From Candidatus Dojkabacteria bacterium (GTDB lineage: Bacteria > Patescibacteriota > Dojkabacteria > SC72), in assembly GCA_035370405.1 (NCBI GenBank), contig DAOOVT010000002.1:1-59096 (forward strand): a stretch of 59,096 bases of DNA, read 5' to 3'. Shown here piece by piece: positions 1-59,096 of this stretch. Position 1 is the first letter of the stretch, and the number at the start of each line of letters is the position of its first letter. A model generated the notes under the pieces. That model saw nothing but the letters and a program-made list of their open reading frames with translations, ran no database searches and was not told where the DNA came from. A program made the translations under genes and the position numbers.

Positions 1-1
1 G

Positions 2-73
2 CTCCGCGACCAGGACTCGAACCTGGAACCGAACGGTTAACAGCCGTTTGCTCTACCATTGAGCTATCGCGGA
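2..73 (-). tRNA. tRNA-Asn (anticodon GTT)
   Basis: The reverse complement folds as a cloverleaf. Acceptor TCCGCGA/TCGCGGA, D stem GCTC/GAGC, anticodon stem AACGG/CCGTT with loop CTGTTAA, T arm CCAGG-TTCGAGT-CCTGG, discriminator G. The 3' end abuts the window edge. Confidence 0.9.
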
Positions 74-176
74 TTATCAATGTACACTTTGCTATTATAT
101 CCACTCACCTATATTTGTGCAACACACAATATTTGTATATTATATACTTAGTATATTTAACTTAATCCTAAGAAAT

Positions 177-746
177 ATGCTAGACAACAGAATTAAAATA
201 TCCTTCATAGGTATGGAGCCTACAGAGGCTCTTAAGTCATATGTTAAAGAAAAAATATCTAAATATGAGAATCTCCTTGAAGATGCAACTTCAATAGAAG
301 TATTTTTGAAAGAAAGCAAATCCAATAGAGGAGTTAACGAAGATTTTAGAATAGATATAAATGTAAGCCTTCCAGAGACTAGAATACGTGTCGAGCAAAG
401 AGGTGAAAATATGTATGCAAATATAGATGAAGCATCAGACGTACTAAATAGAAGATTAACTAGATACAACGAAATGAAGGACCATTGGAGTGGAAAAAGT
501 CCTTGGAAAGTTGATATGAACATGGAAAATGATGAAGAAGCAGATACTAATGTAATATATATTCCCAAGATATCGAAAAGAAAAACAATGGATGATATGA
601 CACCATTAGAAGAAGCAGAGGCCATAGAAAGGATGGAAATGGCGGGCTATGACCAGTATTTATTCAAGAACAAAAGTACAAACAAAATTAGTATGATTTA
701 CAGACGAATAGATGGAGGTTATGGTCTTGTAGAACCAAAAGATTAG
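177..746 (+). CDS. hpf: Ribosome hibernation promoting factor, long form (S30AE/RaiA family)
   Basis: ORF 117..746; the most plausible ATG is at 177 (MLDNRIKISF...). It has an N-terminal RaiA-like domain and a C-terminal dimerisation domain (...PLEEAEAIERMEMAGYDQYLFKNKSTNKISMIYRRIDGGYGLVEP) typical of long HPF. Confidence 0.88.
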   Translation: MLDNRIKISFIGMEPTEALKSYVKEKISKYENLLEDATSIEVFLKESKSNRGVNEDFRIDINVSLPETRIRVEQRGENMYANIDEASDVLNRRLTRYNEMKDHWSGKSPWKVDMNMENDEEADTNVIYIPKISKRKTMDDMTPLEEAEAIERMEMAGYDQYLFKNKSTNKISMIYRRIDGGYGLVEPKD

Positions 747-751
747 ATTAC

Positions 752-780
752 AACAAAAAACCTCGCATTTAGCGAGGTTT
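752..780. terminator. Bidirectional intrinsic terminator hairpin between convergent hpf and the SurA-like gene
   Basis: Stem AAACCTCGC (758-766) / GCGAGGTTT (772-780) with loop ATTTA. An A-run lies upstream on the + strand, giving a T-run after the hairpin on the - strand, and TTT follows on the + strand. Confidence 0.7.
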
Positions 781-806
781 CTGTTCAATAGCGCAGTTAA
801 AATTCC

Positions 807-1655
807 TTACTTCTTGATATTATCAATAAATTCGTTAACCAAGTTAATGGTTGTAGTCAAAAATCCATACTTTGGAGGATTTGACGCATTATCAATAATA
901 TTATACTCGCCCTGCTTCTGAGTTAACCAATCCTGTGAACTAGAATCAACTATCTGCCTCTTATACCAATCTGTTGTCTGATCCTTGTATTTCTCAAAAT
1001 CTAACTTCTCGCCTTCCTCTAATGCAGCAGCATCATTTGGGAAAAGTACATCACTATATTGATTAAAGAAATTCTTTATATCATCATCTGTATATTGCAA
1101 AGATGGTTCCAAAATCTTCCTTAAAAGAATATCTGTCTTCAATTGATCCTTCAACTGATCCAAGGTGAAATTGTTTGCAGCCAATGTATTCTGAAGAGCC
1201 TCCTCACCACCCATACTCTCTCTGATTCTTTCTAATTCAGTTTCAATATCCTCATCTGTAACTTCCACATTTGCCTTTTTAGCCTCTAGCTCAACTATCT
1301 TATCATTAATCATCTTTGAAGCCATTGCCTTACCATAGTACTGCTCGAGTTGCTTTCTCCATTCTCTTCGTGGAATTCTAGAATCATTTACTATTGCTAT
1401 ACTGTAACTATTATTGTAATACTGAACTCCAAGATCAATTAAAGCTAGTGATGCTATTATTATCACAATGTACTTGATTATTCTAAGTACTGATTTAAAA
1501 CTATATCCTTTAATGGCAGAAACATCAGGTTTATGAAGAGTAACTTTAATTTCTGGTTTCTTAAACCTTTTTGTTTGCTTTTTTTCTTGCTTTGAGGCCT
1601 TTTGATTGGCAGTTTCCTCTTTTATTGGGGCTTTAGTTTTCTTATCTTTACTCAT
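807..1655 (-). CDS. Membrane-anchored SurA N-terminal-domain-like chaperone/foldase-like protein (no PPIase domain seen)
   Basis: Lys-rich N-terminus and one TM helix (YIVIIIASLALIDLGV), followed by a helical region resembling the SurA-N/PrsA chaperone domain (NDKIVELEAKKANVEVTDEDIETELERIRESMGGEEALQNTLAANNFTLDQLKDQLK). I did not recognise a parvulin motif. Confidence 0.5.
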   Translation of the reverse strand: MSKDKKTKAPIKEETANQKASKQEKKQTKRFKKPEIKVTLHKPDVSAIKGYSFKSVLRIIKYIVIIIASLALIDLGVQYYNNSYSIAIVNDSRIPRREWRKQLEQYYGKAMASKMINDKIVELEAKKANVEVTDEDIETELERIRESMGGEEALQNTLAANNFTLDQLKDQLKTDILLRKILEPSLQYTDDDIKNFFNQYSDVLFPNDAAALEEGEKLDFEKYKDQTTDWYKRQIVDSSSQDWLTQKQGEYNIIDNASNPPKYGFLTTTINLVNEFIDNIKK

Positions 1656-1731
1656 TAAGTTAAGTTAATATAAATTTAATAGAGCTAGCTTAGTTTAGCA
1701 GAATATTACGAAATATGAAAGAGATAGTAGA

Positions 1732-3033
1732 TTATTGAATTTTTAGATGCAAATATATTGTTCTATAACCATTATTATGGTCAATTATAACATAACCTTG
1801 TCCACACTCTGAATATCTATAAAGAGTCCCACTAGCAGCAGCAACCACAGCTGCGCCTCCAGTAGAGTAGTAATCTGCACGAACTAAGTCTGTAGCATGA
1901 TAATTATATGGATCTCCCTCGTGAACATTTTGTGTTACGACTACAGACCCTGTTAAAGGCATCAAATATGAACCTGATGATGCAGGTTGTGGAGGTGTTG
2001 TGCCATCCCAATCATATGCTGTTCCAATTCCATTCCATGTTAAAAATCCATTACTCCATATTGGAACATTAGCATAGAAATATTGTCCAGTTTTTGATGC
2101 ACTAATCCCAAAATGTAGATGAGGCCCTGATGAGAATCCACAAGTTCCGACTCCCGAATCAAGATAACCTATCAATCCACCTCTTGGAACTGGTCCTTCA
2201 TTTATCATTTCTCCCATATGCGCATTAATATATTCAAGTATTTTAGCATCTACGGCTGCTTGCTGTGCTCTTTTCTGCACCATCTCAGCGAGTAGTTCTG
2301 CCTGCTTAATTTTTGATTGTGCAAGTAAATTTTCTCTCTCACTCTTTTGAGCATCTAATTCTTTCTGATTCTCTGCAAGCTTAATTTTCTCTTCTTCTGT
2401 ATTATTTCTTTTGATTTGAAGTTTTGCCTTATTCTGTTCTAGTTCCTGCTCCTGTTTCTTTAATTCGGTAGCTTTCTCAGAGTAATTTTGAAGATATTGT
2501 TTATCTTTCTCCCTAGTAGCTGCCAAATACTTTGCTTTTCTTAAAGCAGAGGATATATTTTTCATATCAAGCAAAATCTCAAATGTATCAAGGAAGGAAT
2601 ATTTGTAAGATTCTGATATCCTCTTGTTTACAGATTCAGAAAGTACATCCATCTCCTGTTTTAATATCGAAATATTATCCTCCTTCTCCTTAATATCTTT
2701 CTCTAGTAATTTTATTTCCTTGTCATTTGCAGTTATTTCTACTTGTAGGGATTGAATCACTTTTTCAGATTGTTCAATTTGGTCTTTTAGGTAAGCTATT
2801 TTTTCTTGCAAAGTCAACTGTTGATATTCTTCGTTCTTAAGTTGTTTGCTAATATTATCAACCTCCTGTTTTAGAGATGCAGATTGCTTTCTCAAATATT
2901 CTACGCATTCATATGAATCTGGATCTATATTTGAAGGACACAATGTTTGGGTTTCATCAGCAAATACCACTGATGGGGAAGCAAAAATTAAACTCAGAAA
3001 CAAAATTGTAGATATTATTCTCTTTTTTGTCAT
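1732..3033 (-). CDS. M23 family metallopeptidase with long N-terminal coiled coil (EnvC-like murein hydrolase/activator)
   Basis: Signal peptide, ~230 aa of heptad-rich coiled coil, then C-terminal M23 motifs (GPHLHFG, HATD, IIDHNNGYRTIYLHL). Sits directly downstream of ftsX. Confidence 0.85.
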   Translation of the reverse strand: MTKKRIISTILFLSLIFASPSVVFADETQTLCPSNIDPDSYECVEYLRKQSASLKQEVDNISKQLKNEEYQQLTLQEKIAYLKDQIEQSEKVIQSLQVEITANDKEIKLLEKDIKEKEDNISILKQEMDVLSESVNKRISESYKYSFLDTFEILLDMKNISSALRKAKYLAATREKDKQYLQNYSEKATELKKQEQELEQNKAKLQIKRNNTEEEKIKLAENQKELDAQKSERENLLAQSKIKQAELLAEMVQKRAQQAAVDAKILEYINAHMGEMINEGPVPRGGLIGYLDSGVGTCGFSSGPHLHFGISASKTGQYFYANVPIWSNGFLTWNGIGTAYDWDGTTPPQPASSGSYLMPLTGSVVVTQNVHEGDPYNYHATDLVRADYYSTGGAAVVAAASGTLYRYSECGQGYVIIDHNNGYRTIYLHLKIQ

Positions 3034-3036
3034 ATT

Positions 3037-3957
3037 CTAATCTAAATATTTTCTTACAGCACTAAGACTACTAATTACTCCTATGATACCGCCTACGATT
3101 ATATGAATTGCATAGTATATTAGTAAGAATAACAAATCAGCTCTCATTAAAAAGTCTAAATCAAAACTTTTAAGAGTTTCGGTTATGAAAACAGCAAAAT
3201 CTGTCCCTTCTGTGTAGTGCATCAAAATATACCAAGGAATCATTATGAGTGAAGCACCTATTATTCCTCCTACTATTCCGTAGAATAGCCCTTCCAATAT
3301 GAAAGGAAGTTTGATAAAGCTATTAGAACCTCCAACTAGATTCATTATTCGAATTTCCTCTTTGTGGGAATTTATATTGAAACCAATAGTTATTCTAATA
3401 AGGAAGAATGTTATTACAACTAGAACAACTATTAGTACGACTGAGCTAATATTTATTATCTTAGATAGGGATTTCAAATTATCAACAACATCTTCAAAAT
3501 ACATAACTTCATCTATTGCTGGATTAGTTTCCTTTTCCGTATTTATCTTCTCTATTATCTGCAGAAGAGAATCAACAGATTTTGCTCGTATTTCTAAGCT
3601 AGGAGGTAACGAATCTGCTGTAACCGTTGACAGTAGGTCTGGATTATCAGCAAAATCCTCTTTATATATTTCTAGTGCCTTTTCTTGAGATATATAGTCT
3701 ATGCTTTCTACAAGATTTTCATCATATATTTTGTCTCTAAACAGCATGATGTATGATTCTTCAGTGTCTTTCTTGAAGAAAACTATCACTTGAGCTTTCT
3801 TTTCATAATACTGGACTCCTTTTTTGGCAATAATGGCCATGCTTATGAAAAGAGATGAAATTGCTATTACGATAGAGGTTACAAGTATAGTAGAAACAGA
3901 AAGCCATTTGTTTCTTTTGATATTCTTTTTTGTATTACTAATTATTTTGTTGCTCAT
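3037..3957 (-). CDS. ftsX: Cell division permease FtsX
   Basis: Four-TM topology with a large first extracytoplasmic loop and a C-terminal FtsX-type permease region (MNLVGGSNSFIKLPFILEG). Overlaps the ftsE stop by 20 nt. Confidence 0.88.
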   Translation of the reverse strand: MSNKIISNTKKNIKRNKWLSVSTILVTSIVIAISSLFISMAIIAKKGVQYYEKKAQVIVFFKKDTEESYIMLFRDKIYDENLVESIDYISQEKALEIYKEDFADNPDLLSTVTADSLPPSLEIRAKSVDSLLQIIEKINTEKETNPAIDEVMYFEDVVDNLKSLSKIINISSVVLIVVLVVITFFLIRITIGFNINSHKEEIRIMNLVGGSNSFIKLPFILEGLFYGIVGGIIGASLIMIPWYILMHYTEGTDFAVFITETLKSFDLDFLMRADLLFLLIYYAIHIIVGGIIGVISSLSAVRKYLD

Positions 3958-4936
3958 TATTGTTTTTTATAGAATTATTTAATAAATAATTTCTTACAAA
4001 ATCTTCTAGTTTTTTCTCTTCTTTATTATTGAAATTCATATTTTTCAAATCATCTTCTGTGAGTTTTAATATCATGTCTATATTAATAATCCCATTCTGA
4101 AGCAATTTTTTTAGAACTTTTCTGTCTAAGTTTTTGATACTATCATCTGGGGTAGGGGGTTCTTTCTCTAGAGTCTTTGGCTTGGGTGTTTTCTGAATAT
4201 TTTCATCAGTTTTTACTTCGTCATTTGTATGAATTACGGAAGGCTTCTTTGGCTTCTTTATGGTGTCATAATCGCCCTTATTATCTGAAATAACTTTACC
4301 ATTTTCTATACGTATGACTCTTGTTTTCATAAAATCAACAATTTCTTTATCATGGCTTATGACCATAACTGTAGTTCCACTTTTGTTTATATTTCTTAAT
4401 ATTTCCAGTATTTGAAATGAATTATCTGGATCGAGATTCCCAGTTGGTTCATCTGCAATCAATAAATCAGGATCGCTTGCTAATGCCCTAGCTATGGCTC
4501 CTCTTTGTTGTTCCCCTCCTGATAGTTGAACAGGAAAAAGAGATCTTCTGTTTTCTAGCTTAACTAAATTAAGTAAATAGCTTGTAGTTTCCTTTATCTC
4601 TTTGTCTGGTTTTCCTAGAATTTCAAGTGCAAAAGCGACATTTTCTTCTAGAGTCTTACTTGGTAATAGCTTTATATCTTGAAATACAACACCTAATCGT
4701 TGCCTGTATTTTGGTATTAATGGTTTTGGAAGTTTTGTAATTTCAACATCTTCAAAAAAGATTGATCCAGCTGTAGGAAGTTCTTCCCTTATTAACAGTT
4801 TAAGTAATGTAGTTTTTCCTGCCCCTGATGGTCCAACTAAGAAAGAGAATTCCCCAGTATCAATATTGAAAGTTACATCCTCTAGGGCTGTAATATCTGG
4901 AGTATATTTTTTTGTAACATTCTCAAATAACAACAT
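3938..4936 (-). CDS. ftsE: Cell division ATP-binding protein FtsE with ~110-aa C-terminal extension
   Basis: Walker A GPSGAGKTT, signature LSGGEQQR, Walker B LLIADEPTGNLD, H-loop ISHD. The ABC domain ends near residue 220. It is followed by a Lys/Pro-rich linker and a helical domain. Confidence 0.9.
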   Translation of the reverse strand: MLLFENVTKKYTPDITALEDVTFNIDTGEFSFLVGPSGAGKTTLLKLLIREELPTAGSIFFEDVEITKLPKPLIPKYRQRLGVVFQDIKLLPSKTLEENVAFALEILGKPDKEIKETTSYLLNLVKLENRRSLFPVQLSGGEQQRGAIARALASDPDLLIADEPTGNLDPDNSFQILEILRNINKSGTTVMVISHDKEIVDFMKTRVIRIENGKVISDNKGDYDTIKKPKKPSVIHTNDEVKTDENIQKTPKPKTLEKEPPTPDDSIKNLDRKVLKKLLQNGIINIDMILKLTEDDLKNMNFNNKEEKKLEDFVRNYLLNNSIKNNNEQQNN

Positions 4937-4975
4937 GGCAGTTTCAGATAGATTAAGTATACACTTCTTGTTATG

Positions 4976-6079
4976 TTACTTCATTCTTATTTCTGCTTCA
5001 ACCAGTTCATCTATATTCCCATTTAAAACACTTTCAGGATCATATATTTCTATTCCTGTTCTAAGATCTTTTACCATTTTATATGGGTGAAGTATATAAT
5101 TTCTTATTTGGTTTCCCCATCCTGCAATTTTGTACTCTCCCTTAATATCAGATATTTTTGCCAATTTCTCTTCCTCTTTTATGTGCCATAATTTTGCTTT
5201 AAGTATTTTCATTGCGTTCTCTCTATTTTGAGCTTGGCTCCTTTCTCCAGAAGATTGAACAGTGATATTGGTAGGAATATGGGTTATTTGTACTGCAGAT
5301 GATGTCTTATTTACATTTTGTCCTCCAGGACCTCCTGATTTTACAGCTTTGAAGAGAATATCTTTTTCTGGAATCTCAAGTTCGGGATCTTCATCTTCTA
5401 ACATTGGTAATACTTCTACTCCAGCAAATGTAGTTTGTCTTAAGCCTTGAGAATTAAAAGGAGATATTCTGACTAATCTATGTGTTCCGTGCTCTTTTTT
5501 TAGTATTCCATATGCATATGGCTCATTGATATACATGGTTACACTTTGTAACCCAGTTTCATTTCCTTTTGTTATTTCAGATATTGTATATTCCCAATTC
5601 TGCTTGTCAAAATACATAGTGTACATTCTAAAGAGCATTTCAACCCAATCATTTGATTCTGTTCCTCCCTGTCCAGCATATATGGAAAGTATTGCATGAG
5701 CATTATCATATTGTGCTGAAAGAAATTTTCTTAATTCAAATTTATCTAGTTTTTCTCTTAGAGTAAGGTAATCATCGATAAGGAGGTTTTGTTCTGTTTC
5801 TTTAGTTATCGAATTAAATATATCTGCTAATGTGTGTATATCATTTTCTAGAGTCTGTGCTGTTGAAATTTCATATTGTATATCTGCAATTTCAGCCATA
5901 ATGTGTTTAGCTTCTTTGTTGTTTGACCAGAAATTGGAATCTAATGTTTTGTTTTGTAATTCAGCTAATTTCTGCTTTTTTTGATCAATTTCAAGGCTCT
6001 TTATTGTTTTTTCAATATCTGATTGAAGATCTAAGATATCTTTTTTGCGTAAATCGTTCATATGTAATATATTATACAC
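4976..6079 (-). CDS. prfB: Peptide chain release factor 2
   Basis: SPF tripeptide (RISPFNSQG) and GGQ motif (SGGPGGQNVNKTSSAV). Encoded in a single uninterrupted frame. An alternative ATG lies at 6061. Confidence 0.93.
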   Translation of the reverse strand: MYNILHMNDLRKKDILDLQSDIEKTIKSLEIDQKKQKLAELQNKTLDSNFWSNNKEAKHIMAEIADIQYEISTAQTLENDIHTLADIFNSITKETEQNLLIDDYLTLREKLDKFELRKFLSAQYDNAHAILSIYAGQGGTESNDWVEMLFRMYTMYFDKQNWEYTISEITKGNETGLQSVTMYINEPYAYGILKKEHGTHRLVRISPFNSQGLRQTTFAGVEVLPMLEDEDPELEIPEKDILFKAVKSGGPGGQNVNKTSSAVQITHIPTNITVQSSGERSQAQNRENAMKILKAKLWHIKEEEKLAKISDIKGEYKIAGWGNQIRNYILHPYKMVKDLRTGIEIYDPESVLNGNIDELVEAEIRMK

Positions 6080-6119
6080 GAGTTTTGTCTGATGAGATTT
6101 TAATTCAATATCCTTTAGT

Positions 6120-7790
6120 ATGTTTGATTTCCTAAAAAAAGAAGAAGAGGCGAATAATACACTTGCACATCCTCAGTTTGGGGATAAAGTATTTCAAAAT
6201 CGTAATTTTGTGACATTAATAGTGCTAGATGGATTTGGAGTATTTCCAGATGCAGAAGGTAATGCTGTTTGGGGAGCAAAAACTCCATTTTTGGATACAG
6301 CGTGGACTTTTGGAAGATCTACACTGATTCATGCTGCTGGGACACATGTGGGACTTCCAAATGAGGAAGCAGGGAACTCTGAGGTAGGCCATCTTAATAT
6401 TGGTGCTGGACAGGTAGTGTATCAGTCTCTTCCTAGAATAAATGATGCCATAAGTGGTAATGAGCTGAGTAATAATCAGGTAATTCGTGAGATATTTGAA
6501 CATGTTAAGAAGAACAAGAGTGATTTACATTTAACTGGAGTATTGAGTGCAGCTGGAGTTCATGGTCATATCAAGCATCTTTTTTCTTTGATGGAGATAT
6601 GTAAAGTAAATGGTGTTAACCCATATATACATATTATGCTTGATGGTAGAGATACAGGTCCCATGGATGGATATTTGTATGTAAGTAAATTGAAAGAGAA
6701 AATAAATGAGCTTGGGATTGGAAGGATTGCATCTATGATGGGAAGGTTTTACGGAATGGATAGAGATTCTAGATGGGAAAGAACTAAGTTAGCATATGAG
6801 GCAATGGTTGGAGTATCAGAAGATACATTTACTGATCCAATTGATGCGATTCAAAAAGCATATAAGGTGGGAGAATATGATCAATTCTTCAAACCAAGAG
6901 TATGTGTTGGAGGCGATGGTAAACCTGTTGGAGTTGTAAAAAATGGAGATGCTGTATTGTTTTGGAACTTTCGTGAAGATAGAGCGAGACAATTAACAAA
7001 AGTTTTTGTAGTTGATGATTTTACCCCTTTTCAAAGGATTAATTATCCGAAAAATGTGTATTTTGCTACTATGACTGGTTATGAAGAAGGTCTTCCAGCC
7101 CATGTTTTATTTCCTCCTTTAGAAGTTAAGCAATCCTTGTCAGAGTATCTTTCTTCAAATGGGAAGAGGCAGATTCATCTATCTGAAACTGAGAAATATA
7201 TGCATGTTACATACTTTTTTAATGGTGGTATTGAGAATCCTCATCCAGGAGAAATATTTTTTAATATTCCATCTCCAAGAGTTGATGATTATTCATTGAC
7301 TCCAGCCATGAGTGCAGAGCTTATTCGTGATGAAACGGTCAGAAGGATAAAAGATATTAAGAATAATCCTCTTGAATTTATACTTCTTAATTTTGCTAAT
7401 CCAGATATGCTTGGACATACCGGAAACTATGCCGCAACAGTAAGAGGAAATGAAATTACTGATGCTTGTTGTTTTGATGTAGCCAAGGCAACTTTAGAGG
7501 CTGGTGGAGCTGTAATAATAACAGCAGACCATGGAAATTGCGAAACTATGATTAATAGGGTTACAAAAGAAATAGATATAGCTCATACAAATAATCCAGT
7601 GCCAATGACAGTACTTACTAATATTGAAGAAATTAGAGGAAAGGCTGGTATTCCAGTAAGGAAGATAGGTACAGGGGAGAGAGCCAAAACGACTGGTCTT
7701 TTAGCGGATGTGGCTCCTACCGTGCTTGGATTACTAAATATGGATATACCAGCAAGTATGACTGGAGTAGATCTTCGTTCGATTATCTAG
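6120..7790 (+). CDS. gpmI: 2,3-bisphosphoglycerate-independent phosphoglycerate mutase (copy 1, 556 aa)
   Basis: iPGM motifs are present: LDGFG, GNSEVGHLNIGAG (catalytic Ser), DGRDT, NPDMLGHTG, TADHGN. It has a ~30-aa N-terminal extension relative to copy 2. Confidence 0.9.
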   Translation: MFDFLKKEEEANNTLAHPQFGDKVFQNRNFVTLIVLDGFGVFPDAEGNAVWGAKTPFLDTAWTFGRSTLIHAAGTHVGLPNEEAGNSEVGHLNIGAGQVVYQSLPRINDAISGNELSNNQVIREIFEHVKKNKSDLHLTGVLSAAGVHGHIKHLFSLMEICKVNGVNPYIHIMLDGRDTGPMDGYLYVSKLKEKINELGIGRIASMMGRFYGMDRDSRWERTKLAYEAMVGVSEDTFTDPIDAIQKAYKVGEYDQFFKPRVCVGGDGKPVGVVKNGDAVLFWNFREDRARQLTKVFVVDDFTPFQRINYPKNVYFATMTGYEEGLPAHVLFPPLEVKQSLSEYLSSNGKRQIHLSETEKYMHVTYFFNGGIENPHPGEIFFNIPSPRVDDYSLTPAMSAELIRDETVRRIKDIKNNPLEFILLNFANPDMLGHTGNYAATVRGNEITDACCFDVAKATLEAGGAVIITADHGNCETMINRVTKEIDIAHTNNPVPMTVLTNIEEIRGKAGIPVRKIGTGERAKTTGLLADVAPTVLGLLNMDIPASMTGVDLRSII

Positions 7791-7793
7791 TGT

Positions 7794-8555
7794 TTACAAA
7801 GCAAAAAGCAAAATAACTACACCGAGTAATATTCTGTAAATACCAAATACGGTAAGCCAATTCTTTTTACTATTTCTATCTATTATTCTCAAGCAAAGGT
7901 AGCCAATTGTAAATGTAATTGCTAAAACAAGTATAGAATCCATCGACCCTAATATCGGTTTAGAATCTGAGAAATCAAGAACAGCACCCCCAAGCATAAC
8001 TGGTAAACCTACCATAAGTGAATATTTTAGTGCGGTATATTTATCTATCCCCAAAAATATCCCTGCAATAGTACAGATGCCAGATCTAGAAGTTCCGGGA
8101 ATGAGTGCAATAGCCTGTGCGAATCCGATAATAATTGATTGTTTCCATGTAATACCACTAAGATCCTTTACTTGTGAATGAGTGTATTTTTTTTCTGTAA
8201 ATATCATGACCATTCCCCAGACAATTAAGGAAACAGCAGTAATCCATGATGCACGGAGCTTTTCTGATATGATTGAATCAAATAGAATTCCTAGTACTCC
8301 TGCAGGAATTGATGAAATGGCTATTTTAAAAAATAATGACCACTTTTCTTTTGAAAAGAAATTATGAAAAATCTCTTTCGAAAAAAATATTAATATTGCT
8401 AAAGTTGTTCCAAGATGAAAAAATATCAAAAGAGATGAAGACATACTAATATCTAAAAGTCTTCCTAGTAGAAGTAGATGTGCAGAGCTTGAGATTGGAA
8501 GTAGTTCTGTAATCCCTTGTACTATGCTCATGATGACTAACTTTAAAGTTTCCAT
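7794..8555 (-). CDS. uppP: Undecaprenyl-diphosphate phosphatase (BacA/UppP)
   Basis: Polytopic membrane protein with the BacA motifs ELLPISSSAHL and PGTSRSG. Confidence 0.9.
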   Translation of the reverse strand: METLKLVIMSIVQGITELLPISSSAHLLLLGRLLDISMSSSLLIFFHLGTTLAILIFFSKEIFHNFFSKEKWSLFFKIAISSIPAGVLGILFDSIISEKLRASWITAVSLIVWGMVMIFTEKKYTHSQVKDLSGITWKQSIIIGFAQAIALIPGTSRSGICTIAGIFLGIDKYTALKYSLMVGLPVMLGGAVLDFSDSKPILGSMDSILVLAITFTIGYLCLRIIDRNSKKNWLTVFGIYRILLGVVILLFAL

Positions 8556-8584
8556 ATAATCTGGTATTCTGAATTGAATATATT

Positions 8585-9310
8585 ATGGTAATATTAAATA
8601 GAATGAGAGTCAAAGATTGTATAAAAATCCTTACTACCTTACTTGTGTGTGTATTTGTACCTGCTGAAAAAGCATTTGCATCTTCTCCGTCTTTTTCATT
8701 GTATCCAAATGGAGGAATTGTTGTTAATGGGGCAGATGGATTTGTAGTAGATGTTTTAATTGATACAGGAGGGAAGAAAATAGTTTCTGCAAAGTTTACA
8801 TTGCTTTTTGATCCTAGTGAGCTTCAATTAACAAAAGTTGAGAGAAATAATTCATTGTTTGCTCAATGGCCTGATGATGAGAGTACAGTAGATAATGATA
8901 ATGGTGTTGTTATGCTTGATGGATTCAGTCAGAGTGGTAGTGGAGATGAATATATTACAGAAGGAGAGCCTGATATATTTGCAAGACTTCATTTTAAGGC
9001 ATTAAAAAAAGCTGATGCAGTGCTAGATTGGGAGTACAATACAAATAATGGAATATTTGAGACCGTAATGATTCTCGATGGGAGTCCTGCTAATCAAAAT
9101 ATTTTAACTACAAAACCTAGTAGTGCGATATTTAGAATAGGGACAGTATATACAGGTTCATTATCAAATACTGGTATTCCATTGAATAGGTATGTATTGT
9201 TTACAGGTGTAGTCTTAATCCTTTTCGGAGGCTTTATGGTATTTACTAGGCCAAGATCACTAGGTAGGAAAAAAGGAACAGTTGTCATGTATGAAGGAAA
9301 GAAAAAATAA
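8585..9310 (+). CDS. Secreted cohesin-domain-like surface protein with C-terminal sorting-signal-like anchor
   Basis: Signal peptide and a cohesin-like beta region (FSLYPNGG...FVVDVLIDTGGKKIVSAKFTLLFDPSELQL). The C-terminus is LSNTG, then a hydrophobic helix, then a basic tail (RPRSLGRKK). Confidence 0.55.
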   Translation: MVILNRMRVKDCIKILTTLLVCVFVPAEKAFASSPSFSLYPNGGIVVNGADGFVVDVLIDTGGKKIVSAKFTLLFDPSELQLTKVERNNSLFAQWPDDESTVDNDNGVVMLDGFSQSGSGDEYITEGEPDIFARLHFKALKKADAVLDWEYNTNNGIFETVMILDGSPANQNILTTKPSSAIFRIGTVYTGSLSNTGIPLNRYVLFTGVVLILFGGFMVFTRPRSLGRKKGTVVMYEGKKK

Positions 9311-10436
9311 TAGCGAAAATCTTAAAGTTGCAATTGTTACAGAGCACCTGTGGAAAATGGGAGGAGCGAATAGGGTCTTAAATTGCTTCTGTGAAATGTT
9401 TCCTACTGCTGATATATATTGTCTTTTTGGAGAGAAAAATTTTCTAAAACGAAAAGAAGTTCTTTCTGATGAAATTTGTAAGCATAGAGTGTTCTATTCA
9501 AAGTTAAACAATCTTCCTTTTGTAAGGAAATACTATCAATATACTTTTAGAAAATGGATAAAAAATGTAGAGAAATTTAATCTCTCTAACTATGATTTAG
9601 TAATATCATCATCATCATCTGTTGCTCATGGAGTTATAACTCCATACAATTGTCTTCATATTTCATATATTCATTCCCCTATGAGGTTTATTTGGGATTT
9701 GAATAAAACATATTTTGGTGAAAAGAGAGGTTCACATTCCCTACCTGTAGGATTAGCATCAAGGATTCCATTTAATTTTGCCCGTATATGGGATGTTTGT
9801 GCTTCAAATAGATCTGAAGTTCTAATTGCAAATTCAAATTGTGTAAGAAATAGAATATCGAAATATTGGAAGAAGGAGAGCAAAGTTATCTATCCTCCTG
9901 TGGAGATGTATAAAGGAAAATTAAAGGAAAGGAGAGATGATTATTTTGTTTGTGGAGCACCATTTGAAAAGAATAAAGGAGGAGAATTTCTTCTGGAGAA
10001 GGCAAAAAATATGGGGTTTAACTTGAAGGTCATAGGTACAGGATCTATGTTGTCCTCTATGAAGAGAAAATATGGGAAATGTGACAATATTGAAATACTA
10101 GGGTGGGTATCAGAAGATGAGAAATGGAATATGCTATGTAGTTGTTCAGGATATATTGTAGCAGGTGAAGAAGATTATGGAATATTTCCTGTGGAGGCTC
10201 TTTCGTGTGGTACTCCAGTTTTAGCGTTTAAAGGTGGTGGTAGCCTAGAAACAGTTGTAGAAGGTAAAGGAGGTATGTTTTTTGAATGGAATAATTTTGA
10301 GGATGTTTTCGAGAAATTTAGACAGAAGGATTGGGATTGCCGAGATGTTCGTATGAGTCTTAGAAATTTTAATACAAAAGATAGTTTTAAAGAGAAGATA
10401 ATGGATGTGCTGGTTGATAACGGAATACATATTTGA
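9282..10436 (+). CDS. Glycosyltransferase family 4 (GT-B fold)
   Basis: C-terminal EX7E-type region (GEEDYGIFPVEALSCGTPVLAFKGGG) typical of GT4 enzymes. The start is uncertain (9282 or 9291). Confidence 0.8.
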   Translation: MSCMKERKNNSENLKVAIVTEHLWKMGGANRVLNCFCEMFPTADIYCLFGEKNFLKRKEVLSDEICKHRVFYSKLNNLPFVRKYYQYTFRKWIKNVEKFNLSNYDLVISSSSSVAHGVITPYNCLHISYIHSPMRFIWDLNKTYFGEKRGSHSLPVGLASRIPFNFARIWDVCASNRSEVLIANSNCVRNRISKYWKKESKVIYPPVEMYKGKLKERRDDYFVCGAPFEKNKGGEFLLEKAKNMGFNLKVIGTGSMLSSMKRKYGKCDNIEILGWVSEDEKWNMLCSCSGYIVAGEEDYGIFPVEALSCGTPVLAFKGGGSLETVVEGKGGMFFEWNNFEDVFEKFRQKDWDCRDVRMSLRNFNTKDSFKEKIMDVLVDNGIHI

Positions 10437-10459
10437 TATGATTTTCGTTGTCTAAATAT

Positions 10460-10535
10460 GCCGAGATAGCTCAGTTGGTAGAGCATCTGTCTGAAGAACA
10501 GAGGGTCCCCAGTCCGAATCTGGGTCTCGGCACCA
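10460..10535 (+). tRNA. tRNA-Phe (anticodon GAA), CCA encoded
   Basis: Acceptor GCCGAGA/TCTCGGC, D arm GCTC-AGTTGGTA-GAGC, anticodon loop CTGAAGA, T arm CCCAG-TCCGAAT-CTGGG, 3' ACCA. Confidence 0.9.
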
Positions 10536-10537
10536 CT

Positions 10538-10614
10538 GCGAGAGTAGTTCAGTTGGCTAGAACGACACATTGCCAATGTGTAGGTCGCGGGTTCGAACCC
10601 CGTCTCTCGCTCCA
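10538..10614 (+). tRNA. tRNA-Gly (anticodon GCC), CCA encoded
   Basis: Acceptor GCGAGAG/CTCTCGC, anticodon stem ACACA/TGTGT with loop TTGCCAA, T loop TTCGAAC, 3' TCCA. Lies 2 nt after tRNA-Phe. Confidence 0.9.
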
Positions 10615-10718
10615 AATATTCATTTTTCATTGTGTTTACATTCTGAGATGGAAGTGTTACATTTTACCGATGTCTTGTGAAGTTAGTCTGACATTTAAAA
10701 TGTATAAAAGATGATTAA

Positions 10719-11999
10719 ATGAAGATATTATTTACCCCTCTGACCACTAGTTCCATAGCTCACATTATTAGAAGTTTTGCTCTTGCGGAAAGGTTCGTAG
10801 AGAATGGAGATGAGGTTTTTTTTACTTCGTGTAGGTTAAAGAAAGATTTCATAGAAAAAGAAGGATACAAAGTTGTTAGGACATACTCTCCATTCAATTT
10901 GAATGATGAAAATGATCAGTCTGTAAACTATCTGTCTACCCATAAGAAGGAGATGGTGGAGTGGTTTAAAGCTGATATAGAGGCTGCATCAGAAGTTCAT
11001 GCTGATGTTGTCATAGGGTGCTCCTGTTTGTTTGGTCCTCATGTTACATATGCTACTGGTATTCCTACAGTAGCCCTTATGAATGGTCAGTATGCTCCAA
11101 ATACGAAGGGGCTTATGGGTGTATGCTTGTGTGATGATTCATTGAGAAGTATTTTGCTCAGAAATATGCTTCGTCCAATATTTAATAGACAGTTTTTGAA
11201 TGAATATCTTTCAGAAGTTCTCGATGCGTACAGGATAATAGGGATTGAGCATGGAGATATTAAAAGTAGGGAGGAGATGTACTCTCCAATGCCAATATTG
11301 ATTCCAGGAGATGAGGAATTTGAACCTCAACTCAAAACTGACGAGAATAGTAAATTCATAGGTCCTTTGTTTTGGGACGGATTTGAGAGAATAAGTGATA
11401 ATACATTGAGTGAAGAAAGTATTTTAAAATTTAAGGGTAATGATAGATTAGTTTTCATAACCTTCGGAGGTAGTGTTTTTAATAGAAATATTTATGACAG
11501 AATTTTAAGGAGTTTAAACAAAATAGATGCAAAGAAAATAGTAGCACTTGGACCTAATTTCAAGAGAGAGGATTTTCCAGAAGATTCAGATGATTTAATT
11601 ATTAGAAATTTTGTTCCTGGACTTAGATTGTCTAAACTTTCTGATATCATTGTGAATACAGGATCTCAGGGAGCAATAATGCAGGCTTTGACATATGGTA
11701 AGCCCGTTGTTGCATTTCCAGTTGGAATAGATCAGGCGTACTTTGCTAATCGTTTGGAGGAGATGAATGTCGGAAGAAATGTTAATAAGACAGGTATCCT
11801 TGGTTTTTCTAAAAGAGAAAGTTATCAGTTTGTAGATGATCGTGTACCTGAGAAAATGATTTCAGCTGTTAATGAATTGATGAGTAATGATAAATACGCA
11901 AAAAATGCACAATCGTATTCTTTGAGATTGAAGAAAAGATATAATGATCCAGCTGGAGAAGTAGTGAATTTCGTGTATAATAGGTACAAGAAAATATGA
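10719..11999 (+). CDS. Glycosyltransferase, GT1/MGT (UDP-glycosyltransferase, MurG-like C-terminal domain) family
   Basis: C-terminal nucleotide-sugar binding signature (NTGSQGAIMQALTYGKPVVAFPVGIDQAYFANRLEEMNVG). The N-terminal acceptor domain is of the MGT type. Confidence 0.75.
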   Translation: MKILFTPLTTSSIAHIIRSFALAERFVENGDEVFFTSCRLKKDFIEKEGYKVVRTYSPFNLNDENDQSVNYLSTHKKEMVEWFKADIEAASEVHADVVIGCSCLFGPHVTYATGIPTVALMNGQYAPNTKGLMGVCLCDDSLRSILLRNMLRPIFNRQFLNEYLSEVLDAYRIIGIEHGDIKSREEMYSPMPILIPGDEEFEPQLKTDENSKFIGPLFWDGFERISDNTLSEESILKFKGNDRLVFITFGGSVFNRNIYDRILRSLNKIDAKKIVALGPNFKREDFPEDSDDLIIRNFVPGLRLSKLSDIIVNTGSQGAIMQALTYGKPVVAFPVGIDQAYFANRLEEMNVGRNVNKTGILGFSKRESYQFVDDRVPEKMISAVNELMSNDKYAKNAQSYSLRLKKRYNDPAGEVVNFVYNRYKKI

Positions 12000-14281
12000 T
12001 TATAGAAGTATCACTGTTAATAATAATTCTCCTTTTGTGTTCATATATATTGTTTAGTGTGCTTGGTACTGATGGAATATCAAACGAAGCTCAAAGAAAA
12101 AGTTTTGCTCTTATGGTTTTTTGGATCATCCTTTGGGTTATAACTATCCTACTGACAGATATATTTTATCAGCATTTAGATTTTTCCTTATGGACTTCAA
12201 GATTATCATTTTGTACTTCTGCACTAATAGGGTATAGCTATTATCTATTTGTAGAAAAATATCAGAATAAGGAGAAACTTAGGGTTATTAGAATATTGTG
12301 GAGTATTGTTACCATATTCTTGGTTTTTATATCATTAACGGATTCTATTGTAAAAAGTGTGGCAATAGTAGATGGATCATTAAAATCTACTCCTGGCAAT
12401 ATGAACATAGTGTATGCTGTTCTTGTTGGAGTAATGTTTTTATCATCAGGCTTACTATTTTTTGATGCGTACAAGCATGAGAAGAATAGGGTAAAGAAGA
12501 ATCAGATGTTGTATATGCTTATCGGTTCTGTGATTTCTATTTCTCTTACATTTGTAACAAACTTAGTACTTCCAATGCTTGGTTTCAAGGAAATAAGATC
12601 ACTTGGTCCACTTTGTCTTTCTTTTTTCATATTCGCTACATATTATTCAATAATAAGGTATCGTTTCCTAAGTGCAAAGTTACTAATTAGTCGTTTTCTC
12701 TACACCTTAATTATTGCAATTATTCCATATGTAGTTTTTCATTTGATAGTATATCTGCAGCTTGCTGTGTGGGGTGATATATATAGTACAGGTGCGTTGG
12801 TATCAGGCTATCTATATGCTTTAATATTTCTTTATGTCTTTTTGTATACAACTAAAGGAGTTGATCGGTTCATAAAGAAAGTTTTTTATGGTTCCAGCAT
12901 TGATCCAGAGAAGGAGAAATCAAAATTTCTAAAAGAAATAGACACTTTGTTAGATACAGATAAGATTTTAAATAAGACAAAAGATCTTTTAGAAAGAGTA
13001 TTTGATGTAAAGGTTGGAATTGTACTCACATCTTCAGGTAAAATATTAGATGATTTAGAGCATCTAAACACATTCGAAATTTCTCAAGAAGATATCAACT
13101 GTCTAAAAGAGGTCGCGGACCCTGTACTAAAAGATGAACTTATCTACCTAGAAAATGAACGTCCCGAAATTTCCACCATATTTTTCGATTCTAAAGTCCA
13201 ATGCTTTTTCCCAGTAAATATTTCCCAAAATACAGAGTGGAAAGCATACATATTTCTTGGGAACAAGAAAAATTCAATTAATTACTCAATACAGGATATA
13301 GATTTCATATCTTCTGTGTCTTCAATATTGTCAGTAGCTTTACAAAGGGCATACTTGCATCAAGAAGTATTAAAATTCAATCAAACCTTACAAGAAAAAG
13401 TTAATGAGGCAACAGTCAATTTAAGGAAGAAAATAAAAGAACTGGAAGAAGCTAGGAAGAAGGAGAATAACATGATAGATATAATGGGGCATGAATTAAG
13501 AACTCCTGCGACAGTTGCAAAACTCAATATTGAAATGCTACACAATTGGCAGGAAAATATGCAGAAGAAATATCCAAATATTAAGGAATTTGACGATTTC
13601 GAAAGATATCTAAAAAGAATCCAAGACAGTATTGAAAATGAGATTGGAATAATAAATACATTATTAGTTTCAGCAAAATTAGAAGGAGAGAGACTAGAGC
13701 TTGTTAAAACTCCAGTGAATGTACTAAACGCCATTGAGTTAGGTATAGAAGGAAAAAAGAAAAGTGCCGAAGCAAAAAAAATATCCATAATTTTTGATTA
13801 CCCTAAAAATTACAAGGATTTTCCATATGTTCTAGCAGATAAAGGTAGATTCCAAGAAATAATAGATAATTTGATAGATAACGCAGTTAAATATACGGAT
13901 GAAGGATGTGTGAGGATAACAGCTACTGTAGAAGACAAAAATGTTAGAATATCTGTTAGCGATACAGGAAAGGGGATAGCTCAGGAAGATATCCCTAAAC
14001 TTGGAACAAAATTCTTTAGAACAAACCAATACATACCTACTGAATCAAACAGTGAGGTTACGCAATTAGTTAGACCCGGCGGTACAGGTCTTGGATTGTT
14101 TGTTGTATATGGATTAGTTAAAGCTCATGGTGGAGAAATAACTGTGGAGAGTGAAATTAACAAGGGAAGTACATTTAGTTTTACAATACCTATTGCAGAG
14201 GGTGCTACTGGTGAAATAGACAGAAAAATTTTTGAAGGAGACCAGTTTGAAAAACTGAAAACTAAAAAAGATAATGATTAG
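11996..14281 (+). CDS. Sensor histidine kinase with N-terminal multi-TM (7TM-type) sensor domain
   Basis: About 290 aa of hydrophobic helices. H-box MGHELRTPAT, N-box DNLIDNAVKYT, G1 DTGKGI, G2 GGTGLGL. The start overlaps the upstream glycosyltransferase stop (ATGA). Confidence 0.88.
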   Translation: MIIEVSLLIIILLLCSYILFSVLGTDGISNEAQRKSFALMVFWIILWVITILLTDIFYQHLDFSLWTSRLSFCTSALIGYSYYLFVEKYQNKEKLRVIRILWSIVTIFLVFISLTDSIVKSVAIVDGSLKSTPGNMNIVYAVLVGVMFLSSGLLFFDAYKHEKNRVKKNQMLYMLIGSVISISLTFVTNLVLPMLGFKEIRSLGPLCLSFFIFATYYSIIRYRFLSAKLLISRFLYTLIIAIIPYVVFHLIVYLQLAVWGDIYSTGALVSGYLYALIFLYVFLYTTKGVDRFIKKVFYGSSIDPEKEKSKFLKEIDTLLDTDKILNKTKDLLERVFDVKVGIVLTSSGKILDDLEHLNTFEISQEDINCLKEVADPVLKDELIYLENERPEISTIFFDSKVQCFFPVNISQNTEWKAYIFLGNKKNSINYSIQDIDFISSVSSILSVALQRAYLHQEVLKFNQTLQEKVNEATVNLRKKIKELEEARKKENNMIDIMGHELRTPATVAKLNIEMLHNWQENMQKKYPNIKEFDDFERYLKRIQDSIENEIGIINTLLVSAKLEGERLELVKTPVNVLNAIELGIEGKKKSAEAKKISIIFDYPKNYKDFPYVLADKGRFQEIIDNLIDNAVKYTDEGCVRITATVEDKNVRISVSDTGKGIAQEDIPKLGTKFFRTNQYIPTESNSEVTQLVRPGGTGLGLFVVYGLVKAHGGEITVESEINKGSTFSFTIPIAEGATGEIDRKIFEGDQFEKLKTKKDND

Positions 14282-14309
14282 TTACTACTCATATATTTGA
14301 TATGAAATT

Positions 14310-15125
14310 ATGCAAAAGCATTCTAAAAAATTTATCAAAGAAAGATTATCACGATCCAAAGTAATTATTTTCTTCAAAAGAAATTCCATAGCAATAATCA
14401 TAATTCTTCTTGTTATTCTATCCTTCCTTTTAGGATTTTGGAATATACAAAAATATGAAATTTACTCTATTGATGGAGGAGAAATTAGCCCAAAAGTAGA
14501 ACAAATGGTGCAGGAATACCTAGATAGAAATGTAATAGGTAAAAACTACTTTAAAATATATACAGAAACATTAGAAAAAGAAGTTGAAAATAATATCTCA
14601 TATATTAACAATGTTGAAATCCGAAAAAATATTCCTGATACTCTAGTTCTTTTTGTAGAAGAATATATTCCAAAATTAACTGTACAAACTCAAAGTAGTA
14701 AATGTTACTTACTTTCAGAAAATGGAGTTGTTTTGGAAGAACTATGTAAGGATTCTACGGAGGCGGATTGTTGTCTTAACTACTCATCAGCAAATGGTAA
14801 GTATATGTTTAAGGCTTTAGATACAGAGGTTGTTAAAAATGGACAGGAGAAGACAAAGTTATTGATTATGGGAGATGTGAAGGACATTATCAAAGTAATA
14901 GAAGTATTTAATATTGATATACAAGAGATTAGTTTAGAGAAGAATGTTCTAAAAATTACGGATGTAGATGGAAGAGTTATTGTTTTTTCAATGAATGATG
15001 ACATACAAGTTCAACTTGAAAGATTTTATCTTGTTATGTCAAAAATAAGGAAGGATAGTACTAATTTTGACTCAATAGATGTTAGATTTGAAAGACCAGT
15101 CATGAAGATTAGAATAAATTCTTGA
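14310..15125 (+). CDS. ftsQ: Cell division protein FtsQ/DivIB (POTRA domain)
   Basis: Single N-terminal TM helix, a POTRA-like segment (VEIRKNIPDTLVLFVEE), and a position immediately upstream of ftsA-ftsZ. Confidence 0.75.
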   Translation: MQKHSKKFIKERLSRSKVIIFFKRNSIAIIIILLVILSFLLGFWNIQKYEIYSIDGGEISPKVEQMVQEYLDRNVIGKNYFKIYTETLEKEVENNISYINNVEIRKNIPDTLVLFVEEYIPKLTVQTQSSKCYLLSENGVVLEELCKDSTEADCCLNYSSANGKYMFKALDTEVVKNGQEKTKLLIMGDVKDIIKVIEVFNIDIQEISLEKNVLKITDVDGRVIVFSMNDDIQVQLERFYLVMSKIRKDSTNFDSIDVRFERPVMKIRINS

Positions 15126-15224
15126 TTAAATGTGTGAATTTTAATATATTAGTATAGAAATCTTGTAAAAAGTTCTTCATAAGATATAATAAATTTAAGT
15201 AAAATTACTGTCCCTAACAAATAT

Positions 15225-16523
15225 ATGGCACGCAAAATATTAACAGCAATAGATATTGGGTCTTTTAAGATAACTACGGTTATTACTTCTGTAGAGGATG
15301 GTAAGAACCCCACGGTAATTGGTGTGTGCTCGTATCCTAGTAAAGGAATCAAAAAAGGTGTGGTAATTAACATAGATGATGCAACAAGTGCCATATTGGA
15401 AAGTGTTTCAGCGGCGGAGAGAATGGCTGGAGTTACGATTTCTGATGTTTTTGTTTCGATTAATGGAGAACAGGTCACTAGTCTTAATAATAAGGGAGTT
15501 GTTGCAGTTGCGGGATCTGAGATTACGATTGATGATACATACAGGGCAATAGAGAATGCGAGAACTCTTTCTCTTCCAGATAATCTTTATCCGATACACA
15601 TTATTCCTAGAGAATTTGTAGTTGATGCTCAAGGTGGAATAAAGTATCCAATAGGGATGAGTGGAAGTAGACTAGAAGTTGAAACACATATAATTACTGC
15701 CCCTAGTTCATATTGGCAAAATATAAAAAAGTGTGTGGAACAGGTTGGGTCGAATGTGTATGATGTCGTATTTACTGCTTGGGCTTCATCGTTAGCTGTA
15801 CTAACTGATACAGAAAAGGAGCTTGGAGTTACTTTGTTGGATATTGGAGCTGGAACTACTGGCATCGCTATCTTTCAAGAAGGGTCAATTGTATATAGTG
15901 CTTCCATTCCATTAGGAGGAAATAATATTACTAGTGACATTGCAATAGGTCTTCAAGTATCTCTAGAAGATGCAGAGAAGATAAAGTTAAATCTTGGTAA
16001 TCTATTTGATAACAAGTTCGAGGGAGATAGAGTGCGAGAGATGGATTCTACACCTGCACTCTTGCGTCGAAAGGAAGTAGCAAAGCCCAAGAAGACGAAA
16101 GGGGAAGAAATAGACCTTAATGTGATAGGGATAGATAAAATTGTTTCAAAGGAAAGAACTGCGAAAATAGTGGAGGCTAGATGTAGTGAGATTTTAGAAA
16201 TGGCAAAAGATAATGCATCAAAAGCTGGTTATGAGATAGCTATGCCTGCAGGTATAGTCTTAACTGGTGGTACAGCATTACTTAGAAACATTACTAAATT
16301 TACTCAGGAGATGTTTGGAGTTGCTGCTCGTATAGGGACTCCTTCTGGATTAACAGGAATGGTTGAGGAAATATCAGATCCATCGTATGCTTGTGTTCAA
16401 GGTTTGATAAAACATGCTTTAGAAGATGATGTAGAAGTAGGTGGTGTTGGAGAAAAAAATAAGGTTGATATAGGTGGAATTTTTGGTAAGATAGGAGAGT
16501 GGTTTAAGTCTTTACTGCCTTAA
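15225..16523 (+). CDS. ftsA: Cell division protein FtsA
   Basis: Actin-fold motifs (AIDIGSFKI, LLDIGAGTTGIAIF, GIVLTGG) and a C-terminal amphipathic helix (GGIFGKIGEWFKSLL). Confidence 0.95.
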   Translation: MARKILTAIDIGSFKITTVITSVEDGKNPTVIGVCSYPSKGIKKGVVINIDDATSAILESVSAAERMAGVTISDVFVSINGEQVTSLNNKGVVAVAGSEITIDDTYRAIENARTLSLPDNLYPIHIIPREFVVDAQGGIKYPIGMSGSRLEVETHIITAPSSYWQNIKKCVEQVGSNVYDVVFTAWASSLAVLTDTEKELGVTLLDIGAGTTGIAIFQEGSIVYSASIPLGGNNITSDIAIGLQVSLEDAEKIKLNLGNLFDNKFEGDRVREMDSTPALLRRKEVAKPKKTKGEEIDLNVIGIDKIVSKERTAKIVEARCSEILEMAKDNASKAGYEIAMPAGIVLTGGTALLRNITKFTQEMFGVAARIGTPSGLTGMVEEISDPSYACVQGLIKHALEDDVEVGGVGEKNKVDIGGIFGKIGEWFKSLLP

Positions 16524-16550
16524 CTTAACTAATTTTACAGTAAGGGAAAT

Positions 16551-17798
16551 ATGTTAGTAACGACAAATGTTGATCCTGTAGCAAAAATTAAAGTTGTGGG
16601 AGTAGGAGGGGGAGGTTGCAATGCTATAAATACAATGATAACCGATTATGATATCTCTGGGGTTGAATTTATGGCTTTTAATACAGATGCTCAGGCGTTA
16701 AAAATGTCTCAAGCTCCAATAACACTTCAACTTGGTGAGAAACTTACTAATGGGCTTGGAGTTGGAGGAGATTCTAAGATGGGATCTGATGCTGCTGAGG
16801 AAAGTTTGGATCAGATACAGGAATTACTGGAAGGGGCAAATATGGTCTTTATTACTGCCGGTATGGGTGGTGGAACTGGTACTGGTGCTGCTCCAATAAT
16901 TGCTGGAGTCGCTAGAAATATGGGGGCATTAACTGTTGCAGTTGTAACTAAACCATTTGAGTTTGAGGGTGCAAAGAAAATGGAGATAGCAGAAGAAGGA
17001 ATTTCAGCATTGAAAGATAAAGTAGATACATTAATTGTTGTTCCTAATCAGCGCCTACTGGAAATTATAGATCCCAATGAAAAGCTTTCATTCATTGACG
17101 CAATGAAGAAGGTAGACTCTGTGTTAGCAGAAGGTGTTAATAGTATATCCAATCTAATTAGCCAGACTGGATATATAAATGCTGACTTTAACGATGCTAA
17201 ATCTGTAATGCAGAATGCAGGAACAGCCTTAATGGGTATCGGTAGAGCATCAGGTGAAAATAGGGCTGAGGAGGCTGCTAGAGCTGCTACAACAAGTCCT
17301 TTACTCGATATGTCCATAGAAGGAGCTAAGGGAGTTCTCTACAATATAGTGGGAGCGGATCTCTCACTAAACGAAATTAGCTTAGTGTCAGAATTAATTA
17401 AAGAAGCAGTTGATCCATCTGCAAAAATAAAATTTGGAGCTCAAATAGATCCAAATGCTGGAGATGAACTCACCATCACTATTGTTGCTACTGGTTTTTC
17501 AGATCAGCCATATACAAAAAGACAAAATGAAATAGTTGGGAGCGGTCCTAGTAGGGTAAGGACATTCGGTTTTGAACCAGAGGACAAAATAAACAAAATA
17601 AATAATGTAATAGTTGGAGCTAGTAAAAATCAAGATGAAGACGAAGATGAAAGTCTAGAATCATTTGACTCTGTAGATGCGATGTCTGTAGATTCCTTTG
17701 ATGATAGTGAAGGTTCTTCCGATGACCTAGAGAAACTAAAAGACATTCCAAGTGATGACCCATTTGATATTCCAGCCTTTATGCGAAAAAGAAAGTAA
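16551..17798 (+). CDS. ftsZ: Cell division GTPase FtsZ
   Basis: Tubulin signature GGGTGTGAAP, the NTDAQAL motif, a long acidic linker and a conserved C-terminal peptide (DDPFDIPAFMRKRK). Confidence 0.97.
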   Translation: MLVTTNVDPVAKIKVVGVGGGGCNAINTMITDYDISGVEFMAFNTDAQALKMSQAPITLQLGEKLTNGLGVGGDSKMGSDAAEESLDQIQELLEGANMVFITAGMGGGTGTGAAPIIAGVARNMGALTVAVVTKPFEFEGAKKMEIAEEGISALKDKVDTLIVVPNQRLLEIIDPNEKLSFIDAMKKVDSVLAEGVNSISNLISQTGYINADFNDAKSVMQNAGTALMGIGRASGENRAEEAARAATTSPLLDMSIEGAKGVLYNIVGADLSLNEISLVSELIKEAVDPSAKIKFGAQIDPNAGDELTITIVATGFSDQPYTKRQNEIVGSGPSRVRTFGFEPEDKINKINNVIVGASKNQDEDEDESLESFDSVDAMSVDSFDDSEGSSDDLEKLKDIPSDDPFDIPAFMRKRK

Positions 17799-17821
17799 TG
17801 GTATTGTGGAGTTAGTGTATA

Positions 17822-19153
17822 ATGCTGGATATGAATTCGAATCTGTTTGATACAAAGAGATTTAAGCCTTTCAGCCTTGCCGTAACAATGCCTATGTTGG
17901 TACTTCTCCTGATAGGTATAATTACTCTTTATTCAACATCAATTTCACCTACACAGGAAAACACTGATTTATCAATAGTTCTAAAACAGTTACTATTCAT
18001 TGCCATAGGAGCGATTTCCTACATACTTTTTTCATGTATAGATCTTTCATACCTCAAACATTGGCAAGTTGCGGGAGTGATCTATATATTTACGATAATA
18101 CTTCTAATTGCCACTATTATGTTTGGTCCTGAAATAGCAAATGTTAAAAGGTGGCTAATAATTGGTGGTATACAAGTACAACCTTCGGAAATTGCCAAAT
18201 TATCAGTTATTCTTGTAACTGCTGTTGTTTTTTCATACAAGGAAAAATACAACGAACTAATCCTTTTCTTAATATCCTTCATCTTAGTTGTTCCAATAAC
18301 TGCTTTAATATACATACAGCCAAGTGGAAGTATGGCCACGTTAGTTTTAATGATATGGTTTGTAACAGCATTCCTAGGACTTAATAATCCACTACGAAAT
18401 ACTGTTCTTTTAATCATAATTGGTGGTATAACTGGAAGTTTTGTAATTTCATCCATAACCTCAAATCCACTCTGGTTCCTTCTATCCATTCCATCTATCA
18501 TTCTTGCTATCTTTGGCTTCTATTCAAAAAATAATTGGAAATCATTCGTTTTGATATCTGTAATTATTAGCTTAGTGTTAGGAATATCCTCTCAGTTTGT
18601 ATGGAATGATATATTAAAGGATTATCAGAGAAAAAGGATAGAAGCGTTCTTAAATCCTGAAGAAACAAAGGAAGACATAGGGTTTAATGTCAATCAATCA
18701 AGAATTGCAATCGGTTCTGGACAAATTTTTGGAAAAGGCTTTGGAAATGGAACTCAGAGTAAAAGAAATTTTTTACCAGAGTATCAAACAGACTTTATCT
18801 TTGCTTCCTACGCAGAAGAATTTGGCTTAGTTGGTAGTTTAATACTATTCCTCCTCTATGGTGTAATTATAATTACTGCATATTTGACAGCTATTAAATT
18901 CTGTAAAGACACAATGTTTTCTTTAATATGTGCAGGTATTGGAACCAAAATACTATTTGAAGTCTTTATCAACATAGGAACCAATTTAGGAGTAATTCCT
19001 GCTACAGGAATCCCTCTTCCAATGATAAGTGCAGGGGGAACATCAATCATAGTAACACTATCATGTCTAGGTATTTTGCAAAACATATATTCAAAAGGAA
19101 ATCTAAAGCTGAGGACAGGTAAAAAGGATATATTAGAAGTTTACGAAGAATAG
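17822..19153 (+). CDS. ftsW: SEDS family peptidoglycan glycosyltransferase FtsW/RodA
   Basis: Polytopic membrane protein with SEDS motifs (QPSEIAKL, PEYQTDFIFA, GIPLPMISAGGTS). Lies directly after ftsZ. Confidence 0.85.
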   Translation: MLDMNSNLFDTKRFKPFSLAVTMPMLVLLLIGIITLYSTSISPTQENTDLSIVLKQLLFIAIGAISYILFSCIDLSYLKHWQVAGVIYIFTIILLIATIMFGPEIANVKRWLIIGGIQVQPSEIAKLSVILVTAVVFSYKEKYNELILFLISFILVVPITALIYIQPSGSMATLVLMIWFVTAFLGLNNPLRNTVLLIIIGGITGSFVISSITSNPLWFLLSIPSIILAIFGFYSKNNWKSFVLISVIISLVLGISSQFVWNDILKDYQRKRIEAFLNPEETKEDIGFNVNQSRIAIGSGQIFGKGFGNGTQSKRNFLPEYQTDFIFASYAEEFGLVGSLILFLLYGVIIITAYLTAIKFCKDTMFSLICAGIGTKILFEVFINIGTNLGVIPATGIPLPMISAGGTSIIVTLSCLGILQNIYSKGNLKLRTGKKDILEVYEE

Positions 19154-19154
19154 A

Positions 19155-19227
19155 TGGGTGTACAGGGAATCGAACCCTGAACCTAACGGTTAAGAGCCGT
19201 TTGCTCTGCCAGTTGAGCTACACACCC
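19155..19227 (-). tRNA. tRNA-Lys (anticodon CTT)
   Basis: Reverse complement is GGGTGTG-TA-GCTCAACTGGCAGAGC-A-AACGG-CTCTTAA-CCGTT-...-CAGGG-TTCGATT-CCCTG-TACACCC-A. No CCA is encoded. Confidence 0.9.
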
Positions 19228-19288
19228 AAGTTCCAAATAGTGATGATATCAGTAAGATGTTTTTTTTTCAACATATTTCATAATTTGA

Positions 19289-19317
19289 TTGACTTTTGAG
19301 TAATATTAACATACAAT
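19289..19317 (+). promoter_or_regulatory. Candidate sigma70-type promoter upstream of rplU
   Basis: TTGACT (19289-19294), a 17-nt spacer, then TACAAT (19312-19317). The predicted start would leave a very short leader before the ATG at 19330, so this is tentative. Confidence 0.3.
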
Positions 19318-19329
19318 TCACACCATATT

Positions 19330-19704
19330 ATGGAAGAGAATATTAAAGAAACAGCAAAAACGAAGAAGGCTGAGGTTAAAGATACTGAGAAGTTTGCAGT
19401 AGTAAAAATATCTGGTGTACAACTCAAAGTATATGAAGGAAAGGAATATGAGATTAATAAACTAGATGGAAAAAAGGGTGATAAGTTGGATTTAAAAGAA
19501 GTTCTTCTTGTAGTTGATGGTGAAAATGTACAGATAGGGCAACCATTTGTAGATGGTGCTGTGGTGAAATTAGAAATATCTTCTCAAAAAAAAGGTGAGA
19601 AAATAAATGGTTTTGTATATAAATCAAAATCGAGACATAGGAAGAAGTTTGGTTCTCGTCCTTTGATTACAAGGGTAAAAGTTGCAAAGATTCAATATGC
19701 CTAA
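19330..19704 (+). CDS. rplU: 50S ribosomal protein L21
   Basis: The core FAVVKISGVQLKVYEGKEYEINKL...GFVYKSKSRHRKKFGSRPLITRVKV matches L21. It has a ~20-aa Lys/Glu-rich N-terminal extension. Confidence 0.92.
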   Translation: MEENIKETAKTKKAEVKDTEKFAVVKISGVQLKVYEGKEYEINKLDGKKGDKLDLKEVLLVVDGENVQIGQPFVDGAVVKLEISSQKKGEKINGFVYKSKSRHRKKFGSRPLITRVKVAKIQYA

Positions 19705-20887
19705 TCAGTATTTTTTTGAAGCAGGTAGTTTTCCAGATCTCTCATATACAGAATTATGTTGTGTTTTACAATCTTTCAATTTTAGTAAAGAGATTGTTGA
19801 GAAATTCTCTGAGAATATATTCCTAGTTGCGGATGAGAATTTCACAGATGATGTTTTAAAAAATGTTTTTAAGAGGTTAGGAGGATGTGTAAGGGCTGGA
19901 GTTGTATTGCAGGATTTGGATTCATTCTTAGGAGAATTTGAAAGTAAGAAAGACAAAGTTGTTTTTGGTATTAGCATTATTGGTGAAGTAAAGGGATATA
20001 ATACTGTTTTTTTGAAAAAGTTGGGGAATGAGATTAAGAAAGGTCTTCAAGAATGTGGTGTTAATTCTCGTTTTGTCCTTCCTATGAGGAAGAATTTATC
20101 TCTAAATGCAGCTCAATTGATTAAGAATAATGTTTTGTATAAAGGATTTGAGCTTAATATTATCGTAGGAAATTCTGGAGAGATATATGGTAGGACGAAA
20201 TATATTCAGGATCTTGGTGGATTCGTAAGGAGAGATATGGACAGACCTAATGCAGATACTTTTGTTGGTACTCTTCCTCCCAAATTGGCTAGAATGATGA
20301 TAAATTTCACCGCATTAAGAAGTGGCATTATATGGGATCCTTTTTGTGGATCTGGGACAATACCTATGGAAGCTGTAACGATGGGTTTTGATGTATTGGC
20401 TTCTGATAGTGATGATTTAGCTGTTGTTTCTACTGATGAAAATATTAGGTGGTTGAATGAGGATGGTAGTATTGATGGGATATTGTATGAGACATTTAAA
20501 TTTGATGTTACTAGACCTGATGGTGAGGTAGTTAAAAAGCTTAAGAATACAGATATATCGGGAATTGTTTGTGAACCTTTTATGGGTCCACCTCAAAAAA
20601 AAATAGTTTCAGAAGAGAAAGCAAAGGAGCTACTTAATGGTGTTGGGAAGTTGTATAGAAGTTTGTTTGACTTAGTTGATAATAGACTTGAAAAAAGGGG
20701 TATTCATGCTGTTATTATCGTTCCTTCATACAAAACTTTTAGTGGATGGAAAACAATTGGTATTAGAGATATTGTTGGGAATAGGTGGATGTTAAAAAAT
20801 TCTGATTATTTACCTAATAGGGAACTTAAGTGGTATAGACAGGACAGTATCATAATGCGTAATATATTTATTTTAGAAAGAAGTTAG
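19697..20887 (+). CDS. Putative SAM-dependent RNA (m2G/m6A-type) methyltransferase, UPF0020/RlmL-like
   Basis: Motif I WDPFCGSGTIPMEA and a motif IV-like CEPFMGPP. Inserted between rplU and rpmA. The ATG at 19697 overlaps the rplU stop; an alternative start lies at 19682. Confidence 0.6.
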   Translation: MPNQYFFEAGSFPDLSYTELCCVLQSFNFSKEIVEKFSENIFLVADENFTDDVLKNVFKRLGGCVRAGVVLQDLDSFLGEFESKKDKVVFGISIIGEVKGYNTVFLKKLGNEIKKGLQECGVNSRFVLPMRKNLSLNAAQLIKNNVLYKGFELNIIVGNSGEIYGRTKYIQDLGGFVRRDMDRPNADTFVGTLPPKLARMMINFTALRSGIIWDPFCGSGTIPMEAVTMGFDVLASDSDDLAVVSTDENIRWLNEDGSIDGILYETFKFDVTRPDGEVVKKLKNTDISGIVCEPFMGPPQKKIVSEEKAKELLNGVGKLYRSLFDLVDNRLEKRGIHAVIIVPSYKTFSGWKTIGIRDIVGNRWMLKNSDYLPNRELKWYRQDSIIMRNIFILERS

Positions 20888-20899
20888 AGAGATTTGTAC

Positions 20900-20928
20900 T
20901 TGAAGTAGGTCTTAAAAAATAGTATTAT
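20900..20928 (+). promoter_or_regulatory. Candidate sigma70-type promoter upstream of rpmA
   Basis: TTGAAG (20900-20905), a 17-nt spacer, then TATTAT (20923-20928). The context is AT-rich, so this is tentative. Confidence 0.3.
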
Positions 20929-20962
20929 CAGCATGTTTAATTAAATTAATGATAGATGTCAA

Positions 20963-21223
20963 ATGTCACACGTTGTTGCAGGGAGTACAACATCAAATCA
21001 TGGGAATGTAGCAGGTAAAAGGCTTGGAGTGAAGAAGTATGCTGGAGAGAAGGTTAAAGCGGGTAATATTATTGTTAAGCAAAATGGTTCTGTGTACCAC
21101 CCTGGTAAGAATGTATATATGGGGAAAACATATTCTATTCATGCCAAGAAAGATGGTGTTGTGCAATTTAGAAAAATGACAGGCTTCAAAAGAGGGAAAT
21201 TTTATGTTGATGTTGTAGAATAG
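20963..21223 (+). CDS. rpmA: 50S ribosomal protein L27
   Basis: Aligns along its whole length with bacterial L27 (GKRLGVKKYAGEKVKAGNIIVKQNGSVYHPGKNV). The N-terminal tail is divergent. Confidence 0.92.
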   Translation: MSHVVAGSTTSNHGNVAGKRLGVKKYAGEKVKAGNIIVKQNGSVYHPGKNVYMGKTYSIHAKKDGVVQFRKMTGFKRGKFYVDVVE

Positions 21224-21228
21224 TTGTT

Positions 21229-21972
21229 ATGTCTAAATCCCAGTATATACAGATAGAGAGTAAGAATGCCCTGTTGGAGTTGTTAAAAGAGGGTAGAGAG
21301 TTTGAAAAAATATATGCTGTAGGAAATGCTTTTAAAGATCCAAAGAGTAGGGAAATTTATGATTTAGCTTCTAAGAAAAAGATTCCTGTTATTAAGGTAT
21401 CAAGAAGAGCTATTAATCGAAGGCTTAGATCTTCTTCGTCAGAAAGTATCATAGGATTGATGTATTCACAGAATGATTGGAGCTTGGAAGAGCTTTTGTC
21501 TGTGATACATGAGGAAGGAAAGCAACCATTTTTCTTAATTTTGGATAATTTGAAATATTCTCAAAATATTGCAGCTATAATGAGAACTGCATTTGCTTCT
21601 GGAGTAAATGGCATTATTGTGAATACACTGAATAAAAGCTTGATATCAGATGAGACAATTAGGATATCTATGGGAGCAGCTGAGAGAGTTCCATTGGTTG
21701 AGACTAATTTGTTTAATGCGATAAAGACATTAAAAAAGAATGCAATAAAAATATATGCTGTAGATATGGATGGAAAAACATATTTTGAGGAGGACCTGAC
21801 TGGACCTGTGGCTTTTGTAATGGGTGCTGAGGATGTTGGTATATCTTCTGGAATTTTAGAGAGAGTAGACGGAAGGATTTCAATCCCGATGAGGGAGGGT
21901 ATTGGTTCTTTAAATGTTAGTTGTAGTGCTGCAATACTTTTGTATGAAAAGTTGAGACAGGAGGTATCTTAG
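21229..21972 (+). CDS. TrmH/SpoU family RNA 2'-O-methyltransferase (RlmB-like)
   Basis: N-terminal substrate-binding domain plus SpoU motifs (LDNLKYSQNIAAIMRTA, MGAEDVGIS, IPM...GSLNVS). Confidence 0.85.
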   Translation: MSKSQYIQIESKNALLELLKEGREFEKIYAVGNAFKDPKSREIYDLASKKKIPVIKVSRRAINRRLRSSSSESIIGLMYSQNDWSLEELLSVIHEEGKQPFFLILDNLKYSQNIAAIMRTAFASGVNGIIVNTLNKSLISDETIRISMGAAERVPLVETNLFNAIKTLKKNAIKIYAVDMDGKTYFEEDLTGPVAFVMGAEDVGISSGILERVDGRISIPMREGIGSLNVSCSAAILLYEKLRQEVS

Positions 21973-21982
21973 TATCAGATTG

Positions 21983-22837
21983 CTATATAAGCTTTTTCAT
22001 TAGATCTGCAAGTTCATCCACTGTGTTATATCTGATTATTATTCGTCCACCTTTTGTCATTTTTCTGATATGTGCAGAATATCCAAGTTTTTGGCTTAGG
22101 AGTTGTTCGTATGCTTTTGTCCTAGGATCTGACTCAGCCCAGTTCTTTCTGGATGCTGTTTTCCCATATGTAATTTTTCTTACGAAGGCCTCAGTTTCTC
22201 TTACACTCATATGTCTCCTTATTACAATATCAGCAGCAGCAATCATAGAAGTGTCATCTTTTATTCCCATTAGAGCTCTTGCGTGTCCTTCAGACAATCT
22301 CTCATTCATTATTTCCTCCTTGATAGGGTCAGGTATCTGTAAGATTCTCATCTTATTTGTAACAGAAACTCTACTGACTCCAACTCTCTTTGCAATTTCT
22401 TGATGAGAGAGACCAAATTCCTCTTGCATTTGTCTGAATGCATATGCCTCTTCTAGTGGGTTTAGGTCTTTTCTCTGAATGTTTTCAATTAAAGCAATTT
22501 CTAGCATTTCTTGTGGTGAAGTATCTTTTATTACAACTGGAACAGACTTCAATCCTGCAAGCTGTGCAGCTTTTAGTCTTCTTTCTCCAGCGATTAGAGT
22601 GTATCTATCGACTCCATCTTGTTTTGTAATGATTAGAGGCTGTATTACTCCATGAGTTCTTATTGAATCAGCTATACTTATGAGTTGCTCAGGATCGATT
22701 TTCATCCTAGGCTGATATGGATTAACTTCTATTTTTGAAATCGGAAAATCTTTGACATATGAACTTGATGAGTTATCCATTTCTTTTGAGCTTATTAAGG
22801 CAGCAAGTCCTTTTCCTAATCTTTTTTTCTCGTCCAT
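21983..22837 (-). CDS. parB: Chromosome partitioning protein ParB/Spo0J
   Basis: ParB box (GVIQPLIIT, LIAGERRLKAA), an HTH region (HQEIAKRVGVSRVSVTN), and a position downstream of parA. Confidence 0.93.
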   Translation of the reverse strand: MDEKKRLGKGLAALISSKEMDNSSSSYVKDFPISKIEVNPYQPRMKIDPEQLISIADSIRTHGVIQPLIITKQDGVDRYTLIAGERRLKAAQLAGLKSVPVVIKDTSPQEMLEIALIENIQRKDLNPLEEAYAFRQMQEEFGLSHQEIAKRVGVSRVSVTNKMRILQIPDPIKEEIMNERLSEGHARALMGIKDDTSMIAAADIVIRRHMSVRETEAFVRKITYGKTASRKNWAESDPRTKAYEQLLSQKLGYSAHIRKMTKGGRIIIRYNTVDELADLMKKLI

Positions 22838-22855
22838 ATCGCAAAAAAACTTAAT

Positions 22856-23650
22856 TTATTTTTCAAACCTATCAATAAATTCAGATGCTAATCTTCTATA
22901 TGCAAAAGCTCCTGTAGAATTTTTGTCATACTGAAAAATAGTTTTACCGTAGGACGGAGCTTCTGATAGTCGTACATTTCTAGGAACTATTGTATTAAAA
23001 GCTATATCTCCAAAAAAATCTTTAACATCTTTGACTACATTTTCCGAGAGCTTTGTTCTACTGTCGTACATTGTTAGAATTACGCCACCTATGGTTAGAG
23101 AAGGATTTATTCCTCTTATGAGTTTTGTGGTCTCTATGAGCTGTCCTAGGCCCTCTAATGCAAAGTATTCACACTGTATTGGAATGATAAGTTTTTGAGC
23201 TGCACTAAGTGCATTTAAGGTTAGGAGTCCTAGAGATGGAGGACAGTCTATTAGAATATAATCAAATTTTTCAGTCATATTCTCTAGAGCTTTTTTCAAT
23301 AGTGTTTCTCTAGATATCATATTAACCATTTCTATTTCTGCACCTGCTAGTGATAGATGGGAAGGAAGAAGAAATAAATTTTTTGTGTCCGTTGTAACAA
23401 AAACAGATGAGATTGGTATACCTTCAACAAGGACATCGTATATATTTTTGTATGGTGCCTCATCAGTAGATTTCCAACTTTGTTTGTCAAATTGTTGTGT
23501 GAATCCAAGTCCAGAAGAAAGATTAGACTGTGGGTCGAGATCTATAGCCAATGTTTTTTTCCCTTTGTGTGCCAATGCTGCCCCCAAATTCATAACAGTT
23601 GTTGTTTTTCCTACACCTCCTTTCTGATTTGCTATTACAAAAATTTTCAT
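22856..23650 (-). CDS. parA: Chromosome partitioning ATPase ParA/Soj
   Basis: Deviant Walker A (NQKGGVGKTTT), plus the DLDPQ and IDCPPSLG motifs. Confidence 0.94.
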   Translation of the reverse strand: MKIFVIANQKGGVGKTTTVMNLGAALAHKGKKTLAIDLDPQSNLSSGLGFTQQFDKQSWKSTDEAPYKNIYDVLVEGIPISSVFVTTDTKNLFLLPSHLSLAGAEIEMVNMISRETLLKKALENMTEKFDYILIDCPPSLGLLTLNALSAAQKLIIPIQCEYFALEGLGQLIETTKLIRGINPSLTIGGVILTMYDSRTKLSENVVKDVKDFFGDIAFNTIVPRNVRLSEAPSYGKTIFQYDKNSTGAFAYRRLASEFIDRFEK

Positions 23651-23671
23651 GTTGTGTAAATAGGTTCTTAT

Positions 23672-24280
23672 CTAAATGTTATATCCTTCGTGTTTTACAA
23701 TCCTGAATTCTGAAAATGGGAAATATACAATCCACGCTTTTCCCTTAATTCTATCCATAGATATTGTTCCAAAAGTTCTGGAATCAGAGCTATGTGGTCT
23801 ATTGTCTCCACATACGAAATATTCACCTTCTGGAACTTTTATACTTTGTCCTTCCTTTAGAAAATCTCCTCCATTGGTATAGATACTTGAATTCAAATAT
23901 GCGGACTCATCTAGTAGATCTCCATTTATATATATTTTGCCATCTTTTAGCATGACAGTTTCTCCTGGAAGGCCAATTATTCTCTTTATGAAATCTTGTG
24001 TGTCTGAGTATTTGAAGATAATTACATCTCCTCTTTGTGGTTGTTTTACTTTGTAAGTGATTTTGTTTGCCATCAGATATTCTCCATTTTTGTATGTTGG
24101 ATGCATAGAGCTTCCAACAACTTCATGTGGTGTCATGATGAAAAGGTAGAGTACTACGGTTATTACTAATGCTACGACTATAGTTTCAAGAAATGAAAGC
24201 ATAAATTGACCTACAGAAGAAATCGCTTGTGAAATTTTTTTAGTCTTGGTTTCTTCGTTTTCTGTCGTAGTCTCGTACAT
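23672..24280 (-). CDS. lepB: Signal peptidase I
   Basis: One TM helix, catalytic Ser box GSSMHPT, Lys box KRIIGLPGE, and GDNRPHSSDSR. Confidence 0.92.
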   Translation of the reverse strand: MYETTTENEETKTKKISQAISSVGQFMLSFLETIVVALVITVVLYLFIMTPHEVVGSSMHPTYKNGEYLMANKITYKVKQPQRGDVIIFKYSDTQDFIKRIIGLPGETVMLKDGKIYINGDLLDESAYLNSSIYTNGGDFLKEGQSIKVPEGEYFVCGDNRPHSSDSRTFGTISMDRIKGKAWIVYFPFSEFRIVKHEGYNI

Positions 24281-24371
24281 GATTTTTATTTCTAAATTAA
24301 GAGGAAATTCACTTATACAGTGTATTCGAATGATATATCTTTGTCAAACAAACATAGGAAATATGATTGTA

Positions 24372-24444
24372 TACCGCTATGGGGAATCGAACCCCAGTTT
24401 ACAGGATGAAAACCTGCTGTCCTAGACCTCTAGACGATAGCGGC
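24372..24444 (-). tRNA. tRNA-Glu (anticodon TTC)
   Basis: Reverse complement is GCCGCTA-TC-GTCTAGAGGTCTAGGAC-A-GCAGG-TTTTCAT-CCTGT-AAAC-TGGGG-TTCGATT-CCCCA-TAGCGGT-A, with a G1:U72 wobble. Confidence 0.85.
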
Positions 24445-24497
24445 ACAGTCGTGACATTCTACTATACTTACGGGTTTTTGTGAAGTTTAGTAATTTA

Positions 24498-24737
24498 CTA
24501 TTGCCCACCTTTTTTGATTTGGTTCAATATTTGTTGCTCTTCAGCAAATGTTGCTCTTTGATATGTTCCCAACTCTTTGTTGTAGACATATCTTCTTTTA
24601 CACTTACATTCGACCATGTATCTGTTGTCAGAAAGATTACCAAGTTTTTTGGCATATTCTAATCTGTGTGTACAGCCAACACATAGTTTCTTTTCAAGAA
24701 GCACTTGTTGAAATGGTCTAATCATTTTTTTGAACAT
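24498..24737 (-). CDS. Small (79 aa) putative zinc-ribbon protein, function unknown
   Basis: The track ORF 24498..24866 runs through tRNA-Leu. The plausible start is the ATG at 24737 (MFKKMIRPF...). It contains CVGC ... CKC cysteine pairs. It has no recognisable family and sits between two tRNA genes. Confidence 0.4.
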   Translation of the reverse strand: MFKKMIRPFQQVLLEKKLCVGCTHRLEYAKKLGNLSDNRYMVECKCKRRYVYNKELGTYQRATFAEEQQILNQIKKGGQ

Positions 24738-24787
24738 ATTTTGTTTTTGATTAACTGAAATACTGATGCTAGAAATAATCTTTGATA

Positions 24788-24872
24788 TGCCGAGGAGAGG
24801 ACTCGAACCTCCACGAGGTTTTGCCTCATATGCTCCTAAGGCATACGTGTCTGCCAATTCCACCACCTCGGC
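24788..24872 (-). tRNA. tRNA-Leu (anticodon TAG), long variable arm
   Basis: Reverse complement is GCCGAGG-TG-GTGGAATTGGCAGACAC-G-TATGC-CTTAGGA-GCATA, a 16-nt variable arm, then GGAGG-TTCGAGT-CCTCT-CCTCGGC-A. Confidence 0.9.
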
Positions 24873-24915
24873 ATTTAGGATATTCTACTAAAAATCATAG
24901 TTTTTTGGTAGTGTG

Positions 24916-25206
24916 CTAGCCTTCATCACTTCCGAAAATATCTCCATAGATCTTAGCACAACCATTCTCTGTATGTTTACAGTTTTTTAGAACTTCTTCT
25001 TGTGTAAGTGAGCTTTTAGGGATATCATTTCTAAGACTATCAAATGGAATGTGCTCTTTCATTGGGAGGATATCTGTTGTGTCTTTTTCTTTAAGAACTT
25101 CAACTGATTTGAGGATACTTTCCATTTGTGGAGTAAATTCCTTAAGCTCATCATCTGTGAGCCTTATTCTTGAGAGTTCAGCTGTGTGTTTTATATCCAT
25201 TTTCAT
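24916..25206 (-). CDS. gatC: Asp/Glu-tRNA amidotransferase subunit C
   Basis: 96 aa. The N-terminus (IKHTAELSRIRLTDDELKEFTPQMESILKSVEVL) is typical of GatC. Overlaps the gatB stop by 4 nt. Confidence 0.88.
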   Translation of the reverse strand: MKMDIKHTAELSRIRLTDDELKEFTPQMESILKSVEVLKEKDTTDILPMKEHIPFDSLRNDIPKSSLTQEEVLKNCKHTENGCAKIYGDIFGSDEG

Positions 25207-26708
25207 TTTAGTTTTTTCTCTAAAGTATTTTTTACGATATTTGGATCTGCTGTTCCATTGGTTGCCTTCATTACTTGTCCAACGAGAAATCCTATGCTTG
25301 CAGTTTTTCCATTTTTGAAATCTTCTACAGCTTTTTGATTTTGAGAAATAACAGTGTCTATTATGGCATCAATATTGGTTGTATTTTCTCCCTTTTGTTT
25401 TCTCATTCTCTCTATTTCTTCTTCAATATTACATCCTGTATCAATTTTTTGTTGTATTATTTCTTCAGCTCTACTCTTGGTGAATATTCCATCTTTGAAT
25501 GCGAGTATGATGCTAGAAAGTTCTTCTAAGCTTATGTTTAGTTGAGACCAGTCTTTTCCTGATTTGTTTGCAATAGCATAGATTGTGCCCATTAACCAGT
25601 TGGAGGCTTCTTTTGCAGCTTCTTTCTCGGTCATTATCTGACTGAGTCTTTTTTGTAGATTTTCAAAGTAGTAAGCACTTTCTTTTGATGAAGATATGAC
25701 TTCTGCAGAATATTTAGATAGTCCCCAATCGTTTGTATATCTTTGGACTTTCTCATCAGGTAGTTCTACTAACATAGTCTTAATTTTATTGACTTCGTCT
25801 TTTGGTATATCAATTATTGGAATATCAGGTTCAGGCATGTATCTATAGTCATCAGCACTTTCCTTGCTTCTTTGAAATTCAGTTATGTTTTTATCCGCAT
25901 TCCAACCTCTTGTTTGTTGAGTGATTTTTTCTCCATTTTTTATTTGGTCATGCATTCGTTGGATCTCATATTCTATTGCTTTTTCAACAGCTGTTATGGA
26001 ACCTATGTTTTTTACTTCTGTTTTTGGATTTAATTTGTATTGCCCAATTGGGACTATTTTTCCATCTTTTAATTGCCATTTTCCTTTTTCTTGTATTGAT
26101 ATGTTTGGTTCGCATCTCATTTGTCCTTTTTCCATATCAGCATCGGAGATATCAAGATATCTAGCAATTTGTCTGATTCTAGTTGCATAATCTTTTGCAT
26201 CTTTAGCATTTGTTATGCATGGCTTGGTTACTATTTCTATGAGTGGAACTCCAGATTTATTGTAGTCAATTAGTGTATATGGTTTTCCAGATATACTTTC
26301 GATGTGGTGTGTTGATTTCGCTACGTCTTCTTCTTGGTGTATTCTTTCAATTTCTACAATTGTTCCACTTGGAAGTTTAACCCAACCATTGTGGCATATT
26401 GGTCTTTTGTATTGACTGATCTGATAGCCCTTTGGGAGATCAGGGTAGAAGTAGTGTTTTCTGTCAAAATGAACTTGTGAATCTATTTCACAATTTAGTG
26501 CTAATCCCATTAGAATACATAGCTCTAACGCATGTTTGTTCACCACAGGAAGAGCTCCTGGGAGGCCTAAACAAACTGGGCATACATGGGTATTTGGTTC
26601 TTCTTGGAAGTATCCTGTTGGACAGGAACAGAACATTTTTGTTTTTGTCTTTGTTTGGATGTGTATTTCCAAACCTATTATTACATCATAGTGTTCGTCA
26701 GTATTCAT
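25203..26708 (-). CDS. gatB: Asp/Glu-tRNA amidotransferase subunit B
   Basis: GatB motifs (VIIGLEIHIQ, CPVCLGLPGALP, RCEPNISI), a C-terminal YqeY-like tail, and a likely ATG at 26708 (MNTDEHYD). The longer track ORF would overlap the upstream gene. Confidence 0.93.
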   Translation of the reverse strand: MNTDEHYDVIIGLEIHIQTKTKTKMFCSCPTGYFQEEPNTHVCPVCLGLPGALPVVNKHALELCILMGLALNCEIDSQVHFDRKHYFYPDLPKGYQISQYKRPICHNGWVKLPSGTIVEIERIHQEEDVAKSTHHIESISGKPYTLIDYNKSGVPLIEIVTKPCITNAKDAKDYATRIRQIARYLDISDADMEKGQMRCEPNISIQEKGKWQLKDGKIVPIGQYKLNPKTEVKNIGSITAVEKAIEYEIQRMHDQIKNGEKITQQTRGWNADKNITEFQRSKESADDYRYMPEPDIPIIDIPKDEVNKIKTMLVELPDEKVQRYTNDWGLSKYSAEVISSSKESAYYFENLQKRLSQIMTEKEAAKEASNWLMGTIYAIANKSGKDWSQLNISLEELSSIILAFKDGIFTKSRAEEIIQQKIDTGCNIEEEIERMRKQKGENTTNIDAIIDTVISQNQKAVEDFKNGKTASIGFLVGQVMKATNGTADPNIVKNTLEKKLK

Positions 26709-26736
26709 AGAGAAGATACTAGCAATTTTAATTGAC

Positions 26737-27813
26737 TTATTCAACAAAGATATCATCTTTGTCATTTGCATTTGTTGTATTTAGAATGTAGAAAGTTCCA
26801 CGACCTCTTCCTTTTTGTAGAATGTACTTTTTTTCTAGCATATCTTGTAGGTCTCTGTATGAAGTCATAAAAGAGACGCCCATCATTTTAGTAAAGTCAC
26901 TTCTTGTTATTTTTTGATTGATTGTTAGATAGTCAATTATTTTAATTTGTCTAGGGTTGAGATGGAGTTCTAGATCTCCCTGTTTTTTTACTTTTTTTAT
27001 GTATGTATCTTTTATTTCATTGGAGATTTCTACGGAAGTTTTAGATATGGTGTAGAGGAATGCTTCTAAGAATGTTGTAAGGTCTAGTTTTCCTTTTGAG
27101 AGTCCAAAGGCAGATGTGAAGTCTTCTGATATGTTGTTTATCGATTTGAACATTGGAAAGATATTTTCTGGATTGTAACCGTATTTTTTTGCAATTGTTT
27201 CTGCAGTAAGTATTGCAGTTATTTGATTTCCCATAGCGAATGGTGCTTTATCTATGAATTCGTAGAGTAGAACACCAATTTTTATTAGTTTGTGATTGAT
27301 GTCTCTTCCATTTTGTATCCATTCAAATATTTCATTAAAGTGCATAACTGGGTCTAGATTGGGGTAGAAGTCTCTGCATTTGTACCATGTGTCATATATT
27401 TCGTTTGGCTTTTCAGAGAATGTCCTTAATTTGCCTATTTCTGTGTCATCAGCGATGTCCTTAGTTATTAGCCTGTTTATATGGGTAGCTAATTCCATAG
27501 ATGGTTTTAGTGAGTTTGTGTCACTGTATGAGTTTATGAAGTCCTTAGCATTCCTAAAATTTGTGAATAGTTTTAATTTTTTCTTTTCGGAAGGCATTTC
27601 TTGTCCTCTTTGTATTGTAAGTGCTTTGTTGTATCCAATTGGGTATGAGACTAATTCACCTAGACTTTGGATATCTTCTGAAGATAATCTTTCTCGTATT
27701 CCTGATTTATATTTTTCTGGTATTGGGTTGTATTTAATATCTGTAATAGCAATCTCATATCTTACGATATAGTTGAGCATTAAGTTTGTGAGCGTATATT
27801 TTGGAACTTTCAT
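26737..27813 (-). CDS. Fic-fold protein with degenerate active-site motif and C-terminal winged-HTH
   Basis: The segment HKLIKIGVLLYEFIDKAPFAMGNQITAILTAETIAKKYGY aligns with the Fic core (HPFxDGNGRxxR), but His, Asp, the second Gly and both Arg are replaced. The C-terminal region (IIDYLTINQKITRSDFTKMMGVSFMTSYRDLQDMLEKKYI) looks like a wHTH. Confidence 0.6.
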   Translation of the reverse strand: MKVPKYTLTNLMLNYIVRYEIAITDIKYNPIPEKYKSGIRERLSSEDIQSLGELVSYPIGYNKALTIQRGQEMPSEKKKLKLFTNFRNAKDFINSYSDTNSLKPSMELATHINRLITKDIADDTEIGKLRTFSEKPNEIYDTWYKCRDFYPNLDPVMHFNEIFEWIQNGRDINHKLIKIGVLLYEFIDKAPFAMGNQITAILTAETIAKKYGYNPENIFPMFKSINNISEDFTSAFGLSKGKLDLTTFLEAFLYTISKTSVEISNEIKDTYIKKVKKQGDLELHLNPRQIKIIDYLTINQKITRSDFTKMMGVSFMTSYRDLQDMLEKKYILQKGRGRGTFYILNTTNANDKDDIFVE

Positions 27814-27832
27814 ATGTTTATTGTTGTTTAAA

Positions 27833-27905
27833 AGCTGGTGGATGGATTCGAACCAACGACCTGTCCCTTACGAAGGGAATGCTCTACCAACTGAGCTACA
27901 CCAGC
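27833..27905 (-). tRNA. tRNA-Thr (anticodon CGT)
   Basis: Reverse complement is GCTGGTG-TA-GCTCAGTTGGTAGAGC-A-TTCCC-TTCGTAA-GGGAC-...-GTTGG-TTCGAAT-CCATC-CACCAGC-T. Confidence 0.9.
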
Positions 27906-28006
27906 ATATATAGTTGGTATTGTAACAAAAATGATACGTATATTCTAGAGCAAATGATCTACAATGTTTTGCTAGGAGAATTTACTAAGTATATGGTTGT
28001 TTTTGT

Positions 28007-28081
28007 GGAGCGAGAGACGGGACTCGAACCCGCTACCTTCTCCTTGGGAAGGAGACATTCTACCAGATGAACTACTCTCGC
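28007..28081 (-). tRNA. tRNA-Gly (anticodon CCC), CCA encoded
   Basis: Reverse complement is GCGAGAG-TA-GTTCATCTGGTAGAAT-G-TCTCC-TTCCCAA-GGAGA-...-GCGGG-TTCGAGT-CCCGT-CTCTCGC-TCCA. Confidence 0.9.
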
Positions 28082-28099
28082 ATCTTGTCGAGAGTATAT

Positions 28100-28129
28100 A
28101 AAAAAAAGAGGAGTATTTCCACTCCTCTT
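28100..28129 (-). terminator. Intrinsic terminator downstream of the YtxH-like gene
   Basis: 9-bp stem AAGAGGAGT (28106-28114) / ACTCCTCTT (28121-28129). On the - strand it is followed by a run of 8 T (the A-run at 28100-28107 on +). Confidence 0.7.
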
Positions 28130-28155
28130 CTTTAATGATTTAACAAAATCACAAA

Positions 28156-28524
28156 TTACTTGGATAATTGCTTTTTTACCATTTCCCAATCATTTTTTAG
28201 TAGCATTCCAAGTTTTTCACCAGTCTTTTCTGTGACTTCTTGATTTGATCTTAAGTCTCGAACGACTTCAGAAACTAGTTCTTTGTATTTTGCTTCATCT
28301 ATTAGTTGTCCTGCTTGTTTGATATTCTCAATCTTTGCTTTTAGCTCCTTTTGTGCATTTAAATATACTTCCTCAGCTCTGTCTCCTAGATCTTCTGCAA
28401 GTTTCTTAATATCTTCTCGTGTCTGTTTCCCAGACTTTGGAGCCAACAGAATACCTGAGATTGCACCACCGATTGCTCCAAAAATTGCACCTTTGAGGAA
28501 CGATTTTTTAGCTTGTTCTGGCAT
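28156..28524 (-). CDS. YtxH domain-containing general-stress-type protein
   Basis: Gly-rich N-terminal helix (GAIFGAIGGAISGILLAPKSGKQTREDIKK) followed by a charged coiled region, the typical YtxH layout. Confidence 0.7.
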   Translation of the reverse strand: MPEQAKKSFLKGAIFGAIGGAISGILLAPKSGKQTREDIKKLAEDLGDRAEEVYLNAQKELKAKIENIKQAGQLIDEAKYKELVSEVVRDLRSNQEVTEKTGEKLGMLLKNDWEMVKKQLSK

Positions 28525-28552
28525 AGTTTATATAAATTAAAAATTAAATATA

Positions 28553-28855
28553 CTAAAATTTGAACGTCTTAAGTATAAGGTAAAATATTATCAAAAAGAA
28601 TGCAGGAATCAAGAAGGCAAGTATTAGCGTACTTAGGGAATATTCTTTTTCCTGTGTTGGAGTTTGATTTTCTTGATCTGTGTTTTGTTCCTCCGCTACT
28701 TGAGTATTTTCGTCAGTATCTGTAGAGTCCTGTACAACAGGAGCTGAAAGTTCTTGAGTTTCTGTTGTATCTGTAGGCTGTTCTTCCTGTGCAAATGCAC
28801 TTATGGGTGAAATGAGGAGTAGTAATGTTGCGAAAATTTGTATAACATTTTTCAT
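28553..28855 (-). CDS. Small secreted/anchored acidic protein, function unknown
   Basis: Signal peptide (LLLLISPISAFA), a Thr/Glu/Gln/Asp-rich low-complexity middle, and a C-terminal TM helix. Confidence 0.5.
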   Translation of the reverse strand: MKNVIQIFATLLLLISPISAFAQEEQPTDTTETQELSAPVVQDSTDTDENTQVAEEQNTDQENQTPTQEKEYSLSTLILAFLIPAFFLIIFYLILKTFKF

Positions 28856-28880
28856 TAAGCATATGTTACCATATATTCAC

Positions 28881-29510
28881 ATGATATATCCAGATATTGA
28901 GTTAGAAAAAAAATTATGGAATTCTGGCAAGAGGGTAGTGGTGGGTCTAGATGAAGTAGGAAGAGGTCCTCTTGCTGGTCCTGTTGTTGCTGGTGCATTG
29001 GTTATATCTGGAGAAGAGTGTGTTGTTGAAGGTGTAAGAGATAGTAAGAAAATGAGTTTAAAACAGAGAGAGCGTAGTTATGATTTGATTGTTGAGAAAT
29101 CAACAGCGTACGGAATAGGCGTTGTTAGTTCTGATGAAATAGATAGGATTGGGATTAAGTATGCTGTTTTGGCGGCAATGAGGGAGGCAGTTAGTCAGGT
29201 GGAGAGTAAGTTAGGGAGTACAGTAGATTATATAATAGCCGATGGTGGTATTTATCCATTGAGAGATCATGATATGGATATTTTGAATAAAGGTGATATG
29301 TATCATTACAGTATTGCTGGTGCTTCTGTACTTGCTAAGGTGACTAGAGATAGGATGATGGCGAGTTATGCAACTATTTATCCAATGTATGGATTTGAAA
29401 GAAATGTTGGTTATGGAACTAAAGAGCATATTGAGGCTATACAGAAGTTCGGTATTTGTGAAATACATAGAAAAACTTTCGAACCAATAAAAAGTATGTT
29501 AAGGGATTAA
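28881..29510 (+). CDS. rnhB: Ribonuclease HII
   Basis: Catalytic DEVGRGPLAGPVV motif about 20 aa after the ATG at 28881 (alternative 28863), plus a later ADG...D motif. Confidence 0.9.
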   Translation: MIYPDIELEKKLWNSGKRVVVGLDEVGRGPLAGPVVAGALVISGEECVVEGVRDSKKMSLKQRERSYDLIVEKSTAYGIGVVSSDEIDRIGIKYAVLAAMREAVSQVESKLGSTVDYIIADGGIYPLRDHDMDILNKGDMYHYSIAGASVLAKVTRDRMMASYATIYPMYGFERNVGYGTKEHIEAIQKFGICEIHRKTFEPIKSMLRD

Positions 29511-29592
29511 TATAATTTGAATATTTATGCAACCTTGTACATGGGGTTGTATTGTCATCATTTTTAATAGTATAATCCTCTGTCATTTGTGT

Positions 29593-29665
29593 GGGGCGCT
29601 AGCTCATCCGGTAGAGCAACTGCCTTTTAAGCAGTAGGTGTCGAGTTCGAGTCTCGAGCGCCTCA
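29593..29665 (+). tRNA. tRNA-Lys (anticodon TTT)
   Basis: GGGGCGC-TA-GCTCATCCGGTAGAGC-A-ACTGC-CTTTTAA-GCAGT-AGGTG-TCGAG-TTCGAGT-CTCGA-GCGCCTC-A. TATAAT at 29571-29576 lies upstream. Confidence 0.9.
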
Positions 29666-29667
29666 TT

Positions 29668-31119
29668 TTAATGTATTTCCTTTAGAGTAAGTCTTCCTAT
29701 ACTTTTTTCTATGCCATAGGCTAGATTAAGGATTGTTTGTTCATCAAATCTTCTCCCTATAAATTGGATCCCTGTGGGCATAGAATCAGATAATCCAGAT
29801 GGTACCGTTATTCCTGGAAGACCTGCTTCTGAACTTCCCTCTGCTAGGATATCAGCAATTTCTCCAAATAGAGGATTTTGTGCATCTTCATCGGATAATG
29901 CTGTAGAAGGAGTAGTTGGTGCAACTATGGCATCATATTTGTTTAATACATCGTCTAAATTCTCTTTAATCATCTGTCTTACCTGTTCAGATTTTCTGAA
30001 GTATTCATCAGCATATCCTGAGGAAAGTGAAAATGTTCCTGTCATAATTCTTCTTTTAGGTTCTTTTCCAAAACCTTCCCCCCTTGTACTTTCATAATAT
30101 TCTTTTATTGTTTTGTTGTTACTTCCTTCTATACCAAACCTAGTCCCATCGTATCTTGCCAAATTAGATGAAACCTCACTTCTACAGGTGACTGTATATA
30201 CTGCCATAGAGTATTTAGGATCAAGAATATTTATTTCGTCAATTTTTACATTTAGATCTTTTAATATTTCTATACATTTTAGGAAGTTTTTTCTTACACC
30301 ATCTGATAGGTTTAAATTCAGATATTCAATTGGTAAGGCAATGTGCATATCTTTTAAATGTTCTGTTGTTAGATTTTTTGAATAACTAGGAATTTTCTTG
30401 TCAGAGGATGTCATGTCATTGCTATCTAAACCAGCAATTATTTCGAGAATGTACGCAGAGTCTTGTACAGATTTTGTCAGTGTCCCAGGGCAATCTAATG
30501 ATGAACCCATTGCAAGAACGCCATACCTAGAAACTCTTCCATAGGTCGGCTTTAAGCCTACCAAACCACACCAAGATGATGGCAACCTTATGGATCCAGC
30601 GGTTTCTGTTCCTACTGATGCAGCACATAGATCGGCACTGAGAGCAGAAGCAGATCCGCCACTAGAACCTCCGGGTAACTTCTTTGTATTCCATGGATTT
30701 CTAGATGGACCGTAGTATGATGTTGCAGTACCAGATCCGTGACAAAATTCATCTAAATTTGTTTTTCCCAAGATAATGGCTTCTTCATCTAAGAGTTTTT
30801 GTACTACTGTTGCATTGTAAACAGGAATATACCCATCAAGAATGTGTGATGCACATGTAGTGAGTATATCCTTCGTTGAAAATACATCTTTTATGGAAAT
30901 GGGTATCCCAGATAGTTTTTTGTCTTTGTATTTTTCAAAATTATTGTCAAAATGTTTTGCTTTTTTCAAAGCATCTTCTCTGCAAACAGTAATGTATGAG
31001 TTTAGTTTAGTATCATATGTGTCAATTCTTTTGAGATAGTAGTTGACTAATTCATATGCAGATATGCTTTTGTCTAATATTTTTTCTCTAAGTTGAGTTA
31101 ATGTGAGGTTTTCTTCCAT
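29668..31119 (-). CDS. gatA: Glu-tRNA(Gln)/Asp-tRNA(Asn) amidotransferase subunit A
   Basis: Amidase signature (GGSSGGSASALSADLCAASVGTETAGSIRLPS) over the full GatA length. Confidence 0.94.
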   Translation of the reverse strand: MEENLTLTQLREKILDKSISAYELVNYYLKRIDTYDTKLNSYITVCREDALKKAKHFDNNFEKYKDKKLSGIPISIKDVFSTKDILTTCASHILDGYIPVYNATVVQKLLDEEAIILGKTNLDEFCHGSGTATSYYGPSRNPWNTKKLPGGSSGGSASALSADLCAASVGTETAGSIRLPSSWCGLVGLKPTYGRVSRYGVLAMGSSLDCPGTLTKSVQDSAYILEIIAGLDSNDMTSSDKKIPSYSKNLTTEHLKDMHIALPIEYLNLNLSDGVRKNFLKCIEILKDLNVKIDEINILDPKYSMAVYTVTCRSEVSSNLARYDGTRFGIEGSNNKTIKEYYESTRGEGFGKEPKRRIMTGTFSLSSGYADEYFRKSEQVRQMIKENLDDVLNKYDAIVAPTTPSTALSDEDAQNPLFGEIADILAEGSSEAGLPGITVPSGLSDSMPTGIQFIGRRFDEQTILNLAYGIEKSIGRLTLKEIH

Positions 31120-31155
31120 GTTTCTAAAAAATGTAATATTTCAATGTTGATTCTA

Positions 31156-31725
31156 TCAGAATCCAAAATAAATGGAAATTGATATAGCTAATGTTATGAG
31201 AGTCCCAGCAATTACCTGTGTAGGAGTATGTTTGTTCAATTTTATCCTAGACCAAGCAATTAAGGGTGTGAATATGAATAGAAGTAAAGAGTAGGGCGAT
31301 CTGAGAACATAGTATATGGTTGTAAAAAGAAGTGTTGAGAATGTCATATGTCCACTGATTTTCCAGAATAGAGTTATTAATGTTAGCGTCGCTGTAGAAG
31401 CAAAGAGTGCTAGTGAAGCATTTGTAAGTATTTCAATGTTTTCTTTTTGTATAAATATATACATAATTCCAAAAAGTATTGTGAGTGAAATAAAGAAAGG
31501 CGGTCTTTCTTTTCTGTCTGTCAAATCATGATCGGATATTTTGAAATGTTTTTTTACAGTGAAGTAGGACACTAAAGGTATTAGTGCATAAATAGTAGAG
31601 AAGATGATTTTAGAACGTAAGGTTAGGTCTGACATAATGATTGGAATTACTACTGCCAAAATCATTGTTACAAAACCGTTGAATGTCTCAGATATTATTT
31701 TTGCAATTTTGTTGGATTTAATCAT
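31156..31725 (-). CDS. PAP2 superfamily membrane phosphatase
   Basis: Six-helix membrane protein with PAP2-like motifs: KERPP (C1), SGH (C2) and SRIKLNKHTPTQ (C3, terminal Asp not conserved). Confidence 0.6.
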   Translation of the reverse strand: MIKSNKIAKIISETFNGFVTMILAVVIPIIMSDLTLRSKIIFSTIYALIPLVSYFTVKKHFKISDHDLTDRKERPPFFISLTILFGIMYIFIQKENIEILTNASLALFASTATLTLITLFWKISGHMTFSTLLFTTIYYVLRSPYSLLLFIFTPLIAWSRIKLNKHTPTQVIAGTLITLAISISIYFGF

Positions 31726-31744
31726 ATGTGCATTGTATCAGATT

Positions 31745-32155
31745 CTAATCTCCAAGTAACTGTCTTTTTACTTCATTTTCATCATTTTTTGTTAGTATTG
31801 ATATATCCTTTGGAATGTCAGCAGTAAGGCTATCTTTCTTGTTGAGTATTTTTAATATTTCCTCTGCGTTGTCATCTCCTGCAATTCTATTTATTGATAT
31901 TTTGCCACATTTTTCGCATTTGTGTACTATCATAATCTCCCCCTGCTTCTTTTTCCCATATTTATCAAGTCCTTCATTTTTGAATGTTAGTGCTATTGGT
32001 TTCATTATCCCATGGCAATTTGATTTCCTATCACCTGCTCTTGTGTCATCTAAATGCAGAGAGTGAAGGCAATATGGGCAGTGATTTCTATGTTTAGTTC
32101 CTATATTCTTCTCTTCTGGGAATTTTTTTGTGCAATTAATACAGTAGGTCATCAT
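31745..32155 (-). CDS. RNHCP domain-containing zinc-binding protein
   Basis: Literal RNHCP motif (KHRNHCPYCLHSLH), an N-terminal CINC and a second CEKCGK pair. The start overlaps the upstream stop (TAATG). Confidence 0.75.
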   Translation of the reverse strand: MMTYCINCTKKFPEEKNIGTKHRNHCPYCLHSLHLDDTRAGDRKSNCHGIMKPIALTFKNEGLDKYGKKKQGEIMIVHKCEKCGKISINRIAGDDNAEEILKILNKKDSLTADIPKDISILTKNDENEVKRQLLGD

Positions 32156-33234
32156 TAAAGAAGGATTTTTCCATTTTCAACTAATTGGTCTGTTAGTTGT
32201 TTTAGTATTGTGGGATGTGTTTCTATGACGAAGCCTAATTTATTACTGGGTAAGCCCCAAGTTGTATTGTTTTTTTCTTTTCGTTGGACAAGGTCTACTG
32301 TGGTCATTGCAGGTTTGTCAGTAAAAGGAGAAGAATGGTCCATTTTGCCATAGTAATTGGTTCCTGAAAGTTCAATGAGGCCAATATCTTTTGGAGAATT
32401 TGTAAGTATGTTATCAATAAATTGTATGCGTCGATTTTCGGATTCTTCCCAGAATTGTTGTTTCTGGTCTTCATTCATCTGAGCTAATATTGCTGGATTT
32501 TCAAAGAATGGTGCTATTGCTCTAATATCCAATGAGAGGAGGAGTGGCAAATTTTCTCTAGATAGAATATTTTTTAAGTCTTCATACGCATTTATGTTGC
32601 TCATTAAATCTGGGAGGTCTTTGCTTGGCTTTATTTCAATAGCACTGTAAAAAGATTTTCCTTTCACACTATTTTTTATATCTTTTAGAATTCTAACAGT
32701 AGAAGGTATATCTATGAGTGCTTGTGCAGAGTCAAGTCTCAGGAGTCCAAACTGCTTTTTTGAAATCATTGTTTCTAGAAGTGAATTAGTTTCAATTTGC
32801 CCTTTTTTCTCATTAGTATGCATAAGAAACTCTCCTGCAATATCGGTTACTGTTTTTACAAATTCATTTGGAGATAAACCATTTTTTTTGATTCTTTCTG
32901 AGTATGCCTGTGTAATTTCTTTTAACCCTGTATATACCGGATAATCAACACTCTGAATTGGAATATTTGATTTTTGAATTGTTTCAACATCAAATGCTCT
33001 TGCCGCTACTACTGACATTCCATTTATGATTTCGGAAGACATGCTTTCTCTAATATTGCTTAATGTGTGCTCTGTAAGTGGTTTGGGGTAGACTGTAGAA
33101 ACAATGAGTTCCTCTTTATCTTTTAGTGTTTCTGTGGGAACTGCAGACATCATATCTATACTGATATCTCTTCTATTTTCTTGTGGTGGATAACCTGAAA
33201 TATTTCCTGCTGATAATTGATTTTCACTTTCCAT
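32155..33234 (-). CDS. Hypothetical soluble protein (359 aa), no recognisable domain
   Basis: Long uninterrupted ORF with coding-like composition, packed between the helD-like and RNHCP genes. It has no TM segment or signal peptide and no motif I can name. Confidence 0.6.
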   Translation of the reverse strand: MESENQLSAGNISGYPPQENRRDISIDMMSAVPTETLKDKEELIVSTVYPKPLTEHTLSNIRESMSSEIINGMSVVAARAFDVETIQKSNIPIQSVDYPVYTGLKEITQAYSERIKKNGLSPNEFVKTVTDIAGEFLMHTNEKKGQIETNSLLETMISKKQFGLLRLDSAQALIDIPSTVRILKDIKNSVKGKSFYSAIEIKPSKDLPDLMSNINAYEDLKNILSRENLPLLLSLDIRAIAPFFENPAILAQMNEDQKQQFWEESENRRIQFIDNILTNSPKDIGLIELSGTNYYGKMDHSSPFTDKPAMTTVDLVQRKEKNNTTWGLPSNKLGFVIETHPTILKQLTDQLVENGKILL

Positions 33235-33253
33235 GTTTCAATTATATCATTTA

Positions 33254-35458
33254 TTAATTTAAAATTTTCTCAAGAATTGTGCTTTTGTGTGTTGTTGTTA
33301 TATATAGCTTATGTAATGCTCGTGTCGTAGCAACATACAATTTTTTTATATCTATTTCCTTTGTTGAATAGTATTCATCGTAAAGATCTGCAATTACTAC
33401 TGTGTCAAATTCAAGCCCTTTTGAGTTTGATATTGGGAGGATATGCAATCCTGGTTGATAGTTGCTTTCAGAATAATCAAAAACCTCTTTTCCTATTTCC
33501 TTCTCATATTTTTTTAGTTTGAAGAATAACTGGTCTGCATGAGTGCGGTCTTTACATAGCACAGCACAAGTTACAGAGCCATTTTCAAATTGGTTTTTTA
33601 ATATTGATATTAATTTGTAAATTTCATTGGTTGGTATTTTTGAAATTGAGTCAGAGAAGTTAATAATTTCTACTTTTTCACCATGTCTAAGCACTGCTTC
33701 TGGCAATTCATATGAGTCATCGAGGAAGGATTTCATAATCTTATTGGCAAATTGGACTATTTCGATTGTTGTTCTATAGCATTTATTAAGATTATAGTAT
33801 TTTGCCTTTTTCTTAGTGTATTTTTCTACTAGTGCTAAGATATTTTTCCAATTTTTTATGTAGAAAGGAGGAATTATTGATTGAGCTGGGTCTCCTGCTA
33901 TCGTTATATTTCCATCTCTTGCTATTAGGCACAATGTGGCTATTTGTACAAAACTCATATCTTGTGCTTCATCTATGACAATATAATCCCTCATATATTG
34001 TTTTGTGCCATAGATTTTAAGATGTAGGTATACTATTGGTGCTAAATCTTCTATTCTGTATGTATGAATTTTTCCATTTGTACTAAGACCTTTTAATGAA
34101 TATGAGTTAATGTCTTTTAAAAGTAGCCCAGTTGTAAAGAGTTTTTTGTAAAGTGAATAGATTTTTAATGATTTTCTAAAATATTGTATTAATGTGCTTT
34201 TCACCTCAGTCAAATTTTGATAATTTTTGCTAGACAGAGATGTTTTTAATTCTTCCTGATGTATAGCATACTCCATCGCTAATTCTAGACGCTCACTCAT
34301 ATCAATATTGCTGAACTGATTTTTTAGTTCATAATACCGATTTATTATGATTTCTTTATGCGTGTAAGGAATATTTTCTAAGATATTTTGTTCTGTTGTG
34401 TCAATATATTGATCAAGTATTTTTAGGAAATCAATGGAGCCCTTAAATTCTTTTATTTCTGGATTTTCTTCATTTGTCGAAACAGTGTAGTAATCATTCC
34501 ATCCTAGAACCTTTTTGGCCCAAAAGAGGTATGTTATGCTGTCAATTTTTGATATTCCTAAGTTGGGGAGAACATCTGAAATGTAATCTATGAACAGCTG
34601 ATTTGGTGCTATGACTAATGTGTTTTCATTTGAAATTTTGTCTTTGTAGGTGTAAAGCAAATAGGCTAATCTATGAAGAAGTATAGTTGTTTTCCCACTT
34701 CCTGCAACACCTTGTACAATTATTGGGTTATTTATTTGATCCCTTATGATTTGATTTTGTTGTGATTGAATTGTTGATACGATATCCTGAAGCTTTTTTC
34801 CCAACCTTTCATTTAATTGGGCAAGAAGGAATTCATCGGCTGTTTCATTTCCTGATTTCGCATCATATATTCCTTTGATCCTAGCTAAAGAGATTTGGAA
34901 TTGCCTTTTTTGAAGTAAATTGCCTTTTTTTTCTCCGATGGGTGCAAGAAAAGATACATTTTGACGAGGTCCAGAATTTTGGTAGTATAAATTGGCAATT
35001 GGGGATCGCCAGTCAATTATTAGAGGAAGATTAGTTTTTTCATCAATTTTGGCGGATTTTCCTATATACAAAGTAAGTGGTTTTCCCGTGGTAGAGTCAT
35101 AAGAAAGGAAAGAAATCTTACCAAAGTAAGGAGAGTCGAGAACATTTAATTCCTCATTTATTCTGTCGACAACTCTTTCAATTTGATTGAGAATTTTGTT
35201 GTAAATTGATTTCGCTGCGAGAATTGAGTCTTGTCCTGATTCTGCTTTTATAATCATTGCTTGATTTTCTAAGTCTATTTCCAGTGAATGTAGTTTTTGA
35301 AGGAGAAATGCTAGTTTCGAGGAGGTTATTTGGGTGGTATGCTCAAGATATGGGTACTCTTCTTGAAGGATATTTGTATCTTTCTTAACATTAGAAAAGT
35401 CCACGATGGAATCCAAGTCTTTATATATGGGATTAAGGTATTTTGCGAATGTCTGCAT
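33254..35458 (-). CDS. UvrD/Rep superfamily-1 helicase, HelD-like (helicase IV-type)
   Basis: Walker A VQGVAGSGKTT, DEAQ box VIDEAQDM, C-terminal SF1 motifs (GLEFDTVVI, YVATTRA), and a ~220-aa non-helicase N-terminal region containing SPYFGKISF. The likely ATG is at 35458 (MQTFAKYL). Confidence 0.8.
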   Translation of the reverse strand: MQTFAKYLNPIYKDLDSIVDFSNVKKDTNILQEEYPYLEHTTQITSSKLAFLLQKLHSLEIDLENQAMIIKAESGQDSILAAKSIYNKILNQIERVVDRINEELNVLDSPYFGKISFLSYDSTTGKPLTLYIGKSAKIDEKTNLPLIIDWRSPIANLYYQNSGPRQNVSFLAPIGEKKGNLLQKRQFQISLARIKGIYDAKSGNETADEFLLAQLNERLGKKLQDIVSTIQSQQNQIIRDQINNPIIVQGVAGSGKTTILLHRLAYLLYTYKDKISNENTLVIAPNQLFIDYISDVLPNLGISKIDSITYLFWAKKVLGWNDYYTVSTNEENPEIKEFKGSIDFLKILDQYIDTTEQNILENIPYTHKEIIINRYYELKNQFSNIDMSERLELAMEYAIHQEELKTSLSSKNYQNLTEVKSTLIQYFRKSLKIYSLYKKLFTTGLLLKDINSYSLKGLSTNGKIHTYRIEDLAPIVYLHLKIYGTKQYMRDYIVIDEAQDMSFVQIATLCLIARDGNITIAGDPAQSIIPPFYIKNWKNILALVEKYTKKKAKYYNLNKCYRTTIEIVQFANKIMKSFLDDSYELPEAVLRHGEKVEIINFSDSISKIPTNEIYKLISILKNQFENGSVTCAVLCKDRTHADQLFFKLKKYEKEIGKEVFDYSESNYQPGLHILPISNSKGLEFDTVVIADLYDEYYSTKEIDIKKLYVATTRALHKLYITTTHKSTILEKILN

Positions 35459-35525
35459 GATGATATGAAAAGAATTAGCCAACAGTCTACAACAAACACA
35501 CAAATTTCGCAAATAAACAGTACAA

Positions 35526-35545
35526 GGTTCAACCTGGGTAGAACC
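35526..35545. promoter_or_regulatory. Paired 9-mer site 1: GGTTCAACC-TG-GGTAGAACC
   Basis: Read directly from the sequence. One of three paired GGTnnAACC sites in the helD-like/dedA intergenic region. Confidence 0.6.
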
Positions 35546-35660
35546 TCATACTGCTAGATGTTGGTGTACTAGCATTTCGCTATCAAAAATATGTTTATTC
35601 AATTTCAGTAGTCTTACTGATTTCTTTGCTCTTTCAATACTTTCGGAGAGTTTCTGGTAT

Positions 35661-35684
35661 AAGGTTGAACCTAGGTTCAACCTT
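35661..35684. promoter_or_regulatory. Paired 9-mer site 2: perfect 24-nt palindrome AAGGTTGAACC-TA-GGTTCAACCTT
   Basis: Read directly from the sequence. It is the central site of the array. Confidence 0.6.
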
Positions 35685-35814
35685 AATTCGAATTTAGTGG
35701 GATATACTGGCTACTTTTCGCAAGCGAAGGCTCTATTGAAGTGAATTATAAAATGAGGTATTTAGTTGAAAAAGGTGTGCTAATATAATTAAAATGGGAG
35801 AATACTGAGAGTTA

Positions 35815-35834
35815 GGTTCAACCCAGGTAGAACC
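35815..35834. promoter_or_regulatory. Paired 9-mer site 3: GGTTCAACC-CA-GGTAGAACC
   Basis: Read directly from the sequence. Identical to site 1 except for the 2-nt spacer. Confidence 0.6.
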
Positions 35835-35912
35835 ATGCAGGTGAGGCTTGAGCTATTTTGTCTTTTCTGTCAGAATGTCATAGGATTAAATTGACTTGGG
35901 TTGCATTTAGTT

Positions 35913-36533
35913 ATGATTTCTTCGCTTGTAGAGTGGCTTGTATCGATAATTGAAAGTGTGGGTTATGTAGGTGTTTCGCTTGCTATGTTTATTGAAAGCT
36001 TTTTCGCCCCTATCCCTAGTGAAATTATTCTTCCCTTTTCTGGTTTTGTCGCATCAAAAGGAAGTCTTGACGTTTACCTTGTAATCATTTTTGCCACAAT
36101 TTTTGCCTATTTGGGCTCTCTTCCTTTTTATGTGATAGGGTACTATGGCGAAAAAGCGGTTCATAATTTTTTAGAAAAATACGGAAAATACCTATTCATT
36201 ACCAAGGAGGATTTACAAAAAGGTTATGATGCTTTTGCCAGGCATGGTAATATCTTTGTGCTGATTGGTAGAGTTGTCCCAATTGTACGAACATTTATTT
36301 CATTCCCAGCTGGGGCCGCGAAAATGAACTTTCTGCAATTCTCTCTATACACATTATTGGGAACCGCAGTTTGGTCAACATTTCTGGTATTTGCAGGTTT
36401 CCTTCTTGGGGAGAAATGGGAAATCGTATCAGTATATGTAAATAAATATGAAAATGCTATTTTAGTCTTAATTGTACTATGTGTAAGTGCCTACATTATA
36501 GCTAAAGTGAAAAAAAACAGGAAAGTAAATTAA
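35913..36533 (+). CDS. dedA: DedA family (SNARE-associated/VTT domain) membrane protein
   Basis: DedA motifs (FIESFFAPIPSEIILPFSGF, GRVVPIVRTFISFPAG). The ATG is at 35913; the track ORF starts at a TTG at 35901. Confidence 0.88.
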   Translation: MISSLVEWLVSIIESVGYVGVSLAMFIESFFAPIPSEIILPFSGFVASKGSLDVYLVIIFATIFAYLGSLPFYVIGYYGEKAVHNFLEKYGKYLFITKEDLQKGYDAFARHGNIFVLIGRVVPIVRTFISFPAGAAKMNFLQFSLYTLLGTAVWSTFLVFAGFLLGEKWEIVSVYVNKYENAILVLIVLCVSAYIIAKVKKNRKVN

Positions 36534-38077
36534 ATCCCTTCTATTAATGAATTCCCTGTCATCTCTGCTGGCTTAACAATGCCCATTATACTTAAGATAG
36601 TTGGCGCTATATCAGACAAAGAACCGTATGGGAGATGGCGTACTGATATCTTAGTCCCTGCAATTATTAAAGGAACAGGATTTAATGAATGCTCTGTATC
36701 AATCTCATTCGTTTCCAAATTTATCATTTCCTCTACATTTCCATGATCAGCGGTTATTAATACAGCACCTCCTCTTAATGTAAATTCTCTTGTCAAAACC
36801 TTCACACATTCATCTACGACTTTAACCGATTGTATTCCTGCCTGTAAATTTCCTGTATGTCCAACCATATCCGTATTTGCAAAATTTACGAGTATGAAAT
36901 CATAAATATTCTCAGGTAGATACTTTAAAATCGCCTGTGTAACCTCAAAAGCACTCATCTCCGGCTTCATATCATATGTAGGAACTCTAGGAGAAGGAAT
37001 TAGCACTGTATCCTCCTTATCGTAGACAATGGGAAGGCCTCCATTGAAAAAATATGTAACATGAGGAAACTTCTCTGTCTCTGCGACTCTTAACTGACTT
37101 AAACCTACCGATTCAATAACTTTCCCAAGTGGAAGATTAATGTATTGCTTTGGGAAAATCACTCTTGGCGGGAAATTTTTTCTATACTCAACCATAGATG
37201 CCACAAACAAATTTGGAATTTTGTTTACAGTAAATTGCCTAAAATTATCAGATAAAAAAGGCTCAGCCAGTTGTATCATTCTATCTGGTCGATAATTAAG
37301 AAAAATGACAACATCATTAGCTTTTATTTTACTTTCATTAATTACTGCTGGTTCTATGAATTCGTCAGTAAGACCCTGAGAATAATATGCTTGTATTGCC
37401 TCTTGATATGTCTTGAAGTGCTCTCCTACATTTTGAGTTAATAAATAATATGTCCTCTGTGTTCTATCCCATTTTTCATTTCTGTCCATTGCATAATACC
37501 TTCCAATGATAGTTCCTATTTTCCCAATACCCCTTTGTACGCAAAATTTATCTATTTCAGTAAGATATGTTAAAGCAACATCAACAGGCGTATCTCTTCC
37601 ATCTGTGAAAGCATGAATATACAAATTGTTAGCAAAATTTGCTTTGGCAAAGTAATCAATTATTGCTTTAAAATGATCGATGTGAGAATGTACGGCTCCA
37701 TTGCTCAAAAGGCCAACTAGGTGAATATTACTGTTAAACTTTGTAGCATGAATAAATGCGTCTCTAAGTGTGTTATTCTTGTAAATTTGCCCTTTTTGTA
37801 TCGCAGAGTTTATTCTAGGAAGATTCTGACTAACAACTCTTCCCGCTCCCATATTTAGATGTCCAACTTCGCTATTTCCTTTTACATTTCTAGGGAGACC
37901 AACAGCTTCTCCAGATGCGAGCAGATATGTATGAGGAGATACATTCCAAAATGTTGAAAGATTTTTGGGGTCAGCTAGTACTACAGCATTTCCATTAGAT
38001 TTTGGAGCTGCACCAAGTCCATCGAGTATTATTAGCATGACTTTTTGTTTTGCATTCATAGGCAGTACTTTATACAT
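36530..38077 (-). CDS. gpmI: 2,3-bisphosphoglycerate-independent phosphoglycerate mutase (copy 2, 515 aa)
   Basis: LDGLG, GNSEVGHLNMGAG, DGRDT, NTDMVGHTG and TADHGN are all present. An alternative ATG lies at 38059. Confidence 0.9.
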   Translation of the reverse strand: MYKVLPMNAKQKVMLIILDGLGAAPKSNGNAVVLADPKNLSTFWNVSPHTYLLASGEAVGLPRNVKGNSEVGHLNMGAGRVVSQNLPRINSAIQKGQIYKNNTLRDAFIHATKFNSNIHLVGLLSNGAVHSHIDHFKAIIDYFAKANFANNLYIHAFTDGRDTPVDVALTYLTEIDKFCVQRGIGKIGTIIGRYYAMDRNEKWDRTQRTYYLLTQNVGEHFKTYQEAIQAYYSQGLTDEFIEPAVINESKIKANDVVIFLNYRPDRMIQLAEPFLSDNFRQFTVNKIPNLFVASMVEYRKNFPPRVIFPKQYINLPLGKVIESVGLSQLRVAETEKFPHVTYFFNGGLPIVYDKEDTVLIPSPRVPTYDMKPEMSAFEVTQAILKYLPENIYDFILVNFANTDMVGHTGNLQAGIQSVKVVDECVKVLTREFTLRGGAVLITADHGNVEEMINLETNEIDTEHSLNPVPLIIAGTKISVRHLPYGSLSDIAPTILSIMGIVKPAEMTGNSLIEGI

Positions 38078-38146
38078 TGTGGCATATTTTTGAATTTTAT
38101 TCTATAATCACAGTTGTCATAAAAATTAATGTAAAAAATAGCTACT

Positions 38147-38575
38147 ATGGACACAGATATTATAAAAAGAATAGAACAGGAAAATTCCAAGAAAAGACCC
38201 GATGTAAGAGTGGGTGATTATGTTAAGTTGTATATTAAGATTACTGAGGGTAAGAAGGAAAGAATACAGCAATTTAAAGGAATAGTTATAGCTGTAAAGG
38301 GAAGTGGTTTGAATAAGAATATTGTTGTAAGGAAGATATCGTATGGTGTTGGAGTTGAAAAAATAGTTCCGCTGTACTCTCCTGTACTTGATAAAGTAGA
38401 GATAGTAAAAAGAGGTTCTGTTCGTAAATCAAAGTTGTTCTATCTCAGAAATAGGGTTGGAAGAAAGGCTATGAAGATTGATAAGGTGAAAGATATATTT
38501 TTGACTGATGAGGTGATTGTACCAGAAGAAGGAAGTAATGTAGAGGAGGAAGAGGTTGCTGAACTGCGGGGGTAG
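38147..38575 (+). CDS. rplS: 50S ribosomal protein L19 with acidic C-terminal extension
   Basis: L19 core (RVGDYVKLYIKITEGKKERIQQFKGIVIAVKGSGLNKNIVVRKISYGVGVEKIVPLYSP). A ~30-aa extension ends with a stop codon inside the next tRNA gene. Confidence 0.92.
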   Translation: MDTDIIKRIEQENSKKRPDVRVGDYVKLYIKITEGKKERIQQFKGIVIAVKGSGLNKNIVVRKISYGVGVEKIVPLYSPVLDKVEIVKRGSVRKSKLFYLRNRVGRKAMKIDKVKDIFLTDEVIVPEEGSNVEEEEVAELRG

Positions 38576-38638
38576 TTCAATGGTTAGAATGTCTGTTTTC
38601 CAAACAGAGGGTTGCGGGTTCGAGCCCCGTCCCCCGCT
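38566..38638 (+). tRNA. tRNA-Gly (anticodon TCC)
   Basis: GCGGGGG-TA-GTTCAATGGTTAGAAT-G-TCTGT-TTTCCAA-ACAGA-GGGTT-GCGGG-TTCGAGC-CCCGT-CCCCCGC-T. Confidence 0.9.
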
Positions 38639-38689
38639 TTGTGTTCTTGACTATTCTACTTATCCACATTTTGTAATATAATTGAAGGC

Positions 38690-39211
38690 ATGAAAGATGC
38701 CAGTTTATCAATATCTAACAAAGTACACGCTGATCGAAGAGTACTTCTCTCGGAGAAAAATAAAGATACTATTGATGTAGAAAAAATTTTTAATCTAGTT
38801 CTCGGGCGAGAACCTACTCAGCATGAAAAAGCGTATTACAAGATTAATAGGATTTCTCCCGATTATATTGCGGAAACACTTATTGTAGGAGAGGAGCACG
38901 CTGGACTAGTGAAAGATGGTCATATGTATCATAAATTAAAGAAAGAGGTAGAATCTCTTAAAGGTACGATATTGAGGTTGCACTCTGATGTTGAAGATAA
39001 GAGTAAGGAGTTAGCAGAATTAACAAAACTTCTTAATGAAAAAAACAAGGTAATTGCAGAACTTAGGAAATCAAATAAAGCTCCATATGTTTCTGAAAAG
39101 ATTACCAATTCTTCTAGAGTAATTTCATGTAATGAAGAAAAAAAGAAGCCAACAAAGGATGATTATTCCTTTTGGGATAGAATTTTAACTATTTTTTTTG
39201 ATAAGAGATAA
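38690..39211 (+). CDS. Hypothetical coiled-coil protein (173 aa), weak DUF4214-like N-terminal segment
   Basis: IFNLVLGREPTQHEKAYYKINRISPDYIAETL resembles the DUF4214 repeat and is followed by a coiled coil. The stop overlaps the XRE gene start (TAATG). Confidence 0.5.
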   Translation: MKDASLSISNKVHADRRVLLSEKNKDTIDVEKIFNLVLGREPTQHEKAYYKINRISPDYIAETLIVGEEHAGLVKDGHMYHKLKKEVESLKGTILRLHSDVEDKSKELAELTKLLNEKNKVIAELRKSNKAPYVSEKITNSSRVISCNEEKKKPTKDDYSFWDRILTIFFDKR

Positions 39212-39414
39212 TGACTACAAAGATTTTTGCTCAAAGACTAAAAACAGCAAGAAAAGAGGCGGGATATTCTCAGAGATATCTTGGTATGAGAGTTGGATTG
39301 TCTGATAAATCGATAAGTATATATGAAAGGGGTGATATGTATCCACCAATAACCAATCTGCTCAAAATAGCAAAGGAGCTGAATAAAGATATTTCATATT
39401 TTCTTAAGGACTAA
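39211..39414 (+). CDS. XRE/Cro-C1 family helix-turn-helix transcriptional regulator (67 aa)
   Basis: FAQRLKTARKEAGYSQRYLGMRVGLSDKSISIYERGDMYPPITNLLKIAKEL is a canonical HTH_3 pattern. Confidence 0.85.
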   Translation: MTTKIFAQRLKTARKEAGYSQRYLGMRVGLSDKSISIYERGDMYPPITNLLKIAKELNKDISYFLKD

Positions 39415-40082
39415 TACGGTGGTGTGAACCATTGTCTTATCTGTGGCATAAACTTCTTGATGATTTTTGATATACCGAAGCAAGCTCCAATGATTGCTAT
39501 AACCAGAAGAATGTATTTAACTACAGACATGACTTTGTATTGTGTACTAGAAGGTTGTAGGACTAATGATTCATCAAAGGTAAGTGTGTCATTTATGGTA
39601 TTTGCGTAATTAGTATCATGTTGCCATGATATGACAGATGCCGTTATTTCGTAAGAACCCTCTCTTAATGGCTTAATATTTGCTCTTACAGTATATGTTT
39701 TCCCTTCCTCCATTGATATGAATTCCTTATGCTTAGGAGATACAGTAAGTGTAGTAGGAACATACCATAAAATTTGCGTTTTACTTGAGTCCAAATGTGG
39801 AGTTATTTGTAGCTCGTATGGAACATAACCGAATATAGCGGATTGATTCTTCCTTATTAGTAGAAGATCAAAGAATTTAGTAGTTACCTTTGTTTGATTT
39901 TCATCTATTATTGTTACTTCCTTATCTGTGTTAGAGATGGTTGTTGTAGTTTGAGTAGTTTCTGTTTCTGTAGTTTGAGTTTCCTCTGTTGTTTCTTGAG
40001 GATAGCCATCTGCAAAAGACAGCATTGGATAGACAAGAGTTAGTGCCAAAAACAATAATGTGATACTTATTTCCTTTTTCAT
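39411..40082 (-). CDS. Secreted, C-terminally anchored surface protein, function unknown
   Basis: Signal peptide, a Thr/Glu-rich low-complexity linker (ETTEETQTTETETTQTTTT), a beta-rich domain and a C-terminal TM helix. Last gene of a six-gene string. Confidence 0.55.
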   Translation of the reverse strand: MKKEISITLLFLALTLVYPMLSFADGYPQETTEETQTTETETTQTTTTISNTDKEVTIIDENQTKVTTKFFDLLLIRKNQSAIFGYVPYELQITPHLDSSKTQILWYVPTTLTVSPKHKEFISMEEGKTYTVRANIKPLREGSYEITASVISWQHDTNYANTINDTLTFDESLVLQPSSTQYKVMSVVKYILLVIAIIGACFGISKIIKKFMPQIRQWFTPPY

Positions 40083-40495
40083 TTTATTATTTTGATAATA
40101 CTTAATTTATATGTATTATACACACGTCGTGCTTCTTCTGGGGGAATATCATAATCATTGTGAACTATGTTATTCCTCACCTTATGTGCTTCCCATATAT
40201 CATTGTATTCTTTTTTTCTAAAGATGTTTTTTGCTTTTTTAAGATTATCACCACATGAGAGGGTGTTACTATAGTGATACTGTAGTGATTTCGATAGTAG
40301 ATTATCTAGTTTTATAACAGCATCTCTCCGAACAGAACTTTCATGGCTCATTACATCAATCTGGAGATCATTTAATTTAGTTAGTATCTGTTTACTTTTT
40401 GTTTTGCTAATACTCTTTTGATTTAAGTAAACAACTACGAAGAGTACTGCGATGAGAATTAATATTAAAATTGTTGGTGCTAACGTTATTTCCAT
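40079..40495 (-). CDS. Membrane-anchored small protein with Rx4H (HEPN-like) motif, function unknown
   Basis: N-terminal TM helix and a helical cytoplasmic domain ending in WEAHKVRNNIVHNDYD. Has 4-nt and 10-nt overlaps with its neighbours. Confidence 0.5.
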   Translation of the reverse strand: MEITLAPTILILILIAVLFVVVYLNQKSISKTKSKQILTKLNDLQIDVMSHESSVRRDAVIKLDNLLSKSLQYHYSNTLSCGDNLKKAKNIFRKKEYNDIWEAHKVRNNIVHNDYDIPPEEARRVYNTYKLSIIKIIK

Positions 40496-42387
40496 AATTT
40501 GTTTCCTATTACTTTACTAAATAATAAGTATACCAAAATGAGTAAAATTGCAAAAATACTTAATGAGAGAATCTTTCCCAATATCTTTATAGGGGTAGGA
40601 ACATCTAGTGGTATGGTTGCTTTTACTTGCTCAGAAAAGGTTATCCCACTGGGGTTTGTATGTGTAAGATATATAAATATATCATTGTGCCCAATTTTGC
40701 TAGAGGGAATATTTACCTGTATCGTTCTACTTTGTTTTGGAAGAAGTATTTGTGAGGAGCTTTTCGCTACTGGGTCTATATATTTTGAAATATCTGGTAT
40801 ATCTGATTTACTTAGCTGTGTTTCAGTTACCGCAATATTTCCCTTATTTGAAGAATATATGTATCCTACAGCATACTTTTTTGCAACATTATATCCATCA
40901 AATGAGACTTGTGATTGAATATTAAACTCCTTTTGAATTTGACTGTTAGTATCAGAAGTTACGACAAAATCATTCTGTGAATAGAAAGTTATGGTTGGCG
41001 TTAGTGGTGATTGCCCTCTGGTGAGAATAGTTATGTGATCATATAGTGGACTTCCAAACAATGAATGGCCAGTATATTCTTCTAAAAATGGATCTGCTTG
41101 TACCCATTGAGATTTATTTAAATCAAAATATTCAACCCAATAGTGATAGAAGCCATCAGAAGCATATCCTGAGATATTGGAGATGTAACCAATTACCATT
41201 CTTGCAGGAATTTGTAGCTTTCGGAGGAGGGCAATGTAAAAATCAGCGTAGTCTTGAGCATTAGCATTGTTTGGTGTTTTTATGATTGAATTTGCCCCTA
41301 TTCTCGGTGTGTTTGAAATTCCAAGCTTGATATCCTTGCTGTAGTTAAGTCTGTCAATGACATATGTATATAGGTATTTGAAAAAGAGTTGTCTTTGTTC
41401 TTCAGACATTTTTTGAGGGTCAGAGTTTTCATTGATGAATGATAGTCCTTTGTCAAGAAGATATGAGATTACCCTTTTTTTCTCTGCTTCGTCAGTAATT
41501 TTCCAATATCCTGTTTCTTTTGTAAGTAAACTATTAGGATCAATCTTTTGTCCATTTTCGGCTAAGTTAATAAAGCCAGTTATTTTGCAATCTACTGTTT
41601 GATTTGGTTCTACTATGTATTTGAAAGTGTAATTTCCATCTTCATCTATCGTGGTTGAATTCGGAAGAGGCGATATATCCTGCCAAATGATGTTCTGTTT
41701 GTAGGTGTCTGGAGGAAGAACTAGTTCGAATGTTTGTGGATCACTATTTTCTTGGTTTGAAAATACCCTATTTACAGAGAATTTGTAGACAATGTTTTGT
41801 CCAAACAGTATTGAAATATCGGAATTTTGAGGATTTCCGATATAAATGGAATATTCTGATCCATTTAGTTTTAAATCTCCCATGGGATCAGATGTCCATA
41901 ATGGTTTTCCCCATTGCTGTGGGTATGTGATTGTTATTCCATTTGTTTTGGCATCAAGAATTTCAGATTTAATGGTATATGAATTATTACTCTTGTCTGC
42001 TTTGGTAAAATATGTGAGCTGTATCTCAATTGGGGAGTCCTTTGAGACTACTGCATTTTCTAAATCAATCAGAATATCTGTAACTGAACCTCTGTAATAT
42101 TTAGTGCAATTTGTGTCTTTTCCAGTTTTCATAATTTTACAATGTACATCGAGATTTTTGATTGGAATGGAAGCAGTGTAGTAGGAAACTACCTGAGTAT
42201 TTTCACTTCTAATTTGTAGAATTACACTAGTATTTATACCAGTTTCAGATATTGTATGAACAAAATTCGTATATGTATTAAAATTTTGTTCTGCCTTCGT
42301 AGGATTATTTGTGATGGAGAGGAGGAAGAGTAGAGAAAGACTAAATAGTAACGGAATTTTCTTTAAACAGCCAGTCAAATTTTTCAT
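40486..42387 (-). CDS. Secreted transglutaminase-like (papain-fold) domain protein with C-terminal TM anchor; nucleophile apparently Ala
   Basis: Signal peptide, a large N-terminal beta region, a core of NANAQDYADFYIALLRKLQIPARMVIGY ... GFYHYWVEYF ... WVQADP, and a C-terminal TM helix. Confidence 0.65.
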   Translation of the reverse strand: MKNLTGCLKKIPLLFSLSLLFLLSITNNPTKAEQNFNTYTNFVHTISETGINTSVILQIRSENTQVVSYYTASIPIKNLDVHCKIMKTGKDTNCTKYYRGSVTDILIDLENAVVSKDSPIEIQLTYFTKADKSNNSYTIKSEILDAKTNGITITYPQQWGKPLWTSDPMGDLKLNGSEYSIYIGNPQNSDISILFGQNIVYKFSVNRVFSNQENSDPQTFELVLPPDTYKQNIIWQDISPLPNSTTIDEDGNYTFKYIVEPNQTVDCKITGFINLAENGQKIDPNSLLTKETGYWKITDEAEKKRVISYLLDKGLSFINENSDPQKMSEEQRQLFFKYLYTYVIDRLNYSKDIKLGISNTPRIGANSIIKTPNNANAQDYADFYIALLRKLQIPARMVIGYISNISGYASDGFYHYWVEYFDLNKSQWVQADPFLEEYTGHSLFGSPLYDHITILTRGQSPLTPTITFYSQNDFVVTSDTNSQIQKEFNIQSQVSFDGYNVAKKYAVGYIYSSNKGNIAVTETQLSKSDIPDISKYIDPVAKSSSQILLPKQSRTIQVNIPSSKIGHNDIFIYLTHTNPSGITFSEQVKATIPLDVPTPIKILGKILSLSIFAILLILVYLLFSKVIGNKLWK

Positions 42388-43093
42388 ATTTTCTTAAAAT
42401 TTGTCTTGTAATTGGCGTTTTTGGTGTGATTCCATACTTTGCCGATAATTTAGTTGGATCTATTTTTTCAGGTTCATTAACAATTTTGTAATTAGAGTTT
42501 CTGACAATTTCCTGCTTAGCATTCTTCCTTATGACATAATAGGCCATACCGCTATCATCATCAAGAACTATTCTAGATATTGCATTGACGGATGTATATT
42601 CAGCAAAGATTAGAGGGGTATTTTGTCTAGTGTTTATAATGGAAAAATCATATCCAGATGGTATGATTATCTTTTGTCCCCTTTTTACTGCACTTTTAAA
42701 AACTCTGTTGTCTTTTGGAGATTTATATATTTGCATAAGGATAGTTCCTGATCCATAGAGAATTTCTAGTATCTTAGGATATTTTTTACAACGCATTGCT
42801 TTTGTTTTAACATATTCAATACCAGCTATATTTGCTCTAAGGCAATATATATTTATTCTTACATTTTTTGATTTGAATGTGGAATTGAGATCAACCCATT
42901 TATATACATCATAGAAAATTTCAGGACAATTCAAATCTTGATTTAGAAGTTGGCTTCTGATGTCGTTAATAGTAACGGATACTTTCTCCTTAAAAGTGAA
43001 GTCCTTAAAGTAAAGTTGCTCATCCTGATATGTTATTGGTAATCCTGATATACTCTTTAAATCTATTTTCGACATATAGTGATTATACCACAC
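42341..43093 (-). CDS. Cupin-type glucose-6-phosphate-isomerase-like protein lacking the metal-binding histidines
   Basis: PEIFYDVY...GIEYVKTKAMRCKKYPKILEILYGSGTILMQ...GQKIIIPSGYDFSIINT follows the archaeal-type cPGI pattern as I recall it (TxGHxH...ExY, PPxWxHRxxN), but the His ligands are replaced. Confidence 0.35.
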   Translation of the reverse strand: MWYNHYMSKIDLKSISGLPITYQDEQLYFKDFTFKEKVSVTINDIRSQLLNQDLNCPEIFYDVYKWVDLNSTFKSKNVRINIYCLRANIAGIEYVKTKAMRCKKYPKILEILYGSGTILMQIYKSPKDNRVFKSAVKRGQKIIIPSGYDFSIINTRQNTPLIFAEYTSVNAISRIVLDDDSGMAYYVIRKNAKQEIVRNSNYKIVNEPEKIDPTKLSAKYGITPKTPITRQILRKYEKFDWLFKENSVTI

Positions 43094-43096
43094 TAT

Positions 43097-43387
43097 TTAG
43101 TCACCATGAGAAAAGCTTTTCAATATCCTAGAAACAATAGTTGCTCCAACCATGTACATTAGAAGAGATACTGGTAGAAGCCAAGGAATCTGCACTCCAT
43201 TTATGCTAAACGAAGAAGATACTATGCCATTGAATGGTTGTATAGCTATTTCGCTATATTTGTCTACAAAAGATGCAAATTGAGTAGTCATGTTAGCCTT
43301 AATCGCCATGAGTATTATTTTAGCCAATATAATTCCCTGCACTAAGGTTAGACCAACATATATTAGATTAAAAATTGGTTTTAGCAT
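43097..43387 (-). CDS. Small two-TM membrane protein, YggT-like
   Basis: 96 aa with two hydrophobic helices separated by a short loop. The size and topology resemble YggT/Ycf19. The call is weak. Confidence 0.4.
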   Translation of the reverse strand: MLKPIFNLIYVGLTLVQGIILAKIILMAIKANMTTQFASFVDKYSEIAIQPFNGIVSSSFSINGVQIPWLLPVSLLMYMVGATIVSRILKSFSHGD

Positions 43388-43389
43388 AC

Positions 43390-44109
43390 TTACAAATCTG
43401 ATAAATTATTTACATAATATGATAGCTCATTCATATAATTATTTACACCATTCGCCCATGCATGGTCAAGATTCTGTCCACATGGAGGACAATATGTGCT
43501 CTCCATTTCAAATGGATCTAAATTAGTACCGTAACCTTCGGCTATCATTTGTGTAATGTGTGAAATTGCTTGGTCCCAAGAAGGAAATACGCTCCAGCCA
43601 GCATCATTTCCATTTATTCCTCTCCATCCCCATGCATTGTTTGTATTGGTGGGGATTAAATTTCCAAATGCTGATTCAACGCCAGAGATTGAGACAACCA
43701 GTCTCCAGTCAAGTCCATATTTATCCGCTTCTGTAATAAATGTTTTTGCACTTTTAGCCATCGGGGAATGATAGTCCTTTAGAAAGTTGCTCATAGCAAC
43801 AATCCTTGGATCTATAGTGTAAAATTTGCTTCTGGATATTAAAGTTGTATTTTTAGTGTCAGAAGTTAAATTATAGCTACCAGAGTAGGTATATACATCA
43901 TATATTGGTGTTAGAGCATTGATTTCAACAAATGAATAATTACTGTATAGCTGTGAAATATTTTTTATTAAAATAGTTTCAAATTTTGGTGAGAGAAATA
44001 CTGAATATATAGCTAAAATTGAAATAAAGGAAATAACTCTAATAATATTGGATTTGGAAAATTCCAATGGATGTGGAATATGTTGAATATGATTTGTGAA
44101 ATCTGTCAT
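43390..44109 (-). CDS. Membrane-anchored lysozyme-like/transglycosylase-like protein (putative peptidoglycan hydrolase)
   Basis: N-terminal TM helix. The C-terminal domain (YGLDWRLVVSISGVESAFGN...NAWGWRG) resembles the Glu-Ser catalytic region of SLT/lysozyme-like folds. Confidence 0.4.
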   Translation of the reverse strand: MTDFTNHIQHIPHPLEFSKSNIIRVISFISILAIYSVFLSPKFETILIKNISQLYSNYSFVEINALTPIYDVYTYSGSYNLTSDTKNTTLISRSKFYTIDPRIVAMSNFLKDYHSPMAKSAKTFITEADKYGLDWRLVVSISGVESAFGNLIPTNTNNAWGWRGINGNDAGWSVFPSWDQAISHITQMIAEGYGTNLDPFEMESTYCPPCGQNLDHAWANGVNNYMNELSYYVNNLSDL

Positions 44110-44147
44110 AATGTATTCAGTATATCAAATAGGGGGCAATATTTGCT

Positions 44148-47100
44148 ATGTTTACTCATTTACATTTGCACACAGAGTACTCTCTGTTGGATGCAACAAC
44201 CAGAATACCAGATTTAATAGAGAAGCTTCAAGAAAGTGGAATGTCATCGTGCGCCATAACCGATCATGGAAATATGTACGGAGTGTTTAAATTTCAAGAT
44301 GCGATGAAGAAGGCTGGTCTTAAGCCTATTATCGGATGTGAAGTCTATATCTCTCCTCGTGATATGCATATGAAGGAATATGGGATAGATAACAACTACA
44401 ATCATCTAATTCTTCTTGCAAAGGATTTTGCAGGATACAAAAATTTGATGAAAATAGTCTCTATTGCACATATGGAAGGTTTCTATTATAGACCTAGGAT
44501 AGATTTTGAGACACTTTCAAAATATACGGAAGGGATTATTTGCCTTTCTGCATGTCTAGTTGGACCAATAACTTCAGAGATTTTGTCGAATAATTATGAT
44601 GGAGCTAAAAGGAAGGCAGAGCAATATGCAGACCTTTTTAAGGATAATTTCTATATTGAAATACAAAGGAATGGGATTAAGGAGCAGGATTTTGCAAATG
44701 AAAAATTGATTCAAATTGCCAGAGAGCTAAATTTACCAATTGTTGCTACTTGTGATTCTCACTATTTGAATAGGGAGGATGCAGAGATACAAGAAATACT
44801 GTGGTGTATAAGTGATGGGTATACTATGGATGATCCTAAGAGGAGAAGAATGCCAACGAATGAGTTCTATGTAAAGACTCCCGAGGAGATGAAGAGATTA
44901 TTCGAGGATATTCCAGAAGCGATCGAAAATACAGATAAGATTTCAGATATGATTGAAGAGTACGATATTACATTCGAGAGGGTTGAAGCTCCATATCTCG
45001 ATTTACCAGAAGGAAAAACATCTCAAGAATATTTTAGAGAGTTAGCATATGATGGATTGAAGAGGAAGTACAAGAAAGTAGATAAGGCACTAAAGGATAG
45101 GGTAAATTACGAATTAGATATTATTCATCAGAAGGGCTACGATGATTACTTTTTGATTGTTCGTGATTTCATAAAATTCTGTAGAGACAATGATATTGTT
45201 GTTGGGATAAGGGGATCTGGGTGTGGGTCTGTAGTAGCATATGCTATTGATATAACTGATATAGAGCCAATAGGATGGGAGTTATATTTTGAAAGATTCT
45301 TAAATCCTGAAAGGCCAAGTCCTCCTGATTTTGATATCGATATAGCAGATAAACGACGAGATGAAGTTATTCAGTATACTGTTAATAAGTATGGTAGTGA
45401 GAATGTTAAGCAGATAGGGACATTTAGTAAGTTACAAACAAGGCAAGCAATTCGTGATGTAGCTAGAGTGATAGGTATTGATTTGCAGACAGCTGATAGC
45501 CTTTCCAAGATGGTTGAGATAGTTTTTGGAAAATCAAAAAGTATTGATTATATGATTGAACACAACCCTGAATTTGCTGAGATAATAAATTCATCTGAAG
45601 AGACAAAACATTTGGCTGAAATTGTAAGAAAAGTTTCTGGATTGTGCAGGGGAGTTTCTACCCATGCGTGCGGTATTTTGATTACACCTAAGCCAGTTGT
45701 TGAATATTGCCCAATTCAAAGAGATGCACATGGTCAAGGAATGGGAATGACACAGTATGAAATGTTTGACATTGAGCCACTCGGTTTAATGAAATACGAC
45801 TTTTTGGGTCTGAGGAATCTTAATGTGATAGGTGCTTGTTTAAAGAAAATTAAAAGAGATAGAAATGAGGATGTTGATTTATCTCGCATAGATTATAACG
45901 ACAAGGCGACATATGATAGTATAAAAAGTGGTCATACAATAGGAATTTTTCAAATGGAGAGTGAAGGTATGAAGAGAACCGTTAAGGCAATAAAGCCTGA
46001 TAGTCTCGAAGATATCTGCTATATTCTTGCAGCATATAGGCCTGGTCCTATGCAGTACATTTCCGAATATATTGCTGTAAAAGAGGGAAAACAAAAACCG
46101 GATTATATCTTCAAAAAATTGGAACCTGTGTTGTCTGTTACTAATGGTGTGATTACATATCAAGAGCAGGTAATGAAAATAGCGCAGGTCATAGCAGGGT
46201 ACTCACTAGGAAAAGCTGATAATTTAAGAAGAGCAATGGGTAAAAAGAAGCTGGAAGTGATGGAAGCAGAAAAACCTGCGTTCATAGAAGGAGCTGTTAA
46301 GAATGGGTTTGATAGAAAATTAGTTGAAAAATTGTGGGATAAACTTGTACTTTTTGCAAACTACGGATTTAATAAGGCACATAGTGCGTCATATGCTACA
46401 ACAGCATACAGAACGGCATATTTAAAAACACATTACCCACTTCAGTACATGGCTGCTCTGTTAGAAGGTGATTTAGAGAAATTTGATAGAGTAGTTATAG
46501 ATTTAAAAGAATGTGAGAGATTAGGTATTAAAGTACTTCCTCCTGATATTAATTTTAGTGGCTTTTACTTTCAGACTGAGAATGACAAGGACATTAGGTT
46601 TGGTTTGGGGGGAATAAAGAATCTTGGACATGATATTGTTAAAAGTATAGTAAGTGAAAGGGAAACAAATGGGAAATTTCAGCATTTAGATGACTTTGTT
46701 CATAGGACATTTGATAAGGTTAATAAAAAAGCTGTTGAGTACTTAATAATGTCTGGTACTATGGATTCCTTTGGGGATAGATTTGATCTTCTTCAAACTC
46801 TACCAACTATTTTTGAAAAAGAAAAAAACTATGAGAAAGTAAAAAATGTTGGACAATTTGATTTCTTTTCATTAAGTCAAAACAAGGCAGAAAATATATC
46901 AAAGACACCACTGGTAGAATGCAAGGATGCCGATAGAAATCTAATTCTCCAATGGGAAAGGGAACTACTTGGTATGTATTTTTCAAGCTATCCTTTAGAT
47001 TCTCTTAAGGATTTTTTTGAAAGTAAGGGTGTCATATCAATTTCAGAGGCTCTAGAAAACAAGAAGAATGGAGAAAGTGTAATTCTGGGAGTTATGGTTA

Positions 47101-47540
47101 CTAAAATAAGAAAAATTACGACAAAGAAAGGCGAAATAATGGCTTTCCTAACAATTGAAGATAAAACTGGGAGTACAAATGCTATTATCTTCCCAAGAAT
47201 ATTTTTAGAATTGAAAGAATCACTACGGGAAAACATTCCATTATTAGTATTGGGAAGAATAAATGAGAGGGATGGAGAGAAAAGTATTGTAATACAAAAA
47301 GCGAAATATGTTGATGAAAGAAAGCACTCTTCCAAATTTGATGGGGTTACATTTAAGATAACTACAGAGCATACAGAGAATGAAGTTTCTGCATTGAAGG
47401 AGTTCATTCAAAGATCTAATGGTAATACAGCCGTTAAAATAGTTGTTGATGATGGGATAACTTCTAATGCAGTTATTCTTAACAAAACAATATTTCTAGA
47501 CGAGGAGTGTCAAAAATGGTTAAGAGTATTCAGAAATTGA
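44148..47540 (+). CDS. dnaE: DNA polymerase III subunit alpha
   Basis: PHP domain (HLHLHTEYSLLDA), polymerase core (PDFDIDI, GIFQMESEGM, NKAHSASYA), HhH and a C-terminal OB fold. 1130 aa. Confidence 0.97.
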   Translation: MFTHLHLHTEYSLLDATTRIPDLIEKLQESGMSSCAITDHGNMYGVFKFQDAMKKAGLKPIIGCEVYISPRDMHMKEYGIDNNYNHLILLAKDFAGYKNLMKIVSIAHMEGFYYRPRIDFETLSKYTEGIICLSACLVGPITSEILSNNYDGAKRKAEQYADLFKDNFYIEIQRNGIKEQDFANEKLIQIARELNLPIVATCDSHYLNREDAEIQEILWCISDGYTMDDPKRRRMPTNEFYVKTPEEMKRLFEDIPEAIENTDKISDMIEEYDITFERVEAPYLDLPEGKTSQEYFRELAYDGLKRKYKKVDKALKDRVNYELDIIHQKGYDDYFLIVRDFIKFCRDNDIVVGIRGSGCGSVVAYAIDITDIEPIGWELYFERFLNPERPSPPDFDIDIADKRRDEVIQYTVNKYGSENVKQIGTFSKLQTRQAIRDVARVIGIDLQTADSLSKMVEIVFGKSKSIDYMIEHNPEFAEIINSSEETKHLAEIVRKVSGLCRGVSTHACGILITPKPVVEYCPIQRDAHGQGMGMTQYEMFDIEPLGLMKYDFLGLRNLNVIGACLKKIKRDRNEDVDLSRIDYNDKATYDSIKSGHTIGIFQMESEGMKRTVKAIKPDSLEDICYILAAYRPGPMQYISEYIAVKEGKQKPDYIFKKLEPVLSVTNGVITYQEQVMKIAQVIAGYSLGKADNLRRAMGKKKLEVMEAEKPAFIEGAVKNGFDRKLVEKLWDKLVLFANYGFNKAHSASYATTAYRTAYLKTHYPLQYMAALLEGDLEKFDRVVIDLKECERLGIKVLPPDINFSGFYFQTENDKDIRFGLGGIKNLGHDIVKSIVSERETNGKFQHLDDFVHRTFDKVNKKAVEYLIMSGTMDSFGDRFDLLQTLPTIFEKEKNYEKVKNVGQFDFFSLSQNKAENISKTPLVECKDADRNLILQWERELLGMYFSSYPLDSLKDFFESKGVISISEALENKKNGESVILGVMVTKIRKITTKKGEIMAFLTIEDKTGSTNAIIFPRIFLELKESLRENIPLLVLGRINERDGEKSIVIQKAKYVDERKHSSKFDGVTFKITTEHTENEVSALKEFIQRSNGNTAVKIVVDDGITSNAVILNKTIFLDEECQKWLRVFRN

Positions 47541-47552
47541 TATAATAGCAAT

Positions 47553-49016
47553 ATGAAAGTGAAGGATATTGACAATCTTCCCATAACTTCGGGGGTATAT
47601 AAGTTCTATGATTCGCATCATCAAATCCTCTATGTAGGAAAGGCGAACTGCTTAAGGAATAGGGTGAAGTCATATTTTAACGAAGAATTGTATGATAGAC
47701 CATTTGTTAAACAGATGATCCCATTGATAGAAGATATTGAAATTGTCAAAACAAATAATGAAATAGAATCATTAGTTCTAGAATCTGCTCTAATTAAAAA
47801 ATACAAACCTAAGTACAACAGTGATTTAAAGGATGGTAAATCATATGCTTGGATATATATCTCTACAAAAGATGATTTTCCGACTGTTAAAATCGTTAGA
47901 AGTATATCCACTAAGGATTTGAAAAGAGGCCGCTTATTTGGTCCATATCCTAACGGTAGAGCTGTTAAAAGAATATTTACTTACCTGCGTAAGCTTTATC
48001 CATTTTGTACATGTTCTGGGAAGGAACATAGGGAGTGCTTCTACTATCATTTGGGGTTGTGTCCTGGACCATATCAGGGACATATTAGTAAGAAGGAATA
48101 CAGAAAAAATATTAATGAAATAATAAAATTCCTAGACGGAAGAAAAAGGGGACACTTAGATGCATTAGAAAAGGAGATGGCAATGTATTCACAGGTCATG
48201 GACTATGAAAATGCAGCTGTAGTTAGAGATAAAATAAATGATTTAAAATATTTGGGTGAAAGGATAGATTTTGAGTATGGGGATACAGAAGAGTCATATT
48301 CTATGAGAAGAAAGGAAGCCCTAATGAGTAATTTTTGTGATTTGAAAATTGAACTTGGATTAAAGAAACTAAAAAGAATTGAATGCTATGATATCTCAAA
48401 TATTTCTGGCCTACAGGCATATGGTTCAATGACTGTTGCTGAGAATGGAGAGATTGTTAATTCACAATACAGGATATTTAGAATTAAAACATTGAATACA
48501 CCAAATGATCCTGAGATGTTAAGGGAGGTTTTAAAAAGAAGATTTGAGAATAATGAAAAATATCCAGCATATCCAGATATAGTTTTAATAGATGGAGGAA
48601 AATCACAATTAAGTGCTGTCTACTCTGAGATTCCTAGTGATATTTTACTTCTTGGTATTTCAAAAGGGAAAAGATTAAAGAAAAAGGGGAAAAAGTTATT
48701 AGATGAGTTCTGGTTGTATGACAGAAAGACAAATGCAATTGAGGAGATAAGCATAAAGAATAAAAGTATACTGATAGAGCTCAGAGATGAAGCACACAGG
48801 TTTGCGATACTTCATCACCGTAAAGCACGAATAAGGGAAAGTAAAAATTCACAATTATTAAATATAGATGGGGTAGGAAGGAAAAGAAGATTAGAACTTT
48901 TGAAGAGGTTTAAAAGTATAGAAAATATGAAAAATGCCTCCTTCGAAGAAATCAATGCTGTTGTAAATAACAGATCTGTTTCAAATAGAATCTTAGAATA
49001 TCTTAGTACTTTATAG
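47553..49016 (+). CDS. uvrC: Excinuclease ABC subunit C (compact, 487 aa)
   Basis: GIY-YIG (GVYKFYD...ILYVGKANCLRNRVKSYF), a Cys-rich segment, a UVR domain (YENAAVVRDKINDLK), an endonuclease domain (ECYDISN) and a C-terminal HhH (IDGVGRKRRLELLKRF). It is about 100 aa shorter than typical UvrC. Confidence 0.9.
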   Translation: MKVKDIDNLPITSGVYKFYDSHHQILYVGKANCLRNRVKSYFNEELYDRPFVKQMIPLIEDIEIVKTNNEIESLVLESALIKKYKPKYNSDLKDGKSYAWIYISTKDDFPTVKIVRSISTKDLKRGRLFGPYPNGRAVKRIFTYLRKLYPFCTCSGKEHRECFYYHLGLCPGPYQGHISKKEYRKNINEIIKFLDGRKRGHLDALEKEMAMYSQVMDYENAAVVRDKINDLKYLGERIDFEYGDTEESYSMRRKEALMSNFCDLKIELGLKKLKRIECYDISNISGLQAYGSMTVAENGEIVNSQYRIFRIKTLNTPNDPEMLREVLKRRFENNEKYPAYPDIVLIDGGKSQLSAVYSEIPSDILLLGISKGKRLKKKGKKLLDEFWLYDRKTNAIEEISIKNKSILIELRDEAHRFAILHHRKARIRESKNSQLLNIDGVGRKRRLELLKRFKSIENMKNASFEEINAVVNNRSVSNRILEYLSTL

Positions 49017-50118
49017 TGTTCTGAGGTTTCAAATTATCCAGAACAAAATTAAAGAATTCTTCATTCTCATTAGGTGTATCAATGATATAGACAATTCCAT
49101 CATTTGGGTTTATGAGTACATAACATATATGCGATACATTTGTACATGATAGATTAGCTCTTAATCCAATGGAATATTGAGTAGGGGCAAGTATGGTGTT
49201 CTTTATAATGCAATTTTGTGTCTCCGTTGATTGATTTATGTATTGCTGGAGAAATACATCCAATTCTTCCCCCGAATATTTAGCAATAGGGGTAAGAAGT
49301 AAAGTAGTGTTTGTTCCTAATTTTTTGAACTCAACGGATCTGTACTTTTCTAAATCGGTTGAATGATATGTAATTAAATAATCCTTTGGAGTTTCTAATA
49401 TCCAAGGGAAATCTGGAAGCAAGTCCTGTGTATCTTTGTCATTTAGTAGCATATCTCTAGCAATTTCTTCTTCAATTCTGGATTTTAGTCCATTTTGTGC
49501 ATCTATTATTGATATAGTTTCGTACCAAATATCTCTATACTTTGAATATATTCTTAAACCTTTTGTTCCATTTTCCCAATACATTCCACTCTTCATTTCT
49601 TCAGAACCAGTAGGAACAGTTTGTATATATCTCCATCCTGTTTTTGGTAACTCCTCAGCATAAAATGCATATACATCATCTATGCTTTTGTCTTCGAGTA
49701 TCTTGTATGCAGAATTTCCAGAACTTAGAAAATTTGAAACATACGGATCATCTAATTCATTGGAAAACATAAAGGATGAATATGGATATGCAGGGATATT
49801 ATCTAGGCCAATAACATTTTCTCTCTGAGAATTTATCTCCTTGTCTTTTCTGATTGTAGAAACAATTTTAATTAGTAAGAGTAATGACCCTGCAAGAAAA
49901 AATAGTACAACAAAAAATTTAGCTACATACTTAAATTTTGATTTATCATATTTTTTCTTAAATTTCCTTCTCTTGTTTGATTCTTTATTTTTCTTGAAGA
50001 ATACATTCTTCTTAATATTCTTTTTATTTGAAAAAGATGGTTCTTTTACCATTGATATGTTTACGGGTGGACATACTTTCATTTTTTTGTTCTTAGTAGC
50101 TTGCTTAGACAACTTCAT
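49003..50118 (-). CDS. Membrane-anchored hypothetical protein (371 aa)
   Basis: Lys-rich N-terminus, one TM helix (FFVVLFFLAGSLLLLIKIV) and a ~280-aa extracytoplasmic domain with no motif I recognise. Confidence 0.5.
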   Translation of the reverse strand: MKLSKQATKNKKMKVCPPVNISMVKEPSFSNKKNIKKNVFFKKNKESNKRRKFKKKYDKSKFKYVAKFFVVLFFLAGSLLLLIKIVSTIRKDKEINSQRENVIGLDNIPAYPYSSFMFSNELDDPYVSNFLSSGNSAYKILEDKSIDDVYAFYAEELPKTGWRYIQTVPTGSEEMKSGMYWENGTKGLRIYSKYRDIWYETISIIDAQNGLKSRIEEEIARDMLLNDKDTQDLLPDFPWILETPKDYLITYHSTDLEKYRSVEFKKLGTNTTLLLTPIAKYSGEELDVFLQQYINQSTETQNCIIKNTILAPTQYSIGLRANLSCTNVSHICYVLINPNDGIVYIIDTPNENEEFFNFVLDNLKPQNTIKY

Positions 50119-50182
50119 ATCTAGATATTATGATATGAAAGTGGATAGCTTGTCTACTTGTGTAGTATAATTGCAGAGTCTA

Positions 50183-50253
50183 TGCGGGATTGTCTAATGG
50201 TAGGACGCCGGCCTTTGAAGCCGAGAATCATGGTTCGAATCCATGTCCCGCAA
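50183..50253 (+). tRNA. tRNA-Gln (anticodon TTG)
   Basis: TGCGGGA-TT-GTCTAATGGTAGGAC-G-CCGGC-CTTTGAA-GCCGA-GAAT-CATGG-TTCGAAT-CCATG-TCCCGCA-A, with a U1:A72 pair typical of tRNA-Gln. Confidence 0.88.
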
Positions 50254-50257
50254 TTTT

Positions 50258-50530
50258 TTAATAATCCGATGCGTTGAATTGTGCAATAGTCATAGATATT
50301 TTATCCATAGCCTGTTTTAGAACTGGTCTATCCGAACCTACTGGTCCAATTTCATCTAGTATATCCTCTAACTCTTCTGAGGATACAAGTATTTGATTTG
50401 AATCCTCTATATTGTCAACTGCTGATTTCAACTTTATTGAAAGTTGAGAATCAACATTTTTAGTAATATCGTAATATTTTAGTAGTTCGAGTAATTCATC
50501 TCTTGAAAGTGTTAATATTCCTCTTTTCAT
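50258..50530 (-). CDS. Small acidic hypothetical protein (90 aa) downstream of uvrB
   Basis: The ORF begins 19 nt after the uvrB stop on the same strand. Helical and acidic, with no recognisable family. Confidence 0.45.
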   Translation of the reverse strand: MKRGILTLSRDELLELLKYYDITKNVDSQLSIKLKSAVDNIEDSNQILVSSEELEDILDEIGPVGSDRPVLKQAMDKISMTIAQFNASDY

Positions 50531-50548
50531 TTTAATGTATTGATTAGT

Positions 50549-52513
50549 TTAAAATAATTCTGATTTTAATTCCTTAATTTCATCACGAAGTTGTGCTGCC
50601 TTTTCAAAATTCAAATTATCTGCAGCAATTAGCATTTTATTTTCTAAATCTTTGATTAGCAGTCTTTTTTGTTTTGCATCCATTTTCTGTATATCCTCAT
50701 CAGTTTTAAGATCTTTCTCCTCTGTTTGTACTAATCTATCTCTTATTTCTTTCTGAATACTTTTTGGAATTATATTATGTTCTTTGTTGTACTCCTCCTG
50801 ATATTTTCTCCTTCTCTCAGTTTCTTCAATGGCATCCTTCATACTTTGTGTAATGCTATCTGCATACATTATGACTCTTCCCTCGACATGCCTTGCTGCT
50901 CTCCCTATGGTTTGAATTAGACTTGTTTTTGATCTAAGGAAACCTTCTTTGTCTGCATCTAATATTATCACTAAGGATACTTCAGGAAGATCTATTCCTT
51001 CTCTTAGTAAATTTATTCCTACTACAACATCGTATTCTCCAAGTCTTAAGTCTCTTAAAATGTCTACTCTCTCTATAGCGTCAATATCGGAATGTATGTA
51101 TTGAACTTTAATTCCTGTATCCTTCAGATATGAGGTTAAATCTTCTGCCATTTTTTTAGTAAGTGTTGTAACAAGTACTCTTTGTTTTTTCTGCACATTT
51201 TTGTAAATTTCAGATATTACATCATCTATCTGTCCTTGTGTTTTTCTGATGTCAATTTTAGGATCTAAAAGGCCTGTTGGTCTTGTTAGTAATTCAACTA
51301 CAGTATTTCCACTATCTTCTATTTCCCATTGGGATGGAGTAGCTGAAAAATATATTGTTGTTCCCTGTTTTTTTCTAAATTCATTAAAGTTTAAAGGCCT
51401 ATTATCTCGTGCTGTAGGAAGTCTAAATCCATATTCTACAAGATTGTCTTTTCTCATTTTGTCACCATTGTACATACCTGCGACTTGTGGAATAGTGATG
51501 TGTGATTCATCAATAAACATCATATAGTCCTTGGGAAAGTAATCTAAAAGAGTGTATGGAGGTTCTCCAGTTTTTCTTCCATCAAAATATATGCTGTAGT
51601 TTTCCATACTTTTGCAGTATCCAACCTCTCTTAGCATTTCAATATCATAATTAGTCTTTTGGGATAATCTATTTGCTTCTAGTTCTTTTCCAATATTTTT
51701 TAGGAATTGGACTCTCTTCTCTAAATCTGTTTGAATTTTTTGTATGGCACTGTCTATTGTTTGTTTTGGGTATACTAAAGAAGTAGCAGGAAATACAAGA
51801 ACTTCTTTCAATTCTTCAATTTTGTGTTTACTTATTGGATCAACTCTAGAAATTTTTTCAATTGTATTTCCAACTAGTTCTATTCTTAACGAAGTGTCAT
51901 CATATGGAGGATAGATTTCAATAATGTCTCCTGATATTCTAAATACACCATTAGTAAAATCATAAGTATCTCTTTCATATCTCATATTTACTAGTCTTAA
52001 CCCTATGTCTGATATCTTGATGTTTTGTCCAGTGGAAAATGATAATGTTTGATTTTCATAGTTTGTTGGTGCTCCAATGTTGTAGATGCATGATACTGAT
52101 GCAACAACTATTGTATCTCTGCGAGTTATTGCTGAATTCATTGCTCCAAATCTTAGGTTTTCAATTTGTTTGTTGACTTCTGATTCTTTCTCAATGTAGA
52201 GGTCTTTTGTAGGAATATATGCTTCTGGTTGATAGTAATCATAATATGATACAAAGTATTTTACAGAATTTTCAGGAAAGAATTCCTTAAACTCTTCATA
52301 GAGCTGAGCGGCTAGGGTTTTGTTGTGCGATAATATGAGGGTTGGTCTATTACATTTTTGTATTATATTTGCCATAACAAAGGTTTTGCCTGATCCTGTA
52401 ACTCCGAGTACCGTCTGTTTTTGTTTTGTTTTCATTCCTTCTACTATCTCATCTATCGCCCTTTGTTGGTCTTCAGATGGAGTGTATGGGGATTGTAGTT
52501 TGAATTGATTCAT
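50549..52513 (-). CDS. uvrB: Excinuclease ABC subunit B
   Basis: Walker A GVTGSGKTF, DESH box (FIDESHITIPQ), helicase motifs and a C-terminal UVR domain (NFEKAAQLRDEIKELK). Confidence 0.97.
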   Translation of the reverse strand: MNQFKLQSPYTPSEDQQRAIDEIVEGMKTKQKQTVLGVTGSGKTFVMANIIQKCNRPTLILSHNKTLAAQLYEEFKEFFPENSVKYFVSYYDYYQPEAYIPTKDLYIEKESEVNKQIENLRFGAMNSAITRRDTIVVASVSCIYNIGAPTNYENQTLSFSTGQNIKISDIGLRLVNMRYERDTYDFTNGVFRISGDIIEIYPPYDDTSLRIELVGNTIEKISRVDPISKHKIEELKEVLVFPATSLVYPKQTIDSAIQKIQTDLEKRVQFLKNIGKELEANRLSQKTNYDIEMLREVGYCKSMENYSIYFDGRKTGEPPYTLLDYFPKDYMMFIDESHITIPQVAGMYNGDKMRKDNLVEYGFRLPTARDNRPLNFNEFRKKQGTTIYFSATPSQWEIEDSGNTVVELLTRPTGLLDPKIDIRKTQGQIDDVISEIYKNVQKKQRVLVTTLTKKMAEDLTSYLKDTGIKVQYIHSDIDAIERVDILRDLRLGEYDVVVGINLLREGIDLPEVSLVIILDADKEGFLRSKTSLIQTIGRAARHVEGRVIMYADSITQSMKDAIEETERRRKYQEEYNKEHNIIPKSIQKEIRDRLVQTEEKDLKTDEDIQKMDAKQKRLLIKDLENKMLIAADNLNFEKAAQLRDEIKELKSELF

Positions 52514-52557
52514 CTGGTGTATTTTAGCAAATATCTGTATGTGTTAGAATATCGATA

Positions 52558-54384
52558 ATGAGAAGAGAAATATTAAATAGGTTACCGCCAGAAGTTGTAA
52601 ATCAAATTGCTGCAGGTGAGGTTGTGGAGAGACCTTCATCTGTTGTTAAGGAATTAGTGGATAATGCAATAGATGCACAGGCTTCAAAGATAGTTATTAA
52701 GGTGAGGAATGGTGGCATTGATATGATAGAAGTGGAGGATAATGGATACGGTATTCCAATGGAGAACCTTGCGTCTGTATTTGAGCCACATACGACGAGT
52801 AAGATTCATTCGATAGAGGATCTTAATACATTGATGAGTATGGGTTTTAGAGGGGAGGCGTTGTCGACTATAACTTCAGTAGCAAAAGTTGAATTGATTT
52901 CTAGGTATATAGATGAGCAAGCAGGGAGTAAGATTTCTTTTGATGAGAGAGGACATTCACATATAGTTTCTGCACCAAAGGAGTGTGGAACAACAATTAA
53001 AGTAGAGGATATTTTTTACAATATTCCTGCTAGAAGAAAGTTTTTGAAAAGTTCAGCTACAGAATTTAGAAAGATATATGATATTTTGGTTAAGTATTAC
53101 CTCATATATCCCAATATTCATTTTGTCCTATATAGGGATGGAAAGGTAGTTGATGATATTAAAAATATAACTGGAGGTGGTGCTGGAGAATTAGTTGGTG
53201 AGAGAATTAAGGTAGTTTTGGGTGAAGGTGTATTTAAGAATATGTTAGAGGTATTTTCAGAGGGTTCAGGTATTAAAGTTAGTGGTTATGTGGCACATCC
53301 ATCTACCCATAATAGAGGCAACAAGCATCAGTTTGTTTTCCTAAATGGTAGGCCTATTGTTGATAGAGGAATTGCTAGTTCAGTACTTAGTAGTTATTCT
53401 AGGTATATTCCAGCAGGTGAGAAGGTTGATTTTATTATAAATGTAAGAATTAACCCAGAATTAGTAGATGTTAATGTGCATCCTAGAAAGGAAGAGGTAC
53501 GATTTCAAAATCCATATCGGGTGTATTCTTCAGTAGAATTGGCTGTTAAACATGCATTGGAAACTAATTTGTCATATACGTCTGGAAATACATCTGAAAA
53601 TGTTTCCCCAAATTTTTCTGCACTAAGGGATAAATTAAATGTTGGATCTTCCAAGAATTATGAGTTATCAATCCGTAATTCAGGGAACAAGTTTAAAGAT
53701 GCATATGTTCCTCCTAGGAATTTTTCTGTGAAGGATAGTATTCTTTTTTCGAGTGAAATATTAAAACAAGAAAGAGAAGATATACGGGGTCATGGGGAGG
53801 ATTTTGGTGGCATAGTAAGTGTTCATCAGATATTTGATAAATATATAGTTGTAGAGTATGAGGGTGGGATATGTTGGATAGTTGATCAGCATGCAGCTGC
53901 AGAGAGAGTAAATTTTGAGAAGTTAGTAGGTAGAGAATTGGAGAAGGAGAATCTTCAACAATTGTTGGTTCCTGTTTTAATCTCATTAAGTAAGACAGAG
54001 GTATTGTTTCTAAGGGAGAATCAAGGGTTTTTTGAGAATTTAGGCTTTATTTTTGATATTAAGGATGAAGGGATTTTACTTAAGACTGTTCCTGCAGAGT
54101 ATGTGGATTCTGATTTTGAGTTAATTTTCCGTGAGATTTTTAAGTTGGATGATGATATTTCAGTTTTAAGGAAGTCCTTTGATGAGCATAAAGAGGATAT
54201 TTTAGCCACTATTGCGTGTCATGGAAGTATTCGTAGTGGACAAAAATTGAGTATAGAAGAGATGATTTATTTAGTAAATCAGTTGAAAAGATGCAAGAAT
54301 CCATATAGTTGTCCTCATGGGAGACCAATTGTTTGGGAATTGAAATTGCAGGATATAGATTCACATTTTGAGAGAACATATTGA
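52558..54384 (+). CDS. mutL: DNA mismatch repair protein MutL (endonuclease-type)
   Basis: GHKL ATPase motifs (VVERPSSVVKELVDNAIDA, DNGYGI, GFRGEAL). C-terminal DQHAAAERVNFE, ACHGSIRSG and CPHGRP motifs typical of nicking MutL. Confidence 0.95.
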   Translation: MRREILNRLPPEVVNQIAAGEVVERPSSVVKELVDNAIDAQASKIVIKVRNGGIDMIEVEDNGYGIPMENLASVFEPHTTSKIHSIEDLNTLMSMGFRGEALSTITSVAKVELISRYIDEQAGSKISFDERGHSHIVSAPKECGTTIKVEDIFYNIPARRKFLKSSATEFRKIYDILVKYYLIYPNIHFVLYRDGKVVDDIKNITGGGAGELVGERIKVVLGEGVFKNMLEVFSEGSGIKVSGYVAHPSTHNRGNKHQFVFLNGRPIVDRGIASSVLSSYSRYIPAGEKVDFIINVRINPELVDVNVHPRKEEVRFQNPYRVYSSVELAVKHALETNLSYTSGNTSENVSPNFSALRDKLNVGSSKNYELSIRNSGNKFKDAYVPPRNFSVKDSILFSSEILKQEREDIRGHGEDFGGIVSVHQIFDKYIVVEYEGGICWIVDQHAAAERVNFEKLVGRELEKENLQQLLVPVLISLSKTEVLFLRENQGFFENLGFIFDIKDEGILLKTVPAEYVDSDFELIFREIFKLDDDISVLRKSFDEHKEDILATIACHGSIRSGQKLSIEEMIYLVNQLKRCKNPYSCPHGRPIVWELKLQDIDSHFERTY

Positions 54385-55649
54385 TGGGAGTATTTATAGG
54401 GTCAATACCTAATTGTACAAAGGAAGATGTTGTGTTGGCAAAAAGAATTCTAAGAAGAAGAGGAGGGCGTCATGGATCTCTGTCTTCATTAGAAAAGTAT
54501 TTTGAAGAGATGTTTCCAAATAGGTATGTGTATCTTTTTAACAGAGGAAGAGATTCTCTTTATTTTTTTCTTAAAGTTTTGAATTTAAAGAGTGATGACG
54601 AAGTTGTACTTCAGGCATTTACTTGCGTTTCTGCTGTTGCTCCAGTTTTGTGGTCTAACTGTAATCCTGTATATACTGATATTTCAAAGAATAGTTTTAA
54701 TATGGATGTTAAAAAGTTGGAGAGAAGTATTACAGAGAAGTGTAGGGTTGTAATTGTACAGCATACATTTGGTCATATTGTTGATACTAAAAAGGTTAGG
54801 GATATGATTGACAGAATTAATAGGGGGAGAGAGTATGAGAATAGGGTATATATGATAGAGGATTGCGCTCATATATTTACTTTGAATTATCAGAGTTTTG
54901 ATATTGGGAAGTACAGTGATGCTGTTTTTTTTAGTTTTGCACAGGATAAATGTGTAAGTAGTACACAGGGTTCTCTTTTGGTTCTCAAGAGGTTGCCAGT
55001 GTTTACTAATTCTGTGGACCAATATTCTTTGCTAAAGTCACAGAGTAAATTGTCGGATCTATATAATGCATCATATATTGTTCTCTGGGATTTGATAAAA
55101 AAGGAGTATTTTAAGACTTTAATTCCTTTTACAAATGTGACATTAGGCAGAGTCTTAATTGTTTTGTTTAGGAATCTTGGAATTGTAAAGAAGCAAGCAG
55201 ATGATAGTTCGTTGAAATTTGATGATATACATAGGATGGGGAATGTGCAAGCTGAGCTTCTTTTGGAGCAAGTTAAGAGAGCTGAGATATTTAATGAGCA
55301 CAGAAAGAAGGTTTGTGAGGTTTATGATAATAATTTAAGGAGCGAGTTTGTCTTTTCTGCCAGGAGAAGTGATGAGGTACTTTTGAGGTATCCTATTCTT
55401 GTTAAGAATCCAAATGTGTTGAAGAGTATGTTGAAGGATATTAAGGTTATTACTGGAAGGTGGTATGCTTCTCCCATATATCCATTGAGTAAGAAATTTT
55501 ACAGAGATGTGAATTTGGTGTGTGATAGGTATCCGAATACTAAGTTTTGTTGTGGCTATGTTTTGAATTTGCCACTAAATATTGAAGTGGATTTTGGTAC
55601 TGCTGTGAAAATATGTAATATTATAAATAGATATGGTGAGCGTATATAA
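54381..55649 (+). CDS. DegT/DnrJ/EryC1/StrS family PLP-dependent aminotransferase-like protein
   Basis: Fold-type I pattern with a candidate PLP lysine in FSFAQDKCVSS and an N-terminal RGRDSLYFFLKVLNL...DEVVLQAFTC. Overlaps the mutL stop by 4 nt. Confidence 0.65.
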   Translation: MMGVFIGSIPNCTKEDVVLAKRILRRRGGRHGSLSSLEKYFEEMFPNRYVYLFNRGRDSLYFFLKVLNLKSDDEVVLQAFTCVSAVAPVLWSNCNPVYTDISKNSFNMDVKKLERSITEKCRVVIVQHTFGHIVDTKKVRDMIDRINRGREYENRVYMIEDCAHIFTLNYQSFDIGKYSDAVFFSFAQDKCVSSTQGSLLVLKRLPVFTNSVDQYSLLKSQSKLSDLYNASYIVLWDLIKKEYFKTLIPFTNVTLGRVLIVLFRNLGIVKKQADDSSLKFDDIHRMGNVQAELLLEQVKRAEIFNEHRKKVCEVYDNNLRSEFVFSARRSDEVLLRYPILVKNPNVLKSMLKDIKVITGRWYASPIYPLSKKFYRDVNLVCDRYPNTKFCCGYVLNLPLNIEVDFGTAVKICNIINRYGERI

Positions 55650-55667
55650 TTTTTGATATATCATGTA

Positions 55668-56726
55668 ATGAGGCTTACTTTTAATGATGTTGTAGATGAT
55701 GAGAGCTGGGATAATTATGTGTTAAGGCTTCCAGAGTATTCGTTTCTAAATAGTAGTGCTCGGTATGAGTTTAATAAGGCTTTGAATAGCGAATCATTTA
55801 GGTATACTATTTTTGATGGTGAGAAGTATTGTGGAATAGTTACTGGTAGTATTGGGAATTCAAGACTTTTTGGTAAGTTTGTTGAGTGTAAGCATTCACC
55901 TCTTTTTTTTGAGTATAAGGGGAAGTATATGAGTGATGTTAAGGAGTTTTGTAAGAACATTGCTATCAGGAATAATTGTTTTATGGTTAGGTTTTCTCCT
56001 TTAGTACAGGAGAATTCTCTACTCGATGAGTTTTACAAGGCTAATGGTTTTGTGAAAGCTCCTATTCATAATGTTGATGCATTAGTTTCTCAGCATGTTG
56101 ATTTAACAAAGAGCATGGAGGAGTTGAAGCATGATATGAGTAGTAGTAGAAAGAATAGGTTGAATAAGCTATTAAGAGATAATAGTGTTGAAGTTAAAAT
56201 TTTTAATGATAGAAGTGTTTTTGATATTTTTAGGGATTTTCATTCTGAGACTGTGAAATTGAAGGGTTATGTGGATAAGCCAATTGATTTGCTTATGAAA
56301 GAGTTGGATATACAGGTTGAGCATGGTATGTGCTATATGATTGTTGGATATTCGGAAGATATTCCAGTTTCAATTTGGCAGTGTACTGTATATGGAAAGA
56401 ATATGCATTTGTATCAAGCGTGTTCTGATACTAAGTATCGAGAGAAAAATATGTTGATGACTACATTACTTTACTGGAAGGCAGTAGAACTTGGAAAGAA
56501 GTTAGGTTGCGAAGTATTTGATATGTTTGGTGGAGTTGTTCCAGAAGGGTGTGAGAATAAAAATCATCCATGGAAAGGAGTAGGCGATTTTAAGGAAAGT
56601 TTAGGAGGAAAGAAGGTTACATATATGCATAGTAGGGATCTTCCAATATCCAAAATGAAATACTCCATATATTACCCATATTCATCTATTAGAACGAAAG
56701 CAAAAGGATATACAACTCGTTGGTAA
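55668..56726 (+). CDS. FemAB family peptidoglycan interpeptide-bridge aminoacyltransferase
   Basis: Size and pattern match FemX/FemAB proteins: twin GNAT-like halves and a C-terminal FKESLGGKKVTY. The ATG is at 55668; the track start at 55653 is a TTG. Confidence 0.7.
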   Translation: MRLTFNDVVDDESWDNYVLRLPEYSFLNSSARYEFNKALNSESFRYTIFDGEKYCGIVTGSIGNSRLFGKFVECKHSPLFFEYKGKYMSDVKEFCKNIAIRNNCFMVRFSPLVQENSLLDEFYKANGFVKAPIHNVDALVSQHVDLTKSMEELKHDMSSSRKNRLNKLLRDNSVEVKIFNDRSVFDIFRDFHSETVKLKGYVDKPIDLLMKELDIQVEHGMCYMIVGYSEDIPVSIWQCTVYGKNMHLYQACSDTKYREKNMLMTTLLYWKAVELGKKLGCEVFDMFGGVVPEGCENKNHPWKGVGDFKESLGGKKVTYMHSRDLPISKMKYSIYYPYSSIRTKAKGYTTRW

Positions 56727-56739
56727 CTAAGTTACCAAC
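56719..56739. terminator. Perfect 9-bp hairpin spanning both stop codons of convergent genes
   Basis: GTTGGTAAC-TAA-GTTACCAAC. It contains the femAB-like TAA (56724-56726) and the complement of the DUF2207 TAA (56732-34). No flanking T-run, so terminator function is uncertain. Confidence 0.3.
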
Positions 56740-58456
56740 TACCACCACCTCCACCTCCTGTACCACCTCCACTGCTTCCTGAGCTGAAACCACTTCCCCA
56801 TGATCCAGCACTTGAACGGCTATAGCCCACATTCCCAGCATTAAGGCTTTTATTCATATTAGAAACAGAATTGACTAACATGTATGCATTAAAATGATCA
56901 AAATCGCCTTGATACCAATCGGGCTGTTCATAGATATCCTCAAATTCCTTTATCCATTTCTTTTCTAAACCAAATATGATGGCATAGGGTAGAAGTTTCT
57001 CAAAAACCCCAGAGTATTTTTTAGGATTATTGTGAAATTCTATTCTTTTCTTTTCAGCAGTATTAATGTACATTTTTAGTCCTAAAAGTTCATAGTACAG
57101 CTTATTTCCTTTGCTTGTCCTAATGTCTAATTTTGAAGATGAAATCATGAGGATTATTCCAGAAATCAATAAGCCAATGACTAAACCAATATTCGCATTC
57201 TCATTAACACTTGATAGTACAAGCATAGAAAGTGTAATAGCTACTATACCAATGATATTTAGCATATTTTTTAAATTAATCTTTTTCTTGTTGATATATT
57301 CCTCCTCATAGGCCTCAGTTGATAACAATGAATTTATTCTTTTCATAGTCTTTCCAAACGAAACACTAATTGACCTAAGAGGGATTTCTTCTTTTCCACC
57401 AAAGAGTCCACTATACAGTGCTAATCGTACAGCTTCTAGATCAGATGAATCCTTATCTGTTTTTACAAGTTTGTATTTGTTCTTTTTTTCTTGGACTATT
57501 TTAATATACCCATCAAGAGCAAGCTGAATTATCTCTGCCGATATGTCCTTATTCTTTATTGATTTGAATAGTATTTTAGCTCCAAATAATGGATAGATAC
57601 CTTTTGGAGGATTGTATGTAGGAACTATTGTTAATTTCTTGTTCTTGTTATTTTTCTTAATCATCAGAAAGACAATTATACCAATGGGTATTGGAAGAAG
57701 AATACCAATATTGGATATGATAAATTCCTTCCTTTGCTGAGCTGTTGTATCAGCTAGAGTTCCTTTTGGCATCGCTATCGCTACAGTAAGGCCTTCCTTT
57801 GGGCCCAAATTTTGTGCTCCAACGACTATGGCATAGGTAGAATCTGCTGATTTATTCTCAATCGTACAATTAGATTCGGATGAACCACTCAACCCAGTGT
57901 AGCATACACTTTTTGTTATACTTCCCGGAACTTTTATATATGCAGAGACATTATCTATTGGTATACCCCAATTATTGCCAGTAATATTAAGATACAATTC
58001 ATCATGATCATCAAAATAGTTTGTTGTATTTTTTAATCTATATCCTATCTCAAAAACATAATCACCAATTAGTAGTTCGTTAGGATCTCCTATTTTGAAT
58101 CTCACATATCCATTAGAAGAGCTTTTTTCATATACCTCTCCAACTACAGTTGGATTATTGATGTCATAGTATTTAAGATATTCTAATTCAAGCTGTGTTG
58201 GTCTCTTAAAACCACCTAAAACTTTGTATGAGACAGGAATATCCCTATATATTCCATGCCTTTCAACTGGGAAATGGTATGTTATCTTCTCTGAAATAAC
58301 AATATCGGTCCCTTGTTCTAGTTCAACAGTAGATTCAAAATTTGAAATTCTCTCATAATCAGTCTGTGCCTCAACCTTCAAAAAAGGAACAAAAAGATAC
58401 GATACCAAAAGCACAACTACAGGTAATACATTTAATTTTCTCATTTTTGTTTCCAT
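56732..58456 (-). CDS. DUF2207 domain-containing membrane protein
   Basis: Signal peptide, an N-terminal beta domain (ITYHFPVERHGIYRDIP), central TM helices and a Gly-rich C-terminus (GSSGGGTGGGGGGSW). Lies directly after lemA with a 1-nt overlap. Confidence 0.8.
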   Translation of the reverse strand: METKMRKLNVLPVVVLLVSYLFVPFLKVEAQTDYERISNFESTVELEQGTDIVISEKITYHFPVERHGIYRDIPVSYKVLGGFKRPTQLELEYLKYYDINNPTVVGEVYEKSSSNGYVRFKIGDPNELLIGDYVFEIGYRLKNTTNYFDDHDELYLNITGNNWGIPIDNVSAYIKVPGSITKSVCYTGLSGSSESNCTIENKSADSTYAIVVGAQNLGPKEGLTVAIAMPKGTLADTTAQQRKEFIISNIGILLPIPIGIIVFLMIKKNNKNKKLTIVPTYNPPKGIYPLFGAKILFKSIKNKDISAEIIQLALDGYIKIVQEKKNKYKLVKTDKDSSDLEAVRLALYSGLFGGKEEIPLRSISVSFGKTMKRINSLLSTEAYEEEYINKKKINLKNMLNIIGIVAITLSMLVLSSVNENANIGLVIGLLISGIILMISSSKLDIRTSKGNKLYYELLGLKMYINTAEKKRIEFHNNPKKYSGVFEKLLPYAIIFGLEKKWIKEFEDIYEQPDWYQGDFDHFNAYMLVNSVSNMNKSLNAGNVGYSRSSAGSWGSGFSSGSSGGGTGGGGGGSW

Positions 58457-59007
58457 TAGAATTTTACTTCTACATTCTTTTTCTCTTCTTCGGAGGCTTC
58501 GAAAAATGGAACTTTTTTGAAATTCAATATTCCTGCAATAATATTATTTGGAAAAACGACAATCATCTCATTAAAGTCTCTAGCTGCACCATTGTAATAT
58601 CTTCTAGCTTTTTGTATATCATTTTCTAAATTTTCAAGGGATTGATGCAGTTGTACAAAATTTTCATTTGCTTTTAATTCAGGGTAATTCTCAGCAACAG
58701 CAAACAACTTTGATATGCTATTTTTAAGCTCTGTATCATATTTCATCTTTTCCTCCAACGAATCAGTAGACATAGCTTTTGTTCTTATATTCGTTACATC
58801 TGTAAAGATATCTTTTTCATGCTTAGCATACCCTTTTACCATTTCTACTAAATTGGGAATCATATCATACCTCTGCTTCAGAATCGTCTCTATGTCAGAG
58901 GAGGCTTCTTCCACAGTAACTTTTTGTTTGGCAAGCTTATTGTATAGAGTGATAAACAAAATAATCAAAAGAACAACTAAACCGAGAATCCAATATAGAA
59001 ATTCCAT
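58456..59007 (-). CDS. lemA: LemA family protein
   Basis: N-terminal TM helix and the LemA pattern (YNKLAKQKVTVEEASSDIETILKQRYDMIPNLV...AENYPELKANENF...ARRYYNGAARDFN). Confidence 0.9.
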   Translation of the reverse strand: MEFLYWILGLVVLLIILFITLYNKLAKQKVTVEEASSDIETILKQRYDMIPNLVEMVKGYAKHEKDIFTDVTNIRTKAMSTDSLEEKMKYDTELKNSISKLFAVAENYPELKANENFVQLHQSLENLENDIQKARRYYNGAARDFNEMIVVFPNNIIAGILNFKKVPFFEASEEEKKNVEVKF

Positions 59008-59096
59008 TTTGATATAATAATGTTAACTTATACAATTATATTATACACAACTTCCAGAGTATCACAAGTATATGCAATGGATATGAGATACTATCG

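Follow-up and report, generated by a model that had tools for sequence, protein, structure and literature searches.

Three palindromic sites between a helicase gene and dedA in a Candidatus Dojkabacteria genome are probably REP-like elements of a RAYT system

Why should a small genome keep three similar short sites in the gap between two divergent genes, as a switch for those genes, as the helices of an RNA or as traces of mobile DNA? The question arises from a stretch of 59,096 nucleotides (the window) that helicase homologues assign to Candidatus Dojkabacteria, which belongs to the CPR/Patescibacteria and has about 34% GC. Its longest non-coding stretch, a gap of 454 bp, separates a gene for a UvrD/PcrA-type SF1 helicase on the minus strand (33254-35458) from a DedA/VTT protein gene (dedA) on the plus strand (35913-36533); two larger apparent gaps, produced by crude ORF calling, are occupied by real ORFs, one of 250 aa with a GTG start and one of 358 aa. 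A first-pass annotation had drawn attention to this gap and to three sites within it, each made of two GGTnnAACC 9-mers, and the sequence is as it described: site 1 reads GGTTCAACC-TG-GGTAGAACC (35526-35545), site 2 GGTTGAACC-TA-GGTTCAACC (35663-35682) and site 3 GGTTCAACC-CA-GGTAGAACC (35815-35834).

The three sites span 20-22 bp and are all intergenic. Taken as 22-mers, and listed like the spacers between them without a strand, they comprise an imperfect palindrome that we term a-type (site 1, AGGTTCAACCTGGGTAGAACCT, 35525..35546), located 66 nt from the helicase ATG, a b-type site (site 2, AGGTTGAACCTAGGTTCAACCT, 35662..35683) and a second a-type site (site 3, AGGTTCAACCCAGGTAGAACCA, 35814..35835), located 77 nt from the dedA ATG. 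The palindrome centred on site 2, previously reported as perfect over 24 nt, is indeed perfect and extends over 26 nt (35660-35685). Distances of 137 and 152 bp separate successive site starts, as measured before. The 115-nt spacer between sites 1 and 2 (core 1-2, 35547..35661) has no detectable conservation or homologue, and the 130-nt spacer between sites 2 and 3 (core 2-3, 35684..35813) has the length of the 130-132-nt spacing found at unrelated loci of relatives.

Chance does not account for this cluster, as had been argued earlier. The pattern GGTNNAACC has 11 strand-matches in the window compared to 2.8 +/- 1.7 in shuffled sequence, with 10 of the 11 falling inside the gap, and the paired pattern is present at three places where 0.08 are expected. 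Nothing comparable to the 22-mer consensus was found in the rest of the 59 kb when up to five mismatches were allowed. To a description by pairs of 9-mers we prefer a 20-24-bp palindrome centred on CTAG and assembled from two, sometimes three or four, 11-bp units AGGTYNRACCT, because the arms in relatives are often not self-complementary 9-mers (for example GGTTCTACC-TA-GGTAGAACC). Each 11-bp module is itself nearly self-complementary, and successive modules lie one helical turn apart.

The sites had been expected to be conserved in relatives, and this is borne out by the closest one, locus L001, which keeps all three in a gap that has otherwise diverged. The helicase of L001 is 79% identical, the gene order is the same and the gap measures 388 bp; its three sites GGTTCTGCCTAGGTAGAACC, GGTATAACCTAGGTTCACCC and GGTTCTACCTAGGTAGGACC occupy the same relative positions, at spacings of 140 and 153 bp compared to 137 and 152 bp in the window. 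The counterparts of sites 1, 2 and 3 in this locus are TGGTTCTGCCTAGGTAGAACCT, TGGTATAACCTAGGTTCACCCT and TGGTTCTACCTAGGTAGGACCT, respectively. In the pairwise alignment, the 66 columns covered by sites are 80% identical, compared to 50% in the other 347 gap columns (Fisher p = 3e-6), and outside the sites the sole block of the gap conserved between the two is TTTTCTGTCAGAAT at 35863-35876. A TGCTAG/CTAGCA hairpin in core 1-2, previously listed as local structure, is not conserved in L001.

We then considered what the palindromes can form. Folded as single-stranded DNA, site 2 is predicted to give a hairpin of -9.6 kcal/mol (z = -5.3), and sites 1 and 3 give weaker ones of -4.2 and -3.4 kcal/mol because each contains one A-A mismatch; L001 site 2 does not fold. 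In the fold of the whole 331 nt as single-stranded DNA, sites 1 and 3 can pair with each other over about 22 nt (z = -3.3 relative to shuffles), and the cores of the window are not mutually complementary. A hand count of 22-mers found the two central N positions to be complementary in about 60% of strict matches compared to the expected 25%, which favours a constraint on the whole palindrome, that is, on a hairpin, over one on two independent 11-bp sites. According to these computed folds, the unit can form a hairpin of 8-11 bp on single-stranded DNA. A scan for intrinsic terminators, considered separately, places none at any site, and no T-run follows the sites.

Given such folds, the gap could encode a structured non-coding RNA of about 300 nt with the palindromes as its helices, as had been proposed. 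The stability of site 2, the better-than-shuffled fold of the region and a few plus-strand G-T wobbles that retain pairing in the L001 and L002 copies are all consistent with an RNA. We nevertheless regard this reading as very unlikely. The sequence between the would-be helices is close to unconstrained, with the 50% identity to L001 given above against 80% in the sites; two of the three sites carry the A-A mismatch and the L001 counterpart of the third does not fold; the arms are symmetric on both strands; and the palindrome recurs in both orientations at dozens of unrelated loci. Furthermore, no Rfam 15 family reaches its gathering score in the window, where even at E <= 10 only noise of 15-19 bits is returned, and none overlaps the elements in 16 related loci.

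Other relatives bear on the history of the locus. In L002-L006, with helicases 63-64% identical to that of the window, a DUF192 gene of about 190 aa lies between dedA and the helicase gene, and a motif of this kind, in a GACC version, is found in the spacer between helicase and DUF192 genes. The spacer of L002 carries a triple unit, AGGTCTGACCT|AGGTCGGACCT|AGGTTGGACCT, and that of L004 two doublets 185 bp apart. More distant Dojkabacteria (helicase at most 56% identical), collected by a metagenome scan with a helicase alignment, have a DUF192-dedA pair divergent from the helicase gene across a spacer of 70-112 bp, and the motif is absent from their helicase-DUF192 spacers (at least 12 Dojkabacteria loci among the matches listed). 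As the 129 bp of the L002 spacer equal 96 bp plus the 33-bp triple unit and the 309 bp of L004 equal 101 bp plus a 208-bp element, we conclude that the motif was added, in particular lineages, to an ancestral spacer of about 100 bp. The lineage of the window and L001 has probably lost the DUF192 gene that other relatives carry at this position. Two candidate remnants were sought in the gap and rejected: tblastn with five DUF192 proteins against the window and L001 returned only noise (best E in the gap about 57-74), and tblastn with RAYTs left the gap without a match.

To place the sites in a wider context, we scanned 185,579 species genomes, one per species and 596 Gb in total, with the pattern AGGTYNRACCTAGGTYNRACCT. 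The scan returned 47 loci, 41 of them in 11 metagenome-assembled genomes (MAGs) of Dojkabacteria type or from other CPR bacteria, with the remaining six, about the number expected by chance, in unrelated bacteria. Contigs with a strict match numbered 10 in JBMNPD01, 6 in CAZPGN01, 5 each in CAYZNW01 (the genome of L002) and DATERJ01, 4 in CAZSAV01, 3 in CAYPAR01, 2 each in DHUO01, CAZKXP01 and CAZHSU01, and 1 each in JAGPFQ01 and CAZJBF01; the chance expectation for a strict 22-mer is about 3e-5 per Mb, compared to up to 10 contigs in a single MAG. Several of these MAGs are titled 'Saccharibacteria' and have Dojkabacteria gene order. Since site 2 would have matched the pattern, the window's own genome lies outside the species representatives scanned; it is sampled here by 59 kb, with all three copies in one gap. 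Further copies are absent from the rest of the 59-kb window and from the 14 kb of L001, and three matches in viral contigs are at background level.

The great majority of the strict matches are intergenic. In low-GC loci, where long ORFs leave 18% of bases uncovered, this 18% holds 55 of 61 sites (about 90%, at up to three mismatches), with genes in the related loci defined by simple ORF calls. The sites of the window belong to a repeat family of one Candidatus Dojkabacteria clade and a few other CPR genomes. No base outside the 22-mer is conserved, and no conserved GTAG stands at the foot of the hairpin, GTAG being present only within the a-type arm GGTAGAACC; in two GC-rich MAGs the palindrome is extended to TCA-site-TGA.

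No shared function links the genes beside the copies, among which are those for Lys-, Gly-, His-, Pro- and Arg-tRNA synthetases, EF-Tu, EF-P, L31, NusG, PilB, PBP1, Ogt, rubrerythrin and MraZ/MurF as well as tRNA genes. Some copies separate convergent genes or lie a few nt from a stop codon, chiefly in the two GC-rich MAGs. A CtsR-like or heat-shock regulon, considered on the grounds of GGTCA-type half sites and the sizes of neighbouring genes, was dropped when Pfam identified the neighbours as PilB, PBP1, a beta-CASP RNase and Ogt and not as chaperones. The same survey bears on the idea that the sites are LexA operators, similar to the Cheo box (GAAC-N4-GTTC), that place a repair helicase under SOS control. 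Site 2 does contain GAACCTAGGTTC, and a UvrD-family helicase adjoins it; sites 1 and 3 lack GAAC-N4-GTTC, as does the version in relatives (GACCTAGGTC), copies across genomes are not found beside repair genes as a class, and such a site is missing next to the same helicase in more distant Dojkabacteria. We give this idea almost no credence.

As to their position relative to transcription, copies in low-GC Dojkabacteria mostly occupy promoter regions of divergent or tandem genes. Among the strict matches, about 11 intergenic regions are divergent, 9 are tandem and 2-3 are convergent. The outer edge of a site often lies 19-26 nt upstream of an outward-facing extended -10 element, TGnTAnAAT. Such outward elements occur on both sides in L096, and also in L097, L100, L106, L107, L126, L129, L134 and L136.

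What the palindromes delimit became apparent from relatives in which two of them form the exact ends of a repeated element of 180-208 bp. The insert upstream of the helicase gene in JBMNPD01 (L099, identical to L004) recurs at the unrelated loci L090 and L109 with 72-77% identity over 208 bp, and the similarity stops exactly at the outer edges of the palindromes, with unrelated flanks beyond. An HMM built from these three copies identified full-length copies in L130, L111, L107, L088, L126, L131, L093, L133, L124 and L115, at least 10 further loci from six MAGs. On the reverse strand, too, each strong copy gives a match (E = 1e-12 to 1e-14); therefore, the 208-bp element is, like a REPIN, a long and imperfect palindrome.

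The same HMM (nhmmer) leaves the element of the window unmatched, and BLASTN, local alignment against shuffles and nhmmer all revealed no homology between the cores of the window and those of other copies. The window element belongs to a separate subfamily, which we name AACC-type, the version in L002-L006 and the 208-bp elements forming the GACC-type. Only the sites align in a MAFFT alignment of six doublets. The length of the core is better preserved than its sequence: it is 130-132 nt in 8 of 12 AACC-type doublets (130 in the window, 131 in L001, 132 in L096, 130 and 132 in L097, 132 in L106, and 130 in L134 and in L136), with dissimilar sequences across loci (z < 4), so that the site-to-site spacing is nearly fixed at 152-154 bp even though the core sequences differ. 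An earlier suggestion of a small non-autonomous element comes closest to these observations: the palindromes are indeed the termini of 180-208-bp elements and flank a RAYT-like gene in relatives, as described below, yet the cores of the window match no other copy.

A candidate for the responsible enzyme emerged from two strict matches that precede, by 40-45 nt, a small gene encoding a Y1_Tnp domain. In five of five independent loci (L106, L120, L134/135, L136/137 and L138), this gene is bracketed by palindromes. One lies 40-65 nt upstream of the ATG, and a second begins at nt 440-443 of the ORF, where it either specifies a VLPKxNL tail or falls on the stop codon. A third palindrome, 139-154 nt further upstream and at a spacing as in the window, is present in four of the five loci, the exception being L138. 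The flanking sites of L136, AGGTTCTACCTAGGTAGAACCT and AGGTTAAACCTAGGTTCACCCT, almost equal the a-type and b-type sites of L001, the latter being the RAYT-proximal one and nearly identical to the L001 counterpart of site 2; therefore, the cluster in the window reads a-b-a'.

The Y1_Tnp family has invariant H62 and H64 (the HUH motif) and Y123. Its sole NCBIfam match is REP_Tyr_transpos, with E = 5e-19 and 60-68 bits, which is below the curated cut-off of 80. When the family profile was compared to the PDB, 4ER8 (E. coli TnpA-REP) was retrieved with E = 2e-7, ahead of ISDra2 TnpA with 2e-4; a profile is needed for this result, as a PDB search with a single RAYT sequence returned nothing. The gene is also syntenic: L106, L134 and L136, representing three species, share the order G5 protein, RAYT, TPR protein and EF-G, with RAYTs that are 63-65% identical. 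The flanks of more distant homologues have the same build in other letters, AGATTSAATCT in L139 and GGGCCRGRCCC in L140. Neither the 59-kb window nor the 14 kb of L001 contains a RAYT gene.

At the level of sequence, these comparisons establish conserved, dispersed and extragenic palindromes that appear as the ends of repeated elements and, in relatives, bracket a RAYT-like gene. We consider it probable that the three sites in the gap are copies of a repetitive extragenic palindrome (REP-like), that is, REP/REPIN elements of a RAYT system, and they are most likely relics of small mobile elements as opposed to a dedicated switch for the helicase gene and dedA. By analogy with E. coli TnpA-REP acting on REP and with IS200/IS605, a single-copy RAYT-type HUH/Y1 transposase would recognise the hairpins on single-stranded DNA and nick beside them, and the palindromes would spread into intergenic DNA singly or as doublets with a core of 130-165 nt. 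The computed folds agree with such a mechanism. The cluster of the window, a-115 nt-b-130 nt-a', may date from an ancestor shared by the window organism and L001, the palindromes having since been kept by selection or homogenisation while the cores drifted. We infer from the distribution of copies, and not from observed events, that the family is mobile; as the cores of the window match no other copy, the comparison gives no sign that the window element transposed as a unit. Also speaking against the REP reading are the absence of a RAYT gene and of further copies from the 59-kb window and the 14 kb of L001, the NCBIfam score under its cut-off, the weak hairpins of sites 1 and 3, the lack of a conserved flanking GTAG and a preference for promoter regions over 3' ends.

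A role in regulating the helicase gene and dedA is not needed to explain the sites. Their position just upstream of both promoters makes side effects on transcription possible, and should the dedA transcript begin within the element, its 5' leader would include site 3 as well. The reading that gives regulation the central part, foreshadowed by the earlier proposal of an operator array, is that the sites are, or have become, bound as double-stranded DNA by a protein in dimeric or tetrameric form, be it a global regulator, a nucleoid protein or the RAYT, which acts at promoters and through the array in the gap controls or insulates those of helicase and dedA. Nearly self-complementary 11-bp modules one helical turn apart, the conservation in L001, the outer edges 19-26 nt upstream of outward TGnTAnAAT in many relatives, the over-representation of divergent intergenic regions and a spacing of about 152-154 bp despite differing cores would all suit such a protein. 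They have to be weighed against the heterogeneity of the neighbouring genes, from tRNA synthetases, EF-Tu and PilB to PBP1, Ogt, rubrerythrin and tRNA genes; against copies between convergent genes, a few nt from stop codons or inside ORFs; and against palindromes at which a repeated 208-bp element exactly begins and ends, one copy always lying within the 3' end of the transposase ORF. The XRE protein encoded at 39211-39414, which had been put forward as the candidate regulator, has no site near its gene. With the same palindrome beside dozens of unrelated genes, beside stop codons and in the transposase ORF, an operator array specific to the helicase gene and dedA is not supported, and we judge binding by such a protein to be an unlikely explanation.

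The closeness to promoters can be explained by survivorship, which also weakens the case for a binding protein: in divergent spacers of about 100 bp, the point between back-to-back promoters is the only one that tolerates an insertion. On the basis of this closeness together with the near-fixed spacers, we can also envisage that palindromes linked to a RAYT were co-opted as promoter-boundary modules, in which a protein, possibly the RAYT, binds pairs of sites 152-154 bp apart directly upstream of the -35 position of outward promoters and thereby sets or insulates divergent output, for example of helicase and dedA. We hold such co-option to be doubtful.

If the sites are REP-like elements, the repeat family and its transposase provide a concrete marker with which to follow how the genomes of uncultured Dojkabacteria change and explain unusually long intergenic gaps in these genomes; the repeats may also bear on how DUF192 was lost at the helicase/dedA locus. 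They further serve as a warning against taking motif clusters in such gaps for operators before their distribution across the genome has been checked. Were promoter closeness to reflect function as opposed to survivorship, the family would represent domesticated mobile DNA that shapes transcription in a minimal genome, and the promoter-boundary reading, if true, would mean that a REP system has been domesticated and given a defined regulatory architecture. Genomes of CPR bacteria have undergone extreme reduction and usually count as repeat-poor; near-complete Dojkabacteria contigs measure about 0.65-0.76 Mb. To our knowledge, work on REP/REPIN-RAYT systems has dealt almost exclusively with Proteobacteria, and in the literature searched we found none linked to CPR bacteria, Patescibacteria or Dojkabacteria.

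Among the known systems to which the family can be compared, Neisseria Correia elements are similar in being MITE-like, 100-200 bp long with inverted-repeat ends, present in many copies, often near promoters and able to change expression. Correia elements end in terminal inverted repeats of 26 bp, show TA duplications and are believed to rely on a DDE-type transposase, whereas the ends in Dojkabacteria are self-palindromes linked to a Y1 transposase. IS200/IS605 insertion sequences with their non-autonomous derivatives (PATEs, palindrome-associated transposable elements) share with our family a Y1 HUH gene bracketed by left- and right-end hairpins, short derivatives reduced to the hairpin ends, and the lack of obvious target-site duplications. 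Unlike IS200/IS605, the Dojkabacteria transposase has a profile nearer to TnpA-REP than to ISDra2 TnpA, and its gene is syntenic across species and not scattered.

The closest likeness is to REP/REPIN-RAYT systems such as E. coli REP with TnpA-REP (PDB 4ER8) and the REPINs of Pseudomonas fluorescens (PMC3116915, PMC3337134, PMC5581495). The palindrome family together with the RAYT-like gene that it flanks in relatives shows traits that define these systems (PMC5581495, PMC3116915). In both, short imperfect palindromes are over-represented (here in the relatives) and extragenic; they occur singly, in clusters or as doublets that form a long hairpin (here in the 208-bp family of the relatives); they flank an HUH/Y1 transposase gene at a syntenic, apparently vertically inherited position (again in the relatives); and repeat variants differ between genomes. 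The differences lie in the host, a CPR bacterium, and in the anatomy of the repeats. In the Dojkabacteria palindrome, self-complementary modules of 11 bp are arranged in tandem around an invariant CCTAGG; the spacers within doublets are long, at 130-165 nt, and a conserved flanking GTAG is lacking. GTAG at the 5' foot is typical of classical enterobacterial and pseudomonad REPs and defines some RAYT groups, not all. Unlike classical REPs, which are mostly found at 3' ends, copies in Dojkabacteria lie mostly upstream of promoters, the 3' repeat is inside the transposase ORF, and the NCBIfam RAYT score stays under the cut-off. We take this to be a known kind of system in an unusual host, with an unusual anatomy of 11-bp modules, long spacers, an in-ORF 3' repeat and closeness to promoters.

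Among all other Dojkabacteria relatives examined, dedA is directly preceded by a DUF192 gene (about 175-195 aa) that diverges from the helicase gene, as seen when the gap at 35459-35912 of the window is compared with L002 5278-5871, L004 2779-3339 and loci L007-L018. This gene is absent from the window and from its closest relative, L001, and no remnant was detectable when looked for in both; its place is taken by the repeat cluster. Deletion via recombination between repeat copies is a possible cause of the loss. Beyond the three palindromic sites, the sole block identical between the window and L001 is TTTTCTGTCAGAAT (14/14; window 35863-35876), which precedes the dedA ATG by 37-50 nt, includes the extended -10-like sequence TGTCAGAAT and is probably a promoter gained by dedA after the loss of its DUF192 operon partner. 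Over the window as a whole (1-59096), intergenic gaps have a median length of about 39 bp, and 11 tRNA genes, single or paired, are spread across the 59 kb.

A perfect 11-nt inverted repeat in the window, GAAATGCTAGT / ACTAGCATTTC (35305-35315 and 35568-35578), has one arm within the helicase gene, in the 5' part of its coding sequence, and the other in the spacer between the first two palindromes; since the spacer arm is not conserved in L001, the pairing is probably due to chance. In one distant relative, the spacer upstream of the helicase gene is enlarged to 434 bp (L013 5567-6000) and carries the inverted repeat ACCAAGTCTGGTAA...TTACCAGACTTGG, which differs from the palindrome family and suggests a separate, unrelated insertion at the same spot.

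The same palindrome was found in two MAGs of 50-57% GC, showing that the family reaches beyond the low-GC Dojkabacteria. It is of the GGTTSAACC type in CAZPGN01 (L087, L091, L095, L098, L103 and L125) and of the GGTCSGACC type in CAZSAV01 (L089, L092, L123 and L127), is often extended by TCA...TGA and mostly sits 4-15 nt downstream of stop codons; at L098 the 11-mers occur four times in tandem (44 bp). At L129, a cassette of about 230 bp is present in two copies (4582-4830 and 5402-5640), each with three palindromes at a spacing of exactly 73 nt. After a further 36 nt come TGATATAAT, an RBS and one member of a pair of paralogous small genes (about 106 aa, without a Pfam domain); array and gene were duplicated jointly. 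An internal motif, GTTTCCTAGNCC, recurs in GACC-type elements of 180-208 bp from several genomes (L090, L093, L115, L117, L124 and L131), at a distance of about 45-60 nt from one end; it could represent a third palindrome that has degenerated, or a site for cleavage or for a host factor.

In the REP-type transposase (RAYT) ORF, the 3' palindrome always starts at nt 440-443 (L106 4033-4054, L134 3440-3461, L136 3443-3464, L120 5879-5900 and L138 3441-3462). It is read as (E/K/R)VLP(K/R)(L/M)NL in the longer proteins, whose C-terminal tail is thus coded for by the transposase's own repeat. More distant RAYT homologues, 36-43% identical (L139 2380-3100 and L140 2340-3200), have flanking palindromes that share this architecture but not the sequence: AGATTSAATCT at L139, GGGCCRGRCCC at L140. 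Near the RAYT gene of L140 there is a reverse transcriptase and bAvd pair, a signature of diversity-generating retroelements.
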